Shown: one piece after another, positions 1-12,575 of the stretch
How the letters are laid out: the number at the start of each line of letters is the position of its first letter
Position numbering within the stretch: position 1 is the stretch's first letter
IMG/VR virus record: IMGVR_UViG_2778261358_000013
Source: a virus
Taxonomy: Duplodnaviria > Heunggongvirae > Uroviricota > Caudoviricetes
Length of the DNA stretch: 12,575 nt
Direction: 5' to 3' (one strand)
Notes under the pieces: generated by a model
Database searches by the model: none
Told to the model about the DNA's origin: nothing
The model's input: the letters and a program-made list of their open reading frames with translations, nothing else
Position numbers and translations under genes: made by a program

Positions 1-190
1 CAGAACGGCTATTCCATTCGAAGGTGAGCGCCATAATGCACTTGATGACGCCCGTTACCAGGCAAAATACGTTTCAGTTATCTGGCAAAAACTGATCCCG
101 AGTCAGGCTGATTCTTAATGTTCAACTGTCGCCGGTTGTGACTGGTATTCTGCAACCGGCGCTCGTCTGATGTAAGAGATAAAGAAAGCG

Positions 191-442
191 ATGAGCGAAG
201 TAATCATGATTGTCTCTCCCGGCAAATGGGTATCCGAAGAGCAGTTAATTGCGCTGAAAGGAATAAAAAAAGGTACGTTAAAAAAGGCCCGGGAAAAATC
301 GTTTATGGAAGGAAGGGAATATAAGCATGTCGCTCATGACGGTATGCCATGGGATAACAGTCCATGCTTTTACAACCTGGAAGAAATTGATCGCTGGATT
401 GAGCGCCAGGCATCTGCAAGACCAAGACGTCATCTTGCTTGA
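191..442 (+). CDS. Putative excisionase / small DNA-binding protein (Xis-like)
   Basis: 83-aa ORF immediately upstream of and co-oriented with the integrase (stop 440-442, int ATG at 462 or 477). Small basic protein typical of prophage Xis-like genes. No strong SD before ATG 191; function is by position only. Confidence 0.5.
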   Translation: MSEVIMIVSPGKWVSEEQLIALKGIKKGTLKKAREKSFMEGREYKHVAHDGMPWDNSPCFYNLEEIDRWIERQASARPRRHLA

Positions 443-461
443 CTAAAAGCAACACGAACCA

Positions 462-1757
462 ATGAGAGAAGCTGAAATGAAATATCCGACAGGCGTGGAA
501 AACCATGGAGGGAAATTACGTATCTGGTTTGTTTATAAAGGTGTAAGAGTCCGGGAAAATCTTGGGGTTCCTGACACAGCAAAAAACAGGCGCATTGCAG
601 GTGAGCTACGCGCCTCTGTTTGTTACGCAATAAAAACTGGCGCTTTCGACTATGCAAAACAGTTTCCCGCCTCACACAATCTGGAAAAATTTGGTGAGGC
701 CCGACAAGATTTAACCATAAAAGAACTGGCTGAAAAATTTCTGGCACTGAAAGAAACTGAAGTCGCAAAAACGTCACTCAACACGTACCGTGCCGTCATC
801 AAAAATATTCTGAGCATAATCGGTGAAAAAAATCTTGCATCATCGATTAATAAAGAAAAATTGCTGGCGGTACGTAAAGAGTTACTGACTGGATACCAGA
901 TCCCCAAAAGTAACTATATTGTTACACAACCCGGGAGATCGGCTGTTACCGTAAATAATTACATGACAAATCTTTACGCCGTGTTCCAGTTTGGTGTTGA
1001 TAACGGTTATCTGGCAGACAATCCATTTAAGGGGATCTCACCATTAAAGGAGTCGAGAACCATCCCGGATCCACTTTCGCGGGAGGAGTTTATCCGCCTT
1101 ATTGACGCGTGCAGAAATCAGCAAGCCAAAAATTTATGGTGTGTTTCCGTTTATACTGGGATTCGCCCTGGTGAACTCTGTGCGCTTGGATGGGAAGATA
1201 TAGATCTGAAAAATGGAACAATGATAATCAGAAGAAATCTGGCAAAAGACCGTTTTACAGTACCAAAAACACAGGCGGGAACCAATCGTGTGATTCACCT
1301 TATTAAGCCCGCAATCGACGCTCTCCGGAGTCAGATGGCACTAACGAGACTGAGCAAAGAGCATATCATCGATGTTCACCTCAGAGAATTCGGCAGAACA
1401 GAGAAACAAAAATGTACCTTTGTTTTTCAACCTGAAGTGTCAGCGAAAGTAAAAAATTATGGTGACCATTTTACCGTTGACTCAATAAGGCAGATGTGGG
1501 ACGCAGCGGTAAAGCGTGCCGGAATCCGCCATCGCAAATCGTATCAGTCGAGACACACTTATGCCTGCTGGTCGTTAACAGCAGGAGCTAACCCGGCATT
1601 CATTGCAAACCAGATGGGCCATGCAGATGCGCAAATGGTGTTTCAGGTGTACGGGAAATGGATGTCAGAAAATAATAATGCGCAGGTAACGCTGTTAAAT
1701 ACACAGTTAAGCGAGTTTGCCCCAACCATGCCCCATAACGAAGCGATGAAAAGTTAA
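462..1757 (+). CDS. Phage tyrosine integrase (site-specific recombinase)
   Basis: 431-aa ORF. C-terminal catalytic region has the tyrosine-recombinase signature (..SRHTYACWSL..GAN..IANQMGHADAQMVFQVYGKW.. giving the R, H-x-x-R and Y residues). An alternative start at ATG 477 (MKYPTG...) is possible. Confidence 0.85.
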   Translation: MREAEMKYPTGVENHGGKLRIWFVYKGVRVRENLGVPDTAKNRRIAGELRASVCYAIKTGAFDYAKQFPASHNLEKFGEARQDLTIKELAEKFLALKETEVAKTSLNTYRAVIKNILSIIGEKNLASSINKEKLLAVRKELLTGYQIPKSNYIVTQPGRSAVTVNNYMTNLYAVFQFGVDNGYLADNPFKGISPLKESRTIPDPLSREEFIRLIDACRNQQAKNLWCVSVYTGIRPGELCALGWEDIDLKNGTMIIRRNLAKDRFTVPKTQAGTNRVIHLIKPAIDALRSQMALTRLSKEHIIDVHLREFGRTEKQKCTFVFQPEVSAKVKNYGDHFTVDSIRQMWDAAVKRAGIRHRKSYQSRHTYACWSLTAGANPAFIANQMGHADAQMVFQVYGKWMSENNNAQVTLLNTQLSEFAPTMPHNEAMKS

Positions 1758-1944
1758 TTTTTTATTTATCAATTAGTTAGATTGAATGACTCTTGAAATC
1801 CATAAATTCAAGCGCAGTGCCCAGCCATCCCGATACTGCTGCTTTCACCAAATCCTTAGTGCTTCTTTCATGTTTTTCTATTGTCATAATGGTTATCTCT
1901 AAAAAAGAGGTAAGATGCGTACTACTTACTCGCCGTTATTGGTA

Positions 1945-2964
1945 TTATTCAGAAAAAGTGAGCAAGACTTTGCAGCAATGTTTTTGATCCTGTTCAAATA
2001 AACTAATGGCATCAGCAACATGCTGGAAATCAAACGTATGGGTAATTAATTTTTCTGGTTTAATTAACCCTTTACTTAACCAGTCGATAACAACCGGAAA
2101 TTTATTTGCATTTAAGCGTGAAGAGAAAATAGAGAGTTCTTTTCCGGTAATTCCTTGCTGAATCACTTCAGACGGTTCACTGGAGAAGCCCATCAATACA
2201 ATACGTGCCGCTGGAGAAGCCAGCGTTACGGCCTCTTTCAGGATAGAAGGATGACAAGCCGCATCGATAATTAATGTCGGCTTGATGCCTTTTTCAGCGA
2301 AAATCTCGCCAAGCGGTGTCTGGCTGTTATTAATCGCCCAGTCTGCCCCGCTCTCTTTCGCTTTTTCCAGTCGTTCATCAATGCGATCGGCAACAATCAC
2401 ATTTTTAACGTTATAGACGCCTTTTAATACCTGAACGATCGTCAGGCCGATTGGACCGGCACCATAAACCAGAACGGTATCATTTTCAGTCGGTTGACCA
2501 TGACCGGTAACGTTAGCCGCAATGGTAAAAGGTTCGATCATCACCGCATATTGATCGGCCACTGCTTCAGGAATTTTCCACGCATTTTTTGCCGGAACCA
2601 CGGCATATTCACTGAAACCACCGTCAGCGTGCACACCTAATACAGCAAGTGTCGTACAAACGTTCGGCTTACCTATAGAGCACGGATAGCAATGCCCACA
2701 GCTGACCACCGGATCGACAGCAACGCGTTCACCGACTCTGGCGCTTTCCACACCTTCACCCACCGCATCAATGACGCCAAAGAATTCATGACCAATGACG
2801 CGCGGATATTTCGCAAAAGGATTATGCCCACGGTAAATATGGCTATCTGAACCACAAATTCCGGCAAGTTTCACTTTTACTCGTACTTCACCCGCTGACG
2901 GGGTGGGTATTTCACGTTCGATAATCGACAGTTGATTCGGTTTTTCAATTAAAATGCTTTTCAT
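1945..2964 (-). CDS. rspB: Zn-dependent alcohol/sugar dehydrogenase, starvation-sensing protein RspB
   Basis: Translation matches my memory of E. coli RspB (MKSILIEKPNQLSIIEREIPTPSAGEVRVKVKLAGICGSDSHIYRG...; zinc motifs GHEFFG and CGHCYPC). Start set at ATG 2962-2964 with SD AGGAG 7 nt upstream, not the longer track ORF start at 2988. Lies 11 nt downstream of the rspA stop, operon-like. Confidence 0.85.
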   Translation of the reverse strand: MKSILIEKPNQLSIIEREIPTPSAGEVRVKVKLAGICGSDSHIYRGHNPFAKYPRVIGHEFFGVIDAVGEGVESARVGERVAVDPVVSCGHCYPCSIGKPNVCTTLAVLGVHADGGFSEYAVVPAKNAWKIPEAVADQYAVMIEPFTIAANVTGHGQPTENDTVLVYGAGPIGLTIVQVLKGVYNVKNVIVADRIDERLEKAKESGADWAINNSQTPLGEIFAEKGIKPTLIIDAACHPSILKEAVTLASPAARIVLMGFSSEPSEVIQQGITGKELSIFSSRLNANKFPVVIDWLSKGLIKPEKLITHTFDFQHVADAISLFEQDQKHCCKVLLTFSE

Positions 2965-2975
2965 TACCTTACTCC

Positions 2976-4189
2976 TTACCAGTTCCACAGCGTGCCATCT
3001 TCCAGACGTGCGACTGGCAGATAAGCAGGTTCATAGGGATATTTCGCCGCCAGCTTTTCATCGAATTCGATGCCAAGACCCGGTTTGTCTCCCGGATGCA
3101 TATAGCCGTTATCGAAAGTCCAGTTGTGCGGGAAGACTTCGAGCATTTGTTCGGAATAACCCATGTACTCCTGGACACCGAAATTGGGGACCCACAGATC
3201 AAAGTGCAGCGCCGCAGCCATGCAGACTGGTGACAAATCGGAAGGACCGTGTGAGCCAGTACGTACCTGATACAGCGAAGCAAAATCGGCAATCCGGCGC
3301 ATACCGGTAATTCCGCCTGCATGGGTCAGCGTGGTGCGGATATAATCGATGAGTTGCTCTTCAATCAGTTGTTTGCAGTCCCAGATGCTGTTGAAGACTT
3401 CACCCACTGCGATGGGTGTGACGGTATGTTGGCGAATGAGACGGAAGCATTCCTGGTTTTCCGCAGGCGTCGGGTCTTCCATCCAGAACATGCGATAATC
3501 TTCAATGCTTTTACCAAAGCGCGCCGCTTCAATAGGCGTTAAGCGATGGTACATGTCATGCAGCAAATGTTCATTAAAACCAAACTTGTTACGTACCGCG
3601 TCAAACAATTTCGGCATGAAATCGAGGTATTTCTCCGTCGACCACAGCTGCTCTTCCGGCCACTGTCCTTTGGTTGCGGGTTCATAAGCCAGACCTTTAC
3701 CTTTCGACATGCCGTAGGTGGTTTTCATACCAGGGATTCCGCACTGCACGCGGATGGCTTTGAATCCCAGCTCCTGATGACGGGCATAATCATCCAGAGC
3801 TTCATCAATACTGTGACCGGTGGTATGGCAATAAACCATCACCCTTCACGAGACGCGCCGCCGAGTAACTGGTAAAGCGGCATGTTGGTAGCTTTGGCTT
3901 TAATATCCCACAGCGCCATATCAACCGCTGAAATGGCCGACATCGTAACCGGACCGCGACGCCAGTAAGCACCTTTATAGAAAAACTGCCAGATATCTTC
4001 GATACGGTGCGCATCGCGACCAATAAGCTGCGGACAAAGGTGATCCTGCAAATAAGAGGCCACGGAAAGCTCACGTCCATTGAGGGTGGCATCCCCAAGG
4101 CCCGTAATACCGTCCTCAGTGGTGATTTTTAATGTGACGAAATTACGCCCCGGACAGGTAACAAAAACTTCAGCCTTTACGATCTTCAT
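2976..4189 (-). pseudogene. rspA: rspA (enolase-superfamily mannonate-dehydratase-like starvation-sensing protein) interrupted by a 1-bp frameshift
   Basis: Two adjacent track ORFs (3839..4222 and 2976..3842) together read as RspA ([42 protein letters not shown]... then ...[27 protein letters not shown]...). The frame breaks at ..LLGGASREG|, where the plus strand has a ccc run at 3847-3849 and an intact gene would need one more C. Real start ATG 4187-4189 with SD AAGGA. Confidence 0.8.
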
Positions 4190-4394
4190 GTTCGATTCCT
4201 TGCATCGCTTGTCGTGATGCATGAAATCTACGCAACTGAGCTACTACCATACAAGTATAAAGATCGAAAAAAGCCGGAGTGATCACAAAAAAAGGCGTAT
4301 ATTTGCGCTGTGAATGGTTGACAAAAGATGAAATAGAATACCTTTTGTCAGCTGACACTTCCTCTTATCTTATTGATAAAATGGATTTATGTTC

Positions 4395-4721
4395 CTACGT
4401 GCGCCCCCAGCCCGCAACAATGATCAACATGCCGCAAAGCGCAATCAACGCACCCGTCCAGTCATAAAGAGTCAGTTTCACGCCATCCACAACGCGCAGC
4501 CACATCAACGCCGTGCAGACATAAACGCCACCATAAGCCGCGTAAACACGCCCACTCGCCGCTGGATGCAACGTTAACAACCAGACAAACAGCGCCAGTG
4601 AAATCCCCGCCGGAAGCAACAGCCAGATACTGGCGTTTCGTTTTAACCACAACCAGGGCAGAAAGCATCCAATAATTTCACACAGCGCAGTAGCAAAAAA
4701 TAGTAACGTTGTTTTAATCAT
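4395..4721 (-). CDS. ynfA: UPF0060-family inner membrane protein YnfA
   Basis: 108-aa hydrophobic ORF ([26 protein letters not shown]...) matching my memory of E. coli YnfA, in the conserved position between rspA and ynfB. Confidence 0.85.
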
Positions 4722-4855
4722 CTTTGTCTCTTATTGACATCATGTATAGTTATAGGGCGACATAATATCATCAATATAAACACCCTCCTGGTACGTTTTG
4801 CGTCCGCAGTGGATGGTGTAGAATCACCTTTAATCATTCATACAGGGAATGAATT

Positions 4856-5197
4856 ATGAAAATCACTCTCAGCAAACGAATCGGCCTGCTCGCTATTCTG
4901 CTGCCTTGCGCACTGGCATTGAGCACAACTGTTCATGCCGAAACTAACAAACTGGTGATTGAGTCTGGCGACAGTGCACAAAGCCGCCAGCACGCCGCTA
5001 TGGAAAAAGAGCAATGGAATGACACGCGCAATCTGCGCCAGAAAGTGAATAAACGCACTGAAAAAGAGTGGGATAAAGCCGACGCCGCTTTTGATAACCG
5101 CGATAAATGTGAGCAAAGCGCCAACATCAATGCCTACTGGGAGCCCAATACTTTGCGCTGCCTGGACCGTCGAACTGGCCGCGTTATTACCCCCTAA
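4856..5197 (+). CDS. ynfB: Secreted/periplasmic small protein YnfB (signal peptide, function unknown)
   Basis: 113-aa ORF with N-terminal signal peptide ([28 protein letters not shown]|ETN). Divergent from ynfA and directly upstream of speG, as in E. coli. Confidence 0.8.
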
Positions 5198-5231
5198 CCT
5201 GTTATTGATTTAAGGAATGTAAGGACACGTT

Positions 5232-5792
5232 ATGCCAAGCGCCCACAGTGTTAAGCTACGCCCGCTGGAGCGTGAAGATTTACGCTATGTACATCAACTC
5301 GACAACAACGCCAGTGTGATGCGTTACTGGTTTGAGGAACCCTACGAAGCCTTTGTTGAACTCTCTGATCTGTATGATAAGCATATTCACGATCAGAGCG
5401 AACGGCGCTTTGTGGTGGAATGTGACGGCGAAAAAGCCGGTCTGGTGGAGCTGGTGGAAATTAACCATGTTCATCGCCGCGCAGAATTTCAGATAATTAT
5501 CTCCCCGGAGTATCAGGGGAAAGGTCTGGCAACCCGTGCCGCCAAATTAGCAATGGACTATGGCTTTACCGTTCTCAATCTCTATAAGCTGTATCTGATC
5601 GTTGATAAAGAGAATGAAAAAGCGATTCACATTTACCGCAAGCTTGGCTTTTCGGTTGAAGGTGAATTGATGCACGAGTTCTTTATTAATGGTCAATATC
5701 GTAATGCCATTCGCATGTGTATATTCCAGCATCAGTATCTGGCAGAGCACAAAACACCGGGTCAGACTCTCCTGAAGCCGACCGCACAATAG
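5232..5792 (+). CDS. speG: Spermidine N1-acetyltransferase (GNAT family)
   Basis: 186-aa [44 protein letters not shown]... recognised as SpeG. GNAT acetyl-CoA motif region (..[18 protein letters not shown]..) present. Confidence 0.9.
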
Positions 5793-5794
5793 CA

Positions 5795-6505
5795 TTAATA
5801 ATAATCGATCGTATTTTTGATGGTGTAAACCCGTTCGACGGCGGGTTTTACTCCTTCATCAACAATGATTAGCTGACAGTCCACCGGATTAGCGTGACTG
5901 TCATATTCACAGCTCTGTTTTACATTACCAACCCGTTGATTATTCAGTAAAGTAACCGCTGTGTAATCTAATTTTTTGATCGGATCCGTTGATGGCGTGG
6001 CGCTGACAGATAATGTTTTGTCGTTACTTTTCGTGGTTTTACCCAGCGGATAACCCTGATCATCATAGCGATATTCCATCTGCATTTGTTTGCTGCTGGC
6101 TTTAATCACGAAGCCATTATCATCGGTTTCCCAACTCACCCCGGCAGAAGGTAATTCTGCTAGCTGGCATTTTCCCTGTAAACGTACTCTCTTCTCCAGC
6201 GTCTCGGCATCACGGTAATAATTGGCGTCCAGTACCAGAGCGACCACGGTATTATTTTCCAGATCCAGTAATTCGAGTGAATCAAAACAGCCTTCTTCCG
6301 ACAAAGTCCCAGAAACACGTTTCGTCACTTCACCTTGCTCATCCATTAATGTCTGAGTGAAATCTTTTACCGGACCACGCAGCGGATCAAAATCGAATTC
6401 ATTAGAGAAACTGGCCATCTCAGGGGTAAATGAAAGTGTTACCTCTGTGCGGTCACATCCTGTGAGGAATATCGCGAGTAAGCATGGTAGTAATTTGTAT
6501 TTCAC
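5795..6505 (-). CDS. ynfC: Lipoprotein YnfC (UPF0257 family)
   Basis: Convergent with speG (stops 2 nt apart). Lipobox LLAIFLTGC near the N-terminus. Start placed at GTG 6503-6505 (VKYKLLPCLL..) to give a 236-aa lipoprotein precursor; the track ORF starts 12 codons upstream at ATG 6541. Confidence 0.8.
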   Translation of the reverse strand: MKYKLLPCLLAIFLTGCDRTEVTLSFTPEMASFSNEFDFDPLRGPVKDFTQTLMDEQGEVTKRVSGTLSEEGCFDSLELLDLENNTVVALVLDANYYRDAETLEKRVRLQGKCQLAELPSAGVSWETDDNGFVIKASSKQMQMEYRYDDQGYPLGKTTKSNDKTLSVSATPSTDPIKKLDYTAVTLLNNQRVGNVKQSCEYDSHANPVDCQLIIVDEGVKPAVERVYTIKNTIDYY

Positions 6506-6609
6506 AACAGTCACCAGAGAGTAGAGATGATTCTCAATCATAGTAGCAAATACAGTACTTTACACGTTAAATGCTATGCTTAAAGAAGTTATCTTCGCGT
6601 AAGGAGCTT

Positions 6610-6918
6610 ATGATGAAACTCTCAACCTGCTGTGCCGCGCTTCTGCTCGCCCTCGCCTCACCCGTGGTACTCGCCGCGCCGGGATCCTGTGAGCGCATAC
6701 AGAGCGATATATCACAGCGCATTATCAATAATGGCGTACCCGAAAGCAGCTTCACGTTAAGTATTGTACCCAATGACCAGGTTGATCAGCCTGATTCCCA
6801 GGTCGTCGGCCATTGCGCTAATGATACGCATAAAATTCTCTATACCCGCACCACCAGCGGTAACGTCTCTGCTCCCGCGCAGTCTACCCAGGATGGCGCG
6901 CCTGCCGAACCGCAGTAA
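6610..6918 (+). CDS. ynfD: Small secreted protein YnfD (DUF1161-like)
   Basis: Start ATG 6610 (or 6613) preceded by SD AAGGAG at 6601-6606. Signal peptide MMKLSTCCAALLLALASPVVLA|AP. Assigned by sequence plus conserved position upstream of ynfE. Confidence 0.75.
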   Translation: MMKLSTCCAALLLALASPVVLAAPGSCERIQSDISQRIINNGVPESSFTLSIVPNDQVDQPDSQVVGHCANDTHKILYTRTTSGNVSAPAQSTQDGAPAEPQ

Positions 6919-6934
6919 TACATTATCGACTGAA

Positions 6935-6962
6935 CGCCGGATACGACACATCCGGCGATTTG
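6935..6962 (+). terminator. Candidate rho-independent terminator after ynfD
   Basis: Perfect 8-bp stem cgccggat (6935-6942) / atccggcg (6950-6957) with 7-nt loop acgacac, followed by ATTTG 17 nt after the ynfD stop. Confidence 0.45.
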
Positions 6963-7003
6963 AACATACAACATAATCCCACCTTATTACTCATACCCTT
7001 CTA

Positions 7004-7017
7004 TTGATATGGATTAA
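7004..7017 (+). promoter_or_regulatory. FNR-like half-palindrome TTGAT-N4-ATTAA about 100 bp upstream of ynfE
   Basis: ttgatatggattaa matches the FNR/CRP-family consensus TTGAT-N4-ATCAA with one mismatch. The ynfEFGH operon is anaerobically expressed in E. coli (established); the site assignment is inference. Confidence 0.3.
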
Positions 7018-7116
7018 TAATTCTTAACCCAAAATGGGTAGACTCCCTCTATTGTTAGCGCGCTAAATATTCAATATATAAACATTTATATAACGATAAA
7101 GAACAGGGAGTGAGTT

Positions 7117-8526
7117 ATGTCCAAAAATGACCGAATGGTGGGCATCAGCCGCAGAACACTCGTTAAATCAACCGCGATAGGTTCTCTGGCGCTGGCTGCA
7201 GGCGGTTTTTCTTTACCGTTCACCCTGCGCAGTGCAGCGGCAACGGTACAACAGGCCAGCGAAAAAGTGATCTGGGGTGCCTGTTCCGTCAACTGTGGTA
7301 GCCGCTGTGCACTTCGTCTACATGTTAAAGATAATGAAGTGACCTGGGTGGAAACTGACAATACCGGCAGCGATGAGTACGGCAACCATCAGGTACGCGC
7401 CTGTTTGCGCGGTCGCTCCATCCGCCGGCGTATTAATCATCCCGATCGCTTGAATTACCCAATGAAACGCGTGGGTACACGCGGTGAAGGCAAATTCGAA
7501 CGGATTAGCTGGGATGAAGCCCTGGATACTATCGCCAGTAGCCTGAAAAAAACCGTCGAACAATATGGCAATGAGGCTGTATATATTCAGTACTCTTCGG
7601 GGATTGTTGGCGGCAATATGACCCGCTCTTCGCCATCAGCCTCGGCGGTCAAACGCCTGATGAACTGCTACGGCGGTTCACTCAATCAGTATGGCTCCTA
7701 CAGCACCGCGCAAATTTCCTGTGCCATGCCCTACACCTACGGCAGTAATGATGGCAACAGCACCACGGATATTGAAAACAGCAAGCTGGTCGTGATGTTT
7801 GGTAACAACCCGGCAGAAACCCGCATGAGCGGCGGTGGCATCACTTATCTTCTTGAAAAAGCGCGCGAGAAATCGAACGCCAAAATGATTGTTATCGATC
7901 CGCGATATACCGATACGGCTGCTGGTCGTGAAGATGAATGGCTCCCTATTCGCCCGGGCACCGATGCCGCGCTGGTTGCGGGTATTGCCTGGGTATTGAT
8001 TAACGAAAATCTCGTTGATCAACCTTTTCTCGATAAATACTGCGTCGGCTATGACGAAAAAACCTTACCCGCAGATGCACCCAAAAATGGTCACTATAAA
8101 GCCTATATTCTTGGTGAAGGTGATGATAACACAGCGAAAACGCCGCAGTGGGCTTCGCAAATTACCGGTATCCCGGTAGACCGTATCATCAAACTGGCGC
8201 GTGAAATTGGCACAGCAAAACCCGCTTATATCTGCCAGGGCTGGGGGCCGCAACGCCAGGCAAACGGCGAACTGACTGCACGCGCTATTGCTATGTTACC
8301 TATTTTGACGGGCAATGTCGGCATCAGCGGCGGAAATAGTGGCGCGCGTGAATCGACCTATACCATTACCATAGAACGCCTGCCGGTGCTGGATAATCCG
8401 GTCAAAACGTCAATCTCCTGCTTCAGCTGGACAGATGCTATCGATCATGGTCCGCAAATGACGGCAATCCGCGACGGCGTCCGCGGCAAAGATAAACTGG
8501 ATGTGCCCATTAAGTTCATCTGGAAC
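7117..8526 (+). pseudogene. ynfE: 5-prime portion (~470 codons) of ynfE, molybdopterin oxidoreductase / DMSO-reductase-family catalytic subunit, truncated by foreign DNA
   Basis: Tat signal (MSKNDRMVGISRRTLVKSTAIGSLALAAGG...AAA) and N-terminal Cys cluster (CSVNCGSRCALRLH) typical of DmsA/YnfE-type enzymes. The homologous reading ends at ...DVPIKFIWN (codon ending 8526). The track ORF then runs 22 unrelated codons (FKDLKRLLVRVTRDLSRPEVLH) to a stop at 8593-8595. Full-length proteins of this family are about 800 aa. Confidence 0.8.
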
Positions 8527-8787
8527 TTCAAGGACTTGAAGCGGTTACTCGTTAGAGTCACGAGAGACCTTAGTAGGCCTGAGGTCCTGCATTGAGTCAA
8601 GGACTTTGTGTCATTCTTTGTGCCAGACTTGTGTCATTAGACGGGATTTCTAGACGGCTGGTCAGGACCCCGGTGGCCTCGGTCTGGACTTGAGGCGGGG
8701 CTATGGGGGAAGTCTGCTGGCTTAATGTATTAGATGGTCATTCACATTTTTCTGTCAGAAACCATCGGTCCCACTGTGAGTCCAAAC
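8527..8787 (-). repeat. Non-coding terminal-repeat-like region of the foreign segment, with T7-group-like end motifs on the minus strand
   Basis: No ORF longer than 15 codons on the minus strand. Minus strand carries CTCACAGTG-G-GACC (8767-8780) and TTCCCCCATAG (8701-8711), resembling the first ~35 nt of the T7 terminal repeat (TCTCACAGTGTACGGACCTAAAGTTCCCCCATAGGGGG, from memory). Short direct repeats tcaaggactt (8528, 8596) and gactt(t)gtgtcatt (8600, 8618). Confidence 0.4.
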
Positions 8788-8943
8788 CTAAGCTCCCAGA
8801 AGCCCACCCACAGCCTTAGACAGAGTGTCGAATACATTCACACCGAGTCGACCGGAGAGGACCATATAGAGACCCACAGAGAGGAACACGAGTTTATAGA
8901 CCAGAGTCAGGAGGGACCTTAGGTCTGCGGAAGTCATGGACAT
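8788..8943 (-). CDS. Small single-pass membrane protein (51 aa), hypothetical
   Basis: Hand-translated ORF below the track size cutoff: MSMTSADLRSLLTLVYKLVFLSVGLYMVLSGRLGVNVFDTLSKAVGGLLGA. Strong SD AGGAGG (complement of 8949-8954) 4 nt upstream of ATG 8941-8943. One hydrophobic helix (LLTLVYKLVFLSVGLYMVL). Last ORF before the terminal non-coding region. Confidence 0.45.
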   Translation of the reverse strand: MSMTSADLRSLLTLVYKLVFLSVGLYMVLSGRLGVNVFDTLSKAVGGLLGA

Positions 8944-8996
8944 AAAGCCTCCTTCGTCTATTGTACTACTGCACTAGATAACTAGTACAAAACAAA

Positions 8997-9021
8997 GGTC
9001 CAGACCATTGGTCCAGACCAT
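8997..9021. repeat. Tandem direct repeat 2 x ggtccagaccat (period 13)
   Basis: 8997-9008 and 9010-9021 are identical 12-mers separated by one T, in a 238-bp non-coding gap (8944-9181). Each copy contains the GGTC-NN-GACC palindrome. Confidence 0.6.
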
Positions 9022-9181
9022 AGTTATCATGATGATTGGAACGATTGAACGGTAGGCACTTTACATCTCACCCACTGTTCAGCTTCAGCCAGTGACCAGC
9101 ATAGCCGCTTATAGACTCTGCGTGTCATCCAGATTGTTGCTTGATATCGTCCACCCTCCACAGGCTGTATAGATGTCTTAA

Positions 9182-9421
9182 TCACAGTGACAGGCCACCA
9201 CCTGAAGTCCTGCTGATATTCAGTCCAGACTTACCCCTGCTCATGGTCTTACCTCCCTCGGTCTCATGACCTTGGGTATCGACTACAGCTTGCTGAGCGT
9301 CATCTGGAGGAGCTACAGGAGGAGCTACAGGAGGCGGGACCGAAGCCCCACCTTGAGTCCCACCACCACCTGTCAGGCCCTTGGCGATGGACCTGAAGCC
9401 TTTACTAATGCTCTTACCCAT
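9182..9421 (-). CDS. Hypothetical Gly/Pro/Ala-rich small protein (79 aa), probably disordered
   Basis: ORF begins 5 nt after the stop of the upstream 328-aa gene, with no separate SD (possible translational coupling). Contains GGGGTQGG and PPPVAPPVAPP, the latter encoded by a 12-bp tandem repeat. Low-complexity, so the coding call is tentative. Confidence 0.35.
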   Translation of the reverse strand: MGKSISKGFRSIAKGLTGGGGTQGGASVPPPVAPPVAPPDDAQQAVVDTQGHETEGGKTMSRGKSGLNISRTSGGGLSL

Positions 9422-9426
9422 TGGTC

Positions 9427-10413
9427 TTACGCTTCGGTCTTGGTGAACTTCAGGCGTTTGACTACAGGCAGGACGGCAGTAGCTGAGCCAGTGCCCATCT
9501 TGATGGTCGTAGCAGCTTCAGCGACAACGAACACTTTACCGAGGATTTCCAGAGAGTGAGACTGAGAGTCGCCATCACGTGAAAGGATGACCGTAATATT
9601 CTCGCCATCGTGACGGAAGCAACCGAAGCTAAGAGCCGTAAAACGCTTAGCCATCATGAACACGCCACGGTCTTCACCGTTGTAATACGCAATATCCGTC
9701 CCCAGCATATCGACGATAGCGTCTTCACCACCGAAGCCCTGCTTAGCAGCCAGACGGGAGAGAGCCTTGAGGTGTGACTCATGGGCGATGATACCGTAAT
9801 CAGTAACCTCAGAACCGAAAGAAGATTCGGTGTTGTCATACAGAGCATCCATGATAGCATCTGCCTTAGCGGTCAGGCTGCCAGTCAGGACCGGAAGCTC
9901 TACGGTCTTCAACAGTTTGGAGGACTCCAGAACGTCGACCATGCGAGCGTTGATGGTACGGACCACATTCTCACAGATGTTCATAGCATCCTGCTGAAGT
10001 GTGCCCTGAGTGAATCCGGTGGATGACTTGGCGTCCCAGAGCTTGGTCTGCTCAGAGATGAGAATAGCCCGCTCGATTGGTTCGACCACGATTTCTTGTC
10101 CAGACGGAACGGTCACGACTTCAGGTCGCTTACCACCACGGACAGGAACAACCACAGAGCGGTTAGCCAGAGTGTGAGCAATGATTGGAGTAGGCAGGCT
10201 ATTGCGGGTAGGCAGGACTTCTACAGGGAACGGGATGTTCTCCTGAGCGGATTTCAGAACACCATTCAGCATTGTCTTAACCAGTTTAGCCAGCTCAAAG
10301 GCGTAGACCTGAGGGTCTGCGTTAGTTGGCAATCCTTCGTTAATCTGAATGTTGTCGGTGTCGGTGATACGTACTGGCTCAATGCCGAACTGTAAAGCGT
10401 CTTTAATCGTCAT
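9427..10413 (-). CDS. Hypothetical protein (328 aa), function unknown
   Basis: Long ORF. The track start at 10422 is a TTG; the likely start is ATG 10411-10413 (MTIKDALQFG...) with SD AGGAGA 9 nt upstream. No catalytic or nucleotide-binding motif recognised by eye. Confidence 0.7.
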   Translation of the reverse strand: MTIKDALQFGIEPVRITDTDNIQINEGLPTNADPQVYAFELAKLVKTMLNGVLKSAQENIPFPVEVLPTRNSLPTPIIAHTLANRSVVVPVRGGKRPEVVTVPSGQEIVVEPIERAILISEQTKLWDAKSSTGFTQGTLQQDAMNICENVVRTINARMVDVLESSKLLKTVELPVLTGSLTAKADAIMDALYDNTESSFGSEVTDYGIIAHESHLKALSRLAAKQGFGGEDAIVDMLGTDIAYYNGEDRGVFMMAKRFTALSFGCFRHDGENITVILSRDGDSQSHSLEILGKVFVVAEAATTIKMGTGSATAVLPVVKRLKFTKTEA

Positions 10414-10488
10414 AATAATCAATCTCCTGAATTAGTTTGGATACTGTGGGTCCCGACATCAGGTCAGGACCACTTGTGTGTCTGTGTC

Positions 10489-10980
10489 TTAGAGGCTGTC
10501 CATCCAGTTGTCCGTGGACTCAATGTCAGCGACCATAGAAGCACGGGAGCGCCCAGCGGAATGGGTAGCACTGCGGAGGTGCTCACCATAGGTCCGGCGT
10601 TCAGCTTTGACCTGTTCACGGCGCTGTAGCTCTTTCTGCCACTCTGCATCAGTCATGTTCTCTTCACGCATACGCTCAGCCTGAATGCGCTGCTCTTTAG
10701 CAATACGCTCAGCTTCGGCTCGCTTGTTCTGCTGGCGGCGACCATAGGCGGTCATCAGGTCATTACTGAAGAAGTTACCAATGGTCACGCCAGCTTCAGC
10801 CAGAGCTTCCAGTAACTCCATTGCCTCGCGGCTGGTAGACGGCAGGCCTGACAGGTAGCCCGGAATGAGGGTCTTGATAGCGAGCGACAGCGGATAGGGC
10901 TGACCATCCAGACTCACAGTATTCTCGTAGAGATTGATGTCGGTGACTGACAGTTTCCAGTCTTGGTTATTGAATAACAT
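10489..10980 (-). CDS. Hypothetical protein (163 aa) with charged Arg/Glu/Gln-rich predicted helical segment
   Basis: SD AGGAG 8 nt upstream of ATG 10978-10980. Central segment QQNKRAEAERIAKEQRIQAERMREENMTDAEWQKELQRREQVKAERR is typical of a coiled coil or single alpha-helix domain. Confidence 0.65.
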   Translation of the reverse strand: MLFNNQDWKLSVTDINLYENTVSLDGQPYPLSLAIKTLIPGYLSGLPSTSREAMELLEALAEAGVTIGNFFSNDLMTAYGRRQQNKRAEAERIAKEQRIQAERMREENMTDAEWQKELQRREQVKAERRTYGEHLRSATHSAGRSRASMVADIESTDNWMDSL

Positions 10981-11079
10981 AGTAATTACTCCTCTTGAGA
11001 GTTGAGACTATCGGTCAACCACAGGCGTGTTCAGTCCTGCGGCGTCTCCCCGCATCGGTCATCTCAAAAGGTGTTTAAA

Positions 11080-11262
11080 TTAGGCAGACAGTTTCATAGA
11101 GACCAGTTGCGCTATTAGCTCGTCTCGTGATTGGTGCTGGCGGGTCTCATCTTCTGGGTCCAGACCTAGCTCCTTCAGGATGACTTCAGTCCGGTAGCCA
11201 CGGTAACGGAGAGTCATGCGACCCTCAGGTGTGCGTGGGTCGATATGTTGTTTAGTTGTCAT
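11080..11262 (-). CDS. Hypothetical small protein (60 aa)
   Basis: ATG 11260-11262 lies 2 nt after the TAA stop of the upstream 84-aa gene, with SD GAGGA 9 nt upstream. Same strand and codon style as its neighbours. Confidence 0.5.
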   Translation of the reverse strand: MTTKQHIDPRTPEGRMTLRYRGYRTEVILKELGLDPEDETRQHQSRDELIAQLVSMKLSA

Positions 11263-11264
11263 TG

Positions 11265-11519
11265 TTAGAAGTCCTCGTTAGACCAATCATCCACGTCAAA
11301 TTCACTGGTGATAGGTGCTTGGAAGTTAGGTAGACCCTCTGGTATCTCTAGAGGCAGTCGCTCGTCGATTCTCAGTGCCATCTCTTCGTATATATGCCGA
11401 AGCAGAGAAGTCAGTAAGATAGGGTCCACAGGATGCTCAGGGCCGTGTCTCTCAATGAAGCACATGGTTGTCGCTATTGACTCCATAATCAGTTCATCAG
11501 TGAGTCGCTTAGAACCCAT
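11265..11519 (-). CDS. Strongly acidic small protein (84 aa) with acidic C-terminal tail ending in Phe (...EFDVDDWSNEDF)
   Basis: The track ORF is 101 aa from ATG 11570, but the likely start is ATG 11517-11519 (MGSKRLTDELIMES...), which overlaps the last codons of the upstream 281-aa gene (sequence ctATGGGTTCTAAgcg; stop at 11509-11511) as in translational coupling. About 18 Asp/Glu against 6 Lys/Arg. Confidence 0.55.
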   Translation of the reverse strand: MGSKRLTDELIMESIATTMCFIERHGPEHPVDPILLTSLLRHIYEEMALRIDERLPLEIPEGLPNFQAPITSEFDVDDWSNEDF

Positions 11520-12354
11520 AGTCGGACCCCTTGCCCGCTGCTGCTTTCTGGGACTTTGTAGCCTTACCATTCAGGTGAGAATCCACCAGACGACGGACAA
11601 CCTTGATATTGGATGTGCGCATGTCATGAGCGATATCCTTCCAGTTATCCTTCAGCCAGTCATAACCCTTGCGTAGAATCTTGATGGTAGGCTCTTTGTC
11701 GTTAGGCTGTGGCTGTAGACGATAGTAGCCGTTGATCTCACCTTTCTTATTGAAGATGGCTCGTGGACGTCCGGTCGATAGGTCTATAGCCGTAATGCCA
11801 AACTCAGTAACACGCTTGGTGTAGAATGGGTTAGGACGACACAGGGTCTTCAGATATCCAGTCAGGACGCTAGCTGTCAGCAGCTTAGAGCTGGTCAACT
11901 TAAGGTCCAGAGCTTTAATAACCTCGGTAGGCGTGGCTCCTGACTTGGAGTCCAGCTTGGAGTCGAGGACGATAGCACCGGGCGCATAGCTGATAGCTTT
12001 AGTCTGTGCAACCTGAAGTTTCTGGGCCTGAAGTTCGAGGACCTCTTGCTCCTTCTGGCGAATATAGGCTAGGACCTTACGACGCACAGCTTTAGACTCA
12101 CGCATCCCGACTAGTAGAAGCTGGTCAGTGTTGAGGGTATAGCTTTTAACGTCCTTCCCGAAGCTTACGAAAATTTCGTAGGTCACATTTTGACCTTCCA
12201 GCTCATCCTCAATACGGGACACAAAGTCGTTATTACGGACAGGCTTCTCCCCCGCTTCTTCACGAGCCGGATTAATAACCTTGGTTAGAAAATCGTGGGA
12301 GGTCATAGACACAAGCTGGTCGAGGTTAATGATGCTAATTTCTTTGGATGACAT
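11509..12354 (-). CDS. Hypothetical protein (281 aa), function unknown
   Basis: Long ORF with SD AAGGAG 9 nt upstream of ATG 12352-12354. Lys/Arg-rich C-terminus. No motif recognised by eye. First gene of the minus-strand run visible in the window. Confidence 0.7.
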   Translation of the reverse strand: MSSKEISIINLDQLVSMTSHDFLTKVINPAREEAGEKPVRNNDFVSRIEDELEGQNVTYEIFVSFGKDVKSYTLNTDQLLLVGMRESKAVRRKVLAYIRQKEQEVLELQAQKLQVAQTKAISYAPGAIVLDSKLDSKSGATPTEVIKALDLKLTSSKLLTASVLTGYLKTLCRPNPFYTKRVTEFGITAIDLSTGRPRAIFNKKGEINGYYRLQPQPNDKEPTIKILRKGYDWLKDNWKDIAHDMRTSNIKVVRRLVDSHLNGKATKSQKAAAGKGSDYGF

Positions 12355-12496
12355 ATCGTTGTACTCCTTTTGTTATGCCTCCTGAAGTCACACCCTGAAA
12401 GCCTACTCAAGCCCCCAACGATAGGGAGACTCACAGGCAACAGGAGACATACAGAAAGACTTGAGGTAATAAGGTCGTGTGAAGACCATAGTTGAT

Positions 12497-12534
12497 AAGT
12501 AAGCGTCAACGGAGCACCGTATTGACGCTTATTT
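12497..12534. promoter_or_regulatory. Strong inverted repeat / stem-loop upstream of the 281-aa gene (candidate processing site, terminator or operator)
   Basis: Perfect 10-bp inverted repeat taagcgtcaa (12500-12509) / ttgacgctta (12522-12531) around a 12-nt centre that itself pairs cgg/ccg. Flanked by aataaataa on one side. Lies ~150 bp upstream of the 281-aa start. Confidence 0.4.
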
Positions 12535-12575
12535 ATTAGTGAGTACTACGTTCCATGGCAGGAGTTCGTCAACTC

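Follow-up and report, generated by a model that had tools for sequence, protein, structure and literature searches.

An integrase gene that stops 187 bp short of the end of the host gene rspB raises the question of what kind of element ends at this position, where its DNA gives way to that of the chromosome, and whether the element could still excise. We addressed this question in a stretch of 12,575 nucleotides, referred to here as the window. The first-pass annotation, made from the letters of the window, had proposed that an intact int/xis pair directly against rspB marks a prophage end. Our analysis identifies positions 1–1810 as the integrase-side end of a lambda-like prophage that belongs to the PPydfJ/Qin-site group and lies inside ydfJ (probability about 0.93). 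The window includes 190 bp ahead of xis; the prophage body and the far end in the window's own strain lie outside it, and the lambdoid gene content that falls within it consists of the last 118 bp of an exonuclease gene.

The integrase and excisionase module

The features at this end of the window, in order of position, are:

1–118, plus strand: 3′ end of an exonuclease gene, aligning with the end of the CDS 'exonuclease' (L001 17656–20118) in O26 11368
191–442, plus strand: xis, 83 aa, PF06806, DUF1233/XisR-like family
462–1757, plus strand: int, a tyrosine integrase ORF of 431 aa; the likely start at ATG 477 gives 426 aa
1767–1779, plus strand: IHF-consensus match TATCAATTAGTTA, a possible H′-like bending site
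1777–1887, minus strand: ydfJ stub, with its start codon at 1887–1885, 31 native codons to 1795 and then a tail read from phage DNA
1792–1810, no strand: att core, the int-proximal hybrid junction, CTTGAAATCCATAAATTCA, placed by comparison of attB, attP and junction
1888–1944, no strand: native rspB–ydfJ intergenic region, 57 bp of host DNA, colinear with the empty-site strain GMM060
1945–2964, minus strand: rspB, a Zn-dependent oxidoreductase (ADH_N and ADH_zinc_N), annotated at matching coordinates in relatives

The exonuclease fragment belongs to a gene for a protein of ~820 aa of the lambdoid early-left-operon type, which is the final prophage gene ahead of xis and is also annotated in phage mEp460. 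This fragment, together with the closest genomes, in which int/xis closes a complete lambda-like prophage, bears out the proposal of a prophage end. Ahead of position 932 the window is the same as the corresponding DNA of O26 11368, and we found no lesion in xis, int or the 3′ end of the exonuclease gene.

The small ORF at 191–442 had been described as xis-like and co-oriented with int, and both parts of that description stand. It lies directly upstream of int, its stop at 442 falling 19–34 bp ahead of the int start. A profile search matched residues 5–73 of its product to PF06806 (DUF1233) with E=1.6e-31, a family that Pfam labels 'putative excisionase'. Additionally, the protein is identical at 82 of 83 aa to the excisionase of the free phage mEp460, and relatives carry the gene under the annotation 'excisionase family protein'. 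Xis is a DUF1233-family excisionase on these matches, and we predict that it directs excision.

The integrase is full length and retains its catalytic residues, as the first-pass annotation had claimed. It matches the arm DNA-binding domain PF12167 (Arm-DNA-bind_2) over residues 9–71 with E=6.7e-24 and the phage integrase catalytic domain PF00589 with E=5.1e-19. Alignment to the Tn1549 Int, numbered here with M1 at 462, places the catalytic positions at R235, K269, R364 and H387 and the nucleophile at Y397. In the H-x-x-R box, Tyr (Y361) takes the place of the initial His, a substitution that we regard as a family trait rather than a defect because the Int of the free phage mEp460 shares it. 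The true start of int is probably ATG 477 (MKYPTG...), since the mEp460 gene is annotated so and the arm-domain profile begins only at residue 9 of the 431-aa ORF. The protein is 100% identical to that of strain OkiPb01688, which bears a complete prophage, differs from the PPydfJ-R Int of O26 11368 by 2 aa (Q415L and A428E), and matches the mEp460 Int at 409 of 426 aa (96%). Its sequence matches in the PDB were only distant tyrosine recombinases, such as the Tn1549 Int. Judged by its domains and residues, Int is a tyrosine recombinase, probably heterobivalent, with predicted attP x attB activity.

A promoter and terminator scan of positions 1–2100 left the plus strand bare near xis, int and the spacer and returned fewer hits than shuffled sequences did, which gives no basis for a pI-like or tI-like element. 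An Rfam scan of the whole window gave no family at the gathering score.

The spacer, ydfJ and the attachment core

The spacer between the int and rspB stops, 1758–1944, is indeed 187 bp long and AT-rich (35.8% G+C, against 48.2% for the whole window). Only 37 bp of it, 1758–1794 from the int stop to the core, is phage DNA; the remainder is the head of ydfJ, running from 1887 down to 1795, and the 57-bp intergenic region. The first intact host gene is rspB, with its stop at 1945 and its start, as annotated in relatives, at 2964. Translation of the minus strand from 1887 yields MTIEKHERSTKDLVKAAVSGWLGTALEFMDF followed by KSHSI* out of phage DNA, and the intact YdfJ of strain GMM060 (455 aa) reads MTIEKHERSTKDLVKAAVSGWLGTALEFMDFQLYSLG... 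The first 31 residues of the stub are thus the N-terminus of YdfJ, an MHS-family MFS transporter. In empty-site genomes ydfJ lies immediately downstream of rspB, with 57 bp between the two genes. By this comparison the prophage is inserted within the ydfJ coding sequence, at codons 27–32, and ydfJ is predicted to be inactive. The statement that int/xis sits directly against rspB passes over the 5′ ydfJ stub, which takes up the greater part of the spacer. The prophage end had been recognized correctly, while the integration into ydfJ and the inactivation of that gene had been overlooked.

The extent of the core follows from where host and phage relatives stop matching the window. Genomes with an intact ydfJ match it only from 1792 or 1795 rightwards, and GMM060, which has the empty site, is colinear with 1792–5049 at 99.5%. 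The free phages mEp460, Tritos, HannyBb and PhiR42_1 match 1–1810 at 94% and end there. We aligned five sites, namely attB, the int-proximal junction, the far junction, attP and the junction between tandem prophages:

attB, GMM060: ...ataaCTgGAAATCCATAAaTTCAagcg...
int-proximal junction, window: ...gactCTtGAAATCCATAAaTTCAagcg...
far junction, OkiPb01688 prophage: ...ataaCTgGAAATCCATAA-TTCAtaga...
attP, mEp460: ...gactCTtGAAATCCATAA-TTCAcagg...
junction between tandem prophages, O26 11368: attP-like

An exact 11-mer, GAAATCCATAA (1795–1805), is common to attB, the window junction, the far junction of OkiPb01688 and the attP of mEp460, and it sits within the 18/19-bp near-identity at 1792–1810; the mEp460 attP contains CTTGAAATCCATAATTCA. 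Bases to the left of 1795 are of phage type (T1794), and the AAA at 1804–1806 is of host type. As read from the alignment, the five-site pattern is that of classical conservative site-specific recombination, and the junction in the window is, in lambda terms, B-O-P′. An att core had been expected in or near the spacer, and 1792–1810 is where we place it. This position agrees with the 18/19-bp att that Nakamura et al. 2021 (PLoS Pathog) define for ydfJ prophages (PMC8112680).

We also considered a crossover elsewhere, in the 3′ end of rspB or between rspB and ydfJ, such that the whole 187-bp spacer would be phage DNA. Phages often target the 3′ ends of genes, and this reading has nothing beyond that a priori expectation behind it. 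It is refuted by the colinearity of 1792–5049 with an intact-ydfJ genome and by the end of phage homology at 1810, and was rejected in favor of the insertion within ydfJ.

The IHF-consensus match TATCAATTAGTTA fits WATCAANNNNTTR and lies in the phage arm, 12 bp (1780–1791) to the left of the 19-bp att. The window holds 2 consensus matches where 0.58 are expected, and at least 2 occurred in 23 of 200 shuffles, a count that is weak when taken alone. The motif is kept in place in mEp460 and in K-12 Qin despite differing neighbor bases. Together these observations hint that 1767–1779 is a candidate, if statistically weak, IHF site. The window has the int-side arm only, and we searched for arm-site repeats in the attP of mEp460; there GTTTTTTC occurs three times in the far arm and a core-like 21-mer lies inside int, repeats short enough to have arisen by chance.

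Relatives and the state of the prophage

OkiPb01688, one of the two nearest genomes by identity, is 99.94% identical to window positions 1–3200 and has a second copy of the core 45,475 bp away, beside the 3′ part of ydfJ. The DNA that separates the cores holds early and regulatory functions (a repressor region, replication genes, Q and lysis genes) as well as structural ones (terminase, portal, capsid, tail, J and tail fibres), along with paa and a frameshifted M85 peptidase gene. By its gene content the OkiPb01688 prophage is a complete lambda-like genome of 45.5 kb.

The prophage PPydfJ-R of O26:H11 strain 11368 (NC_013361) is 99.88% identical in DNA to window positions 1–8527. It shares the order exonuclease-xis-int-att-ydfJ stub-rspB, its junction is the same to the base, and its int/xis closes a complete prophage carrying nleC. 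Two prophages lie in tandem in 11368: PPydfJ-R on the right and, on the left, a Qin-like one riddled with insertion sequences (IS66 in xis and IS600 in int). Strain 11368 has no island in ynfE, whereas the window has one. Nakamura et al. 2021 amplified the circular attP of PPydfJ-R by PCR and sequenced the amplicon (PMC8112680), which amounts to published excision evidence for an almost identical element. The view that the module looks functional is reasonable in light of an Int identical to that of OkiPb01688, only two residues away from that of PPydfJ-R, whose circular attP has been amplified, and 96% identical to that of the free phage mEp460.

The first-pass annotation had named a defective Qin prophage at the equivalent position in K-12, and this proved correct. 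Qin, examined in the K-12 strain C600, occupies the same chromosomal site with the same core at its junction (L005 20096), and its integrase remnant is identical to the window Int at 370 of 387 aa. In Qin, intQ is missing its N-terminus next to a remnant of IS2, no xis is left, the exonuclease gene is cut short and most structural genes have disappeared. In the window, by comparison, both xis and int are whole. Ramisetty and Sudhakari place Qin in the 5′ end of ydfJ and discuss intQ mutations as one cause of its 'grounding' (PMC6379469).

Among isolated phages, the block exonuclease-xis-int-attP is shared by mEp460, Tritos, HannyBb and PhiR42_1, with the mEp460 proteins 96% (Int) and 99% (Xis) identical to those of the window. 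The free phages continue into a P arm after the core, where the window has ydfJ DNA, and part of their 6% DNA divergence falls in the phage bases from the int stop to the core. Likeness to lambda lies in the arrangement: int closes the leftward early operon and stands next to attP, a small xis lies just upstream, Int joins an arm-binding N-domain to a tyrosine-recombinase catalytic domain, the core is short, and the int-side arm has an IHF-like site. However, the lambda Int shows no close sequence relationship and was absent from the PDB sequence matches of the window Int, Xis is of another family (DUF1233), and Tyr stands for the first His of H-x-x-R. Additionally, the target of the window's phage lies inside a coding sequence and the gene is destroyed, while the lambda attB is intergenic. 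The left prophage of 11368 carries the same kind of int/xis module as the window, and its excisionase fragments are annotated xisR, the excisionase name used in Rac (IntR/XisR). Rac integrates at the 5′ end of ttcA (PMC6379469); like the window's phage it uses the 5′ end of a host gene, but target gene and core differ by description. Lastly, 19 records of Stx2a phages (LC7278xx) match the 3′ end of int, 14 of them at 100% identity over about 1467–1807, where those matches stop. At the level of alignment these matches show mosaic integrases, with the same att specificity predicted.

Two neighboring loci of the window are also altered. In rspA, a 1-bp deletion in a homopolymer (C, plus strand) at 3841/3842 relative to 11368 splits the gene into two ORFs, and is either a pseudogene lesion or a homopolymer sequencing error. 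At 8527/8528 the window passes from ynfE into a second integrated element. The version of this element in UMNK88 is about 6.6 kb long, has the 11-bp direct repeat CATCTGGAACT on both sides and ends with a 540-aa tyrosine integrase. In the window the island encodes a KilA-N/anti-repressor-like protein, two small proteins of no assigned function, a 79-aa homologue of T7 gp7.3 (phrog_1320, E=3e-11) and a 331-aa protein. For the latter, in the region from 8528 onward, Pfam, PHROGs, a PDB profile search and tblastn against phages gave no match; the signal came from fold comparison only, which suggests an unannotated protein with a capsid fold. The module is present in 312 of 5426 complete E. coli genomes and looks like a minimal satellite-type island; an episome was rejected, as the contig shows ordinary chromosomal context. 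Integrative elements are already known to target ynfE (PMC7192596); we found no description of the island's capsid-like gene.

For the whole window, the best complete E. coli genome reached 91% coverage at 96.8%. No complete E. coli genome in the collection carried the entire window at high identity, because this variant of the ynfE island is unrepresented there (best 94.5%).

How much of the prophage survives beyond the window bears on whether it is inducible. Both complete and decayed occupants are known at the ydfJ site, so we rate completeness or inducibility of the window's own prophage at slightly better than even odds. The competing view, that this is a cryptic and grounded remnant like Qin, its end intact and the rest deleted or disrupted by insertion sequences so that it at most excises and yields no phage, is a serious contender that we hold at somewhat under an even chance; only the condition of the DNA beyond the window sets it apart from the main explanation. 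Occupants of this site often decay, as seen in K-12 Qin and in the left prophage of 11368, both intQ mutations and deletions between tandem prophages have been reported (PMC6379469; PMC9997748), and the same window holds other lesions in the rspA frameshift and the island in ynfE. Against a remnant, however, xis, int and the 3′ end of the exonuclease gene are free of lesions, and the nearest genomes by identity, OkiPb01688 and 11368 with its PPydfJ-R, have essentially complete prophages of 45–48 kb. A different origin of the module, from a non-phage integrative island or a phage satellite that uses the ydfJ site, might be suggested by the small integrase-bearing islands that exist nearby, one of them within ynfE. 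This origin is largely refuted, and we consider it highly improbable: a lambdoid exonuclease gene lies directly upstream of xis, the genes behind int/xis include lambdoid early and late functions in every relative inspected, and four isolated phages carry the same block through attP.

Predicted recombination and its meaning for ydfJ

For the lambda-like prophage favored here, the course of recombination can be drawn by analogy with the lambda paradigm. The N-terminal domain of Int would bind arm-type sites in attP, and its core-binding and catalytic domains would bind both sides of the overlap region inside GAAATCCATAA. Y397 would then cut and rejoin strands via a Holliday intermediate, probably assisted by IHF bending at 1767–1779. 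Integration by attP x attB would split ydfJ after codon 31. The 31-codon stub that keeps the promoter would stay beside int and the rest of the gene would come to lie at the far end with no promoter, so that ydfJ would be inactivated. The far end of the window's prophage would carry CTGGAAATCCATAATTCA abutting ydfJ codons ~28–455.

Exonuclease, xis and int may be expressed from one early transcript, rightward in the window and corresponding to the early leftward operon of lambda. Upon induction, Xis would turn the Int reaction to excision, freeing a circular phage and restoring ydfJ. The predicted products are an attP reading ...GACTCTTGAAATCCATAATTCA... and an attB reading ...CTGGAAATCCATAAATTCA... 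The phage/host mismatches (T/G at 1794 and the length of the A-run at 1804–1806) sit at the core margins, so that excision would give back the exact ydfJ sequence.

The element itself is already known as a Qin-site/PPydfJ lambdoid prophage with mEp460-type integrase specificity, and earlier publications cover the site and its att sequence as well as the relic in K-12 and the circular attP. What the present analysis adds to the annotation is that the spacer is the severed head of ydfJ, that the att core is placed to the base at 1792–1810, and that the int start is probably at 477. The mapped coordinates permit the design of attP and attB PCR assays.

The phage interrupts ydfJ at codons 27–32 rather than sparing it, and roughly one in two complete E. 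coli genomes has the site filled. An intact int/xis could therefore act on ydfJ, and on ydfI downstream of it, as a switch that can be reversed, of the kind called 'regulated gene integrity' or active lysogeny. We consider this unlikely; if it were true, some cells in a stressed population would regain the transporter gene through excision. Together with rspA and rspB, ydfJ and ydfI form what we take to be a cluster for L-gulonate/mannonate utilization, and a literature search gave no usable support for an L-gulonate role of rspA, rspB, ydfJ and ydfI.

The junction of int, ydfJ stub and rspB is present in 2660 of 5426 complete E. coli genomes, and xis with the 5′ region of int in 2534 of the same 5426. 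Thus, an occupied site with an apparently whole int/xis is common in the species, and the truncated version of K-12 is in the minority. Studies of STEC treat ydfJ as a standard prophage locus and as a substrate for deletions and inversions (PMC8112680, PMC9997748, PMC8767318). In STEC and EPEC, ydfJ prophages carry type III effectors such as nleC, host integration sites for further phages and mediate chromosomal inversions (PMC8112680, PMC8767318).

A second integrated element in ynfE

The ynfE gene is broken by a second integrated element, and ynfE is among the catalogued targets of integrative elements (PMC7192596). A copy of this island, ~6.6 kb in length, is found in UMNK88. The 11-bp direct repeat CATCTGGAACT lies on both sides of the UMNK88 element, which encodes a 540-aa tyrosine integrase at its far end.

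8528-12575: second integrated element in ynfE, running beyond the window end (UMNK88 copy, L006 3231-9795)
11245-12348: anti-repressor/KilA-N-like gene region of the island

Within the island, the anti-repressor/KilA-N-like region does not align with the UMNK88 copy at the nucleotide level, and the sequences flanking it match that copy at 95-100%. Judged from these alignments, the region looks like a swapped regulatory cassette.

A frameshift in rspA

Compared with E. coli O26:H11 strain 11368, the host gene rspA lacks one base at 3841/3842, within a homopolymer that reads as C on the + strand. Because this single-base deletion shifts the frame, rspA is split into two ORFs. Either rspA is a genuine pseudogene here, or the missing base is a sequencing error in the homopolymer.

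2976-3842, minus strand: rspA ORF
3839-4222, minus strand: rspA ORF

The 3' end of int

A 21-nt sequence in the int of the free lambdoid phage mEp460 shares 86% identity over 21 nt with the attP core region of that phage. This could be a chance likeness or a secondary Int-binding site.

L004 3167-3187 (window ~1665-1690): TGAAAACAATAATGCACAGGT, 3' coding region of mEp460 int

The int 3' end of the window is matched by 19 Stx2a-converting phage records (LC727844-LC727872). Fourteen of the 19 match at 100% identity, covering only the last ~340 bp of int plus the core (window ~1467-1807), and these matches stop at about 1807. This pattern shows that the Stx2a-phage integrases are mosaics, with a C-terminal end and att specificity in common with the window Int.

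Follow-up and report, generated by a model that had tools for sequence, protein, structure and literature searches.

RspA of Escherichia coli is a D-mannonate dehydratase of the ManD family, within the enolase superfamily, and its gene lies in the order rspB-rspA-ynfA-ynfB-speG. It is not the main mannonate dehydratase of E. coli, which is UxuA. A K-12 rspAB knockout is viable and has only slight phenotypes, and the role of the operon has been called unresolved (PMC13034041). On both grounds, loss of rspA is expected to be cheap. Fragments of rspA are common among Shigella flexneri records. Two other kinds of described system invite comparison with the locus reported here. One is the slippage pseudogene of E. 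coli and Shigella, in which a dispensable gene loses 1 bp from a short G:C run and runs into an immediate stop codon. The other is the translationally coupled gene pair, such as trpE-trpD and trpB-trpA, in which the stop codon of one gene overlaps the start codon of the next. We know of no two-piece enzymes in the enolase superfamily.

The rspA gene analyzed here lies in a 12,575-nucleotide stretch of DNA, called the window below. It shares with E. coli RspA/ManD the same synteny (rspB-rspA-ynfA-ynfB-speG), 99.9% DNA identity, and both Pfam domains. Unlike in that enzyme, the ORF is broken at codons 116/117, Tyr stands in place of His214 and Thr in place of Ala101, and a 404-amino-acid (aa) enzyme cannot be encoded. 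The loss of 1 bp from a short G:C run, the immediate stop, and the dispensability of the gene are as in other slippage pseudogenes of E. coli and Shigella; in contrast to the ordinary ones, the identical lesion recurs in several backgrounds and was preceded by an active-site missense change. The new stop codon overlaps an in-frame GUG and an in-frame AUG, similar to the UGAUG and GUGA overlaps of coupled genes such as trpE-trpD, but this overlap was made by a mutation inside one gene, and reinitiation at it is putative. We conclude that rspA in this strain is very probably a genuine, inherited pseudogene, produced by the loss of one base on an allele that had already been damaged by a missense change. 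Such decay is an ordinary kind of event, and it is mildly unusual only in its recurrence elsewhere and in the clean overlap of stop and start codons.

A one-base deletion in rspA

The window is the reverse complement of contig NJZN01000065.1 from NCBI assembly GCA_002460955.1. Its rspA gene, encoding a ManD family "starvation-sensing protein," occupies 2976..4189 on the minus strand and is 1,214 nt long, as opposed to 1,215 nt in the annotated rspA of E. coli E2863, to which it was aligned. A preliminary description of the window had reported a single-base frameshift in a short C/G run of this gene and had proposed a comparison with rspA from closely related genomes. The comparison bears the frameshift out. 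From 1900 to 4750, the window aligns with the rspB-rspA-ynfA region of E2863 over 2,851 bases with two substitutions (G to A at 3551 and C to T at 3889, plus strand) and one 1-bp gap, which falls in the C run. The plus-strand sequence around the lesion is CATCACCCTTCAC, in which CCC occupies 3842..3844 (GGG on the minus strand, nt 346 to 348 of the gene, codons 116/117), where E2863 has CCCC and intact genes have four bases. The interval of 3836 to 3852 given in the preliminary description does contain the lesion, whereas the CCC that it placed at 3847 to 3849 is five bases off, the triplet at that position being CAC. Over the whole window backbone from 1790 to 8527 (6,738 bp), there are four differences from E2863 in all, and the rspA deletion is the sole indel. 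Three of the four differences fall in rspA, which makes up 18% of the length (binomial P of ~0.02).

The deletion leaves two ORFs in different frames in place of a single uninterrupted ORF of ~404 aa. The rspA frame ends after ...LLGGASREG, and the other frame resumes with MVYCHTTG and ends with ...WNW and a stop codon (translations of 3839 to 4222 and 2976 to 3842, minus strand). In an intact protein, this point reads ...SREGVMVYCH..., and the RspA sequence assumed in the preliminary description was thus correct across the break. The N-terminal ORF (3839..4189, minus strand) encodes 116 aa followed by a TGA stop codon at 3841-3839 and contains the capping domain (Pfam MR_MLE_N, residues 12 to 110; E value of 1.6e-36). 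The C-terminal ORF (2976..3839, minus strand) encodes 287 aa from the ATG at 3839-3837, or 288 aa from the GTG at 3842-3840, and contains the barrel (Pfam MR_MLE_C, residues 118 to 404; E value of 2.6e-45). By sequence, the gene belongs to ManD: with the frameshift and 2 aa as its sole differences from the window gene, the intact orthologue reaches 744 bits with NF043051, the ManD equivalog model of NCBIfam (cutoff of 550), and matches PDB entry 4IL2, the structure of the E. coli protein, with an E value of 6.6e-290.

As the Pfam N-terminal domain ends at residue 110 and the stop codon follows residue 116, the gene is cut at a domain boundary, and the deletion adds no out-of-frame residues to the N-terminal product. 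In GGGTGATGG, the TGA at 3841-3839 overlies both the GTG at 3842-3840 and the ATG at 3839-3837, which are in the barrel frame. The resulting GTGATG (3837..3842, minus strand) is, as read from the sequence, a putative termination-reinitiation site. The overlap makes reinitiation conceivable, and this could spare rspB from polarity. The downstream operon gene rspB (1945..2964, minus strand; NF007489, 694.7 bits) is intact, and its DNA is identical to that of E2863.

The A101T/H214Y haplotype

The two substitutions private to this rspA are both non-synonymous. The change at 3551 (CAC to TAC, minus strand) gives H214Y and affects a near-invariant active-site histidine, and the change at 3889 (GCC to ACC, minus strand) gives A101T. 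The C-terminal ORF retains the metal ligands Asp212, Glu238, and Glu264 as well as the Arg147/Tyr159 dyad, but two residues past the first metal ligand, Asp212, where the conserved active-site histidine is expected, it has Tyr. The histidine two residues past the first ligand in the ManD of Novosphingobium aromaticivorans, His212, is said to be the general acid, and we take it to be the counterpart of His214 of RspA. Conservation was assessed in 29 near-full-length homologues (32 to 60% identity) taken from a search with the C-terminal ORF against 1.84 billion representative proteins. His214 is kept in 25 of the 29 and is never Tyr, which is on par with the metal ligands Asp212 (26/29), Glu238 (27/29), and Glu264 (27/29). 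Arg147, which together with Tyr159 forms the general base (PMC4570537), is kept in 24 of the 29. Position 101 is Ala in 14 of the 25 homologues having a residue at that column. Judging from the conservation of His214 and its presumed catalytic role, H214Y probably abolishes dehydratase activity, and we infer that little or no activity was left in the enzyme when the frameshift arose.

Both the deletion and the substitutions are rare. Using a 66-nt probe, the deletion was absent from the 5,067 complete RefSeq E. coli genomes carrying the segment, with a best identity of 98.5%; the best matches listed for this 66-base probe span 67 bases in the complete genomes. No exact match was found for a 61-mer with H214Y in 5,064 complete E. 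coli genomes or for a 61-mer with A101T in 5,059. The rspA segment is missing from ~360 of 5,426 complete E. coli genomes, and the rspB-rspA-ynfA region is less than 80% covered in ~500 of the 5,426; the locus is therefore variably present in E. coli. Five matches are on plasmids.

Sequence records beyond the window hold the haplotype both with and without the deletion. Full-length RspA with A101T and H214Y is on record in 32 contigs, or ~55 index blocks. Exact look-ups found RspA with A101T only in 6 contigs and with H214Y only in 2, and single-mutant intermediates thus exist. All eight full-length double-mutant loci that we fetched have GGGG and an intact ynfE gene and share the backbone except for a few SNPs, while every deletion carrier in the lineage of the window has A101T together with H214Y. 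Since the full-length double mutants all keep GGGG, the frameshift arose in a lineage that already bore the missense changes. The deleted form makes up ~14% of the A101T/H214Y lineage (9 contigs beside 55 blocks), compared with 0 of the 5,067 complete genomes.

The exact 116-aa product with A101T and the exact 287-aa product are both on record, the former in nine contigs from NCBI, Logan, and ENA. Over 12,443 bases, a Logan assembly from the raw reads of SRR6396339 matches the window with 100% identity, and its ynfE is likewise interrupted at 8527. The ENA metagenome scaffold ERZ28580088 shows two SNPs and no gaps relative to window positions 59 to 8527, and its ynfE is intact. The Logan contig of SRR10417712 has the same two SNPs and a ynfE gene interrupted by a different island variant, and a contig of ENA ERZ28623441 is identical to the window over 1,620 bases, with ynfE outside the contig. 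At least three other samples, among them one more assembly from a read set and the metagenome assemblies of two studies, thereby share the deletion together with the rare rspA haplotype. Within the shared backbone (~8.4 kb), the deletion carriers differ from the window by 0 to 2 SNPs, and these four contigs have no other indels relative to it. The nine contigs represent three ynfE structures. With an intact ynfE in ERZ28580088, one island variant inside it in the window, and a second variant in SRR10417712, these are different genomes and not one data set.

A SNP at 4256 (T/C), in the rspA-ynfA intergenic/promoter region, splits the A101T/H214Y lineage, and intact and frameshifted rspA are present in both groups. 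The window and the contigs of SRR6396339 and ERZ28623441 are deletion carriers with T at this position, and those of ERZ28580088 and SRR10417712 are carriers with C plus a private 377T. Five of the fetched full-length alleles have T and three have C. At least two independent deletion samples are thus found in each sub-branch, and for the deletion to be on both alleles of this SNP, there must have been a recombination, a homoplasy, or two separate events.

We propose the following course of decay. A101T and H214Y in RspA would have come first, in a small E. coli lineage whose backbone is B1-like. This crippled allele would then have lost one G of its GGGG run (codons 116/117), with replication slippage as the simplest candidate process. 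Translation would stop at the TGA right after Gly116, parting the capping domain from the catalytic barrel. Some reinitiation at the GTG or ATG may take place and limit polarity on the intact rspB, and its product would still carry H214Y. The deletion probably persists in this lineage because selection on rspA had already been relaxed. The locus would then be a small, clean case of stepwise decay, an active-site missense change followed by a frameshift, in a gene that is dispensable and of debated physiological role.

Recurrence of the deletion and alternative explanations

The same deletion is also found outside the A101T/H214Y haplotype. A 116-aa product that keeps wild-type Ala101 is found in 80 contigs (144 index blocks), a count that includes clonal repeats and contig-end truncations with GGGG. 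Seven of the 10 such loci that we fetched (L009 to L015) carry the identical GGG deletion, in at least five backgrounds that are 20 to 107 SNPs apart (L009, L010, L011, L013, and the L012/L014/L015 lineage). There is no other indel relative to the window in L010 and L015. Further genes nearby are split in L009 and L011 to L014, which could be due to sequencing errors or, where speG is broken and IS elements are present, to a Shigella-type decay; given such broken neighbors, some of the seeming recurrence could come from errors in sequencing a difficult site. Some of these backgrounds, which are E. coli/Shigella-like, have broken speG, ynfA, ynfB, or rspB genes and adjoining IS3-family transposases. 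The other three loci are not deletions, as in each of them the contig stops right at an undeleted G run, ...GTGAAGGGG(T). They come from three independent assemblies (ERR7459357, GCA_001053295.1, and ERR14060864). Contig ends at this point may stem from a branch in the assembly graph, due to a mixed population, or from polymorphism in the base that follows.

A rough control came from exact look-ups of the N-terminal products that ±1 changes would give at other homopolymer runs in rspA. They were found in 0, 0, 5, 4, 1, 1, 1, 8, 0, and 0 contigs, for a set that covers seven other homopolymer sites and has one entry for a +1 change at the same G4 run. The controls at nt 60 and nt 94 carry no information, since their ORFs are mostly out of frame and would be skipped by gene callers; the later sites gave 0 to 8 contigs each. 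The identical deletion in at least five other backgrounds points to the G4 run as a deletion hot spot, and the run seems to be over-represented as a deletion site, even with an inflated count of 80 contigs and uninformative early-site controls.

Could the missing base be an artifact, the strain truly having GGGG and one G having been dropped by a systematic homopolymer or context error? The run comes after a GGCGGCGCG motif, a type of context that is troublesome for Illumina chemistry, but at four bases it is short for a homopolymer error, and no other window indel occurs in 6.7 kb of comparison with E2863 or in the ~8.4 kb shared with the other carriers. The absence of the deletion from all of the complete RefSeq E. 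coli genomes with the segment, its occurrence in the visibly error-prone assemblies with split neighbors (L009 and L011 to L014), and the three contigs that break exactly at the G run would all fit an error at this site. However, an independent read-based assembly is identical to the window, and in four further samples from different projects the deletion is always on the rare A101T/H214Y haplotype. A context error should not track SNPs that lie 50 and 290 bases away, nor produce ~14% of the records of one haplotype and none of 5,067 genomes. Moreover, SRR10417707 has GGGG while its sister run SRR10417712 has GGG, and their adjacent accessions suggest that they belong to one project. We consider an artifact highly improbable. 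The preliminary description had left the choice between a real pseudogene in this strain and a homopolymer sequencing error; with the deletion reproduced across assemblies, an identical Logan assembly, the same rare haplotype in other samples, and no other indels, the choice falls on the former.

Two further explanations accept the deletion and give it a function. Recoding or phase variation, that is, programmed -1 frameshifting that restores the frame or contingency switching between GGG and GGGG, is extremely unlikely. A -1 shift at GGG-U would indeed restore the frame, but the sequence there is GAAGGGU, which lacks the X XXY YYZ form of a slippery heptamer, and the RNA downstream is not unusually structured, a 111-nt stretch around the site folding no better than shuffled sequences (z = -0.67). 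As the shifted arrangement is found in 0 of 5,067 complete genomes, this is not a conserved recoding site, and programmed frameshifting was rejected. As switching would have it, nearly identical strains of the lineage include both states of the run, each of them found with either allele of SNP 4256, but a run of 3 to 4 bases is far below known contingency tracts. The other explanation is a functional split gene, in which the cap (residues 1 to 116) and the barrel (residues 117/118 to 404) are made from coupled ORFs and reassemble usefully, hence the recurrence and persistence of the deletion. The anatomy of the break suits it: the stop codon comes six residues past the Pfam N-terminal domain, at most Val117 is lost, the TGA overlaps the in-frame GTG and ATG with a weak AAGG upstream, and the C-terminal ORF is still open in all carriers. 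The 80 contigs with the N-terminal product of the deletion, against 0 to 8 for each control ±1 product, also speak for it, but that count is inflated by the contig ends at GGGG and by clonal repeats, and the early-frameshift controls are uninformative. In the window's lineage, the barrel that would have to work carries H214Y at a near-invariant active-site residue, and we regard a functional split gene as very unlikely. A stand-alone barrel homologue from another taxon (P0032) was considered as a natural split gene and set aside as uninformative, since only 8 bases separate its start from the end of its 1.9-kb contig.

An inherited pseudogene is thus our preferred reading of rspA in this strain. 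For E. coli lineages with wild-type His214, one may speculate that the G4 run is a hot spot with an unusually well-tolerated product and that some of them carry a split, possibly functional two-piece enzyme, but we think this unlikely. The recurrence is a minor curiosity and would matter only if the two-piece form were expressed and functional.

The ynfE junction and neighboring elements

According to the preliminary description, a homopolymer error in rspA would also have bearing on how far the junction at 8527 can be trusted. This doubt is not upheld. Homology to intact ynfE stops exactly at 8527, and the same junction is present in the independent Logan contig of SRR6396339 and in the complete genome VG12A2. 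In VG12A2, ynfE is annotated as 5' and 3' remnants separated by an island of ~6.3 kb, which encodes an integrase, hypothetical proteins, and a KilA-N/anti-repressor-like protein. The junction is real. The frameshift and the junction can both be trusted as biology and not assembly noise, and rspA should be annotated as a pseudogene in this contig.

The element that cuts ynfE at 8527 is a small integrative island, which extends from 8527/8528 to 12575 in the window and is also seen in the SRR10417712 contig and in L002/L028. Among near-identical strains, ynfE occurs in three states: intact (ERZ28580088), interrupted by the island of the window, and interrupted by a diverged variant (SRR10417712). 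On the other side of the locus, adjoining rspB, positions 191 to 1757 of the window encode a lambdoid prophage excisionase (83 aa) and integrase (431 aa). This prophage part is ~94% identical to the E2863 prophage at the same site, compared with 99.9% for the chromosomal backbone.

Follow-up and report, generated by a model that had tools for sequence, protein, structure and literature searches.

Interruption of ynfE by an integrated island of probable T7-island type

The ynfE fragment and the features of the locus

The window analyzed here is the whole 12,575-bp draft contig NJZN01000065.1 of assembly GCA_002460955.1, and its features are collected in Table 1. From position 598 to 8527 the window is 98.1% identical to the E. 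coli K-12 sequence (L002, 1550-9480), with the gene order around ynfE conserved, and the alignment ends exactly at 8527. A further feature of this contig is a frameshift in rspA. A 492-aa product is encoded by the ORF at 7117-8595, and direct reading of its translation places the Tat motif SRRTLVK at residues 11-17 and reveals the N-terminal Fe-S cysteine cluster (FS0), CSVNCGSRCALRLH, CSVNCGSRC.

Table 1. Features from the ynfE fragment to the end of the window
Feature	Position	Strand	Basis
5' fragment of ynfE, codons 1-470 plus att core	7117..8529	+	Identity to K-12; best NCBIfam model selenate_YnfE
attL core, 13 bp, CATCTGGAACTTC	8517..8529	.	Comparison with relatives and K-12
Read-through tail, 22 island-encoded codons (FKDLKRLLVRVTRDLSRPEVLH) and TGA at 8593-8595	8527..8595	+	Translation; K-12 alignment
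Island att arm beside the core	8530..8700	.	TTGTGTCA at 8606 and 8629; degenerate TTGTGCCA at 8618; GGACTTGA at 8532 and 8686
51-aa hydrophobic conserved ORF with GGAGG ribosome site, outside the main operon	8788..8943	-	ORF list
Terminator-like hairpin with T-run, closing the island operon	8997..9019	-	Sequence
79-aa protein resembling the T7 small virion proteins gp6.7/gp7.3	9182..9421	-	phrog_1320, E = 3e-11
331-aa protein with predicted HK97 capsid-type fold, conserved hallmark of the island family	9427..10422	-	AlphaFold2, Foldseek
163-aa conserved protein, faint DUF6971, directly upstream of the capsid gene	10489..10980	-	Co-occurrence
Variable cargo: ORFs of 60 aa, 101 aa and 281 aa	11080..12354	-	ORF list, profile search
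Leader upstream of the 281-aa gene; island homology ends at 12498	12355..12498	-	Comparison with relatives
End of an IS, presumably IS66 family; terminal GTAAGCG, transposase C-terminus ...ELLPWNVVLTNK and stop	12499..12575	-	Sequence match

A sequence-only reading of this DNA had taken the N-terminal 470 residues for YnfE, and this assignment was borne out. The selenate_YnfE model (NF041885) gave the best NCBIfam score for the 492-aa product (1016.6 bits, compared with 842.5 for YnfF and 810.1 for DmsA), and residues 1-470 are equal to those of K-12 YnfE apart from 8 substitutions. The score lies below the curated cut-off of 1675 for a full-length YnfE, and the match covers only profile positions 2-469 of 805, which indicates that the protein is truncated. 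The same reading had placed a cut by foreign DNA at about codon 470, with no restoration of the frame and with 22 unrelated codons before the stop, and had proposed alignment to a reference ynfE as a check. That alignment fixes the breakpoint to the base at 8527, and residues 471-492 all differ from K-12 YnfE. Because the frame enters the island arm for 22 codons and then stops, a truncated YnfE is encoded. The read-through tail looks incidental, as other island copies differ from 8545 onward; the index of the contig collection lists an identical 492-aa fusion product for 50 blocks.

The product is missing the C-terminal 338 residues of YnfE, and in relatives the Molydop_binding domain sits on the separate 3' ORF of ynfE. 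The earlier claim that the catalytic subunit is inactivated is thus upheld as to truncation, and, because the missing residues include this domain, the truncated subunit is very probably inactive. Inactivation of ynfE is likely, and would be reversible in principle. When K-12 queries were used in blastn and tblastx searches, none of the ynfE 3' part, ynfF, ynfG, ynfH or dmsD was detected in 8530-12575. The absence of any ynfE remainder or of ynfFGH, as claimed before, therefore holds within the window but need not carry over to the genome, the window being one whole contig.

Attachment site, related loci and the far end of the island

Comparison with relatives and with K-12 places strand exchange within 8517-8527; the T at 8528 is island-derived (the host has A). 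The 11-bp identity used for recombination, CATCTGGAACT, falls in ynfE codons 466-470. In 11 of the 12 relatives with both ends read, attL ends in ...TTC and attR in ...TAC, and the K-12 attB also ends in ...TAC. The repeat TTGTGTCA is restricted to the two terminal arms and keeps a constant orientation in 7 complete islands, with 2-3 copies in the attL arm and, in relatives, two in the attR arm. In most copies the island's initial 151 bp are conserved.

The attL core occupies the identical position of ynfE in 15 fetched E. coli loci, and the same junction is present in 133 of 5426 complete E. coli genomes (~2.5%). The source of the window is a draft short-read assembly, in which host and foreign DNA might have been falsely joined while ynfE stayed intact in the genome. 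However, this explanation has almost nothing left to recommend it, because the identical junction, with core and arm, recurs in those 133 complete genomes and in many independent assemblies and so is no artefact.

The attR site and the integrase are seen in relatives only, as the window ends before both. In all relatives that were read through, the integrase gene adjoins the far end and is called at 443-541 aa; its product is a tyrosine recombinase (PF00589, 2.2e-14; phrog_1, 2.4e-43). All 13 of the E. coli loci read through the far end have the order ynfE', island, integrase, attR, 'ynfE, ynfF, and in each of them, L019 included, attR is directly followed by a 1035-bp ynfE 3' part and ynfF. 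Five of these loci, those that extend far enough, also display ynfG, ynfH and dmsD. The island measures 6506-6819 bp in the 12 loci in which both cores were read. One of these relatives, L019, is 99.97% identical to the window over 9385-12498 and continues uninterrupted past 12498 into the integrase, attR, the ynfE 3' part, ynfFGH, dmsD and clcB. Beyond the point at which the window's copy meets the IS, L019 has a further 2.88 kb of island, with a 122-aa gene, two TCACTATAGGG promoters, the integrase gene and attR CATCTGGAACTAC.

The alignments of all relatives to the window end at 12498, where an IS66-type end is next. Only 77 bp of this IS lie in the window, and these are 98.7% identical to the end of a gene for a "mobile element protein" of >515 aa; the element is probably a member of the IS66 family. 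It is strongly supported that in the window's genome the island was later cut by this element at 12498/12499. The IS occurs at as many as 41 sites in a single genome, and because the contig breaks in this repeat, the integrase, attR and the remaining ynfE are out of view.

The sequence-only reading had gone further and counted the operon as inactivated too, unless it continues past the unseen far junction. Loss of the whole operon is unsupported, as the 13 related loci all keep the far part of ynfE and ynfF. It is the contig that lacks the remaining ynfE and ynfFGH. A real deletion, in which the remaining island, the ynfE 3' part and possibly ynfFGH were lost through the IS66-family element or through recombination of its copies with one another, would agree with the unseen far junction, with a contig end inside so abundant an element, and with the frameshifted rspA, which hints at a genome that accumulates pseudogenes. 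However, such a repeat is the usual reason for a short-read contig to break, the related loci retain the far part, and the window bears no sign of deletion, so that we regard this explanation as unlikely. Polar loss of ynfFGH-dmsD function is possible. A scan at attR for an outward sigma-70 promoter toward ynfF gave nothing above chance.

In summary, the best explanation, and one that we consider highly probable, is that ynfE was split by site-specific integration of a 6.5-6.8 kb "T7 island" with a tyrosine integrase. The gene is interrupted by an inserted island rather than deleted, and the window offers an ordinary instance of this. Random transposition, for example by a Mu-like phage with an end that starts TGAAGCGG, would draw on the sequence at 8537, which we take to resemble the reverse complement of the Mu right end, but it is refuted by the base-exact site in every copy, the 11-13 bp core repeat, the arm repeats and the tyrosine integrase, and the island has no transposase.

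More diverged islands in other organisms also occupy ynfE or a ynfE-like gene, and one related island (L003, 6794 bp) lies at a tRNA gene and has a different integrase. Excised circles were sought among element-sized Logan contigs and the candidates were rejected: neither L003 nor L028 (6661 bp) has overlapping ends, and L028 is an integrated copy that retains 16-20 bp of flanking sequence. The sequence-only reading had missed that a site-specific integrative island is present whose excision would rebuild wild-type ynfE.

Island genes and T7-type promoters

The protein that marks the island family is the 331-aa product, which had no match at the sequence level in Pfam, PHROGs, NCBIfam, PADLOC, PDB sequences or a PDB profile search. 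For this protein the predicted fold alone was informative. The AlphaFold2 model (pLDDT 82.8, pTM 0.78) was compared with known structures by Foldseek, and all 50 of the PDB matches listed are HK97-fold capsid or encapsulin shells at a probability of 1.00, with TM-scores of only 0.27-0.48, below 0.5; most of the named BFVD matches are capsid or head proteins. The model thus points to an HK97 capsid fold. The gene for the 163-aa protein accompanies the capsid gene in every copy, and its product may possibly be a scaffold.

The 79-aa protein also matches PF11653 (VirionAssem_T7) at E = 0.0055, under the family cut-off, and its gene is missing from the otherwise near-identical L019. The 51-aa ORF is called by gene callers in L009, L011, L013, L019 and L022-L024, and matched no family in PADLOC or NCBIfam. 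In the variable cargo, the 281-aa protein is similar to anti-repressor proteins at its N-terminus, and other copies hold KilA-N, Rha-like or HNH-like genes at this position. The leader is 99% identical among otherwise diverged islands.

Pfam and PHROGs searches of the window's island and of four further cargo variants recognised no portal, terminase or replication genes, and PADLOC gave no meaningful matches in the island. A known phage or prophage was rejected as the source of the island: megablast against 50,697 phage records returned the IS end only, and tblastn with the 331-aa and 79-aa proteins gave no match.

The T7-type promoter-like sequence TCACTATAGGG occurs 1-5 times, usually 2 or more, in each copy read through the integrase-operon region, and there it is always on the coding strand. 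In L019 two copies were observed, compared with 0 in shuffles of L019, and they are located 311-765 bp past the position of the cut in the window's island. The search for T7-type promoters in the window was negative; judging from the relatives, they would sit beyond the IS. An RNA polymerase gene was recognised in no island.

Proposed role and relation to known elements

If the promoters act as their sequence suggests, the island would be silent until infection by a T7-type phage, whose RNA polymerase would then fire the promoters located between integrase gene and operon and so lead to expression of a regulator, the scaffold-like protein, the HK97 capsid protein and the gp6.7-like protein. 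With its operon driven by the phage polymerase, the island would live off T7-like phages as a satellite or parasite. If it excised precisely, wild-type ynfE would be restored. The phage-polymerase promoters, the capsid gene and the narrow size range are all consistent with the status of a phage satellite.

We tentatively propose that the island may be a self-encapsidating mini-satellite of virulent T7-group phages, with its own small HK97 shell and a genome of ~6.6 kb, that is switched on and perhaps replicated by the helper polymerase at the tandem promoters, as at the T7 primary origin. If so, no smaller capsid-encoding dsDNA satellite would be known from E. coli, and excision on infection would simultaneously rebuild ynfE. 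The copy in the window would then be a disabled one, since its IS66 element would separate the promoters from the capsid operon. A scan of IMG/VR gave four matches, none of which could be tied to virus particles, and so provided no evidence of packaging.

A fixed anti-phage decoy is a doubtful possibility. According to this explanation, ynfE is merely a tolerated landing site, induction is by the invader's RNA polymerase, and the capsid-like protein and cargo poison T7-type capsid assembly or abort the infection. Promoters that, from their sequence, would respond only to the phage enzyme fit this role, as do the variable cargo with its HNH-like, KilA-N and anti-repressor-like genes and the failure to recognise packaging or replication genes. 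However, length is kept at 6.5-6.8 kb despite the mosaic cargo, and the intact integrase, arms and cores and the spread across genera point to active mobility; nor did PADLOC give meaningful matches. Decoy and satellite roles can coexist.

Regulated gene integrity, in which integration and excision serve the cell as a switch for ynfE, is very unlikely. The TIGER report (Mageeney et al. 2020, PMC7192596) names ynfE elements as candidates for this role because independent islands whose integrases belong to one clade disrupt the same Molybdopterin domain without restoring it, and our data together with TIGER agree that this conserved domain is recurrently disrupted in that manner; excision would also restore the wild-type sequence. 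However, no evidence links excision to host physiology, the paralogue YnfF follows, and the promoters would indicate phage infection rather than anaerobiosis as the trigger.

T7 islands are said to be small, with an integrase upstream of tandem T7-type promoters, few ORFs downstream and terminal direct repeats, and most of the ORFs were reportedly given no function. The relatives of the window's island are similarly small enterobacterial elements with T7-type promoters and without an RNA polymerase gene, and have a tyrosine integrase upstream of the promoters, phage-related ORFs downstream, direct repeats at the ends and a mosaic make-up. On these features, which were found in the relatives, the island appears to belong to the class. 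In contrast to T7 islands, the window's copy is cut by IS66 and its promoter and integrase half lies outside the window, and a conserved ORF, that of 331 aa, is here given a predicted HK97 capsid fold. The class is that of the "T7 islands" of Chen and Schneider (2006), and the searchable literature holds almost no follow-up since 2006.

The TIGER report lists Eco892.7.ynfE and Sfl13.8.ynfE, which measure 7-8 kb and come from E. coli and Shigella flexneri, and their site and size suggest that they belong to the same family as the window's island. Unlike the present account, the available text of that report does not describe island content or T7-type promoters (PMC7192596). For a described satellite of the T7-island type, the searchable literature gave only TIGER and the T7-island citation.

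Like cf-PICIs, P4, PICIs, PLEs and PICMIs, the island bears an integrase in its complete copies and would depend on a helper phage. The cf-PICIs encode their own HK97 capsid protein, and PICMIs are similarly small and parasitise virulent phages. Unlike in a capsid-forming PICI, no AlpA, primase-replicase, small terminase, portal, protease or connector was recognised here, only the HK97-fold protein; the proposed control is by helper-polymerase promoters instead of de-repression, and P4 has a genome about twice as large. The metagenomic "twilight-zone" mini HK97 genomes of 5-11.6 kb (bioRxiv 10.1101/2025.06.18.659913) resemble the island in their ~7 kb size, HK97-fold shell, regulators and integrase and in the absence of terminase, portal and tail genes. 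Compared by description, their shell proteins are near encapsulins, and encapsulins top the Foldseek list here too. In contrast to the island, they come from environmental contigs, with no host or integration site defined.

There is little at stake in the finding itself, which adds one further occupied ynfE site to a gene already known, from TIGER in 2020 (PMC7192596), to be interrupted by islands. Annotators should read an occupied ynfE as an island-split gene and not as an operon deletion. New for T7 islands are the model-based assignment of the HK97 capsid fold, the gp6.7-like protein and the tight 6.5-6.8 kb range, and these make the satellite proposal directly testable with common laboratory phages. 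For the host, DmsABC maturation needs dmsD, which is located downstream of ynfEFGH, and in Salmonella it is YnfE, not YnfF, that carries most of the selenate reductase activity. With the island present in ~2.5% of complete E. coli genomes, a polar effect could have physiological consequences.

Truncation of ynfE and the fate of its operon

From the sequence-only reading it was expected that foreign DNA cuts ynfE at about codon 470 and adds 22 unrelated codons before a stop, and alignment to the E. coli K-12 reference locus (L002) confirmed this. Window 598-8527 is 98.1% identical to L002 1550-9480, and the similarity breaks off exactly at 8527, which fixes the breakpoint to the base. The interrupted gene is a 492-aa ORF (7117-8595, plus strand) that shows at its N-terminal side a Tat signal, SRRTLVK, together with a Cys cluster, CSVNCGSRCALRLH. 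Compared with K-12 YnfE (808 aa), there are eight substitutions within residues 1-470, and none of residues 471-492 matches before the TGA stop at 8593-8595. In NCBIfam the product scored highest for YnfE (NF041885, 1016.6 bits), ahead of YnfF (842.5) and DmsA (810.1), with a match that spans only profile positions 2-469 of 805 and a score below the full-length cut-off of 1675 bits. The signal peptide and the Fe-S motif are retained, 338 residues including the dinucleotide-binding domain are missing, and loss of activity can be safely inferred.

The same reading reported no remainder of ynfE or of ynfFGH downstream. This holds for the window, as blastn and tblastx found no trace of the ynfE 3′ part, ynfF, ynfG, ynfH or dmsD in 8530-12575, but does not show that the genome is without them, because the contig ends in an insertion sequence and the nearest relative keeps these genes. 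The window is the entire 12,575-bp contig NJZN01000065.1 (assembly GCA_002460955.1), since L023, a locus of that contig, lies inside it as its reverse complement. Island alignments of all relatives end at window 12498. The sequence from 12499 starts with GTAAGCG and encodes on its minus strand a transposase C-terminus that ends in ELLPWNVVLTNK and a stop. Window 12499-12575 matches, at 98.7% identity, the end of a large gene annotated "mobile element protein" in records of lambda-like phages, and single E. coli genomes have it at up to 41 sites. It presumably belongs to the IS66 family, an assignment made partly on the terminal repeat of that family. Multicopy insertion sequences are the usual cause of short-read contig ends.

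The nearest relative, L019, has one mismatch in 3114 bp across window 9385-12498 and continues without the insertion sequence. Its next 2.88 kb hold a 122-aa gene, the integrase and attR, after which come the ynfE 3′ part, ynfF, ynfG, ynfH, dmsD and clcB. Of 5426 complete E. coli genomes, 133 cover a 501-bp junction probe to at least 80%, and 5282 match at least the ynfE half of the probe. The order in strain WEM25 is ynfE′ (1413 bp), a 6.8-kb insert, integrase, a 1035-bp ynfE 3′ fragment, ynfF, ynfG, ynfH and dmsD; UMNK88 and EC21Z-137 share it as far as ynfF. In the contig collection, 50 blocks index precisely this 492-aa fusion product. Among the loci displayed, seven extend to the far end; in these the insert closes with the integrase, followed by a ynfE 3′ ORF (369-388 aa, domains Molybdopterin and Molydop_binding) and ynfF. 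Thus the gene is cut as proposed, but the operon is not lost with it in these relatives, where the ynfE 3′ part and ynfF follow the island, and loss by deletion is unlikely.

Past the stop at 8595, a transcript from the ynfE promoter must cross about 6.6 kb of antisense, untranslated island, and here also an insertion sequence, so polarity on ynfFGH-dmsD is plausible. A search of attR for a sigma-70-like promoter pointing outward gave none. In a uropathogenic strain, ynfF alone among the genes for S-/N-oxide reductases was not low-expressed before HOCl treatment, which may hint at ynfE-independent ynfF expression. In Salmonella most selenate reductase activity comes from YnfE, with a small contribution of YnfF. 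DmsABC maturation requires DmsD, encoded downstream of ynfE.

Two further features lie in the host part of the window. Relative to K-12, rspA (2976-4222) lacks one base of a C-run at about 3841 and so falls into two ORFs, which makes it a true pseudogene unless the homopolymer was misread in sequencing. Next to ynfP/rspB, where K-12 has only the intQ pseudogene, lies an intact 431-aa tyrosine integrase (462-1757; feature 191-1757). The 83-aa ORF that precedes it has a counterpart with DUF1233 in related loci; the two mark the end of a Qin-type prophage.

Site-specific integration of the island

A direct repeat is present at the island ends, CATCTGGAACTTC at attL and CATCTGGAACTAC at attR in 11 of the 12 loci with both ends read; WEM25 is the exception, with TAC at both ends. 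The uninterrupted K-12 site reads CATCTGGAACTAC. These differences indicate that the T at window 8528 is island-derived and that the strands were exchanged somewhere in the 11 identical base pairs at 8517-8527, so that precise excision would be predicted to rebuild wild-type ynfE. The octamer TTGTGTCA occurs in two or three copies about 70-115 bp inside the attL end (window 8606 and 8629, with a degenerate TTGTGCCA at 8618) and in two copies about 165-175 bp inside the attR end, always in a single orientation and nowhere else in seven complete islands, and this distribution is that of integrase arm-type sites. The integrase of the relatives is a tyrosine recombinase (PF00589 at 2.2e-14, phrog_1 at 2.4e-43). 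It probably starts some 310 bp away from the core, so the longer gene calls of 526-541 aa are likely to extend into the arm. The interruption of ynfE is classical site-specific integration rather than deletion, transposition or assembly artefact.

T7-type promoters and a predicted capsid protein

Every island gene of the window is read from the minus strand.

Island features in the window
Feature	Position	Strand	Basis
281-aa protein, N-terminus anti-repressor-like	11509-12354	-	sequence resemblance
101-aa ORF	11265-11570	-	ORF call
60-aa ORF	11080-11262	-	ORF call
163-aa protein, faint DUF6971	10489-10980	-	weak family match
331-aa protein, predicted HK97 fold	9427-10422	-	predicted structure and Foldseek
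79-aa protein, T7 gp6.7/7.3-like	9182-9421	-	phrog_1320 at 3e-11; PF11653 below cut-off
52-aa ORF	9027-9185	-	ORF call
Terminator-like hairpin	9019-8997	-	sequence
Hydrophobic 51-aa ORF, separate	8788-8943	-	ORF call

In copies read through the region between integrase and operon, one to five sites (usually at least two) such as ACCCTAAACTATCACTATAGGGAGAC, GGACTTGATTATCACTATAGGGGAAC and ATTATACCCTCACTATAGGGAAGG were found, all on the coding strand. Between about -7 and +6 they are identical to the consensus of T7 late promoters, CTCACTATAGGGAGA, and some have the T3-type ACCCTC upstream. In L019 the 14-mer promoter pattern occurs twice, compared with none in 100 shuffles. No RNA polymerase gene was recognised in the islands, and the window has no T7-type promoter. 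Some islands (L006, L011, L013, L020-L024) hold in tandem promoter variants that differ in their upstream specificity regions (T3-like ACCCTCACTATAGGG and AACTATCACTATAGGG), and such mixed tandems may respond to more than one helper polymerase. A more distant ynfE island, with a capsid protein 44% identical and a host that its divergence suggests is another species, has CACACTATAG-type sites instead.

The promoters in relatives were taken as decisive for the identity of the island: the ynfE islands are the "T7 islands" of Chen and Schneider (Nucleic Acids Res 2006, 34:1133), and the class has been known since then.

In the window's copy, the IS66-family element (insertion point at about L019 position 9857) separates the integrase/promoter half from the operon. 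It lies 144 bp upstream of the 281-aa gene and 311 bp downstream of the nearer promoter in L019 coordinates, so this operon is cut off from the phage-type promoters. In a distantly related ynfE island, which seems to belong to another species, the corresponding interval holds a different IS66-family copy (L025 3009-5321); the recurrence may be coincidental or reflect a target preference.

No sequence-family match was obtained for the 331-aa protein, and an exhaustive search gave 65 relatives, 36 of which were used for an AlphaFold2 model (pLDDT 82.8, pTM 0.78). With Foldseek, all 50 listed PDB matches were HK97-fold shells, including encapsulins and the capsids of phi29, T5, PhiM1 and Kp9, and the majority of the named BFVD matches were phage capsid or head proteins. 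Probability was 1.00 and E-values reached about 1e-9 to 1e-10, with TM-scores of only 0.27-0.48 that were attributed to the mobile arms of the fold. The model thus points to an HK97 capsid fold.

In 12 loci (L001, L005-L012, L014, L019, L020) the island length is 6506-6819 bp with mosaic cargo of KilA-N, Rha-like, anti-repressor-like and HNH-like genes, and this narrow range despite differing cargo suggests a packaging size constraint. A 340-bp stretch at window 9046-9384, comprising most of the gp6.7-like and 52-aa ORFs, is missing from L019, which is otherwise 99.97% identical; this module is therefore dispensable or recently exchanged. The 51-aa ORF (within 8788-8992) is conserved, with a strong ribosome site and an upstream palindrome TTGTACTA...TAGTACAA at about 8962-8992. 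Lying beyond the operon terminator, it may be alone among the island genes in needing no helper phage for its expression.

Relation to known elements and a possible mode of action

The gene content of the ynfE island sets it apart from cf-PICIs, PICIs and P4. TIGER (2020) lists among its candidates for regulated gene integrity a 7-8 kb integrative element that interrupts ynfE in E. coli and Shigella flexneri, and a 2025 report describes metagenomic mini HK97 genomes with integrase and without portal or terminase. Our analysis adds the base-exact crossover, arm sites, IS66 disruption, capsid-fold assignment, suggested size constraint, and the use of the same ynfE-type target by diverged islands.

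A related island from another organism (L028, Logan SRR29836470, 6661 bp) has the core TTCAATCTGAACTA at both ends in a dmsA/ynfE-like gene; its contig runs 16-20 bp past each att site and then stops, which would be expected of a sample that contains the occupied form alongside empty or excised ones. Two other islands share the capsid and 160-aa gene pair but have other integrases and sites, the 3′ end of a tRNA gene in L003 and a different chromosomal neighbourhood in L027, which indicates that capsid and integration modules are exchangeable.

T7 islands were reportedly proposed by Chen and Schneider to be satellite phages dependent on a T7-like polymerase. Starting from the observed site, core, arms and length range, the integrase and promoters of relatives, and the capsid fold, the following course may be envisaged. 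The island would stay transcriptionally quiet until a T7-group phage brings its polymerase, and the promoters would then drive the regulator, scaffold-like protein, capsid protein and gp6.7-like protein. The tandem promoters may double as an origin of replication of the T7 type; in T7 itself, two promoters in tandem form the primary origin. Given the narrow length range, the island might be packaged into its own small shell or in multimeric form; speculatively, six units would make about 39.6 kb, near T7 genome size. Alternatively, the island may serve only in defence, with the capsid protein acting as a poison, a role that could coexist with that of a satellite. The reading of the island as a capsid-forming mini-satellite of virulent T7-type phages is a tentative one, to which we give well under even weight, and it is testable with standard phages.

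Follow-up and report, generated by a model that had tools for sequence, protein, structure and literature searches.

The segment from 8517 to about 8700 of the analysed DNA (a window of 12,575 nucleotides) is identified, with a probability of roughly 85%, as the attL of a 6.5–6.8-kb integrative element inserted in ynfE by a tyrosine integrase. The feature is an ordinary kind of attachment site on a little-studied element. The identification draws on the structure of the junction and its empty counterpart, on repeats at both ends of the element, on covariation of these repeats with integrase type, and on a quantised spacing between core and arm motifs. Feature coordinates are given in Table 1.

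Table 1. Features of the attachment module and the surrounding element, in window coordinates.
Feature	Position	Strand	Basis or remark
ynfE 5' fragment (DMSO/selenate-family reductase A subunit)	7117–8527	+	ORF list, translation, end of homology
Core dyad CCATTAAGTTC-ATCTG-GAACTTCAAGG	8507–8533		Repeat search; 9/11 complementary, centre 8520
Common core CATCTGGAACT, 11 bp	8517–8527		Identical in attL, attR and attB (junction comparison)
Palindrome CTTCAAG-GA-CTTGAAG	8526–8541		Putative outer part of C' plus adjoining GGACTTGAAG copy
GGACTTGAAGCGG, GGACTTGARG copy 1	8532–8544	+	Repeat search
Spacer insertion TTACTCGTTAGAGTCACGAGAG, net +21 bp, CTCGT/ACGAG hairpin	8545–8566		attL alignment
AGGTCCTG	8582–8589	+	Inverted copy in integrase-side arm
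GCATTGAGTCAA	8589–8600	+	Once per arm; invariant in diverged L006 and L026
Three tandem ~12-bp units GACTTTGTGTCA, TTCTTTGTGCCA, GACTTGTGTCAtt with TTGTGYCA	8602–8638	+	Candidate integrase arm-type sites
GGACTTGAGGCGG, GGACTTGARG copy 2	8686–8698	+	Outermost recognised arm element
Conserved non-coding block outside the attachment module	8698–8767		83% identity to glyU-type L024
Terminator-like hairpin ending the element's minus-strand operon	8997–9019	-	
Element cargo overall	9182–12354	-	
79-aa T7 gp7.3-like protein	9182–9421	-	
331-aa orphan protein, virion-related in appearance	9427–10422	-	
163-aa protein	10489–10980	-	
60-aa and 101-aa ORFs, within the cargo		-	
281-aa protein related to anti-repressor (Ant) PHROG families	11509–12354	-	
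Insertion-sequence end interrupting the element	12494–12575		Window ends before integrase and attR

The ynfE junction, the core and the palindrome

On comparison with intact ynfE, homology was found to stop at 8527, and the open reading frame of the truncated gene extends into the element as far as a stop at 8595; in relatives, the ynfE fragment is entered in RefSeq as "incomplete; missing C-terminus". The unoccupied ynfE sequence reads CATCTGGAACTACgcggg (...AAGTTCATCTGGAACTACGCGGG at the empty site of strain TG1), and in relatives carrying the element the two halves of ynfE lie 6.5–6.8 kb apart, the distal end of the insert encoding a site-specific integrase. Of 5426 complete E. coli genomes, 154 carried the junction, in each case as one chromosomal copy, the remainder having an intact site; five other genera (Citrobacter, Kluyvera, Leclercia, Enterobacter and Shigella) have it in their ynfE orthologues as well. 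Integration cuts ynfE short, and precise excision would rebuild it.

The window itself contains neither the integrase nor attR, and the insertion sequence that breaks into the element near 12494 may have left this copy immobile. Phage records matched the element DNA solely through its insertion-sequence end. No IMG/VR or JGI metagenome contig showed the predicted excised attP junction, GGAGTYCATCTGGAACTWCAAGGACTTGAAG (also written GGAGTCCATCTGGAACTTCAAGGACTTGAAG, with AAGTTCATCTGGAACTACGCGGG as the restored attB), and the three IMG/VR matches to the arm were integrated copies. Five contigs of 6–7 kb (L024, L025, L026, L030 and L031) were considered as circular forms and rejected, their host flanks showing integrated copies.

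A single core of 11 bp, CATCTGGAACT, was found at both junctions and in the empty TG1 site, and strand exchange is probably confined to it, to the left of the palindrome. In seven distinct elements, position 8528 carries the element's T in attL and the host's A in attR, and position 8516 carries the host's T in attL and mostly the element's C in attR. Four elements have A at 8528 on both sides, and two have T at 8516 on both sides, so that the limits of the crossover rest on the majority pattern. Judged from the sequence, the 7-bp overlap is most likely CATCTGG (8517–8523), which would be flanked by inverted core-type half-sites, a host-side half-site B at 8507–8517 and an element-side half-site C' at 8523–8533. 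The motif AGTYC ends all four half-sites (C, B, C' and B').

These junctions also bear on whether the site could be the end of a transposon, with the repeats serving as transposase sites and the 11–13-bp direct repeat as a target-site duplication. Such an origin is highly improbable: the element is flanked by direct repeats, and some motifs are inverted between its ends, but the insertion point is identical in the 154 E. coli genomes and in the five other genera, the flanking repeat is already single-copy in the empty site and belongs to the element's attP, the tips have no terminal inverted repeats, and the tyrosine integrase is the only recombinase, with no transposase of the element's own.

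The palindrome reported at 8526–8541 by the first-pass annotation (CTTCAAG-GA-CTTGAAG) proved exact in sequence and position, and is absent from unoccupied ynfE, as the proposed comparison with an empty site revealed. It is not the crossover point. Since the ynfE match ends at 8527, the palindrome shares only 2 bases with native ynfE (3 in elements with A at 8528). Its left arm would coincide with the outer portion of half-site C', and its right arm is one of four copies of GGACTTGARG, the other attP copies of which lie at -159 (plus strand), -36 (inverted) and +146; read on the minus strand, the palindrome is a tandem of TTCAAGTCC and TTGAAGTTC. Apart from T or A at 8528, it is the same in 19 of 19 distinct attL sequences, and among the E. 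coli copies it is perfect in 111 of 154, an imperfect form (CTACAAG) occurring in about a quarter.

Perfect 7-bp inverted repeats with a spacer of 0–10 bp are common, 11 being found in the window against 8.7 ± 3 in shuffles, which would suit an accidental origin; one would fall within ±15 bp of a given point with a chance of about 2%. The probability that the feature arose by chance, belongs to native ynfE or terminates transcription of the truncated gene is nevertheless negligible: the palindrome is conserved across genera, its absence from intact ynfE already refutes a native origin, and as a terminator its hairpin is weak (-4.4 kcal/mol), carries no U-tract and was not called in the terminator scan.

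Arm repeats and their spacing from the core

The direct repeats listed in the first-pass annotation were all found, and three of its four repeat coordinates were wrong, by 1, 2 and 8 bases. TCAAGGACTT occurs twice, the first copy at 8528–8537, as reported, and the second at 8597–8606 (reported at 8596–8605); GACTTTGTGTCATT lies at 8602–8615 rather than 8600–8613, and GACTTGTGTCATT at 8626–8638 rather than 8618–8630. A degenerate middle unit, TTCTTTGTGCCA (8614–8625), had been overlooked, and with it the array becomes three tandem units at spacings of 12 and 11 bp. Their motif, TTGTGYCA, has only three matches in the 12.6 kb, all on the same strand and within 31 bp. Two matches within 35 bp were obtained in 0 of 500 shuffles, and the triplet is not chance.

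With the other end and the integrase lying outside the window, recurrence of the repeats at the opposite terminus, proposed as a check of their role, could be examined only on relatives. The same repeats were present there in 10 distinct relatives (TTGTGTCA twice, GCRTTGAGTCAA, TTCAAGTCC and GGACTTGAGG). In each element, TTGTG[TC]CA occurs five times on one strand (+64/+76/+87 and -179/-168) and only in the arms. The copies at -179/-168 adjoin the integrase gene, and the integrase-side TTGTGTCA copies lie, unusually, inside the annotated integrase ORF (codons 32–39).

The two arms have 37 8-mers in common, against 1.6 in shuffles (maximum 10) and 1–3 in control segments; one shared 8-mer, CAGGACCT, which marks the inverted pair of AGGTCCTG, is at -65 in one arm and +42 in the other. 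The integrase-side copy of AGGTCCTG falls within TATCAGGACCTTA, which is one mismatch from the IHF consensus and is the only match to it at ≤1 mismatch, none being found at that threshold in the window's arm. GCATTGAGTCAA lies at a distance of about 50 bp from the core in elements without the spacer insertion. The diverged copies from Kluyvera and from metagenomes have the core with the palindrome, AGGTC, TTGAGTCAA and the TGTGYCAG repeats in invariant form, and the intervening sequence varies. Conservation over the 19 distinct attL sequences, which include these diverged copies, is stronger evidence than the counts of palindromes and of the TTGTGYCA triplet.

The best reading of this arrangement is a set of lambda-like core and arm binding sites. 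The TTGTGYCA units are, by analogy, most likely arm-type sites for the N-terminal domain of the integrase rather than sites for an excision factor; GCRTTGAGTCAA, AGGTCCTG and GGACTTGARG would be bound by additional integrase subunits or by proteins with an accessory or DNA-bending role, and the bound motifs together would bring the arms round to the core in the manner of the lambda intasome.

Spacing was compared across the same 19 distinct attL sequences, in which the distance from core to arm motif takes only the values 52, 62 and 73 bp, which are approximately whole helical turns apart. Three unrelated insertions, one of 10 bp and two of 21 bp, account for these values; most family members are without the insertion carried by the window (TTACTCGTTAGAGTCACGAGAG). 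The three independent spacer insertions suggest that the arm sites must keep helical phase with the core.

Arm repeats were also compared between integrase types. L024, an element inserted in the tRNA-Gly gene glyU, has structural genes 88% identical to those of the ynfE element and an integrase only 31% identical. L024 has no TTGTGYCA; in its place, TGGTTACA occurs exactly three times, singly in one arm and as a tandem pair with a 12-bp spacing in the other, and the same pattern was seen in L030, a 4.35-kb glyU element. The arm repeats thus differ with the integrase type, the glyU elements having TGGTTACA in a 2 + 1 layout and the ynfE elements TTGTGYCA in a 3 + 2 layout.

This covariation weighs against packaging signals (pac or cos) or replication-origin iterons as the function of the repeats, for which the tandem arrangement in a long non-coding stretch (8541–9180) and the virion-like genes of the element might speak. 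L024 keeps the structural genes (88%) but not TTGTGYCA, its own repeats accompanying its own integrase; the TTGTGYCA copies are divided between the arms, at a fixed distance from the core and in helical phase with it; and no terminase or replication-initiator gene was recognised on the element. Packaging signals or iterons are accordingly very unlikely. The first-pass annotation had offered recombinase, transposase and packaging sites side by side: the empty site and the repeats at both ends bear out the first, and the evidence is against the other two.

A second account of the palindrome takes it as a dyad-symmetric operator for a dimeric accessory protein (an excision factor or regulator) in place of a half-site joined to a motif copy. 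It would be compatible with the main explanation, not exclusive of it, and we regard it as unlikely. The high proportion of perfect E. coli copies (111/154), the unchanged form in diverged relatives and the four GGACTTGARG copies in attP would suit an operator, and a similar palindrome, TCAAGACTTGA, lies in the arm of L024 despite its different integrase and core. However, L024 has a single such palindrome, which could be chance, the symmetry is broken by A as the third base in about a quarter of the copies, the three other GGACTTGARG copies are non-palindromic, and the left arm of the palindrome overlaps the AGTYC-type half-site needed by the 8507–8533 dyad.

Integrase and cargo of the element

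A tyrosine integrase gene (526–548 aa) lies at one end of every complete relative. The protein matches Pfam Phage_integrase (PF00589) and PHROG 1, and its predicted fold resembles those of Tn1549 integrase, XerA, lambda integrase and Cre, the fold search having aligned only the core-binding and catalytic domains. At the N-terminus, three beta strands followed by a helix were modelled with moderate confidence (residues 52–104, pLDDT ~65–73), and relatives match Pfam DUF6538 at the same N-terminal residues, 52–104. For this domain, no Pfam arm-binding family and no PDB sequence match was found, and NCBIfam matched the catalytic part only. A literature search yielded no study on DNA recognition by this integrase family (~540 aa, with a DUF6538-like N-terminus).

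Among the cargo proteins, the 331-aa and 79-aa proteins had no match in phages by tblastn, profile comparison gave no link between the 331-aa protein and the T7 capsid protein gp10, and the AlphaFold model of the 331-aa protein (pLDDT 44) was too poor for a fold search. No similarity was found between the 163-aa protein and the T7 scaffold protein gp9. Profile matches revealed no terminase, replication initiator, primase or AlpA among the element genes; in relatives, RefSeq annotates KilA-N/Rha regulators. ATAGGGAGACC-like motifs were considered as T7-type RNA-polymerase promoters and dropped, since they run antisense to all element genes. An Rfam search of 8400–9500, which takes in the conserved block at 8698–8767, gave no match.

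Related systems and wider meaning

Phage lambda attP and its integrase provide the closest model for the layout. In both systems, a short core equal to attB is accompanied by inverted core-type half-sites around a 7-bp overlap (in the ynfE element, candidate half-sites and a probable overlap), and core-to-arm spacing is helically phased. The three tandem repeats of the window (spaced ~11–12 bp, some 64–90 bp from the core), with two in the other arm, resemble the lambda arm sites P'1–P'3 and P1–P2, and the additional shared motifs could, as in lambda, take accessory or bending proteins. The lambda integrase has 356 aa, whereas that of the element has 526–548 aa and includes a long helical linker; no known arm-binding family matches the N-terminal domain of the element's integrase, for which relatives give only DUF6538. 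The motif sequences are unrelated to those of lambda, the repeats on the integrase side are found inside the integrase ORF as annotated, and the element goes into the middle of a protein-coding gene, which its insertion does not restore.

Elements of this kind have been recorded before. TIGER lists the ynfE-disrupting integrative elements Eco892.7.ynfE and Sfl13.8.ynfE, of 7–8 kb (Mageeney et al. 2020, PMC7192596), and the present element is already catalogued there as a ynfE-disrupting element, the match being one of target gene (ynfE, with its Molybdopterin domain disrupted), size class and host genera. The ynfE elements are given there as candidates for "regulated gene integrity" (PMC7192596). 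In the searchable text and supplementary files, the TIGER work covers coordinates and gene disruption only, and no dissection of core, arm repeats, spacing or cargo was found (PMC7192596).

The same paper cites comK, sigK and spsM as examples of genes split by elements and restored on excision (PMC7192596). As in these cases, the ynfE open reading frame is interrupted without a replacement end, and precise excision would rebuild the gene; unlike them, the ynfE element shows no sign of regulated or programmed excision. The host may simply tolerate the loss of ynfE, given the adjacent paralogue ynfF.

In size (4–7 kb) and in having the integrase at one end, the elements are like PICI, PICMI, marine VEIMEs and P4-like satellites, with which they also have in common a regulator of the anti-repressor type (PHROG match in the window), KilA-N and Rha regulators (RefSeq, in relatives) and a few virion-related genes in place of a full phage gene set. 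They differ from these satellites in that no primase, AlpA or terminase-small-subunit hallmark was recognised, no helper phage is known, and no encapsidated or circular form was found.

About 3% of complete E. coli genomes owe their ynfE pseudogene to the insertion, and the exact boundaries of the insert are now available for annotation. A testable map of the attachment site is provided (the core with its probable 7-bp overlap, the five arm repeats and three more shared motifs), and the spacer insertions of 10 or 21 bp constitute a natural experiment on core-arm phasing. The finding itself is ordinary biology; of broader interest are the cargo and the question of whether ynfE is restored on excision. 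Taken together, the observations might describe an uncharacterised family of minimal (4–7 kb) phage satellites in Enterobacteriaceae, a joint reading that is speculative and improbable as a whole. Under it, integrase-attachment cassettes may be interchangeable, with ynfE or the tRNA-Gly gene glyU as target, the orphan virion-like and T7 gp7.3-like proteins may serve to exploit virulent T7-like phages, and ynfE may be turned off and on by integration and excision. Were this satellite reading true, the segment 8517–8700 would be the working hinge of a ynfE switch.

Insertion in ynfE and position of the crossover

The region is attL, the left junction (8517 to ~8700) of a ~6.6-kb integrative element inserted in E. 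coli ynfE, and the first-pass annotation, which had named a recombinase site among its options, was right in substance on that reading. The 161 bases ending at 8540 were matched by 5281 E. coli genomes, and the match to intact genes stopped at 8527. The unoccupied ynfE site of TG1 (CCCATTAAGTTCATCTGGAACTACGCGGGAAAT) is without the palindrome, which is therefore not part of native ynfE. In TUM12357, UMNK88, EC21Z-137 and others, the ynfE halves lie 6.5–6.8 kb apart (7.7 kb with an insertion sequence), with a 'site-specific integrase' at the far end of the insert, and ynfE orthologues carrying the same insertion were found in Citrobacter, Kluyvera, Leclercia, Enterobacter and Shigella. Of 5426 complete E. 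coli genomes, 154 carry the 48-base junction, each as a single chromosomal copy, and in 111 of these it is identical to the window. Since an insertion sequence starts at ~12494, the window holds neither the element's integrase nor attR, the junction at the integrase end. In several other genomes, relatives of the element are broken up by IS3-family copies, and their similarity to the window ends near that position. A search of IMG/VR and JGI metagenome contigs for the predicted excised junction (attP) gave no match.

attL reads AAGTT-CATCTGGAACT-TCAAGG, and attR reads GAGTC-CATCTGGAACT-ACGCGG. Left of the shared block, at 8516, attL has the host T and attR mostly the element C; right of it, at 8528, attL has the element T and attR the host A in seven distinct elements, and A stands on both sides in four. 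This sorting confines the exchange to 8517–8527, left of the palindrome, which had been noted as lying at the junction and is not the crossover. A repeat search found a dyad, CCATTAAGTTC (8507–8517) and GAACTTCAAGG (8523–8533), complementary at 9 of 11 positions and centred on 8520, and judged by sequence the dyad (8507–8533) is a better core candidate than the palindrome. AGTYC ends all four half-sites (C, B, C' and B'), and a 7-bp overlap, CATCTGG (8517–8523), would fit both the dyad and the start of identity.

Palindrome and arm repeats

The palindrome CTTCAAG-GA-CTTGAAG was confirmed exactly at 8526–8541, and by itself a perfect 7-bp palindrome is not unusual (11 in the window vs 8.7 ± 3 in shuffles). 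The minus strand from 8541 to 8523 reads TTCAAGTCC then TTGAAGTTC; the inner unit appears to be the element-side core half-site, and the outer unit is one GGACTTGARG copy. The palindrome was unchanged in 19 of 19 distinct attL sequences, except for a T/A position, where variation breaks the symmetry in roughly one copy in four. A terminator was ruled out, the hairpin being weak and without a U-tract.

TCAAGGACTT does occur twice, at 8528–8537 as first noted and at 8597–8606, one position from where the second copy had been placed; both members of the gactt(t)gtgtcatt pair also exist, with coordinates corrected by 2 and 8 positions (GACTTTGTGTCATT, 8602–8615; GACTTGTGTCATT, 8626–8638). A degenerate middle unit had been overlooked, and the array consists of three ~12-bp units in tandem. 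The TTGTGYCA triplet is unusual: the window has three matches, only these, and even two within 35 bp were seen in 0 of 500 shuffles. The same repeats were found at the opposite terminus, which answers the check proposed in the first-pass annotation, with exactly five TTGTG[TC]CA per element in five complete elements. 8-mers common to both arms numbered 37, vs 1.6 in shuffles and 1–3 in control segments, and took in a stretch of 20 identical bases, GCRTTGAGTCAA at ~±50, and inverted AGGTCCTG.

Features of the window, the attachment site and related elements (+ and - distances count from the core, into the window arm and the integrase-side arm)
Feature	Position	Strand	Remark
Excisionase (DUF1233)	191-442	+	
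431-aa tyrosine integrase	462-1757	+	Arm-DNA-bind_2 domain
rspA ORFs	2976-3842, 3839-4222	-	split at ~3842
TTGTG[TC]CA	+64/+76/+87; -179/-168	one strand	window arm; other arm
Middle repeat unit TTCTTTGTGCCA	8614-8625		degenerate
Further GGACTTGARG copies	+146 (8686-8695); -159, -36		-159 and -36 in integrase-side arm; -36 copy inverted
79-aa protein	9182-9421	-	resembles T7 gp7.3 C-terminus
331-aa orphan protein	9427-10422	-	
163-aa protein			element cargo
281-aa protein			element cargo, related to anti-repressor (Ant) PHROG families
Insertion-sequence end	12494-12575		inside element
L024			Logan ERR10768130, 6794 bp; element ~6.1 kb; 3' end of glyU
L030			Hadza gut metagenome, 6651 bp; element 4.35 kb; 3' end of glyU

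The related element L024, inserted in the tRNA-Gly gene glyU, has structural genes 88% identical to those of the element and an integrase 31% identical with the same architecture. It is without TTGTGYCA and instead has TGGTTACA exactly three times: one arm carries a tandem pair at a 12-bp spacing, and the other arm a single copy. The pattern recurs in a second glyU element (L030). Since these relatives combine the divergent integrase with arm repeats of their own, integrase-attachment cassettes appear to have been swapped between the elements. Among the 19 distinct attL sequences, the core lies only 52, 62 or 73 bp from the first arm motif, the values being produced by three unrelated insertions (10, 21 and 21 bp) that therefore keep the arm sites roughly in helical phase with the core. 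Together, covariation and spacing tie the arm repeats to the recombination module.

The same core-to-repeat spacer hosts all three insertions, namely one of the two 21-bp insertions in the window (~8545–8566), the other in the copy L028 (5502 onwards), and the 10-bp insertion in the copy L006; at least two of the three contain small hairpins, and in a further copy, L026, the window-type block is positioned after the repeats instead. A non-coding block at 8698–8767, which had no Rfam match, is 83% conserved in L024 despite the different integrase and attachment module, and therefore lies outside the attachment site.

Integrase and proposed mechanism

The integrase of relatives matches Pfam Phage_integrase and PHROG 1, and the core-binding and catalytic domains of its predicted structure are similar to those of Tn1549 integrase, XerA, lambda integrase and Cre. 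By analogy with the established recombination system of phage lambda, from which we infer the motif-to-protein assignments, the C-terminal domains would sit on the AGTYC half-sites and swap strands across CATCTGG, with the N-terminal domain on the TTGTGYCA arm units and accessory or bending proteins, or extra integrase subunits, on the other common motifs. In the predicted model, residues 52–104 form three strands and a helix (pLDDT ~65–73), and the first ~45 residues, whose length varies between elements, are disordered; the model backs a lambda-like mechanism only partly. DUF6538 matches at the N-terminal-domain position in integrase relatives, and Pfam and PDB sequence searches gave no link of this domain to known arm-binding domains.

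As an oddity, the integrase-side TTGTGTCA copies fall within codons 32–39 of the annotated integrase ORF, and since the copy L001 has no alternative start codon, the coding sequence appears to extend over these arm sites. The corresponding arm site of glyU-type elements is upstream of the integrase gene. The DNA encoding the N-terminus predicted as disordered holds TTGTGTCA repeats in the copy L003 (12360–12491), with an equivalent in all ynfE-type elements.

Neighbouring genes, cargo and lifestyle

The excisionase and 431-aa integrase mark where a second, unrelated prophage ends, next to rspB; the attachment site of that prophage should fall at ~1757–1945. The rspA split is due to a 1-bp deletion vs UMNK88, which may be a sequencing error; otherwise rspA is a pseudogene.

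Within the element, the 79-aa protein matched PHROG 1320 (3e-11) and gp7.3 (34% identity over 56 aa, E = 4e-6), a T7 protein needed for virion infectivity, a likeness suggestive of some connection with T7-like phages. The 331-aa protein accounts for just 64 clusters in a set of 1.8 billion representative proteins; it did not resemble the T7 capsid protein, and its AlphaFold model was poor (pLDDT 44). Ig-like domains (Big_2, He_PIG), which are typical of virion surface proteins, are present at the C-terminus of some of its rare remote relatives. Relatives at the position of the 281-aa protein are annotated as KilA-N or Rha regulators. The element showed no recognisable replication or terminase genes, and it may plausibly live as a satellite.

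In the TIGER survey (PMC7192596), 7–8-kb ynfE-disrupting integrative elements are already catalogued as Eco892.7.ynfE and Sfl13.8.ynfE. The region is the attL of this already known kind of element, and as a feature it is ordinary; the value added is modest, and consists of a map that covers the whole attachment site and can be tested.

Follow-up and report, generated by a model that had tools for sequence, protein, structure and literature searches.

The window analysed here, a 12,575-nt stretch of DNA from an IMG/VR virus record (IMGVR_UViG_2778261358_000013), raises the question of why about 4 kb at its end is almost free of Dam (GATC) and Dcm (CCWGG) sites. An exact count gave one GATC (11734-11737) and no CCAGG or CCTGG in 8527-12575, as a preliminary description of the sequence had stated. 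That description also regarded the chromosomal part as undepleted, and indeed 1-8526 contained 35 GATC and 18 CCWGG; 13 of these GATC lie within the first 3 kb. The last sites in the flank were found at 8443 (GATC) and 8256 (CCWGG); hence, the change is sharp at 8527/8528, the junction of an integrated island. In 1000 dinucleotide-preserving shuffles of the segment, 19.7 ± 4.0 GATC (minimum 8) and 9.8 ± 3.0 CCWGG (minimum 2) were expected, and none was as low as observed, whereas the flank 1-8526 was within expectation. Markov expectations for the segment were 12.8 GATC and 15.1 CCWGG. A stricter synonymous-codon shuffle of eight ORFs (3318 nt, n = 2000), in which proteins and codon usage were kept, gave 10.5 ± 2.6 GATC and 6.3 ± 2.1 CCWGG, and counts as low as the observed ones occurred in 0 and 1 of the 2000 shuffles, respectively. 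Base composition cannot account for the depletion, because the G+C content is 51% in the segment and 47% in the flank. Thus, the depletion is real, but its extent required correction: the final 86 nt (12490-12575) are an IS element outside the depleted DNA.

The boundaries of the depleted DNA were determined by comparison with complete genomes. The 5' part of ynfE (7117-8527, plus strand), annotated in relatives as a truncated DMSO/selenate reductase subunit A, matches K-12 ynfE at 100% up to 8527, has a normal GATC and CCWGG content and is interrupted by the island. The attL core CATCTGGAACT lies at 8517-8527; the same 11 nt are present at the attR of the island in strain UMNK88 (about 15557-15567 of that locus, L001) and once in the empty ynfE site of K-12. 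Island-specific DNA begins at 8528, and 8528-12489 (minus strand) is the attL-proximal 4 kb of an integrative island of about 6.5 kb, 96% colinear with that of UMNK88. Every gene of this part is on the minus strand, and the nearly site-free DNA in the window, with its one GATC and no CCWGG, makes up about two thirds of the island. The match to UMNK88 ends at 12489, and 12490-12575 matches, at 97-100%, terminal sequences of elements that carry a transposase in lambda-like and Stx phages; being an IS repeat, it has up to 41 match places per genome. Since this IS cuts the island at 12490, the remaining part, with the helper-type promoters, cargo and integrase, lies outside the window. Three TTTGTG(T/C)CA repeats at 8606-8636 are putative arm-type binding sites of the integrase, as other ynfE-type islands also contain such repeats, and the UMNK88 island has them near each end (families D4 and D8).

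Full copies were identified in 310 of 5,426 complete E. coli genomes, and further copies in Citrobacter and Rouxiella. They share a layout of tyrosine integrase, variable cargo, a KilA-N/Rha/Ant-type regulator, a 163-aa protein, an HK97-fold capsid protein, a homologue of gp7.3 and small ORFs, and no polymerase, portal, terminase or tail gene was present in their gene content. The size is kept at 6.46-6.64 kb across three genera, and integration has occurred at three or more sites (ynfE, tRNA-Gly and one other).

The depletion extends to the whole family. The UMNK88 (6569 bp) and Rouxiella (6413 bp) islands have no GATC or CCWGG, and two E. coli islands (L034 and L035) have one GATC and no CCWGG each; the most divergent members, L032 and Citrobacter L003, retain 4-5 GATC and 0-2 CCWGG. 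The lone GATC of the window sits inside a regulator module (11245-12348) that is swapped relative to the closest relatives. In the pooled islands (39 kb), observed/expected ratios were 0.10 for GATC, 0.02 for CCAGG and 0.04 for CCTGG (CCWGG about 0.03), and the control word CCSGG was undepleted; the host flanks gave 0.89, 0.76 and 0.78, respectively. Synonymous divergence of the capsid gene between members reaches saturation (dS up to 1.3-1.7; dN/dS 0.10-0.13), indicating that ongoing selection rather than shared ancestry keeps the sites out. The integrase and RAZR genes are likewise purged (synonymous-shuffle p ≤ 0.047), which also argues for selection, and the gene of an ordinary prophage integrase, also located in the window, is not, with 5 GATC where 4.9 were expected. 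The sites are missing throughout the element and the family, and selection keeps them out.

The preliminary description had named such avoidance as a trait of T7. This was confirmed: T7 has 6 GATC and 2 CCWGG in 39.9 kb, EcoDS1 has 13 and 3 in 39.3 kb, and the ratios for the two phages together were 0.07 (GATC), 0.04 (CCAGG) and 0.03 (CCTGG). Temperate phages show much weaker site avoidance than non-temperate ones (PMC6286503). Palindromic 4-mer ratios of the islands correlated with those of the phages (r = 0.88) and not with those of the host (r = 0.29), and 6-bp palindromes overall gave 0.60 in phages and 0.66 in islands, against 0.86 in the host. Among the 4-mers, CTAG is avoided in the E. 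coli flank and not in the island. Tetranucleotide frequencies of the segment were correlated with those of T7 (r = 0.58) but not with those of the flank beside it (r = -0.12); overall, correlations were 0.54-0.62 with T7 and -0.1 to -0.2 with flanks.

The depletion could also be explained as a by-product of recent foreign origin, in which the DNA came from a donor whose restriction systems or mutational bias disfavour these sites, and has no function in E. coli. The foreign composition, namely the G+C difference and the CTAG usage unlike that of the flank, fits this explanation. However, the depletion persists in members of three genera that differ at most synonymous sites, is specific to CCWGG over CCSGG, matches the T7-like phages word for word and affects island genes of different origin, and we consider foreign origin extremely unlikely as the cause.

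The genes of the segment, all on the minus strand, were then compared with phage proteins. A 79-aa protein (9182-9421) is a homologue of gp7.3 of the T7 group: it matched phrog_1320 ("host range and adsorption protein") with E 3e-11 and, short of the cutoff, Pfam VirionAssem_T7 with E 0.0055. It is 39% identical to EcoDS1 gp7.3 over the full length (pairwise E 4e-14), and tblastn matches were obtained in T7-like phages only, the closest being Kayfunavirus. In T7, gp7.3 is a virion protein required for tail assembly and adsorption. The adjacent gene (9427-10413) encodes a 328-aa protein of an orphan sequence family, predicted with moderate model confidence (pLDDT 63) to be a major-capsid-like protein with the HK97 fold; no sequence similarity to gp10 or, by tblastn against 50,697 phage records, to any phage record was detected. 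Directly upstream of the capsid gene, in a position kept in all islands, is a 163-aa protein (10489-10980) with a charged coiled-coil-like centre. Family searches gave no significant match and comparison with gp9 no similarity; a scaffold or size-determination factor is a possible guess. A 281-aa anti-repressor-like protein (11509-12354; PHROG anti-repressor families, E 6e-13 to 2e-6), whose gene holds the only GATC of the island segment (11734), occupies a variable regulator slot, which in relatives encodes a KilA-N (Pfam 1.3e-9), Rha-type or another protein. The smaller ORFs encode 51 aa (8788-8943; hydrophobic, identical in UMNK88 and without a match in family searches), 52 aa (9027-9185), 60 aa (11080-11262; kept as 55 aa in UMNK88) and 84 aa (11265-11519; 101 aa from an upstream ATG). 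The last lies in the swapped module, as nothing in the UMNK88 island matches 11245-12348. A terminator-like hairpin, GGTCTGGACCAATGGTCTGGACC, followed by a T-run, is located at 8997-9019 (minus strand).

Two cis elements point further to T7-like phages. One island promoter, CTAAACTATCACTATAGGGAGACC, is identical at 24 of 24 positions to the phi10-type promoter of K1F, EcoDS1, CR44b, PE3-1, SH3-5 and others, which is annotated as "promoter" in those phages and occurs in about 8 copies per genome. Helper-type promoters stand at conserved positions in the UMNK88, L032-L035, L042 and Rouxiella islands, and those of L035 precede an AT-rich stretch, an arrangement also seen in the primary origin of T7. 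The other element (8664-8758, minus strand), of about 85 nt, resembles the junction between the right end and the terminal repeat of the phage genome and is a putative pac/terminase site, with a predicted cut-site equivalent, TCTAATACAT, at 8725-8734. It aligned nearly gap-free with the T7 and EcoDS1 junctions and five other islands, and is kept in nine islands. In a genome-wide ungapped scan of EcoDS1, the top match was at 39056 (47/79 identities, z 7.1; next best 38), beside the start of the terminal repeat at 39075; in T7, it was at 39759, and the repeat starts at 39778. The resemblance covers only the right junction and about 60 nt at the start of the repeat. The promoters identical to those of Kayfunavirus, the junction mimic and the T7-like tetranucleotide usage point to the helper. 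For the window itself, this link is provided by gp7.3, by the junction mimic and by composition, because the promoters sit in the part removed by the IS.

If the segment were what is left of a decayed temperate prophage of T7-like type (Autographiviridae), it would likewise have inherited T7-like composition and cis elements, with gp7.3 and the end sequence, and some Autographiviridae do carry integrases. Nevertheless, a remnant is very unlikely. Islands of E. coli, Citrobacter and Rouxiella all have this compact set of genes and a size of 6.5 kb; their ORFs are intact and evolve under purifying selection (dN/dS about 0.1), and dS is saturated. At such divergence inherited composition would decay, and remnants would vary in content. 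Moreover, sequence similarity of the capsid protein to gp10 or to any phage record was not detected, fragments of RNA polymerase, DNA polymerase, portal and tail genes are all absent, and no nucleotide similarity between islands and phage genomes was found beyond the promoters and the junction block.

The cargo includes the anti-phage gene RAZR/PD-T7-4 (PADLOC 1.3e-102), which overlaps the integrase gene in many members (L032-L034, L042 and Rouxiella L005), and an HNH endonuclease homologous to T7 gp3.8 (5e-19). In UMNK88, the closest full relative, the RAZR slot holds a 155-aa ORF; the corresponding slot of the island copy in the window lies beyond the IS cut. An alternative is a phage-triggered defence island that spreads by other means and is not a transmissible satellite. 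The helper-type promoters would then act only as infection sensors, which activate RAZR together with the regulator and a capsid-like decoy upon arrival of a T7-like RNA polymerase, and the junction mimic would be a decoy titrating terminase. We regard this as unlikely, because it is not obvious why DNA that is always methylated in the chromosome should lose GATC, CCWGG and 6-bp palindromes in every gene, integrase included, or conserve its size and a virion-protein homologue. The integrase with intact att sites at several loci in several genera also argues against it, and UMNK88-type and HNH-type islands keep all other features without RAZR. Defence and satellite lifestyles are, however, compatible.

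Taken together, it is fairly probable that 8528-12489 belongs to an integrative island from a family of satellites that depend on virulent T7-like coliphages, namely the K1F/EcoDS1 group (Kayfunavirus), and from its sequences this looks like a new, previously unrecognised satellite family. The preliminary description had read the segment as lytic-phage DNA. This reading failed, given the att sites in ynfE, the tyrosine integrase of full copies, the occurrence as a chromosomal island in the 310 genomes and the IS end as the sole nucleotide match among the 50,697 phage records. The segment closely matches a chromosomal island and is not a phage genome, but its avoidance, composition, gp7.3 homologue and junction mimic are T7-like. 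Since the island family itself appears adapted to T7-like phages, the core intuition survives in modified form.

Here, we propose a model in which silence, promoter switch-on and terminase recognition are based on sequence evidence. The island would be silent in the chromosome; no sigma-70-like promoter was found on its coding strand within the window. The RNA polymerase of an infecting helper would read the helper-type promoters, yielding the regulator, the capsid-like protein with its partner and the gp7.3-like virion protein, and the copy of the genome-end junction would allow the helper terminase to recognise island DNA. We infer that the integrase excises the island, the helper replisome replicates it, and the DNA is packaged either in small shells of its own HK97-fold protein or as concatemers of about 6-mers in helper-sized heads, and delivered via helper tails. 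A length of 6.5 kb suits no obvious capsid size, and its being about 1/6 of the helper genome could be a coincidence. Island DNA made in a fast lytic infection would exit un- or under-methylated and, like the helper genome, be exposed to restriction of the EcoRII type (CCWGG) or specific for GATC, to further type II enzymes and possibly to MutH, which cuts at unmethylated GATC. Under these shared hazards, selection would have purged the entire element of GATC, of CCWGG and of many 6-bp palindromes, as in T7-like phages. The agent acting against GATC may be restriction, MutH or a factor specific to T7 biology, the same candidates as for T7 itself. The island was not found in virome or phage-stock records by tblastn and blastn of the 50,697 phage records. 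IMG/VR matches were contigs of 18-73 kb with isolate-type IMG identifiers, and are thus probably chromosomal regions rather than packaged elements.

Finally, the island was compared with known systems. RAZR is an anti-T7 defence triggered by the T7/T3 portal (PMC13017515), and passages of PMC9519451 describe PD-T7-4 genes as frequently overlapping an integrase gene, an overlap shared by many island members. Both papers treat the gene alone: the words "satellite" and "integrase" do not occur in the searched text of PMC13017515, and in the passages of PMC9519451 the surrounding element is not called a satellite, the lone mention being of P4 satellite prophages. According to PMC10803314, the PICMIs (phage-inducible chromosomal minimalist islands) of Vibrionaceae are about 6 kb, lie next to fis, have 1/8 of the helper genome length and are packaged as 8-mers. 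Like them, the ynfE island is a very small, integrase-bearing island, here judged from sequence to depend on a virulent phage, with a length near an integer fraction of the helper genome (about 1/6). PICMIs also reportedly protect the host against competing phages. They differ in their fis-adjacent position, core proteins of Int/AlpA/primase type, lack of a capsid gene and headful-like packaging, whereas the ynfE island has no replication gene but carries the HK97-fold capsid-like protein, the gp7.3 homologue, promoters for the helper RNA polymerase and a site-specific mimic of the end junction. The capsid-forming PICIs (cf-PICIs) carry a whole head module of portal, protease, adaptors and small terminase. 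These islands (e.g. EcCI2; PDB 9gyi) are larger, while the ynfE island has the capsid-like protein and one partner only, without portal, protease or terminase in family searches and gene content, and its inferred helper is a virulent T7-like phage. With T7 and T7-like coliphages (Studiervirinae), it shares the avoided words (observed/expected 0.02-0.10 in islands, 0.03-0.07 in phages), broader palindrome avoidance and similar tetranucleotide usage; unlike them, it is integrated, heritable and equipped with an integrase, and lacks RNA polymerase, replisome, portal, terminase and tail genes. In work ascribed to Chung and Hinkle in 1990, plasmids with a T7 origin and concatemer junction were reportedly packaged by T7. 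The island joins both kinds of cis element reported as sufficient, the phage-RNA-polymerase promoters and the genome-end junction. Those plasmids were laboratory constructs with authentic T7 DNA, whereas the island elements are natural, diverged and placed inside an integrative element with genes of its own.

An exact count of the segment 8527-12575 agreed with the preliminary description, which had claimed a single GATC (11734-11737) and no CCAGG or CCTGG. The chromosomal part had been described as undepleted, with more than ten GATC in its first 3 kb; 13 were counted there, and window positions 1-8526 held 35 GATC and 18 CCWGG, which was normal against dinucleotide-preserving shuffles. In 1000 such shuffles of the segment, 19.7±4.0 GATC and 9.8±3.0 CCWGG were expected, and none of the 1000 was as low as observed. 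The eight ORFs of the segment were also shuffled among synonymous codons, a null that preserves each encoded protein and codon usage. Here 10.5±2.6 GATC and 6.3±2.1 CCWGG were expected, and counts as low as observed were reached in 0/2000 shuffles for GATC and 1/2000 for CCWGG. The depletion boundary was sharp, the final flank sites being located at 8443 (GATC) and 8256 (CCWGG). Other odd word counts in the segment were CGCG (1), TGCA (4), and AGCT (31). Between 8528 and 12489, the 31 AGCT were twofold the number given by base composition (15.8) and close to the Markov expectation (35.5), and CTAG occurred eight times, compared with once in the 8.5 kb of E. coli flank, where it is strongly avoided. 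An rRNA or other structured RNA behind the ORF-poor, site-poor tract was rejected, as Rfam (gathering threshold) and ARAGORN were empty; no structured RNA or tRNA was found in the window by the Rfam and tRNA scans.

The left 8.5 kb of the window was E. coli chromosome, comprising a prophage excisionase and integrase, rspB, rspA, ynfA, ynfB, speG, ynfC, ynfD, and ynfE. ynfE, which is uninterrupted in K-12, matched K-12 perfectly up to 8527 and was interrupted thereafter. Comparison of the junctions in UMNK88, the closest relative with an uninterrupted island, with the empty K-12 site placed an 11-nt att core, CATCTGGAACT, at window 8517-8527. The UMNK88 insert is 6569 bp long and carries a 540-aa tyrosine integrase (PF00589, 1.7e-14) at its end, beside attR. 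The window island was colinear with it at 96% identity up to 11244; a regulator module that differs from that of UMNK88 follows at 11245-12348 and contains the sole GATC of the segment, and the match resumes to 12489. The end of an IS interrupts the island at 12490, so that the integrase end lies outside the window and about two thirds of the island inside; this copy may be inactive. By its own recombinase and att sites, the island is thus an integrative element, and its site is empty in other strains. ynfE has been listed among the genes interrupted by an integrative element (PMC7192596). Of the preliminary reading as lytic-phage DNA, the T7-like site avoidance stood, but an actual phage genome did not: the island has an integrase and att sites, and a search of 50,697 phage records gave no nucleotide match besides the IS end.

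Several further features of this region were recorded. The end of a Qin-type prophage beside rspB (191-1757), with an excisionase-like ORF (191-442) and a 431-aa integrase (462-1757), had normal GATC and CCWGG content and served as an internal control. ynfE (7261-8516) shared 71% nucleotide identity with its downstream paralogue ynfF. The match of the IS (12490-12575) in phage 4A7 adjoins a 537-aa transposase, and IS66-family elements interrupt two other islands at different positions (5009-7321 in the Citrobacter record L003 and 9591-12206 in L033). Since all three islands are interrupted in this way, recurrent inactivation by IS is suggested.

All island genes in the window lie on the minus strand, in the transcriptional order 281-aa, two small ORFs, 163-aa, 328-aa, 79-aa, 52 aa, and 51 aa (hydrophobic). 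No sigma-70-like promoter was found on the coding strand in the island part of the window, and a terminator-like hairpin was located at 9019-8997. The 281-aa protein was anti-repressor-like (PHROG, E 6e-13 to 2e-6); in UMNK88 the regulator slot is occupied by a KilA-N protein, and in other islands by one of Rha type or another protein. The 79-aa protein was a homologue of T7-like gp7.3 (phrog_1320, E 3e-11), with 39% identity over the full length to gp7.3 of EcoDS1, a Kayfunavirus (pairwise E 4e-14), and its tblastn matches were confined to T7-like phages.

The 328-aa protein is one of a narrow orphan family of E. coli, Shigella, Citrobacter, and Rouxiella, with just 64 relatives in a profile search of 1.84 billion representatives. 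Its AlphaFold model (pLDDT 63, pTM 0.62; moderate confidence) suggested an HK97-fold, capsid-like protein, a likeness by fold alone. No sequence similarity was found in the 50,697 phage records, nor between its profile and any PDB sequence, and sequence homology to gp10A was rejected (hhalign probability 0.1% with the capsid profile). The gene is under purifying selection (dN/dS 0.10-0.13), and some relatives carry C-terminal Big_2 or He_PIG domains; Ig-like domains of this kind occur on phage heads. The 163-aa protein has a charged central stretch, and our guess is that it is a partner of the capsid-like protein; no sequence homology to gp9 was found. Some of its alleles (L034 9058-9549 and other E. 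coli records) are labelled 'peptidase M16 family protein' by RefSeq, a name that found no support in Pfam or NCBIfam and looks like an annotation artefact.

Full islands (6.4-6.6 kb) encode just the integrase, cargo, regulator, small ORFs, and the 163-aa, capsid-like, and gp7.3-like proteins. Polymerase, primase, portal, terminase, and tail genes were all missing by annotation, by Pfam, PHROG, and NCBIfam searches, and by tblastn against T7 and EcoDS1. The islands therefore must borrow most virion and replication functions. A decayed T7-like prophage, as another source of such a gene set, is contradicted by the conserved compact content, the purifying selection, the unrelated capsid sequence, and the presence of zero other T7 gene fragments.

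On the minus strand, window 8664-8758 aligned with hardly any gaps to the junction at the right end of T7 and EcoDS1, which is made up of the final ~20 nt of unique sequence, the cut site, and ~60 nt at the start of the terminal repeat. The conserved words were AAAAAT-TGAG, ATCT-A-A, and CCCCCATAG-CC-AGTCCAGACC-AAGGCC, and the DNA end is predicted at or near TCTAATACAT (window 8734, minus strand). When both strands of each phage genome were scanned without gaps, the best position of the window block was 39056 in EcoDS1 (terminal repeat start 39075; 47/79 identities, z 7.1; next best 38) and 39759 in T7 (terminal repeat start 39778). The blocks of three other islands chose the same EcoDS1 position. 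The block was present in 9/9 islands examined (the window and eight others), ~200 nt from the att core. A candidate counterpart of the terminal repeat's far end, GGTCTCT at ~175 nt past the junction, was rejected, as it lies inside a 24-nt insertion peculiar to the window and absent in L035. This insertion of ~24 nt (GGTTACTCGTTAGAGTCACGAGAGAC, with the hairpin CTCGT...ACGAG, at 8543-8568) is also missing from UMNK88, both islands being otherwise near-identical, and occurs in L041 at another position.

The full UMNK88 island carries single-subunit-polymerase promoters on its coding strand. One of them, CTAAACTATCACTATAGGGAGACC, was identical at 24/24 positions to the phi10-type promoter of K1F, EcoDS1, CR44b, PE3-1, SH3-5, and many Kayfunavirus, which is present in ~8 copies per Kayfunavirus genome and annotated there as a promoter. 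Equivalent promoters were found at corresponding places in L032-L035, L042, and the Rouxiella island; one in L035 is followed by an AT-rich stretch, and the primary origin of T7 likewise has such a stretch after its promoter. Helper-type promoters are seen in the relatives only and are absent from the window because they are situated beyond the IS cut. The helper-specific signals thus consist of Kayfunavirus-consensus promoters, in the relatives, and the end-junction mimic.

Two of the UMNK88 promoters stand in tandem (L001 13015-13060, minus strand, outside the window), one a perfect Kayfunavirus phi10-type promoter and the other AATAAGCACTCACTATAGGGG. The latter has a T7-identical core, and its specificity region matched no phage group in the phage records and IMG/VR; it was rejected as the mark of a second helper genus, since the matches were weak or single chance ones. 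A T7-like promoter seen by eye near window 12530 proved to be the IS end. The T7 class-II pause and concatemer-junction word ATCTGTT, downstream of island promoters, is present in UMNK88 and disrupted in L035, and is not claimed.

The capsid/163-aa module was detected in 310 of 5,426 complete E. coli genomes (about 6%) at 77-97% identity, always chromosomal and in one or two copies. At least three integration sites were used, among them ynfE and a tRNA-Gly beside the ETT2 locus. Diverged members occurred in Citrobacter freundii and Rouxiella, with capsid proteins 44% and 74% identical, respectively; the Rouxiella island is flanked by a ~110-bp repeat. Island size was conserved at 6.46-6.64 kb; the helper genomes, at 39.2-40.7 kb, are approximately six times as long. 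Beside the integrase lies a variable cargo slot (L034 11502-12161, L035 11634-12368, L001 13046-13513), holding an uncharacterised 155-aa ORF in UMNK88, an HNH endonuclease related to T7 gp3.8 (5e-19) in L035, and, in many members, a DUF4145 protein matching PADLOC PD-T7-4 (1.3e-102). The slot resembles the defence hotspots of P4-like satellites. PD-T7-4 emerged from selection for resistance to T7, with the remark that it would 'often overlap an integrase gene' (PMC9519451). Under its newer name, RAZR, it is a HEPN zinc-finger RNase that the portal proteins of T7 and T3 activate (PMC13017515). The surrounding element is undescribed in the searched text of both. A pan-genome survey raised the possibility that defence islands with only an integrase are uncharacterised satellites (PMC10121019).

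Site avoidance was a property of the family. The UMNK88 and Rouxiella islands had neither GATC nor CCWGG, L034 and L035 each had one GATC and no CCWGG, the Citrobacter island had four GATC and no CCWGG, and the more divergent L032 had five GATC and 1-2 CCWGG. Pooled observed/expected ratios were calculated for 39 kb of islands, T7 plus EcoDS1, and host flanks, and were, in this order, 0.10, 0.07, and 0.89 for GATC; 0.02, 0.04, and 0.76 for CCAGG; 0.04, 0.03, and 0.78 for CCTGG; and 0.66, 0.60, and 0.86 for all 6-bp palindromes. As CCSGG was undepleted, the avoidance is directed specifically at the Dcm/EcoRII word. Over the 16 palindromic 4-mers, the ratios of islands and phages correlated at r = 0.88, and those of islands and host at r = 0.29; sites for PstI, SacI, XhoI, SmaI, ClaI, BspEI, and PvuII were absent or nearly so in islands and phages alike. 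Tetranucleotide frequencies of the islands correlated with those of T7 (r 0.54-0.62); with the flanks of each island, no correlation was seen (r -0.1 to -0.2). Thus, the avoidance trait of virulent coliphages was found in the window, the family, T7, and EcoDS1, with GATC and CCWGG far under composition-aware nulls and host DNA undepleted. The residual GATC were clustered in the most divergent islands, three within ~45 nt (L003 9251-9295, L032 9656-9701), in or near an opposite-strand ORF (146 aa in L003, 102 aa in L032) that is missing from the window island.

Synonymous divergence among members was saturated (dS 1.3-1.7), and the absence of sites is therefore actively maintained; a foreign origin alone as the cause of the depletion is contradicted by its persistence at such divergence. 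The depletion also extended to the integrases and RAZR, genes that cannot derive from a virulent phage (synonymous-shuffle p <0.001 to 0.047), whereas the control prophage integrase (window 462-1757) had 5 GATC against 4.9 expected. Non-temperate phages avoid restriction sites much more strongly than temperate ones do (PMC6286503), and together with the island profile this indicates that the selection on the island is that of its virulent helper. As the island resides mostly in a Dam+ Dcm+ chromosome yet is site-free, selection would act in a short lytic, transfer phase.

The most economical reading is that the island is a satellite of K1F/EcoDS1-type T7-like phages. The sequence itself shows the integration and the genes, the helper-type promoters and the junction mimic, the composition, and the selection on sites; induction, helper replication, the mode of packaging, and the agent of selection are inferred. 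The helper polymerase would transcribe the island, and the helper terminase would recognise its DNA via the junction mimic. Packaging would use the island's capsid-like and gp7.3-like proteins plus the portal, core, and tail of the helper. T7 itself reportedly packages laboratory plasmids that combine a T7 origin and a concatemer junction (Chung and Hinkle, in 1990). Island DNA, made quickly, would exit the cell without the protection of Dam/Dcm methylation and would then risk cleavage by type II enzymes, the EcoRII-type and GATC-specific ones among them, and possibly by MutH. Classical explanations of site avoidance in T7 were put forward by McClelland (1985), Deschavanne and Radman (1991), and Krüger et al. 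(1988). Packaged island copies were not found in phage or virome collections, including the 50,697 phage records and IMG/VR. Capsid-gene matches in IMG/VR were rejected as packaging evidence, being on long contigs (18-73 kb) with isolate-type IMG identifiers and probably chromosomal, and element-sized Logan contigs (6.4-6.8 kb) were rejected as circles, being bounded by att repeats or flanks and without terminal overlap.

A pure defence island, with the helper promoters acting as infection sensors, would account for the cargo and perhaps for the capsid-like protein as a decoy, but would leave unexplained the element-wide purging of sites, the gp7.3 gene, the conserved size, and the spread over several genera. 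Within the satellite reading, we consider rather improbable a self-encapsidating T7-like mini-satellite, with an orphan HK97-fold shell on the helper portal and tail and the absence of methylation sites as a possible 'self' label. The lack of Dam/Dcm sites may then go beyond passive evasion of restriction. A chromosomal copy without possible methyl marks would be epigenetically indistinguishable from helper-replicated DNA; this unmarked state could let the island survive the helper's destruction of host DNA, followed by helper replication and packaging, and could also give escape from methylation-sensitive and methylation-dependent nucleases in the next host. On this view, DNA that lacks methylation sites would be marked as 'self' during a T7-type infection.

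Few viruses have been studied as thoroughly as T7 and its relatives, yet no described satellite of T7 or Kayfunavirus was found in open-access papers and bioRxiv. Under the satellite reading, a 6.5-kb parasite of T7-like phages would reside in about 6% of complete E. coli genomes. It would be switched on by the helper polymerase, copy the helper's packaging signal, have its own capsid protein, and carry anti-T7 defences such as RAZR/PD-T7-4. It would provide a genomic context and transfer route for RAZR, a defence system now under structural study, would explain the 'integrase-only' defence islands of pan-genome surveys (PMC10121019), and would be relevant to K1F-type phage therapy. It would also be a natural test of GATC/CCWGG avoidance in T7-like genomes, on the reason for which nothing specific was found in open-access statements. 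A simple screening rule would follow, in which a sharply bounded tract without these sites in an enterobacterial chromosome can point to an element linked to virulent phages.

The island does not belong to the T7-like phages or prophages (Autographiviridae). A T7-like genome of about 40 kb encodes a single-subunit RNA polymerase, a T7-type replisome, the gp8 portal, the gp10 capsid, the gp11/12/17 tail, and the gp18/19 terminase; when the island proteins were compared with T7 and EcoDS1 by tblastn, only gp7.3 and, in L035, the gp3.8-like HNH protein matched. It is likewise no P4-like satellite, PLE, or classical PICI: hallmark genes of these groups (P4 alpha primase and sid/psu/delta; PLE repA; PICI primase-rep and terS) were not detected in the islands with Pfam, PHROG, and NCBIfam. 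A cf-PICI has a complete head module of capsid, portal, protease, adaptors, and small terminase, whereas the island ORFs offered just the HK97-fold and 163-aa proteins, with portal, protease, and terminase not found in the same three databases. PICMIs are adjacent to fis and have an Int/AlpA/primase core; the islands differ in lying in ynfE, at tRNA-Gly, or at another site, and AlpA and primase were not found in them. A 6-kb PICMI is described as riding a virulent phage as an integer concatemer (PMC10803314).

Follow-up and report, generated by a model that had tools for sequence, protein, structure and literature searches.

Gene content of the locus

The window, i.e. the whole 12,575-nt stretch of IMG/VR virus record IMGVR_UViG_2778261358_000013 analysed here, contains on its plus strand the 5' part of ynfE (DMSO/selenate reductase family, A subunit; 7117..8527), interrupted by an insertion, and at its far end the terminus of an IS66-family insertion sequence (ISEc23/ISEc43-like; 12498..12575). 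Positions 8513-12497 cover two-thirds of a small integrative element, on its attL side. Besides a tyrosine integrase and small regulators, full copies of this element (6.1-6.8 kb) code for an HK97-fold capsid protein and for a homologue of gp7.3. The IS66-family element separates the window copy from its promoter-integrase half, and in the related copy L001 the promoters, a 122-aa gene and int all lie upstream of the point matching the IS end of the window.

The genes of the window copy lie on the minus strand. Read from the IS towards ynfE, the first one (11509..12354) encodes a protein of 281 aa whose N-terminal region resembles anti-repressors (Ant) according to PHROG matches. This slot is variable, with KilA-N in L001 and Rha in L134 and other genomes, and one copy of the element carries a DUF4145 gene. 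It is followed by genes for an 84-101-aa protein without Pfam or PHROG family match (11265..11570) and for a conserved 60-aa protein (11080..11262), which still shows 52% identity in the distant L059. The scaffold position (10489..10980) is occupied by a DUF6971-related 163-aa protein, whose layout comprises an N-terminal alpha/beta domain, a long helical hairpin and a flexible tail with an invariant terminal NWMDSL; DUF6971 is recorded for its orthologues in L134 and L136. This protein is a putative scaffold; a fold search was uninformative. The next gene (9427..10413) codes for the major capsid protein, 328 aa from ATG or 331 aa from a TTG at 10422, which has the HK97 fold (defined by N-arm, E-loop, spine helix and the P and A domains); no sequence similarity to T7-group gp10 was found. 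The 79-aa protein encoded at 9182..9421 is a homologue of gp7.3, the T7-group virion 'host range and adsorption' protein, with a full-length match to PHROG 1320 (E=3e-11), a match to a Kayfunavirus ORF (phmmer E=7e-12; BLASTP 40% identity, full length) and the ends MGKSISK... and ...SRTSGGG(L/I)S(L/I) common to both. The match to Pfam VirionAssem_T7 (PF11653) was weak (17.7 bits, under the curated cut-off of 25), and tblastn of this short, low-complexity protein against phages gave no match. A 52-aa ORF (9027..9185) is conserved in L084, and a terminator-like G+C-rich hairpin followed by a T run lies at 8997..9019 (minus strand; found by scanning the orthologous stretch of L001). The gene next to the junction mimic described below (8788..8943) encodes a hydrophobic, probably membrane-bound 51-aa protein, conserved in L027 and L084 and without Pfam or PHROG family match; no similarity to T7-group gp19.5 was found, as the alignment scores stayed at shuffle level.

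In the full element (about 10 ORFs) no Pfam or PHROG match to RNA polymerase, replication, portal, tail, core or terminase functions was obtained. Known RNA families were not found in 8400-12575, and in a megablast search of the window against phages only the IS end matched. The gene order (281, 84, 60, 163, 328, 79 and 51 aa) is unlike the T7 right end, as the preliminary description of this DNA had pointed out. The insertion is not an integrated T7-like phage, since the unit of 6.1-6.8 kb lacks genes for RNA polymerase, replication, portal, terminase and tail and is far from the full gene set of about 38-41 kb of a T7-group phage or prophage; the identical direct terminal repeats at both ends that mark T7-group genomes are likewise absent.

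The join with ynfE

The foreign segment begins inside ynfE at the 15-bp att core AGTTCATCTGGAACT (attL; 8513..8527), an identity segment common to attR. In L001 and L097 this core forms a direct repeat at both element ends, and in the full element the tyrosine integrase gene adjoins the 15-bp repeats. According to the ORF list the ynfE ORF of the window continues into foreign sequence, and in the matching region of strain 47-1826 PGAP calls ynfE 'incomplete; missing C-terminus', with ynfD adjoining. A chimera or artefact is ruled out, since many complete E. coli genomes and metagenome contigs independently contain the same contiguous join, which is a site-specific recombination site. With the tyrosine integrase and the core at both ends, the join also cannot be kept as the physical end of a linear phage genome, as had been proposed; the phage-terminus homologue lies 207 nt away from it. 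The non-coding sequence up to the join, previously put at ~255 bp, amounts to about 256 nt, and a direct copy of 8527-8780, suggested as a check for the far end of the element, is absent there, with short shared motifs only.

Two features lie close to the core on the minus strand. The 23-nt insertion TCTCTCGTGACTCTAACGAGTAA (8545..8567) is private to the window copy and absent from L001, L027 and L039 in a multiple alignment. The repeated GACACAA(A)G motifs (8606..8635; repeat families D4 and D8 in L001), also found near attR in full copies, are candidate arm-type sites of the integrase. An excisionase was not identified in the element. While the element is integrated, int lies upstream of the phage-type promoters.

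Similarity to the terminal-repeat junction of T7-group phages

For alignment to phage termini, nhmmer and blastn queries consisted of phage sequence only (K1F, EcoDS1 and T7 junctions), with the 12.6-kb window as target. The top nhmmer matches all fell at 8787-8676 on the minus strand (K1F E=7.8e-6, EcoDS1 8.3e-5, T7 2.2e-3), and blastn led to the same place and strand (K1F 4e-6, EcoDS1 1e-5, T7 1e-3), so the alignment proposed in the preliminary description is significant. A database search with the junction region gave matches almost only to 39-41 kb Autographiviridae, individually weak (E 0.08-3); all four inspected matches fell, with matching orientation, between the large terminase gene and gene 0.3 of Studiervirinae. 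From these alignments, the relationship of the stretch 8527-8790 to the terminal-repeat/concatemer-junction region of T7-group phages exceeds chance.

In the EcoDS1, K1F and T7 alignments, TCTAATACAT at 8734 coincides with nt 1 of the Kayfunavirus/T7 terminal repeat. The preceding sequence GGGACCGATGGTTTCTGACAGAAAAATGTGAATGACCA (8735..8772, minus strand) is the homologue of the phage pre-repeat sequence ...GACGATGAGTTTTGGACCAAAAGTTTGAGACCACA| and of T7 ...CCATAAAAATCTGAGTGACTA|, and the terminase cleavage point is presumed to lie between 8735 and 8734. The left part of a terminal-repeat-like unit then extends from 8734 to the att core (8528..8734, minus strand), with similarity to the phage repeats highest in the first ~60-70 nt. 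It contains the conserved T7-group motif TTCCCCCATAG (8701..8711), which begins at nt 24 of the repeat, an offset identical in T7 and P1723, and after it AGTCCAGACC (8681-8690), also common to Kayfunavirus. The window junction thus shows the arrangement …AAAAATCTGAG…A|TCT… with TTCCCCCATAG at about nt 24 that characterises this group of junctions. The bases at the repeat start are unlike those of the phages (element TCTAATACA vs phage TCTCACAG), a point against the proposed cleavage of the mimic junction by a helper terminase.

The preliminary description had reported CTCACAGTGGGACC at 8767-8780 and TTCCCCCATAG at 8701-8711 on the minus strand and had compared both with the start of the T7 terminal repeat. 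Both are present there, and the T7 start quoted for the comparison is correct. The likeness to a T7 terminus survives for TTCCCCCATAG, which is homologous, and fails for CTCACAGTG (8767-8780) as a genome end, because the alignments place the repeat start at 8734, ~35-45 nt downstream; by alignment register, ggaCTCACAGTGgGACC (8767..8783) falls within the pre-repeat sequence and not at the homologue of the terminus. A terminal repeat spanning 8527-8780 has also to be given up, as the repeat-like unit starts at 8734 and runs through att to a right boundary outside the window.

The motif skeleton is present in all 14 junction versions compared, which had been gathered with a search pattern that included CCCC(A/G)TAGCC, and the bases between the motifs vary by lineage. 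The skeleton recurs in the divergent lineages L024, L090, L091, L135 and L134.

Candidate right-boundary motif and phage-type promoters

In T7, ATCTGTT at the right end of the junction is a class II pause/termination signal (10.1101/2021.01.11.426313; 10.64898/2026.02.12.705533). The boundary reads CCCT|ATCTGTT in T7 and CTCT|ATCTGTAT in Kayfunavirus, where K1F and EcoDS1 carry GAGTCTCT|ATCTGTAT at the annotated repeat end or 'concatemeric junction'. The element has a candidate counterpart, GTCTCCCT|ATCTGTAT, with the class II-type sequence ATCTGTA, about 120 nt beyond att at its other end, outside the window, and it was found in every int-containing copy. GTCTCCCTATCTGTA(T/C) is present in 22 copies carrying two integrase types that are only ~30% identical, at non-homologous positions within the integrase gene (about 70 nt vs about 510 nt in). 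An nhmmer search with the phage right-boundary region was not significant, the match being too short for an alignment statistic. As the right-boundary motif lies beyond att, a complete junction would arise only after excision; the implied repeat-like unit measures about 320 nt in the ynfE type and about 870 nt in the tRNA-Gly type, and Kayfunavirus repeats are shorter (178 nt, as annotated for EcoDS1). An alternative right boundary, GGTCTCTCGTGACTCT|AACGAG, would have given a 181-nt 'repeat' close to this phage value and was ruled out, since it depends on the 23-nt insertion private to the window copy. Within the window, CTGTGAGTCTCCCTATCG (12419..12436, minus strand; repeat family D6 in L001) is like the left half of the motif GAGTCTCT|ATCTGTAT.

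T7-type promoters have a 23-bp consensus with a conserved core from -7 to +6 (CACTATAGGGAGA) and a genus-specific part from -12 to -8. L001 has two of them (P1 and P2) on the coding strand of the element and no such phage-type promoter outside it. The element-family consensus CT(A/T)AACTATCACTATAGGGAGA equals the genome-wide Kayfunavirus promoter consensus, and a second type, AAACCCTCACTATAGGG, is that of Cronobacter phage GW1-like phages; together with the promoter of L134, all of these agree with the T7-type consensus. Many copies carry tandem promoter pairs of two specificities, 27-31 nt apart. For a further type, AGCACTCACTATAGGG, no phage in IMG/VR was found to use a matching promoter. 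The window itself has no T7-type promoter (0 matches at up to 3 mismatches), because the IS cuts this copy. A scan of the element for sigma-70 promoters and terminators gave counts at chance level.

Distribution and relatives

Among 5,426 complete genomes of E. coli, 312 carry the element family, in each case in the chromosome, and further integrated copies are found in metagenomes at ynfE and at tRNA-Gly, where other lineages insert at the 3' end. It is also present in Shigella, Salmonella, Enterobacter, Citrobacter and Serratia, and several copies are hit by IS insertions. The capsid protein and its scaffold-position partner are kept among relatives down to <30% identity. In Serratia L134 (capsid ~29% identical) the order is int, a perfect T7 promoter TAATACGACTCACTATAGGGAG, Rha, DUF6971, capsid gene and the junction mimic CCCTTTAAGAATCCTACAGAAAAATCTGAGTGCCTATC, the latter about 290 nt ahead of a tRNA-like att core, with GTGTCCTTATCTGTAA within int. 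In C. freundii L135 (capsid ~44% identical) the promoters again stand in tandem, with different specificities, and the junction mimic and right-boundary motif are both present. As far as their sequences go, L134 and L135 are an independent replication of the element architecture.

A search of public contigs (Logan, ENA, JGI) revealed no attP and no circular or linear free form. The contigs of 6.2-6.9 kb in these collections are all integrated copies, ending about 14-44 nt past the att core. Breaks at this point fit a mixture of occupied and empty sites and are no proof of excision. Packaging of six element copies per T7-size head, suggested by the length of L001 (six copies, 39.6 kb), was uninformative as a criterion, since sizes of 6.1-6.8 kb give 36.8-41.0 kb.

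A putative satellite and the competing explanations

The full element combines three T7-group cis signals in the order and orientation of the phage, namely promoters, pre-repeat/repeat start and the candidate right-boundary motif. Like satellites in general, it is integrated, brings its own integrase and att sites and lacks a full virion gene set. Therefore, from the gene content, the promoters and the split junction, the element is probably (roughly 70%) a satellite of virulent T7-group phages, chiefly of Kayfunavirus (K1F-like). We infer its induction, excision, packaging and transfer from the mimicry of these cis signals. Upon infection, the helper's own RNA polymerase would transcribe the element from the phage-type promoters, and tandem promoters with two specificities would widen the helper range. 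The element would then excise, and circularisation would join attL and attR to a complete junction-like unit of about 320 nt (ynfE type). As it has no replication genes, copying into concatemers is proposed to be performed by the helper replisome, with priming at the phage-type promoters. The helper terminase may recognise and cut the mimic junction, and the DNA may be packaged into capsids made from, or resized by, the element's capsid protein, with portal, core and tail from the helper. Such packaging would require that the capsid protein be compatible with portal and scaffold of the helper, given that the element lacks a portal and its capsid protein is unrelated in sequence to the helper gp10. 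After injection, the integrase, whose gene is the first behind the repeat, would insert the element into ynfE. The window copy, cut by the IS66-family element, is probably no longer inducible.

An immobile defence or decoy island, in which promoters for the phage polymerase trigger anti-T7-group genes and the mimic titrates terminase without packaging or transfer, is the strongest competitor, and we consider it unlikely. Promoters for an invading phage's polymerase would be an ideal infection sensor, the variable slot (KilA-N, Rha, Ant-like) and the DUF4145 gene of one copy suit such a role, the free form went undetected in public contigs, and the two readings overlap, as known satellites interfere with their helpers too. 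However, the conserved integrase and intact att repeats at several sites and in several genera indicate ongoing horizontal mobility, the capsid protein and its scaffold-position partner are conserved to <30% identity, and junction signals in phage order and orientation, split across att, are hard to explain without packaging.

A decayed temperate T7-like prophage, surviving as one end, the capsid gene and the integrase, appears improbable. It would account for the T7-group cis signals, the gp7.3 gene and the IS insertions in several copies, and integrase-carrying T7-like relatives are discussed in a reference cited in PMC9618062. Yet hundreds of genomes and several genera show one compact gene set of 6.1-6.8 kb with its att repeats intact, which makes random decay unlikely, as decay would not converge. 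Moreover, gene fragments for RNA polymerase, DNA polymerase, portal, tail or terminase were not detected by Pfam or PHROG, the capsid protein does not resemble gp10 of the T7 group in sequence, and the promoters are swapped or doubled to suit different phage polymerases, indicating selection for response to an external polymerase.

That an assembly chimera joined the end of a linear T7-like phage to ynfE, as the abrupt start of the foreign segment inside a conserved gene and its terminus-like content might suggest, is hardly conceivable: many complete genomes and metagenome assemblies independently show the identical join, which consists of a 15-bp core repeated at the element's other end and is 207 nt off the terminus homologue. 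Equally negligible is a chance resemblance of the non-coding stretch to T7 sequences, for which the weak single database matches (E 0.08-3) and the mis-registration of one of the two motifs first noticed could be cited, against E-values of 1e-5 to 1e-6 from phage-only queries, the common location and orientation of the matches, independent T7-group features in the same element (promoters, gp7.3, class II-type motif) and the repetition of the pattern in distant relatives.

Significance of the proposed T7-group satellite

T7 and its relatives are textbook examples of 'autonomous' virulent phages and leading candidates for phage therapy, and a full-text literature search found no description of a satellite of T7-group phages. 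A wider reading, to which we give slightly better than even odds, is that the element represents the first recognised satellite family of virulent T7-group phages, with sensing of the helper polymerase, tandem promoters that broaden the helper range, a junction split by att, small (perhaps T=3) capsids and borrowed portal, core and tail, and with relatives across Enterobacterales and possibly Pseudomonas tuned to the local T7-like phages. If the satellite reading is right, about 6% of complete E. coli genomes, as well as members of the five other genera named above, would harbour a parasite able to sense and exploit T7-group phages, with consequences for the efficacy of phage therapy, for horizontal gene transfer and for host range. 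Sensing of the helper's private RNA polymerase at promoter level, with tandem promoters of dual specificity, would be a new induction principle, and the packaging signal would be armed by excision. The natural promoter variants would also offer a ready catalogue of orthogonal phage-polymerase promoters.

Comparison with known systems

SaPIbov5-type PICIs of S. aureus are integrated satellites that, like the proposed one, carry a copy of the helper's packaging site and encode an HK97-fold capsid protein but have no terminase or tail genes; their Ccm is a capsid-protein homologue giving small capsids. They differ in their helpers, which are temperate cos siphophages instead of the proposed virulent T7-group podophages, in the packaging signal (a cos site vs a terminal-repeat junction split across att), in induction (de-repression via Stl vs, as proposed, helper-polymerase promoters) and in size (about 14 kb vs 6-7 kb). 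The cf-PICIs, e.g. EcCI2, are Enterobacterales satellites with their own HK97-fold major head protein and an otherwise helper-dependent virion, as proposed for the element. They supply all head and packaging functions themselves (portal, protease, connectors, terminase) and rely on temperate phages for tails alone, whereas our element has no such module and only the capsid protein, the scaffold-position protein and gp7.3, so that portal, terminase, core and tail would all be borrowed. The corresponding structures are 7rwz for the SaPIbov5-type PICIs and PDB 9gyi for the cf-PICIs.

P4 and P4-like elements share with the element the (here proposed) integrative satellite lifestyle in Enterobacterales, a helper-type packaging site and helper-responsive promoters; the late promoters of P4 respond to helper factors, and a smaller capsid is made. 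P4 (11.6 kb; temperate helper P2; P2-type cos site) has no capsid protein of its own and resizes the helper capsid with Sid, and it replicates with its own primase-helicase. The present element instead encodes a capsid protein, and none of its ORFs gave a PHROG or Pfam match to P4-type functions (Sid/Psu, delta activator, alpha primase-helicase). The same minimal cis logic, a promoter/origin and one junction on a circle, is known from laboratory plasmids: according to Chung and Hinkle (1990), plasmids with a T7 origin and concatemer junction reportedly replicate and are packaged into T7 particles. These plasmids are artificial, lack integrase, capsid gene and gp7.3, and are packaged as ~40-kb concatemers in normal heads.

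Satellites of virulent phages are represented by PICMI of Vibrio (PMC10803314) and PLE of Vibrio cholerae (PMC7145576), of which PICMI is similarly tiny (about 6 kb) with a reduced gene content (PMC10803314). Their helpers are myophages and not T7-group phages, and neither helper-polymerase promoters nor a mimic of a terminal-repeat junction is reported for them. Similar in build are the metagenomic 'twilight-zone' HK97-fold mini genomes of 5-11.6 kb (bioRxiv 10.1101/2025.06.18.659913), some of which, like our element, combine an HK97-fold capsid gene with an integrase in about 7 kb, lack portal, terminase and tail, and were suggested to live as satellites. Compared by description, these contigs differ in being anonymous, in having their own replication genes and in coming without an identified helper or cis signals. 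If the satellite reading is true, the element would be a tractable example for the nature of such HK97-fold genomes below 11.6 kb and for the lower size of a DNA-filled HK97 capsid, and, within the wider reading given above, no mobile element that encodes a capsid protein and has an identified helper would be smaller than its 6.1-6.8 kb.

The ynfE join as an attachment site

For the join between ynfE and foreign DNA, the preliminary description had raised the possibility of a physical end of a T7-like genome, and had asked whether it is a chimera, an artefact or an unusual integration. A megablast search of 7000-12575 against 5,426 complete E. coli genomes led to the same junction, contiguous and with 93-95% identity, in many of them. 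In E. coli 47-1826 (L001), a 6,608-bp unit splits ynfE, which then resumes, and AGTTCATCTGGAACT is found at both ends of this unit, by which the same sequence at 8513-8527 in the window was assigned as att core. The join is therefore the attL of a site-specific insertion, neither a phage end nor a chimera, and an assembly artefact is the less likely explanation. Of the earlier interpretation, the relation to T7-group junctions stands, as does the remark that the gene order differs from a T7 right end. Mageeney et al. (2020, PMC7192596) had already named ynfE in a list of genes that integrative elements interrupt, and did not characterise the case further.

Besides orthologues of the window ORFs, the L001 unit has an ORF of 122 aa and encodes a tyrosine integrase of 540 aa (PF00589). 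The copy in the window is IS-disrupted: it stops at 12497, where the terminus of an IS66-family element (ISEc23/ISEc43-like, 12498-12575) is inserted just upstream of the 281-aa gene, so that the promoter-integrase half is displaced beyond the window. Other copies are interrupted by IS3/IS1203, IS421 or IS66 (the C. freundii relative L135). Past the element, L001:28121-45131 contains a ~390-bp ynfE fragment and then a second, unrelated insertion, a Mu-like prophage with tail, baseplate and head genes; ynfE is thus disrupted twice in this strain. Assemblies break 14-44 nt past the att core at either end of the element (L091, SRR29836470; metagenome contigs L092-L118), a pattern expected for coexisting occupied and empty sites, which could reflect strain mixtures or excision.

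Similarity to T7-group concatemer junctions

The strings noticed previously on the minus strand, ggaCTCACAGTGgGACC at 8783-8767 and TTCCCCCATAG at 8711-8701, were confirmed, and the T7 left end quoted with them is correct. When 8520-8800 was compared at low stringency with 50,697 phage records, the matches were weak only (E 0.08-3) and nearly all to Autographiviridae of 39-41 kb. All four matches inspected (Foetvirus P1723, Foetvirus SRT7, Ningirsuvirus JA10 and T7-like Bas102) lie in the same orientation between the gene for the large terminase and gene 0.3, a non-coding gap that is the concatemer-junction/terminal-repeat (TR) region. For an unbiased statistic, the whole window was queried with sequences made from phage junctions only. 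The alignment to T7-group termini, proposed earlier as a check, proved significant: nhmmer led to 8787-8676 (-) with K1F (E=7.8e-6), EcoDS1 (8.3e-5) and T7 (2.2e-3), and blastn agreed. Chance resemblance is a less likely reading of this junction mimic.

In the alignment, TR nt 1 of the phages corresponds to window position 8734 (TCTAATACAT), and TTCCCCCATAG starts at TR nt 24, the same offset as in T7. The conserved pre-TR sequence at 8735-8772 (-) reads GGGACCGATGGTTTCTGACAGAAAAATGTGAATGACCA in the element, GGGACGATGAGTTTTGGACCAAAAGTTTGAGACCACA in EcoDS1 and ...CCATAAAAATCTGAGTGACTA in T7, each up to the repeat start, where the bases of the element diverge from those of the phages. The strings and the T7-group likeness held, but the register did not: CTCACAGTG, previously taken as the terminus homologue, sits about 35-45 nt upstream of the TR-start equivalent and is not that homologue.

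The Kayfunavirus TR ends with ...GAGTCTCT/ATCTGTAT (slash, end of repeat), annotated as 'concatemeric junction' in EcoDS1, and that of T7 with ...GTGTCCCT/ATCTGTT, whose ATCTGTT acts at the junction's right end as class II pause/termination signal (10.1101/2021.01.11.426313; 10.64898/2026.02.12.705533). Every element copy including int contains GTCTCCCT/ATCTGTA(T/C). So short a motif allows no alignment statistic; its presence in both integrase types, only ~30% identical to each other, at non-homologous positions about 70 nt and about 510 nt into the gene argues for constraint at the DNA level.

As long as the element is integrated, its two boundaries are apart, the left one about 185-207 nt inward from attL and the right-boundary motif about 120 nt inward from attR. 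They would be united only in the circle formed on excision (attP), as a unit of ~323 nt (ynfE type) or ~874 nt (tRNA-Gly type). In this circle, the promoter and the genes, ending in the last small gene, are followed by the left boundary, the repeat and the pause motif, just as phiOR, gene 19.5, TR and pause site follow one another in T7. Another class II-like ATCTGTT site within the element, the 15-nt exact match ATCTGTTAGTAGCTC between L001 ~25394-25408 (-) and Dickeya phage JA10 (L003, ~441-455), lies downstream of promoter P2 in L001 and immediately right of the terminal repeat in JA10. The 281-aa/KilA-N gene has in its 5' leader CTGTGAGTCTCCCTATCG (12419-12436 = L001:25059-25075), which looks like the left half of the right-boundary motif and then departs from it.

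Phage-type promoters

In L001, a repeat search led to two promoters of T7 type, GGACTTGATTATCACTATAGGGGAACC and ACCCTAAACTATCACTATAGGGAGACC. Both are on the coding strand and flank the 122-aa gene, upstream of all element genes found in the window; the 45 kb of L001 hold no further T7-type site. When integrated, int lies upstream of the phage-type promoters. The family consensus CT(A/T)AACTATCACTATAGGGAGA departs from T7 at the specificity positions and is identical to the genome-wide promoter consensus of a single group, Kayfunavirus, with genomes of ~39-40 kb (SH3, GA2A, ST31, EcoDS1, CR44b and K1F relatives). In many copies (L093, L095, L098, L104-L107, L111, L118, L120), two promoters of different specificity stand in tandem at a distance of 27-31 nt, and the pair is found upstream of the junction mimic by about 3.1-3.9 kb, for example AAACCCTCACTATAGGG then TTAACTATCACTATAGGG, the former being the consensus of Cronobacter phage GW1-like phages, close relatives of Kayfunavirus. 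Promoter AAACCCACACTATAGGG resembles those of Foetvirus, and the partner type AGCACTCACTATAGGG, without a phage match in IMG/VR, suggests an unsampled helper.

Two to three 83-nt tandem repeats, each with TTGACATCC...GTGAGTCACATCC and an A+T-rich stretch, lie between int and the first phage-type promoter in ynfE-type copies only (L001:26026-26225 and L097) and could be an origin, iterons or host promoters. Short tandem repeats AACTTAAAG or GACTTAAAGCTACA, a few hundred bases or less downstream of a phage-type promoter (L134:5575-5622 in a Serratia relative; ~2545-2608 in contig L092), recall the CTTAAAG/CCTAAAG repeats near the T7 left end.

Gene content

The 79-aa protein (9182-9421, -) is a full-length gp7.3 homologue (PHROG 1320, E=3e-11; 40% identity to Kayfunavirus gp7.3) with common MGKSISK... 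and ...SRTSGGG(L/I)S(L/I) ends. The capsid protein is unrelated in sequence to gp10. Directly upstream of its gene, a DUF6971-related 163-aa protein with a small N-terminal domain, long helical hairpin and conserved flexible tail is scaffold-like in position and predicted shape, and a candidate for this role; a fold search gave no support for a scaffold. Apart from one variable gene of Ant, KilA-N or Rha type, the other ORFs are small unknowns; none was identified as an excisionase. Genes for RNA polymerase, replication, portal, terminase and tail are all absent, and the element has no room for any of them; a decayed temperate T7-like prophage is a less likely origin.

One tRNA-Gly-type copy has a 217-aa DUF4145 gene right after int (L090:1765-2418), which may mark an accessory (defence-type) cargo slot. 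PGAP names one element ORF 'peptidase M16 family protein' or 'hypothetical protein', depending on the E. coli genome (H14, H15, H87, H90, H94, H105), the former probably being misapplied to the capsid protein or to the protein next to it.

Distribution and distant relatives

The family is found in 312 of the 5,426 E. coli genomes, always chromosomal and at several loci, and metagenome contigs hold further integrated copies at ynfE and a tRNA-Gly 3' end. An immobile defence or decoy island is a less likely reading. The 14 junction versions among the retrieved loci have one motif skeleton, and the pattern was also detected in species representatives of Citrobacter and Buttiauxella. The 163-aa protein was detected in Enterobacter, Salmonella, Kluyvera, Yersinia and Photorhabdus, and distant capsid relatives, all anonymous chromosomal proteins, in Serratia, Erwinia/Pantoea, Tatumella, Kluyvera and Pseudomonas.

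Two distant loci were compared. In Serratia L134 (capsid ~29% identical), int comes first and contains GTGTCCTTATCTGTAA; after it are a perfect TAATACGACTCACTATAGGGAG, then Rha, DUF6971 and the gene for the capsid protein. CCCTTTAAGAATCCTACAGAAAAATCTGAGTGCCTATC...TTTCCCCCCATATGG follows, at about 290 nt ahead of a tRNA-like core. With ~44% identity in the capsid, C. freundii L135 carries tandem promoters of other specificities, a junction mimic and GTCTCCCTATCTGTAT. From these loci, the architecture is conserved while promoter specificity changes, which is the expectation if lineages each follow the T7-like helper of their own surroundings.

A proposed satellite and its comparison with known systems

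The best-supported reading, from sequence, is that the element is a satellite of T7-group phages. Beyond integration anatomy, gene content and sequence mimicry, which were observed directly, we infer every step of its cycle: a helper polymerase would drive expression, excision would assemble the junction mimic, the helper replisome would replicate the element, and helper terminase would cleave and package it; its own HK97 protein would build or resize capsids on helper portal, core and tail, and the integrase would insert it in the next cell. By rough volume scaling from T7 (T=7, 40 kb), a T=3 shell suits the 6.4-7.7 kb of a unit plus repeat better than either a T=1 or a T=4 shell.

A full-text literature search found no described satellite of T7-group or Kayfunavirus phages, and the element would represent a new satellite family with a new helper class and a new cis logic. 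Its gene content falls outside the P4-like and cf-PICI definitions. Sub-11.6-kb HK97 'twilight' genomes are similar in size, with capsid gene and integrase, and were described without helpers or cis signals (2025 preprint, 10.1101/2025.06.18.659913). A similar logic is known from SaPIbov5, with a helper cos site and the HK97-fold Ccm, and from P4, with a helper-type cos site and late promoters. An own capsid is shared with cf-PICIs, and virulent helpers, as proposed here, are used by PICMI and PLE, while laboratory T7 origin-plus-junction plasmids follow a logic like that of the element.

Follow-up and report, generated by a model that had tools for sequence, protein, structure and literature searches.

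The stretch of Caudoviricetes DNA analysed here (12,575 nt, hereafter the window) raises the question of why one 10-bp palindrome, GGTCNNGACC, should recur in a short element. All five exact copies listed in the original prediction were recovered (8660, 8997, 9010, 10462 and 11157), as was its one-mismatch copy at 8681; four of the five are non-coding and the fifth (11157) lies inside a 60-aa ORF, as it had stated. Single-mismatch copies also include one at 10449, 13 bp from that at 10462, and matches with at most one mismatch number 12, against 3.4 expected. No copy of GGTCNNGACC was present in the 8.5-kb host part of the window or in host DNA flanking six related loci. The expectation of 0.06 copies proposed earlier proved too low, owing to the GGTC richness of the element, in which GGTC is the commonest 4-mer (43 in 3,959 bp, or 10.9/kb, vs 1.9/kb in the host part): element-trained Markov models (order 1-5) gave 0.08-0.57 expected copies. 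Nevertheless, a count of five was never reached in the 1,000 simulations run for each order, and under models of order 3-5, which keep the k-mer bias, 0.3-0.6 copies are expected (P<0.001), upholding the claim of a count beyond chance. Taking the maximum over all 256 palindromes of 4-N2-4 form, five copies never occurred, four occurred in 0.2-0.6% and three in 4-7.5% of simulations. The functions suggested earlier were a regulator binding site, a packaging element or primase-site (GTC) enrichment; they did not include the main explanation reached here, in which the copies are stem-loop arms in RNA of the gene strand. The GTC enrichment is real (28/kb in the element vs 9.5/kb in the host part), but lifts the expectation to ~0.5 only and leaves a fixed 6-bp offset unexplained. 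We find that the repeated palindrome is itself real, and that its copies represent mostly the two arms of RNA stem-loops flanking a capsid gene, together with a copy of a DNA-end signal of the helper phage. With fair confidence, then, the 10-mer is not one site, but falls into three different contexts within a small integrated island.

The context is a ~6.5-kb island inserted in ynfE, a gene annotated as split in relatives, and the same 11-mer att core occurs at both junctions of a complete relative, L001. All island genes read leftward on the minus strand (Table 1). An insertion sequence interrupts the island (12498-12575 is matched in other records by regions with the annotation 'mobile element protein'), beyond which the relatives' promoters and integrase would be located; none of these promoters is present in the island portion within the window. 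At the position of the anti-repressor-like (Ant-like) gene, relatives carry genes annotated as KilA-N or Rha. No family match was found at the sequence level for the 331-aa protein; its AlphaFold2 model (37-sequence alignment; pLDDT 82.6) shows a predicted HK97 capsid fold, with the top 50 Foldseek matches in both PDB and BFVD (E 4e-10 to 5e-7) being almost all phage capsid/head proteins or encapsulin shells, and none of the top 50 indicating another fold. The 79-aa protein scored 17.7 bits against the Pfam model VirionAssem_T7, under the cut-off of 25. No similarity was found between the 163-aa protein and gp9, and a scaffold role is suggested by gene position.

Table 1. Features of the island portion of the window, with coordinates in the window and the basis of each assignment.
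Feature	Position	Strand	Basis or remark
att core CATCTGGAACT, left junction with interrupted ynfE	8517..8527	.	island start ~8528
Mimic of helper right-end/terminal-repeat junction (likely)	8625..8775	-	homology to Kayfunavirus phages
Motif copy 1, second box, minus strand GGTCCTGACC	8660..8669	-	21 bp from box 1
One-mismatch copy, first box, minus strand AGTCCAGACC	8681..8690	-	identical to EcoDS1 terminal-repeat AGTCCAGACC
51-aa hydrophobic ORF, strong AAGGAGG ribosome-binding site	8788..8943	-	downstream of predicted terminator; conserved in relatives
Motif copies 2 and 3, 3' stem-loop	8987..9019	-	terminator scan, folding, covariation in relatives
52-aa ORF, last gene before predicted terminator	9027..9185	-	ORF list
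79-aa protein, weakly similar to T7 gp6.7	9182..9421	-	PHROG 1320, E 3e-11
331-aa ORF, predicted HK97-fold major capsid protein	9427..10422	-	probable ATG start 10413
Motif copy 4 (10462-10471) and near-copy (10449-10458), stem-loop	10447..10474	-	folding, covariation
163-aa protein, family not recognised	10489..10980	-	position suggests scaffold
Motif copy 5, inside 60-aa ORF (11080-11262)	11157..11166	-	codons GGT CTG GAC C
101-aa ORF, same leftward operon, upstream	11265..11570	-	ORF list
281-aa anti-repressor-like (Ant-like) protein	11509..12354	-	PHROG anti-repressor families
Insertion sequence end, interrupting island	12490..12575	.	homology to relatives stops ~12489

The first of these contexts is that of RNA stem-loops around the capsid gene. 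Here the copies at 8997 and 9010 read on the minus strand as GGUCUGGACC-AAU-GGUCUGGACC (9019->8997) followed by the U-tract UUUGUUUUGU (8996->8987). This corresponds to a 10-bp GC-rich stem with a 3-nt loop, beginning 7 nt past the stop codon of the 52-aa ORF, the last late gene, and picked up by a terminator consensus scan. The fold energy is -16.6 kcal/mol (z -3.98) on the minus strand, vs -10.9 on the plus strand. The motif is doubled here because a near-palindromic arm pairs with its own direct copy through two central G.U pairs. Among relatives the stem is kept with other sequences (e.g. GGTCAGGACC-ttcg-GGTCCTGGCC and GGTCAGACTTCCG-aac-TGGATGTCTGGCC), several of the loops being UUCG, and a U-rich tail nearly always follows. 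In three relatives (L003, L005 and L027) the tail is UCAUUACUGG, a poor U-tract, and stabilising or processing the 3' end, more than termination, may be the main task of the hairpin there; in a fourth, L004, it has collapsed to a single copy. From sequence and folding, the 8997/9010 pair is predicted to be a T-phi-like terminator or 3'-end hairpin of the late operon, which, as the counterpart of T7 T-phi, would halt the polymerase or set a stable 3' end for the mRNA.

The same context includes the spacer before the capsid gene, where the copy at 10462 and the near-copy at 10449 form the minus-strand stem-loop GGUCCUGAC-CUGAU-GUCGGGACC, ~35 nt upstream of the capsid gene ribosome-binding site and without a U-tract. 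Its fold energy of -16.4 kcal/mol reaches a z of only -1.9 against shuffles in the window, and support for this intercistronic hairpin comes from comparative data. Its 13 distinct arm pairs comprise 97 Watson-Crick, 26 G.U and 2 A.C pairs, with 94.6% pairing between cognate arms vs 75.4% between non-cognate ones, and a stand-alone hairpin was predicted in all nine variants folded. For the 3' hairpin, the 10 distinct arm pairs of relatives comprise 77 Watson-Crick, 24 G.U and no A.C pairs, with 98% cognate vs 85% non-cognate pairing. Both stems are thus kept via compensatory and G.U changes in ~70 related elements, although the closeness of these relatives (67-98% protein identity) limits the number of independent substitutions. 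Over both hairpins G.U pairs outnumber A.C pairs by 50 to 2, which identifies the gene (minus) strand as the folding strand. By analogy with the phi10 leader hairpin of T7 gene 10, the likeliest role of the intercistronic hairpin is in protecting or processing the capsid mRNA.

Together, the two hairpins resemble the arrangement around T7 gene 10, in which the capsid cassette is followed by a stable GC-rich stem-loop and U-tract, and the leader of the capsid mRNA contains another stem-loop; the island order of scaffold-position gene, capsid gene and terminator also parallels gene 9, gene 10 and T-phi, all on the transcribed strand. However, the island hairpin sequences are unrelated to the class I terminator T-phi of the helper, two small genes separate the capsid gene from the terminator, no promoter adjoins the 5' hairpin, and the arms in the window's clade are direct repeats of a near-palindrome, pairing through G.U. 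A second resemblance is to the RNase III sites of the T7 group (R1.1, R4.7 and R18.5 type), and the 3' hairpin, perhaps also the 5' one, might be a site of RNase III processing instead of termination. RNase III cleavage leaves T7 early mRNAs ending in CCUUUAU. The upper stems of the helper sites read AAGGUCA...UGGCCUU, then UAUGAUU, and the island hairpins close with the same GGUC...G(G/A)CC pairs, including the U.G, before a UUUAU-like 3' flank (UUUAUUUUG or CUUAUUU), though without the AA/UU extension of the AAGGUC...GGCCUU stem base. Nonetheless, we hold this reading to be improbable, since the island hairpins lack the helper-type lower stem and internal loop, and every variant is a single stem of 8-13 bp, short for RNase III.

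Counted across relatives, the exact form of GGTCNNGACC occurs in 3 of 13 variants of the 5' arm and none of 13 of the 3' arm at the intercistronic hairpin, and in 5 of 10 and 1 of 10, respectively, at the 3' hairpin. Judging from these alignments, it is the pairing of the arms that is conserved and not the palindrome itself, exact copies being limited to a minority of arm variants. This bears directly on the regulator binding site of the original prediction. On such a reading, all copies would be double-stranded DNA operators of a dimeric island or helper regulator, the 13-bp tandems being double sites. A palindrome with a variable centre does have the classic shape of an operator, the motif excess survives k-mer-aware nulls, and the island encodes the Ant-like protein. 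Most arm variants, however, lose the palindrome yet keep the pairing; the one-strand G.U bias would be meaningless for duplex binding; and the stem found at the 3' hairpin position in a Rouxiella relative is unrelated. Furthermore, no sigma-70-like or phage promoter is found at the sites, which lie after or between genes and are unchanged when the regulator gene is swapped (KilA-N, Rha and others), and their centre-to-centre spacing of 13-14 bp is out of helical phase. We therefore regard operators as quite unlikely. Under the stem-loop reading preferred here, the excess of copies also shrinks: since a palindromic arm, reverse-complemented, again reads as the motif, a hairpin's two arms do not arise independently, and the five copies amount to about four events (three of them non-coding), leaving a modest residual excess. 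Counting partners once, 3-4 occurrences of one palindrome are somewhat above expectation, and some factor that recognises a common GGUC/GACC stem base might account for what is left over. Recurrence of GGTC...GACC is also partly explained by the helper, as its intergenic RNA hairpins share a GGUC...GRCC stem base (AAGGUCA...UGGCCUU, CTAAGGTCAGTACG...TGTACTGACCTTAG and GGTCTCTG...CAGGGACT).

The second context, that of the 8660/8681 boxes, is of a different kind. On the minus strand, the surrounding stretch presents a predicted DNA end, TCTAATAC, at 8734->8727, then CCCCCATAGCCCC and the AGTCCAGACC box, while the second box keeps its place from clade to clade, reading AGTCAGACC or GGTCCTGACC. 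The equivalent stretch of one relative, L010, matches 107 Kayfunavirus-type phages at ~71% identity, always at the right end or terminal repeat, and alignment A3 with the EcoDS1 terminal repeat backs the homology. In K1F, EcoDS1 and CR44b, ~97 nt are alignable across the junction, and the shared elements are GACGATG.GTTT.TGA, AAAA.T.TGA, CCCCATAG and AGTCCAGACC. The island differs from these terminal repeats in the ~71% identity and in a predicted end of TCTAATAC instead of TCTCACAG; no right boundary could be located for an island repeat, and an ATCTGTT pause signal is absent. In L001, 28 nt also match exactly a hairpin close to the helper right end. This stretch is likely a packaging-signal mimic, presumably letting the helper packaging machinery cut and package island DNA; the packaging role proposed earlier for the motif is thus supported for the 8660/8681 pair alone, and not for the other copies. 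The position of this pair within a terminal-repeat mimic also lends something to the idea that the hairpins act as DNA, through single-strand fold-backs or cruciforms in replication or concatemer-end processing, a hairpin intermediate having been proposed for T7 terminal-repeat duplication. In the helper, the GGTCTCTG...CAGGGACT hairpin lies 75 nt left of the terminal repeat, with a 5' arm identical to the intercistronic arm of L010, and a strand-specific G.T bias would fit single-stranded DNA hairpins as well. Against this, the two boxes in the mimic itself are unpaired, with no significant fold together (z -0.5 and -0.8), the hairpins occupy transcript-like positions (immediately past the final gene and trailed by a U-tract, or in the capsid gene leader), and C-G-closed UUCG loops are a typical RNA feature; a role at the DNA level appears about as improbable as operators.

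We next consider what these contexts suggest about the island as a whole. Relatives of all clades examined contain, on the gene strand, exact 27-nt matches to annotated Kayfunavirus phage promoters; these, the terminal-repeat mimic and the 28-nt right-end hairpin of L001 constitute helper-specific signals. Relatives measure 6.4-6.8 kb, with a 533-540-aa tyrosine integrase and an 11-bp att core. The combination of integrase and att sites (in relatives), small size and absence of most virion and replication genes is that of a phage satellite, and we regard the island as a probable, undescribed satellite of T7-like phages (Kayfunavirus, K1F group). Metagenome contigs of ~6.5 kb do not represent free forms, since their ends consist of host flank. 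In common with known satellites, the island is small and integrative, with an integrase (in relatives), helper-specific cis signals and no recognisable replication or tail genes; it shares a virulent helper with PLE and PICMI, and its ~6.5-kb size with PICMI (PMC10803314), while possession of its own capsid gene recalls the capsid-forming PICIs. Unlike PICI, PLE and PICMI satellites, this family has promoters for a T7-type phage RNA polymerase, along with a T7-type end mimic. In the literature searched, no satellite of T7-like phages turned up. T7-like phages are strictly virulent and among the best-studied viruses, and T7-type packaging signals are still poorly defined.

Taken jointly, the observations can be read as those of an undescribed ~6.5-kb satellite family that exploits virulent T7-like (Kayfunavirus) phages and occurs in E. 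coli, Shigella, Citrobacter, Leclercia, Enterobacter and Rouxiella, of which the window would hold the late half of one member; as a complete account, we give this about an even chance. Such an island would stay silent until transcribed from its K1F-type promoters by the helper RNA polymerase. Its own HK97-fold capsid protein would then be produced from an mRNA with a GGUC...GACC stem-loop on either flank, and its DNA would be cut and packaged via the junction mimic, the GGTC/GACC boxes and stem bases being recognition features borrowed from helper RNA and DNA processing signals. The motif alone is ordinary, marking RNA stem-loops and a borrowed DNA-end signal; the island, by comparison, combines K1F-type RNA polymerase promoters, a copy of a genome-end junction, its own capsid gene and a ynfE-targeting tyrosine integrase. 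If a true satellite, it would offer a very small, tractable system in which to ask how a parasite can detect a virulent helper through nothing but the helper polymerase, and to study T7-type packaging signals and the encapsidation of ~6.5 kb of DNA, with relevance to phage therapy using K1F-like phages.

The third context is codon usage: the remaining copy, at 11157, is simply Gly-Leu-Asp-Pro written in the island's preferred codons (...KELGLDPEDE...). There is no local fold at the site (z +0.35). GTC richness in coding DNA tracks codon choice, with GGT, GAC, GTC and ACC preferred. The helper shows a similar composition (GTC 18.6/kb, GGTC 6.1/kb), and EcoDS1 holds seven motif copies, all in coding DNA, vs ~1.5 naively expected. 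Extending this account to every copy, as functionless products of GGTC/GACC richness from codon usage or primase-site bias, suits GGTC being the top 4-mer and generated by the preferred codons, but is very improbable and largely refuted for the non-coding copies, given that order 3-5 models expect at most 0.6 copies and never five, that four of the five fall within the 647 non-coding bases of the element, and that these sit in elements kept by compensatory change. For 11157 the compositional account stands, and relatives differ at this site solely at synonymous positions (CTG/CTA and CCA/CCG).

The 10-bp palindrome GGTC-NN-GACC (GGTCNNGACC) occurs in the window as five exact copies, at 8660, 8997, 9010, 10462 and 11157, and the excess is non-random as the original prediction had held: with Markov models (order 1-5) fitted to the segment, 1,000 simulations per order gave an expectation of 0.08-0.57 copies and never reached five. 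These values supersede the chance expectation of 0.06 first put forward, which ignored the strong k-mer bias of a segment whose top 4-mer is GGTC (43 in 3,959 bp; 10.9/kb vs 1.9/kb in the host part). Among the 256 palindromes of this shape, even the best attained five copies in no simulation, with four being reached in 0.2-0.6% and three in 4-7.5%. Allowing up to one mismatch yielded 12 sites against 3.4 expected, among them 8681 and also 10449, which is 13 bp away from the copy at 10462, and exact copies were absent both from the host part of the window and from the host flanks of six related loci. Since a hairpin's arms do not arise independently, the five copies count as about four events. 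The putative helper phage EcoDS1 has seven copies, every one inside genes. Searching viral contigs for the tandem motif returned 12, at least two of which are island relatives (L013, corresponding to L092, and L015, corresponding to L091). Our analyses favour reading the copies at 8997, 9010, 10462 and 10449 as RNA stem-loops, those at 8660 and 8681 as a packaging-signal mimic, and that at 11157 as an outcome of codon usage.

The window covers the ynfA-ynfE region of E. coli, and the island can be followed to about 12,490, the start of an insertion-sequence end. Its genes, all on the minus strand, encode, in order, a 281-aa anti-repressor-like (Ant-like) protein and proteins of 101, 60, 163, 331, 79 and 52 aa, with a 51-aa hydrophobic ORF following a gap. 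Relatives that are complete measure 6.4-6.8 kb and were identified in E. coli, Shigella, Citrobacter, Leclercia, Enterobacter, Buttiauxella and Rouxiella; E. coli UMNK88 and MB50 are examples of strains with an intact island. They encode a 533-540-aa tyrosine integrase and have two variable genes, one accessory (DUF4145, HNH or other) and one regulatory (KilA-N, Rha or other). The window's own copy, broken by the insertion sequence, may be inactive; an IS3-family element was also observed in the equivalent region of L006, one of the related loci from other genomes and metagenome contigs that carry L numbers here. In a megablast of the island against phage genomes the sole match was the insertion-sequence end, and tblastn found no phage match for the 331-aa and 79-aa proteins; the latter was assigned to the PHROG 'T7 gp6.7-type' (E 3e-11).

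Coordinates of features in the window
Feature	Coordinates	Strand	Remarks
ynfE	7117 onward		Broken just after att core
att core CATCTGGAACT	8517-8527		11 bp
Insert ttactcgttagagtcacgagag	8545-8566		22 bp; internal inverted repeat CTCGT...ACGAG; adjoins att site
Direct repeats TTGTGTCA, TTGTGCCA, TTGTGTCA	8606-8636		11-12 bp spacing; about 80-110 bp from att core
Motif copy, box 2	8660-8669		21 bp from box 1
Motif near-copy, box 1	8681-8690		Identical to phage AGTCCAGACC
51-aa hydrophobic ORF	8788-8986 region	-	Perfect AAGGAGG ribosome-binding site
Motif copies, 3' stem-loop	8997, 9010	-	Arms of one hairpin
5' flank of putative terminator	9020-9030	-	(A/G)ACTAT(T) directly before GGTC
79-aa gp6.7-like protein	9182-9421	-	Tandem PPVAPPVAPP repeat
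331-aa protein, predicted capsid	9427-10422	-	
Motif copies, intercistronic stem-loop	10449, 10462	-	10449 is a near-copy
Motif copy in 60-aa ORF	11157	-	
Insertion-sequence end	12490-12575		~135 bp upstream of 281-aa gene; interrupts island

No family was matched by the 331-aa protein in Pfam, PHROGs, PADLOC, NCBIfam or PDB sequence searches, and profile comparison with the capsid protein gp10 of EcoDS1 revealed no similarity. An AlphaFold2 model generated from a 37-sequence alignment, obtained by exhaustive search, reached a pLDDT of 82.6 (an alignment of only 9 close sequences gave an unusable 42). Nearly all of the top 50 Foldseek hits of this model in each of PDB and BFVD were named as phage capsid or head proteins or encapsulin shells (E 4e-10 to 5e-7), and none indicated another fold. 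As modelled, the protein has an HK97 capsid/encapsulin fold, which indicates that the island encodes its own major capsid protein. Its sequence is not detectably similar to that of any phage capsid, gp10 of the helper included. Annotated as a 'hypothetical protein', it belongs to a 90% cluster of 2,495 members, and one remote homologue (n=1) carries a Big_2 Ig-like domain.

The copies at 8997 and 9010 form a single stem-loop, ...UGAUAACUAU GGUCUGGACC AAU GGUCUGGACC UUUGUUUUGU, beginning 7 nt past the stop codon of the last late gene; one hairpin gives two motif copies because each arm is a near-palindrome able to pair with its own direct repeat. Its fold energy is -16.6 kcal/mol (z -3.98) on the minus strand vs -10.9 on the plus strand, since the two middle positions form U.G and G.U pairs in the sense RNA only. 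Across ~60 relatives the element is found at the same place with differing stem sequences, including GGTCTGGACC-tgag-GGTCTGGACC, GGTCTGGACT-aat-GGTCTGGGCC, GGTCAGGACC-ttcg-GGTCCTGGCC, GGTCAGGATC-ttcg-GGTCTTGGCC and GGTCAGACTTCCG-aac-TGGATGTCTGGCC, as well as an enlarged loop in L007 and an unrelated sequence in Rouxiella (CCTAGATGTCC...GGATGTCTAGG, then UAUGUUUUAUG). For this and the following hairpin, arms were extracted from each sequence and pairing was compared between cognate and non-cognate arms. Here the 10 distinct arm pairs comprise 77 Watson-Crick, 24 G.U and no A.C pairs, with 98.3% pairing between cognate vs 84.5% between non-cognate arms. Several loops are UUCG closed by C-G, and the hairpin is followed in almost every variant by a U-rich tail, with UCAUUACUGG (L003, L005, L027) as the exception. 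By these comparisons the 3' element bears the marks of an RNA hairpin on the transcribed strand, for which we predict a terminator or 3' end role, at a place equivalent to that of T-phi after the capsid gene in T7 and EcoDS1. The T7 class II pause signal ATCTGTT was not found. In L004 (about 6700; relative NT1F31) the tandem 10-mers are reduced to a single GGTCTGGGC, and the direct-repeat hairpin is therefore prone to slippage deletion. The 5' flank of the element, present in all clades as ataACTATggtc or acgACTATTggtc, resembles the ACTATAGG core of T7-group promoters without matching a full promoter. In clades such as L010 the putative terminator lies directly 3' of the capsid gene, and the 79-aa gene is restricted to the window's clade.

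A second minus-strand stem-loop, GGUCCUGAC-CUGAU-GUCGGGACC (-16.4 kcal/mol), accounts for 10462 and 10449 and occupies the spacer between the 163-aa and capsid genes, ~35 nt ahead of the ribosome-binding site. Thirteen distinct arm pairs were recovered from relatives, among them AGTCCCTGAC/GTTAGGGACT, GGTCCCTGAC/GTTAGGGACT, GGTCCCGGAC/GCTGGGACC, GGTCTCAGAC/GTCTGGGACT and GGTCTCTGAC...GTTAGGGGCT, the last with a nested hairpin within its loop. Together they contain 97 Watson-Crick, 26 G.U and 2 A.C pairs, cognate arms pairing at 94.6% vs 75.4% for non-cognate arms. All nine variants folded (9/9) gave a stand-alone hairpin with neither lower stem nor U-tract; RNAalifold on a MAFFT alignment was dropped, indels having misaligned the arms and rendered the consensus meaningless, and no Rfam family was matched. 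In position the hairpin is analogous to that in the 5' leader of T7-group gene 10 mRNA (GGGAGACC...GGTTTCCC in EcoDS1). By this analogy it would stabilise or process the capsid mRNA, the least certain step in our interpretation.

Around 8660 and 8681 no significant fold was detected (z -0.5 and -0.8), and the minus strand here (GACCGATGGTTTCTGACAGAAAAATGTGAATGACCA TCTAATAC...CCCCCATAGCCCCGCCTCA AGTCCAGACC GAGGCC) aligns with the junction of the right end and terminal repeat of EcoDS1 (GACGATGAGTTTTGGACCAAAAGTTTGAGACCACA|TCTCACAG...TCCCCATAGGCCCTCTTTC AGTCCAGACC AAAGGCC). The equivalent stretch of L010 matched 107 phage records, all of Kayfunavirus type and always at the right end or an annotated terminal repeat; singly these matches are weak (E 1e-3 to 0.6), yet they are wholly consistent. 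The position of box 2 is kept as AGTCAGACC or GGTCCTGACC in other clades. These alignments suggest a signal borrowed from the genome end of a helper phage, which would serve packaging or end formation; the predicted DNA end, TCTAATAC, is at 8734 on the minus strand. Maturation and packaging of T7-group phages reportedly start when RNA polymerase pauses at the concatemer junction (PMC3276506). The suggestion that the motif is a packaging element is supported for 8660 and 8681 alone, through their homology to the helper genome end. Integrase arm-type sites were also considered for the two boxes and rejected, given their homology to the helper terminal repeat; the TTGTG(T/C)CA repeats at 8606-8636, which appear as TTTGTGTCAG x3 in L001, fit better and are candidate arm-type sites.

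Within the 60-aa ORF, the copy at 11157 spells GGT CTG GAC CCA (G-L-D-P), varies among relatives at synonymous positions only and shows no local structure. The island's preferred codons are GGT, GAC, GTC and ACC, and, judged from its codons, this copy results from codon usage. The same letters recur in part because intergenic RNA hairpins of the putative helpers, T7-like Kayfunavirus (K1F-group) phages, close with the same pairs: AAGGUCAUGACU...AGUCGUGGCCUU, AAGGUCAUUC...GAGUGGCCUU and AAGGUCAUUAC...GUAGUGGCCUU, all three two-stemmed like T7 RNase III sites and followed by UAUGAUU, as well as CTAAGGTCAGTACG...TGTACTGACCTTAG after gene 19.5 and GGTCTCTG...CAGGGACT, which lies 75 nt to the left of the terminal repeat. 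The phage group and the island thus share GGUC...G(A/G)CC as a hairpin stem base, which a factor such as RNase III may read. The island hairpins are unlikely to be true RNase III sites: they lack the lower stem of such sites, and no double stem was found. A DNA operator, the single regulator-binding site once proposed for all copies, is disfavoured because the palindrome is lost while pairing is retained, the G.U substitution bias is strand-specific, and the sites lie away from promoters and remain constant though the regulator gene varies.

The non-coding gap of the relatives provides a further link to Kayfunavirus phages, carrying on the gene strand tandem sequences such as ctaaactatCACTATAGGGAGACC and attataccctCACTATAGGGA. 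The former is an exact 27-nt match to annotated RNA polymerase promoters of K1F, EcoDS1, CR44b and PE3-1, which have 8-10 copies per genome, and ctaaactatCACTATAGGGA is an exact Kayfunavirus promoter; attataccctCACTATAGGGA has a T3-like specificity region and weak phage matches. Promoters of the two specificities stand in tandem in the gaps of L001:20231-26795, L003, L005 and L008-L011; the window contains no phage promoter, and counterparts of those in the relatives would be expected past the insertion sequence. In the relatives' gap the promoters form two pairs with about 550 bp between them, an arrangement that recalls the promoter-based replication origin of T7. Just after its integrase gene (element gene-strand positions 1757-1785), L001 also possesses an exact 28-nt copy of the hairpin GGAGGGTGATATTAATCATAATCCCTCC. 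This element is conserved in >100 Kayfunavirus-type genomes, where it sits ~450 nt in from the right end, between phiOR and gene 19.5, and it may be a second packaging-related signal.

These features make the island a probable small satellite of virulent T7-like phages, one that encodes a capsid; termination, stabilisation, packaging and helper dependence we infer from sequence. The closest concepts are PICMI, PLE and capsid-forming PICIs, PICMI being small, having a virulent helper and being packaged as a concatemer (PMC10803314). The searched literature yielded no report of a satellite of T7-like phages; the motif itself is ordinary, and the interest lies in its parent element, for which no published description was found.

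In many assemblies the island was also observed as a separate 6.2-6.9 kb metagenome contig (L038, L039, L042, L044, L045, L047, L058 and others). Free or packaged island DNA was rejected as an explanation of such ~6.5-kb contigs: their ends are ynfE or other host flank, and they therefore reflect assembly breaks due to presence/absence polymorphism. Other integration sites are used by L010, L011, L012 and L008, whose integrases are about 533-535 aa: one adjoins a peptidase M23 gene or further integrase genes, and the Rouxiella member adjoins cytochrome c genes. The insert beside the att site is a small variable element, shared with L007 and absent from L001-L006. Finally, the 51-aa ORF is separate from the late operon, being located downstream of the putative terminator, and is preceded by an inverted repeat, TTGTACTA-N14-TAGTACAA; no clear sigma-70 promoter was found for it, and its hydrophobic product is a possible membrane-acting toxin, exclusion factor or lysis factor.

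Follow-up and report, generated by a model that had tools for sequence, protein, structure and literature searches.

A 51-codon open reading frame (ORF) on the minus strand, at positions 8788-8943 of the 12,575-nucleotide stretch of DNA analysed here (the window), raises the question of whether it encodes a real protein and, if so, what a membrane peptide of this size may do for the element that carries it. By sequence, the ORF is a real, conserved and unannotated gene for a small membrane protein, whose function we infer only; as a finding, the ORF itself is less unusual than its surroundings, a probable new satellite family.

Ordinary Escherichia coli chromosome fills the left two thirds of the window, with a Qin-type integrase, rspB, rspA, ynfA-D and speG. 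The ynfE gene, which begins at 7117, is interrupted after ...PIKFIWN near 8526; to the right of this point every long ORF lies on the minus strand and is part of an inserted element. The same element is complete in E. coli UMNK88, where it is about 6.5 kb long and flanked by the two ynfE halves. At its far end a 540-aa tyrosine integrase is annotated; the other annotated genes encode a 155-aa protein, a KilA-N protein and proteins of 163 and 329 aa, and the final 870 bp are without any annotation. ynfE has been listed among the genes interrupted by integrative elements in the TIGER survey (PMC7192596). The rspA gene (2976-4222, minus strand) is split into ORFs of 288 and 127 aa by a frameshift or sequencing error, the UMNK88 copy being intact at 404 aa; and an insertion-sequence end at about 12490-12575 breaks the island upstream of the KilA-N/Ant-like gene, the same 77 bp adjoining a 537-aa transposase in lambda-like phage records.

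The cassette that contains the 51-codon ORF is carried, once per genome and on the chromosome, by 140 of 5426 complete E. coli genomes (about 2.6%). It is also present in Shigella, Leclercia and gut and environmental metagenomes, and a shorter allele, described below, is found in relatives from Citrobacter, Buttiauxella and Enterobacter. Among the 40 RefSeq E. coli matches listed, none has a feature annotated under the match. The gene is an example of a conserved small membrane protein overlooked by annotation.

Coding status and predicted structure of the 51-aa protein

The ORF is the final one of the element and is followed by about 260 nt of non-coding DNA up to the ynfE junction. Its Shine-Dalgarno (SD) sequence is AGGAGG or GGAGG at a distance of 4-5 nt in nearly all alleles; the Leclercia locus (L003) has lost it. 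One further minus-strand AGGAGG is present within the island portion of the window, at 12378-12383; this is not a normal SD of the listed 281-aa ORF, since at 23 nt it is too far from the start of that ORF (12354).

DNA of the ORF gathered from 21 loci, in genomes and metagenomes, yields 13 distinct nucleotide alleles, all of which keep 51 open codons. The variable columns are distributed as 16, 14 and 33 over codon positions 1, 2 and 3, and the ratio dN/dS in this frame is 0.20 (Nei-Gojobori, 13 alleles). Four of the other five frames have a dN/dS above 1.2; the fifth reaches 0.30, but contains stops in every sequence. The comparison with L033, whose allele diverges most at 68% nucleotide identity, gives a dN/dS of 0.30, with conservative changes and again 51 codons. 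At the protein level, a search of 5.8 billion proteins returned 42 clusters which, over full-length matches, are about 80-100% identical to the query. Most of these clusters are 51 aa long, the longer ones arising where the start was called further upstream or a stop codon had been lost, and the database variants differ by in-frame insertions and deletions of +4, -3, -3 and -4 residues. Because the changes concentrate at third positions, dN/dS is low and the frame stays open, the 51-aa frame is, on the evidence of these alleles, a genuine protein-coding gene under purifying selection. A 62-aa ORF on the plus strand (8734-8922) was considered as well and rejected, having stops in other alleles or a dN/dS above 1.2.

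The protein is predicted to contain one long hydrophobic helix. The Kyte-Doolittle mean over 19 residues reaches 2.09 at residues 11-29, a value attained by just 5% of the 59 window ORFs of 40-80 aa, while the summed Hessa scale, at +0.66 kcal/mol, is borderline because of the invariant Lys17. An AlphaFold2 model built on a 14-sequence alignment (pLDDT 86.6) places a 26-residue hydrophobic helix at residues 5-30; a GRLG turn follows, and residues 35-49 form an amphipathic helix of 15 residues. The hydrophobic helix is almost invariant, variation being found at residues 6, 9, 34-37, 47 and 51, and this near-invariance exceeds the needs of simple anchoring. Most of the basic residues (R32 and K43) follow the helix; since they do so, and since the short form of the peptide ends in RR, the positive-inside rule suggests that the C-terminus faces inwards and the N-terminus outwards.

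The first-pass annotation had described an unannotated ORF with an AGGAGG SD and one transmembrane helix, possibly a holin-like or membrane-targeting peptide or a superinfection-exclusion factor, which a lack of frame conservation in relatives would refute. The SD lies 4 nt before the ATG; the frame clearly passes the conservation check, being open in all 13 alleles with the dN/dS values given above; the UMNK88 record is blank from the ynfE fragment to the 329-aa gene; and hydropathy and the modelled helix both support membrane targeting.

No family match to the protein was found in Pfam, PHROGs, NCBIfam or PADLOC. Run as a profile against 1.84 billion representatives, the 51-aa family retrieved its own members alone, as did a word-indexed protein search with the 51-aa protein, and tblastn against 50,697 phage records gave a chance match at E = 6 and nothing else. 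The Pfam match to DUF6131 is a chance one (E = 0.047, 14 bits against a cut-off of 25), and a Foldseek search with the model was uninformative, returning generic helical hairpins at E > 4.

The island, its terminal cassette and the attachment-site arm

The coordinates of the ORF and of the features around it are collected in Table 1. In addition to those listed, the island contains a scaffold-like 163-aa gene, Rha, KilA(-N) or Ant-like regulators and a 540-aa tyrosine integrase. The 79-aa protein also matches 'Protein 7.3' in PDB entry 9jyz (E = 0.0034), and its match to PF11653 is weak. The 331-aa protein has no sequence family match and no relatives outside its own family; its AlphaFold2 model is poor (pLDDT 42.7), and the weak Foldseek matches of this model, at E of about 1e-3, are with few exceptions to encapsulins or to capsid proteins of phages, so that the protein is probably a capsid protein of the HK97 fold. 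Neither the capsid-like nor the gp7.3-like protein had a match by tblastn against phages.

Table 1. Features at the island end next to ynfE, with positions in the window
Feature	Positions	Strand	Details
Island	8527-12497		full copy in locus L001, 14031-20595
att core	8517..8526	.	CATCTGGAAC (minus strand: GTTCCAGATG); the ynfE 5' fragment ends here
Palindrome CTTCAAG-GA-CTTGAAG	8526-8541		beside the core / ynfE sequence
Non-coding attR arm	8527..8787	-	alignment of 12 loci; attL/attR/attP comparison
TTGACTCAATG block	8600-8590		in the attR arm; found in the other arm as well
Three TGACACAAAG-type direct repeats	8636-8604		in the attR arm
Small membrane protein CDS	8788..8943	-	51 codons and stop, MSMTSADLRSLLTLVYKLVFLSVGLYMVLSGRLGVNVFDTLSKAVGGLLGA
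Shine-Dalgarno AGGAGG	8948..8953	-	4 nt before the ATG of the 51-aa ORF
AT-rich spacer with T-run and short palindromes	8956..8996	-	weak sigma-70-like match
Terminator-like hairpin	8997..9019	-	GGTCTGGACC AAU GGTCTGGACC, then UUUGUUUUGU; found by scan
79-aa T7 gp7.3-like gene (virion and host-range protein)	9182..9421	-	phrog_1320, 3e-11
331-aa probable HK97-fold capsid protein	9427..10422	-	Foldseek matches

Larger relatives of the island, of about 11 kb (L030 and L031), carry a 1314-aa internal virion protein of the T7 gp16 type (phrog_342, 8e-232) together with an HNH endonuclease; the SLT domain seen in these relatives is part of the gp16-type protein. Portal, terminase, tail and replication genes were not recognised among the island ORFs scanned. 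Because gp7.3-like, capsid and gp16-type genes occur with an integrase and regulators, and none of those other genes was recognised, the island appears to be a satellite of T7-like phages. Our search of the literature for a satellite integrated in ynfE or dependent on T7 found the TIGER survey, which lists ynfE, and no description of such an element.

Upstream of the 51-aa ORF, the order of hairpin, AT-rich spacer, strong SD and ORF is kept whatever precedes it. In two loci (L029 and L015) the capsid-like gene comes directly before this cassette; in the window, L001 and L002 it is the gp7.3-like gene, in some cases together with a 52-aa ORF; and in the relatives of about 11 kb it is a 54-aa ORF, the gp16-type gene and the HNH endonuclease. 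The 52-aa ORF (9027-9185, minus strand; VIKTSIQPVEGGRYQATIWMTRRVYKRLCWSLAEAEQWVRCKVPTVQSFQSS), which separates the gp7.3-like gene from the hairpin, has no family match; it is present in islands L001, L003 and L033 and precisely missing in L002 and L012.

The hairpin of the window has ten pairs, a folding energy of -16.2 kcal/mol and a z-score of -4.4. In 20 of the 21 distinct upstream sequences a hairpin with a T-rich tail is found 45-55 nt before the start codon, and the stems differ among loci by compensatory changes, as in GGTCAGAC...GTCTGGCC and GGTCAGGATC-UUCG-GGTCTTGGCC. It sits at the end of the upstream structural operon, which it closes as a terminator-like element. Decamers resembling GGTCTGGACC are enriched (21 matches with at most two mismatches, 8.3 expected), 20 of them inside the island (8531-12575) and some of them intergenic, for instance at 10449-10471 between the 163-aa and 331-aa genes.

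The spacer is about 40 nt long and of two sequence types, both with short inverted repeats. In the type found in the window the sigma-70-like match consists of TGTACT (8989-8984) and TACAAT (8965-8960) separated by 18 nt; it agrees at 8 of 12 positions, under the threshold of the scan tool, and the other type, TGGACC-18-TAACAT, likewise agrees at 8 of 12. Inspection by eye of the spacer and of the DNA upstream of the other island genes recognised no T7-type promoter. Pairing of the SD is present in the minimum-energy fold, and sequestration of the SD was rejected, the 5' structure not being significant (z = -1.4). No known RNA family in Rfam matched either strand over 8400-9500. A conserved antisense promoter was not found across alleles; promoter-like antisense sites occur in single alleles at differing positions.

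Nine related loci without the 51-aa form (L004-L010, L013 and L014; for instance L006, 7095-7175) carry in its place a hydrophobic ORF of 25-29 codons, MDLHKVYLVVFLLKLGLVVWLWAIRR and variants, with the same hairpin, spacer types and AGGAGG before it and the same conserved block after it. An ORF of this length is too short for gene callers. The short peptide is more hydrophobic than the 51-aa protein (Hessa sum of -0.9 to -2.1) and ends in RR. VY(K)LV(V)FL is common to the two proteins; homology between them is not statistically supported, a profile-profile comparison aligning 7 residues with a probability of 1.8%. The two forms are treated here as positional equivalents, with homology unproven. 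A hydrophobic peptide is present in every member of the island family examined and, because relatives of the island have the 25-29-aa hydrophobic ORF at this place, what is conserved throughout the family is a predicted short transmembrane peptide in a fixed cassette. The gene is one of the few features common to this family of islands with T7-type virion genes.

Downstream of the ORF, the non-coding DNA of about 260 nt is strongly conserved in an alignment of twelve loci and includes the block CGATG..TGACAGAAAAATGTGA..CATCTAATAC. The direct repeats of the TGACACAAAG type, the TTGACTCAATG block and the palindrome are probably binding sites of the integrase or an accessory protein. An insertion of about 21 nt in this arm, at 8544-8569 (within GGTCTCTCGTGACTCTAACGAGTAACCG), is shared among the twelve aligned loci with L021 alone. 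The core GTTCCAGATG is common to both UMNK88 junctions and to attP. In three metagenome contigs (L018-L020; L018, 2215-2561) the ORF, this arm, the core, the other arm and the integrase follow one another in a joined form, the integrase ATG lying about 70 nt from the core; this joined attP points to copies of the island that are excised, either as circles or as concatemers.

The first-pass annotation had described the ORF as the last before a non-coding end region, the terminal region. It is indeed the last ORF of the element, but the DNA beyond it is no phage genome terminus: because the arm is conserved, the junctions share a core and the joined form occurs in contigs, the comparison of the loci identifies the region as an attachment-site arm, the attR arm of an island in ynfE. 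A terminator-like site between the 51-aa ORF and the integrase was not found in the joined form, and co-transcription of the two in the excised state is therefore possible.

Possible roles of the peptide

Our best guess, which we put forward tentatively, is that the peptide may be a membrane-active effector of the island's own cycle, acting on lysis timing or through membrane depolarisation. A role in the island's own cycle is suggested because the peptide is core, not variable. A membrane-active role is suggested because of this core status, the near-invariant helix with its polar or small-residue face and the precedent of LidI, a satellite protein discussed below. The peptide would insert in the inner membrane with its N-terminus out and its C-terminus in, self-associate through the nearly invariant polar and small face of the helix (S10, T13, K17, G24 and G31; GxxxG at 46-50), and perturb membrane integrity or the proton-motive force while late transcription of the island is on. 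As a result, the timing of lysis would be set or advanced, or growth of the helper aborted, by a mode of action like that of small holins, LidI of the PLE satellites and type I toxins.

A bolder reading, which we consider quite unlikely, is that the cassette is the membrane effector of an undescribed enterobacterial satellite family that parasitises virulent T7-like phages, and that it is co-transcribed with the integrase in the excised state only. Such excised-only co-transcription is proposed because the cassette is oriented towards attP and no terminator stands ahead of the integrase gene. If true, membrane action and re-integration would be coupled to the mobile state of the island.

The att-proximal zone of prophages and P4-like satellites often houses protective genes expressed in the lysogen. 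The cassette is att-proximal, between the structural genes and the integrase, and its layout is like that of a moron, with a terminator-like hairpin, a spacer that contains a weak promoter-like match and then a strong SD; the gp7.3-like and gp16-like neighbours are ejection-related proteins of T7-like virions. These features would fit a superinfection-exclusion or defence gene, whose inner-membrane peptide, expressed from the integrated island, blocks genome ejection by T7-like phages or rival islands. We regard this explanation as unlikely, although it survives better than the other alternatives: no PADLOC or other defence family is matched, all family members examined have a hydrophobic peptide, unlike the usual variable defence cargo, and the allele of 25-29 aa offers little surface for specific recognition.

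The near-invariance of the helix, in which small-xxx-small motifs hint at specific packing between helices, might instead point to a small regulatory membrane protein that modulates an inner-membrane protein of the host or helper and leaves the membrane itself undamaged, as with MgrB, AcrZ, SgrT or an antiholin. Many bacterial proteins below 50 aa work in this manner, according to a review (PMC12648545). A partner gene linked to the ORF is absent, however, and the short allele shares with the long one just VY(K)LV(V)FL, which is hard to fit to one conserved partner; a regulator of this kind is very unlikely.

The size, hydrophobicity and basic C-terminal flank of both alleles are alike in resembling type I toxins (review PMC8309996), and such toxins are common on prophages, hokW-sokW being an example (PMC8621323). 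The peptide could accordingly be read as the toxin of an addiction module that stabilises the island with an antisense RNA as antitoxin. Such a module is highly unlikely, given that neither strand matches Rfam, no antisense promoter is conserved in position across alleles, the 5' structure that would sequester the SD is not significant at the z-score given above, and no Hok, Ldr, TisB or similar family is matched.

Finally, that the frame makes no functional protein and is kept as attP-arm DNA or as leader RNA for integrase transcription in the excised form is extremely unlikely: the ORF does adjoin a highly conserved attP arm, and the joined form does lack a terminator between ORF and integrase gene, but substitutions favour third positions, dN/dS is well below 1 without stops in this frame alone, start codon, SD and length are conserved with indels in frame, and the body of the ORF can be exchanged for another hydrophobic ORF while the flanks are unchanged.

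The function of the peptide may reveal how the island handles a virulent helper phage, whether by lysis control, exclusion or stabilisation, and the 51-aa gene provides a simple genetic handle of 156 bp.

Comparison with known systems

The PLE satellites of Vibrio cholerae carry previously unannotated transmembrane ORFs, termed LidI, that are conserved in synteny and fall into two size classes (PMC7182436). LidI is expressed on phage infection and accelerates lysis (PMC7182436). Like the 51-aa gene on its probable satellite, LidI is encoded by a satellite, was at first unannotated and was recognised by its conserved position; both are defined by transmembrane character alone, and both come in two length classes. 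The 51-aa gene differs in that LidI is 66 or 121 aa long and its helper is a myovirus, and neither the profile search of 1.84 billion representatives nor the word-indexed search detected similarity between the two proteins. Infection-time expression and faster lysis have been demonstrated for LidI, whereas for the 51-aa gene both are conjectural.

Small holins, such as T7 gp17.5 and others of classes II and III, are likewise small, phage-associated proteins with a hydrophobic helix. Holins have at least one transmembrane domain, and in the 51-aa protein one is predicted by the Kyte-Doolittle value and the AlphaFold2 helix, with the Hessa sum borderline. A Met1/Met3 pair is a further likeness, present in most alleles and reduced by the loss of Met3 in L015 and L033. 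In contrast to small holins, the 51-aa protein is without a charged C-terminal tail, its own C-terminal part (GRLGVNVFDTLSKAVGGLLGA) being amphipathic with charges at just R32, D39 and K43. It is also without the neighbours of a lysis cassette, standing beside the capsid-like and gp7.3-like genes, the 52-aa ORF and the att arm in an island with no endolysin or spanin, and it matches no holin family in Pfam, PHROG or NCBIfam. A holin-like role, one of those suggested in the first-pass annotation, is a functional possibility at most. As regards the small proteins of T7 itself (gp17.5 and gp19.5), tblastn against the 50,697 phage records found no similarity to ORFs of T7-like phages.

The type I toxins Hok, TisB, ShoB, ZorO and Ldr resemble the island peptides in being hydrophobic and helical with basic flanks, the island peptides being 25-51 aa long, and they are often found on prophage-like elements, as is the 51-aa gene. 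Both the 51-aa and the 25-29-aa alleles are small hydrophobic membrane peptides of less than 60 aa by prediction. The 51-aa gene differs from these toxins in its strong, exposed SD, theirs being typically sequestered, and no signal for an antitoxin RNA was found for it.

The superinfection-exclusion proteins T4 Imm, P22 SieA and HK97 gp15 share with the 51-aa protein a predicted inner-membrane location and a self-contained cassette at the edge of an integrated element. They are larger, and no homology to it was found; the 51-aa peptide belongs to the core of its element family and is not accessory.

What the first reader, a model, noticed from the sequence alone, without database searches (positions are those of the whole stretch)
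11265..11519. 84-aa acidic protein with an SSB/T7-replisome-like C-terminal tail and an overlapping start
The protein is strongly acidic (about 18 D/E against 6 K/R) and ends ...PITSEFDVDDWSNEDF. An acidic tail ending in an aromatic residue is the docking motif of bacterial SSB (DDDIPF) and of the T7 gp2.5 and gp4 tails. Small acidic phage proteins are often DNA mimics (Ocr-type anti-restriction) or decoys for SSB-interacting host proteins. Its ATG overlaps the stop of the upstream gene, implying coupled expression.
Basis: partly seen in the sequence, partly recalled or inferred. Interest (0 to 1): 0.6.

Follow-up and report, generated by a model that had tools for sequence, protein, structure and literature searches.

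The report
Phage helicase-tail mimic on T7-responsive island
A real 84-residue acidic protein whose flexible end copies the tail that phage T7's helicase-primase uses to hold its DNA polymerase, carried as an optional gene on a small, apparently undescribed capsid-encoding island that carries T7-type phage promoters, so it is probably a decoy for the polymerase of T7-like phages.

Summary
An 84-aa ORF lies on the minus strand at 11265-11519 (18 D/E, 6 K/R, pI 4.3), ends ...DVDDWSNEDF, and overlaps the upstream gene by 11 nt. It is a real gene: dN/dS is 0.2-0.3 against its one diverged homologue. The family is tiny. It is not a gp4 fragment.

The tail matches T7 gp4 (...TDWSNDTDF), not SSB or gp2.5. 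gp4 tails across T7-like phages share a Trp 5-10 residues before a terminal aromatic, and both variants of this protein keep it.

The gene is optional cargo of a ~6.4 kb integrase-bearing island inserted in ynfE. In related copies the island carries T7-type promoters; one is 25/26 identical to an annotated Kayfunavirus promoter. The island also encodes an HK97-fold capsid protein and a gp7.3 homologue. One variant has a gp16 homologue, and another carries the anti-T7 gene PD-T7-4.

Best reading (confidence 0.4): the infecting phage's own RNA polymerase expresses the protein, and the tail docks on the phage DNA polymerase's basic patches as a decoy. No binding was tested. The DNA-mimic and SSB-client readings have little support.

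The parts
11265..11519 (-). 84-aa acidic protein gene, including its stop codon (the finding)
   Evidence: ORF and composition. Intact homologues of 83-86 aa. dN/dS 0.2-0.3.
11361..11507 (-). Residues 5-53: predicted two-helix hairpin body (helices 5-25 and 32-53)
   Evidence: AlphaFold2 model, mean pLDDT 64, 70-80 in the helices. No similarity to gp4 or gp2.5.
11298..11360 (-). Residues 54-74: proline-rich, predicted unstructured linker (LPLEIPEGLPNFQAPITSEF)
   Evidence: No secondary structure and pLDDT 51-56. Conserved in the diverged homologue P0010.
11268..11297 (-). Residues 75-84: DVDDWSNEDF, a gp4-type acidic tail with Trp at -6 and a terminal Asp-Phe
   Evidence: T7 gp4 ends ...TDWSNDTDF. 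PE3-1 gp4 ends ...SWEDTDF. 34 T7-like gp4 tails examined. Shuffle test, 86 in 1e6.
11509..12354 (-). Upstream 281-aa gene: an Ant/Rha/KilA-N-class regulator-like protein, first gene of the island operon; its last 11 nt overlap the 84-aa gene
   Evidence: PHROG anti-repressor families, E 6e-13 to 2e-6. The position is held by KilA-N or Rha variants in other islands.
11080..11262 (-). 60-aa gene, a conserved core gene of the island, function unknown
   Evidence: Present in nearly all island copies examined. No family match.
10489..10980 (-). 163-aa core gene with a charged, coiled-coil-like centre. Scaffold-like by position only (inference).
   Evidence: Conserved next to the capsid gene in nearly all islands examined. 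Only weak PHROG hits.
9427..10422 (-). 331-aa HK97-fold capsid/encapsulin-like shell protein (probable true start is the ATG at 10413)
   Evidence: AlphaFold2 pTM 0.62. Foldseek top hits are all encapsulins or phage major capsid proteins, probability 1.00, E 1e-9 to 2e-11. No sequence-level hits.
9182..9421 (-). 79-aa homologue of T7-group gp7.3 (virion / host-range-adsorption protein)
   Evidence: phrog_1320, E 3e-11. 44% identical to Kayfunavirus PE3-1 gp7.3, E 3e-16. Not gp6.7.
9027..9185 (-). 52-aa gene, last gene of the island in this window
   Evidence: Conserved in several islands. No family match.
8617..8636 (+). att-like 20-bp repeat marking the island's left end inside ynfE
   Evidence: TTTGTGCCAGACTTGTGTCA matches, with 2 mismatches, the direct repeat that flanks the island in L001, L005 and L047.
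12355..12497 (-). Conserved leader upstream of the operon's first gene (predicted long irregular hairpin). The T7-type promoters of related islands lie further upstream, beyond the IS that cuts this copy.
   Evidence: Alignment and consensus fold of 7 islands, with 4 pairs showing compensatory changes. Promoters in L001, L002, L005 and L047.
12498..12575 (.). End of an insertion sequence that interrupts the island in this window
   Evidence: 97-100% identical to transposase or mobile-element regions in phage records.

Best explanation
The gene encodes a small adaptor-like protein: a two-helix body, a flexible proline-rich linker, and a 10-residue acidic tail that copies the C-terminal tail of the T7-family helicase-primase gp4. 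It is optional cargo of a ~6.4 kb integrative island that looks like a miniature satellite of T7-like (Studiervirinae) phages.

Proposed mechanism:
- When such a phage infects, its own RNA polymerase reads the island's T7-type promoters and transcribes the operon: regulator, 84-aa protein, p60, p163, capsid protein, gp7.3-like protein.
- The free tail then docks on the two basic patches of the phage DNA polymerase gp5/thioredoxin, which normally receive the gp4 and gp2.5 tails.
- That competes with polymerase loading, tethering and exchange at phage replication forks. The effect would be to slow helper replication, to the benefit of the island and/or the host.

What is shown: the gene is real and under purifying selection, the tail motif is present, the island anatomy and the promoter-like sites are as described, and the capsid protein has the HK97 fold.

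What is inferred: transcription by the phage RNA polymerase, binding to gp5, and the inhibitory direction of the effect.
For: (1) The tail DVDDWSNEDF shares DWSN and the terminal DF with T7 gp4 (...TDWSNDTDF). It has the same Trp-to-end spacing as Kayfunavirus gp4 (...SWEDTDF).
(2) In 34 T7-like phages most gp4 tails keep a Trp 5-10 residues before a terminal F/Y. gp2.5 tails do not. The only diverged homologue, P0010, changed most tail residues but keeps the Trp and the terminal Phe (...DVWPGGF).
(3) The shuffle test gives 86 in 1e6.
(4) The tail is predicted disordered behind a folded body, as a docking tail should be.
(5) 18 of the last 19 residues are invariant in seven family members, while residues 1-66 vary.
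(6) Published work shows that the gp4 acidic tail binds the front basic patch and the thioredoxin-binding-domain patch of gp5/trx, and that deleting it cuts leading-strand synthesis to about 15% of wild type in minicircle reactions and processivity by about 75% in single-molecule assays (bioRxiv 10.64898/2026.05.20.726333, read).
(7) Both patches (VKWKRRW; HPRTGK..LPK and FKKPKNK) are conserved between T7 and Kayfunavirus gp5 despite 56% overall identity.
(8) The island is tied to T7-like phages several ways. Related copies carry coding-strand promoter-like sites such as CTAAACTATCACTATAGGGAGA. One site is 25/26 identical to the annotated phi6.5 promoter of Kayfunavirus PE3-1. The exact 19-mer occurs 2-3 times per genome in about 20 contigs of 39-40 kb. 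The island has a gp7.3 homologue and, in one variant, a gp16 homologue.
(9) In one island copy the cargo slot holds PD-T7-4, a gene selected experimentally for T7 defence and reported to 'often overlap an integrase gene'.
(10) The gene is accessory. It is absent from most island copies, which fits an interference factor better than a core life-cycle gene.
Against: - The motif match is short: four identical residues plus the terminal DF. The local-alignment score against the T7 tail is only moderately unusual for so acidic a composition (p about 0.01).
- I recalled the gp4 tail first and then checked it, so there is a post-hoc element.
- The exact DWSN core belongs to T7 proper, whereas the best-matched promoters are of Kayfunavirus type. 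The intended target phage is therefore unclear.
- P0010's tail has lost nearly all its acidity, which fits an electrostatic docking tail poorly.
- No binding, expression or phenotype data exist.
- In this window an IS separates the operon from wherever its promoters are, so this copy may be silent.
- Published data suggest that loss of the gp4 tail reduces but does not abolish replication, so a pure competitor might have only a modest effect.
Confidence: 0.4

Rival explanations
1. Recruiter rather than inhibitor. The tail makes the same contact with the phage DNA polymerase, but the helical body binds island DNA or an island protein. The helper polymerase is thereby brought to the island, which encodes no polymerase, primase or helicase of its own, and replicates it.
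For: No replication gene is recognisable anywhere in the 6.4 kb island, so helper replication enzymes must be borrowed if the island replicates at all. The gene is translationally coupled to the DNA-binding-type regulator upstream. Tandem phage promoters 28 bp apart (L001) recall the tandem-promoter primary origin of T7 (own knowledge).
Against: The gene is missing from most island copies, including apparently intact ones such as UMNK88, so it cannot be required for island replication. The upstream partner gene varies among four types. No AT-rich origin-like stretch follows the tandem promoters.
Confidence: 0.15
2. Generic acidic DNA mimic: an anti-restriction or RecBCD-inhibiting protein of the Ocr, ArdA or gp5.9 kind that protects island DNA on entry or during replication.
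For: Net charge about -12 in 84 residues, helical body. Small acidic inhibitors are common in phages and mobile elements (own knowledge).
Against: No similarity to any Pfam, PHROG, PADLOC or PDB family. Six of the 18 acidic residues sit in the last 14 residues, all of them predicted disordered, rather than on a rigid surface. This reading does not explain the conserved Trp and terminal Phe. The homologue P0010 keeps the body but is much less acidic in the tail.
Confidence: 0.1
3. Decoy for host SSB clients: the tail imitates the E. coli SSB C-terminal tip and titrates host proteins such as exonuclease I, RecQ, PriA or the chi subunit.
Against: The tip is E-D-F, not the I-P-F tip of SSB. The Trp is not an SSB feature. 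The local score against the SSB tail is 18, against 34 for T7 gp4. The genomic context points to T7-like phages, not host repair.
Confidence: 0.05
4. Capsid-associated role. The C-terminal peptide on a flexible linker targets the protein to the inside of the island's HK97-fold shell, as encapsulin cargo peptides or scaffold C-termini do, so the protein is packaged or helps assembly.
For: The gene lies two genes upstream of the HK97-fold shell gene in the same operon. The shell's best structural matches are encapsulins. Encapsulin cargo proteins have a folded domain, a flexible linker and a short C-terminal peptide (own knowledge).
Against: Islands with capsid proteins more than 90% identical lack the gene. 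Known targeting peptides are not acidic Trp/Phe tails (own knowledge). This reading does not explain the specific DWSN..DF match to gp4.
Confidence: 0.08
5. The resemblance is a coincidence. The protein has an unrelated role, for example as a partner or modulator of the upstream regulator, or an immunity or antitoxin-like factor, and the tail is simply an acidic disordered end.
For: Only a 4+2 residue match. Acidic disordered tails are common. The family is too small for covariation or wider inference. There are no functional data.
Against: Motif probability of 9e-5 given the composition. The tail is conserved while the body varies. Trp and Phe are retained in the diverged homologue. Independent links tie the island to T7-like phages.
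Confidence: 0.2

Closest known systems
C-terminal tail of T7 gp4 helicase-primase (17 acidic residues ending in Phe)
   Same: Located at the extreme C-terminus and predicted flexible. Acidic. DWSN core and terminal Asp-Phe. Trp at -6, as in Kayfunavirus gp4.
   Different: It is attached to a 55-residue two-helix body, not to a hexameric DnaB-like helicase. There is no homology outside the tail. It is encoded by a chromosomal island, not a phage.
T7 gp2.5 and E. coli SSB acidic C-terminal tails
   Same: The general principle of an acidic disordered tail with a C-terminal aromatic residue that docks on partner proteins. gp2.5 uses the same gp5 patches (own knowledge; for gp4).
   Different: Those tails lack the Trp. 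SSB ends in IPF and gp2.5 in GDF or YDF. Both are attached to OB-fold ssDNA-binding domains, which are absent here.
Satellite-encoded interference factors (PLE, SaPI/PICI and P4 proteins that bind helper proteins)
   Same: A small accessory protein on a helper-dependent element, expected to bind a helper protein and bias the infection (inference from context).
   Different: As far as I know and as far as the paper library shows, no known interference factor works by mimicking a replisome docking tail. The target here would be the helper DNA polymerase.
Capsid-forming PICIs and PICMIs (small phage satellites)
   Same: For the island: integrase, att repeats, small size (about 6.4 kb, like PICMIs), its own HK97-fold capsid gene (like cf-PICIs), and defence cargo.
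   Different: It has no portal, protease, small terminase or head-tail connector genes, which cf-PICIs have. It has a capsid gene, which PICMIs lack. It carries T7-type single-subunit RNA polymerase promoters and gp7.3/gp16 homologues. The presumed helper is a virulent T7-like podovirus.
PD-T7-4 (DUF4145) anti-T7 defence gene
   Same: It occupies the cargo position next to, and overlapping, the integrase in a Rouxiella copy of the same island family. This shows that the family carries anti-T7 cargo.
   Different: It is an unrelated protein in a different slot of the island. The 84-aa protein matches no PADLOC model.

Membership tests
gp4-type polymerase-docking tail (functional motif, T7 family) | Located at the extreme C-terminus and intrinsically flexible | tested here: met
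   Residues 54-84 have no predicted secondary structure, pLDDT about 50-56.
gp4-type polymerase-docking tail (functional motif, T7 family) | Acidic, with a C-terminal aromatic residue preceded by Asp | tested here: met
   The tail DVDDWSNEDF has 5 acidic residues in the last 10 and a terminal D-F. T7 and PE3-1 gp4 both end in D-F.
gp4-type polymerase-docking tail (functional motif, T7 family) | Trp 5-10 residues before the C-terminus, seen in nearly all gp4 tails examined | tested here: met
   Trp is at -6 here and at -5 in P0010. It lies at -5 to -10 in the gp4 tails, and is absent from gp2.5 tails.
gp4-type polymerase-docking tail (functional motif, T7 family) | Binds the front basic patch and the thioredoxin-binding-domain patch of gp5/trx | not testable with these tools
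   This needs binding assays or complex prediction. Only conservation of the patches in T7 and Kayfunavirus gp5 was shown.
T7 gp4 helicase-primase protein family (homology) | Primase and DnaB-like helicase domains, or recognisable descent from them | tested here: not met
   Residues 1-67 show no similarity to T7 or PE3-1 gp4 (best E 6.9). All family members are 83-86 aa. The DNA of the tail shows only what the shared residues require.
Bacterial SSB C-terminal tip | Acidic run ending in the hydrophobic tip I-P-F | tested here: not met
   The protein ends N-E-D-F with no Pro. The score against the SSB tail is 18, against 34 for gp4.
Ocr/ArdA/gp5.9-type DNA mimics | Homology to a known mimic, or a rigid fold displaying a DNA-like array of carboxylates | tested here: inconclusive
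   No homology was found. The low-confidence model has two helices and places a third of the acidic residues in the disordered last 14 residues. Surface charge was not analysed.
Phage satellite (the island) | Integrase with flanking att repeats | tested here: met
   Integrases of 445-542 aa. 20-bp direct repeats flank the island. One repeat is present in the window at 8617-8636.
Phage satellite (the island) | Expression triggered by a helper phage | tested here: inconclusive
   T7-type promoter-like sites lie on the coding strand upstream of the operon in related copies. One is 25/26 identical to an annotated Kayfunavirus promoter. There are no transcription data, and none of these sites lies inside the window.
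Phage satellite (the island) | Packaging into helper-derived particles and transfer | not testable with these tools
   The capsid gene is 81-95% identical across six genera, which argues for recent transfer. No particle or transduction data exist. The stand-alone 6.4 kb contig is explained by att repeats.
Capsid-forming PICI | Own capsid module with portal, protease, head-tail connectors and small terminase | tested here: not met
   Only an HK97-fold shell protein and a possible scaffold are present. There is no room for, and no match to, the other genes in 6.4 kb.
PICMI | Minimal (~6 kb) satellite without capsid or capsid-remodelling genes, found in Vibrionaceae | tested here: not met
   The size is similar, but this island encodes an HK97-fold capsid protein and occurs in Enterobacterales. 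The PICMI definition is taken from the abstract of PMC10803314.

The most novel reading that the evidence does not exclude
The ynfE island is the first recognised satellite family of virulent T7-like coliphages. It detects its helper by carrying the helper RNA polymerase's own promoters, and it builds its own small HK97-fold capsid. Some copies additionally carry this 84-aa protein as a free-standing mimic of the helicase-primase tail that titrates or captures the helper DNA polymerase. That would be a way of attacking or hijacking a replisome that has not been described for any satellite or defence system.
Probability: 0.25. Interest if true: 0.9.

Novelty: new variant of a known kind. Interest (0 to 1): 0.72.

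Why it matters
- **For T7 replication.** T7 is the textbook minimal replisome, and the gp4 and gp2.5 acidic tails are its best-studied protein-protein switches. A natural free-standing copy of the gp4 tail would be a ready-made probe and inhibitor of polymerase loading and exchange. It would also show that mobile elements target this contact.
- **For phage-host conflict.** T7-like phages are strictly virulent, fast, and widely used in therapy and biotechnology, and no satellite of theirs is known in the literature I could search. An island that uses the phage's own RNA polymerase promoters as its alarm, encodes a capsid protein, and carries anti-T7 cargo (PD-T7-4) would explain where some T7 defence genes live and how they spread between Enterobacterales.
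- **For testing.** Everything is directly testable with standard T7 and K1F reagents.

Tried and rejected
- **Family searches on the 84-aa protein.** Pfam, PHROG, PADLOC and PDB-sequence searches found nothing, or only chance-level hits. tblastn of the protein against 50,697 phage records gave no match.
- **Short-tail search.** tblastn with the 23-residue tail gave only noise; the query is too short for BLAST.
- **Homologue searches.** The word-indexed search and the exhaustive HMMER search of 1.84 billion representatives found only the E. coli/Shigella family plus one diverged member. A 990-aa repeat protein at E 3e-4 was judged spurious.
- **Fragment of gp4?** Rejected: no similarity outside the tail, and the length is conserved. 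The tail DNA shows no sign of recent copying from T7.
- **Exact island-type tail in viral contigs.** The back-translated pattern D-W-S-N-[D/E]-D-F-stop gave no match in IMG/VR.
- **T7 promoter inside the window.** Neither the T7 consensus nor the shared promoter core occurs in the window's island part. This copy is cut by an IS before the promoter region.
- **Class B promoter variants.** ATACACCTCACTATAGGGA and TAAGCACTCACTATAGGG have no exact match in IMG/VR, so their cognate phages remain unknown.
- **Stand-alone 6,413-bp island contig (L049) as evidence of an excised circle.** Rejected: it ends at att repeats of 30 nt or more, which is an ordinary assembly break, and it has no terminal overlap.
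- **T7-like origin.** No AT-rich stretch follows the tandem promoters.
- **RNA families.** Rfam finds nothing in the island.
- **Fold search on the 84-aa model.** Not attempted, because a low-confidence two-helix model gives meaningless matches.
- **Mislabel corrected.** I first called the 79-aa protein gp6.7-like. Direct comparison shows it is gp7.3-like.
Full report
**1. The observation**

The ORF exists as described, on the minus strand at 11265-11519. It encodes 84 aa with 7 D + 11 E against 1 K + 5 R, pI 4.3, ending ...PITSEFDVDDWSNEDF. Its ATG lies 11 nt inside the upstream 281-aa gene and is preceded by an AAGGGG ribosome-binding-like box. The next gene (60 aa) starts 2 nt after its stop. 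The genes are therefore packed as in an operon.

A longer 101-aa reading from an upstream ATG is not supported, because homologues begin at the 84-86 aa position.

**2. It is a real gene from a very small family**

- The word-indexed search of 5.8 billion proteins found nine clusters. Six are full length at 81% identity or more, three are truncated or partial, and all named ones are from E. coli or Shigella.
- An exhaustive HMMER search of 1.84 billion representatives added one diverged member, P0010: 86 aa, 67% identical over 73 aligned residues.
- One variant (P0005) is listed in 518 blocks of the assembly collection, so the gene is not rare in E. coli drafts. Only about six of 5,426 complete E. 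coli genomes have it, and RefSeq annotates no feature under the match in any of them.
- Against P0010, dN/dS is 0.21-0.30 with dS near 1.0-1.2, which indicates purifying selection on the protein.
- Among the close relatives, substitutions fall in residues 1-66. 18 of the last 19 residues are invariant.

No Pfam, PHROG, PADLOC or PDB family matches the protein.

**3. Shape**

AlphaFold2 on a shallow alignment gives mean pLDDT 64. It predicts two helices (residues 5-25 and 32-53), followed by about 30 residues with no structure. The architecture is a small helical body, a proline-rich linker (LPLEIPEGLPNFQAPITSEF), and the tail DVDDWSNEDF.

**4. Which tail it resembles**

Translated directly from the T7 record, gp4 ends ...SESTDWSNDTDF and gp2.5 ends ...EEADEDGDF. 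The window protein shares DWSN and the terminal DF with gp4.

I extracted gp4 C-termini from 34 T7-like genomes. The exact TDWSND[T/S]DF is confined to T7 and its closest relatives. Nearly all other tails still have a Trp 5-10 residues before a terminal F or Y. Kayfunavirus PE3-1 gp4 ends ...DSGSWEDTDF, with the Trp at -6 exactly as in the window protein. gp2.5 tails have no such Trp.

The diverged homologue P0010 ends ...SAYDVWPGGF. Most tail residues differ, but the Trp and the terminal Phe remain.

Two controls:
- Shuffling the last 17 residues gives DWSN.{1,4}F at the end in 86 of 10^6 trials.
- The local alignment score against the T7 tail is 34, reached in 245 of 20,000 shuffles. The same tail scores 29 against PE3-1 gp4, 22 and 17 against the two gp2.5 tails, and 18 against SSB.

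The helical body has no similarity to gp4 or gp2.5. At the DNA level the tails share only what the common residues require. The protein is therefore not a gp4 remnant. The tail is a short motif-level match.

**5. The surroundings change the picture**

The window is E. coli chromosome: a lambdoid int/xis, then rspB, rspA, ynfA-D and speG. Next comes ynfE, which is broken near 8600. Everything from an att-like repeat at 8617-8636 to the window's end is a foreign element. An insertion sequence cuts that element at 12498.

In other strains the element is complete. It is about 6.4 kb long and is flanked by 20-bp direct repeats (TTTGTGTCAGCCTTGTGTCA). The gene order is:
- an integrase of 445-542 aa;
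- a variable cargo gene: an HNH endonuclease, a 155-aa protein, or DUF4145;
- a leader region;
- a regulator-like gene of the KilA-N, Rha or Ant class;
- a 55-70-aa gene;
- a 163-aa gene;
- a 326-358-aa gene;
- often a 79-aa and a 52-aa gene.

The TIGER survey lists ynfE among genes interrupted by integrative elements (PMC7192596). I found no further description of the element.

**6. The island is tied to T7-like phages by several independent lines**

(a) *Promoters.* Repeat finding turned up T7-type promoter-like sequences on the coding strand upstream of the operon.
- UMNK88 has CTAAACTATCACTATAGGGAGA and AATAAGCACTCACTATAGGGGAC, 28 bp apart.
- Jnd12 has CCTTAACTATCACTATAGGGAGA and GAATACACCTCACTATAGGGACA.
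- Rouxiella and Citrobacter copies have similar sites.
- From -8 to +6 the first UMNK88 site is identical to the T7 consensus. The sites differ from T7 in the specificity region.
- In L005-type islands, which carry the 86-aa gene, one site is identical at 25 of 26 positions to the annotated phi6.5 promoter of Kayfunavirus PE3-1.
- The exact 19-mer TTAACTATCACTATAGGGA occurs 2-3 times, all on one strand, in about 20 viral contigs of 39-40 kb. The two contigs I checked are Kayfunavirus PE3-1 and the T7-like Pectobacterium phage PP81.

(b) *gp7.3 homologue.* The 79-aa protein is 44% identical to PE3-1 gp7.3, E 3e-16. It is not gp6.7.

(c) *gp16 homologue.* One variant (Jnd12) also has an IS-truncated homologue of the internal virion protein gp16: phrog_342 at E 5e-144, and 40-43% identical to Studiervirinae gp16 over 96% of its length. 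It is unique among complete E. coli genomes.

(d) *Anti-T7 cargo.* In the Rouxiella copy, the cargo gene overlapping the integrase is PD-T7-4 (PADLOC E 2e-96). That gene was recovered in a functional selection for T7 resistance and was reported to 'often overlap an integrase gene' (bioRxiv 10.1101/2022.05.12.491691).

**7. The island encodes a capsid-fold protein**

The 331-aa core protein has no sequence-level matches. Its AlphaFold2 model has pTM 0.62. Foldseek returns only encapsulins and phage major capsid proteins at the top of both the PDB and BFVD searches, with probability 1.00 and E 5e-10 to 2e-11.

The 163-aa protein upstream has a charged, coiled-coil-like centre and may be a scaffold. 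That is inferred from position only.

The capsid gene is 81-95% identical in Shigella (two copies in one genome), Leclercia, Citrobacter, Buttiauxella and Enterobacter, which points to recent horizontal spread.

Taken together, this looks like a miniature satellite, or a phage-triggered island, of T7-like phages. I found no description of such an element in the searchable literature, but that library is incomplete.

**8. Place of the 84-aa gene in the island**

It is optional. p60, p163 and the capsid gene occur together in nearly every island copy I examined. The 84-aa gene is found only in some E. coli ynfE copies, always between the regulator-like gene and p60, and behind four different versions of the regulator.

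That pattern fits an accessory interference or cargo gene, not a core life-cycle gene.

**9. Mechanism proposed**

Published work shows that the gp4 acidic tail contacts the front basic patch and the thioredoxin-binding-domain patch of gp5/thioredoxin. These contacts mediate polymerase loading, tethering and exchange. Deleting the 17-residue tail reduces minicircle synthesis to about 15% of wild type and, in single-molecule assays, processivity by about 75% (bioRxiv 10.64898/2026.05.20.726333).

Both patches are conserved between T7 and Kayfunavirus gp5 although overall identity is only 56%: VKWKRRW, HPRTGK..LPK and FKKPKNK.

I therefore propose that the phage's own RNA polymerase expresses the operon, and that the free tail occupies these patches in competition with gp4 and gp2.5. 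Expression from the promoters, binding, and the direction of the effect are all inferred. Confidence is 0.4.

The main rival uses the same contact to recruit the helper polymerase to the island, which has no replication genes. It is weakened because most islands do without the gene.

The DNA-mimic, SSB-client-decoy and capsid-targeting readings have little specific support. Plain coincidence keeps a real share, about 0.2, because the motif is short.

**10. Caveats**

- The exact DWSN core is T7-type, whereas the best-matched promoters are Kayfunavirus-type.
- The homologue P0010 has a much less acidic tail.
- The window's copy is separated from any promoters by an IS and may not be expressed.
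- All structural models are of modest confidence.

**11. Verdict**

The gene is best seen as a new variant of the acidic docking-tail principle, carried by what appears to be an undescribed T7-responsive, capsid-encoding island. Interest is 0.72.

Noticed in passing
L001 18146-18199 (minus strand); L002 8636-8661, 9301-9351 and 10196-10221; L005 7660-7685; L047 8388-8413 and 8817-8842; L049 2323-2348 and 2962-2987; L050 4371-4429 and 7517-7575: Clusters of T7-type single-subunit RNA polymerase promoter-like sites lie on the coding strand of every island copy examined, in at least two specificity classes. One class matches Kayfunavirus promoters. The others have no exact match in IMG/VR, which may mean the island answers to several T7-like phages.
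   Followed up: partly
window 9427-10422 (minus strand): A 331-aa protein with no sequence homologues outside the island family is predicted to have an HK97 capsid/encapsulin fold. RefSeq annotates it as hypothetical.
   Followed up: yes
window 12355-12470 (minus strand) and the equivalent region of L001, L002, L003, L047, L093 and L098: About 100 nt just upstream of the operon's first gene are highly conserved, whichever regulator gene follows. They fold into a long irregular hairpin with four pairs showing compensatory changes. There is no Rfam match. This could be an RNase III-type processing site or a regulatory RNA.
   Followed up: partly
L048 6815-7474 (Rouxiella sp. S1S-2): The island's cargo gene overlapping the integrase is the known anti-T7 defence gene PD-T7-4 (DUF4145; PADLOC E 2e-96). 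The island family may be the natural vehicle of this defence gene.
   Followed up: partly
L002 2328-4919 (E. coli Jnd12): One island variant carries a diverged homologue of T7 gp16 (internal virion protein with a transglycosylase domain), truncated by an IS21 element. It is unique among 5,426 complete E. coli genomes. This may be a remnant of a larger ancestral element.
   Followed up: partly
L094 6054-6608 (Shigella flexneri SFBU1023); window 11509-12354; L048, ORF ending 59 nt upstream of the p60 match: Other island proteins also end in an aromatic-Asp/Gly-Phe C-terminus. A 184-aa protein with net charge -16 ends GGASYDF, which resembles the Kayfunavirus gp2.5 tail AGDYDF. The window's 281-aa regulator-like protein ends GSDYGF. 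A Rouxiella 207-aa protein ends IYVYDF. This may be coincidence or a recurring docking theme.
   Followed up: no
L094 and L100 (both CP182556.1, Shigella flexneri SFBU1023): The same genome carries two copies of the island's capsid module at different chromosomal positions (95% and 90% identical to the window's), so ynfE is not the only integration site.
   Followed up: no
window 3839-3842: rspA is split into a 127-aa and a 288-aa ORF that overlap by a few bases in different frames. This is a one-base frameshift, either a pseudogene or a sequencing error.
   Followed up: no
window 191-1757: An excisionase-like gene (83 aa) and a 431-aa integrase lie next to rspB. This is the end of a lambdoid (Qin-type) prophage, unrelated to the ynfE island.
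   Followed up: no
window 12498-12575: An insertion-sequence end interrupts the island about 145 nt upstream of the operon's first gene. It separates this copy from the promoter and integrase region seen in complete islands.
   Followed up: partly
P0011 (33 aa): One database entry is an in-frame deletion form of the protein. It keeps only the first 18 residues fused to the last 15 (ITSEFDVDDWSNEDF), that is, almost only the tail.
   Followed up: no
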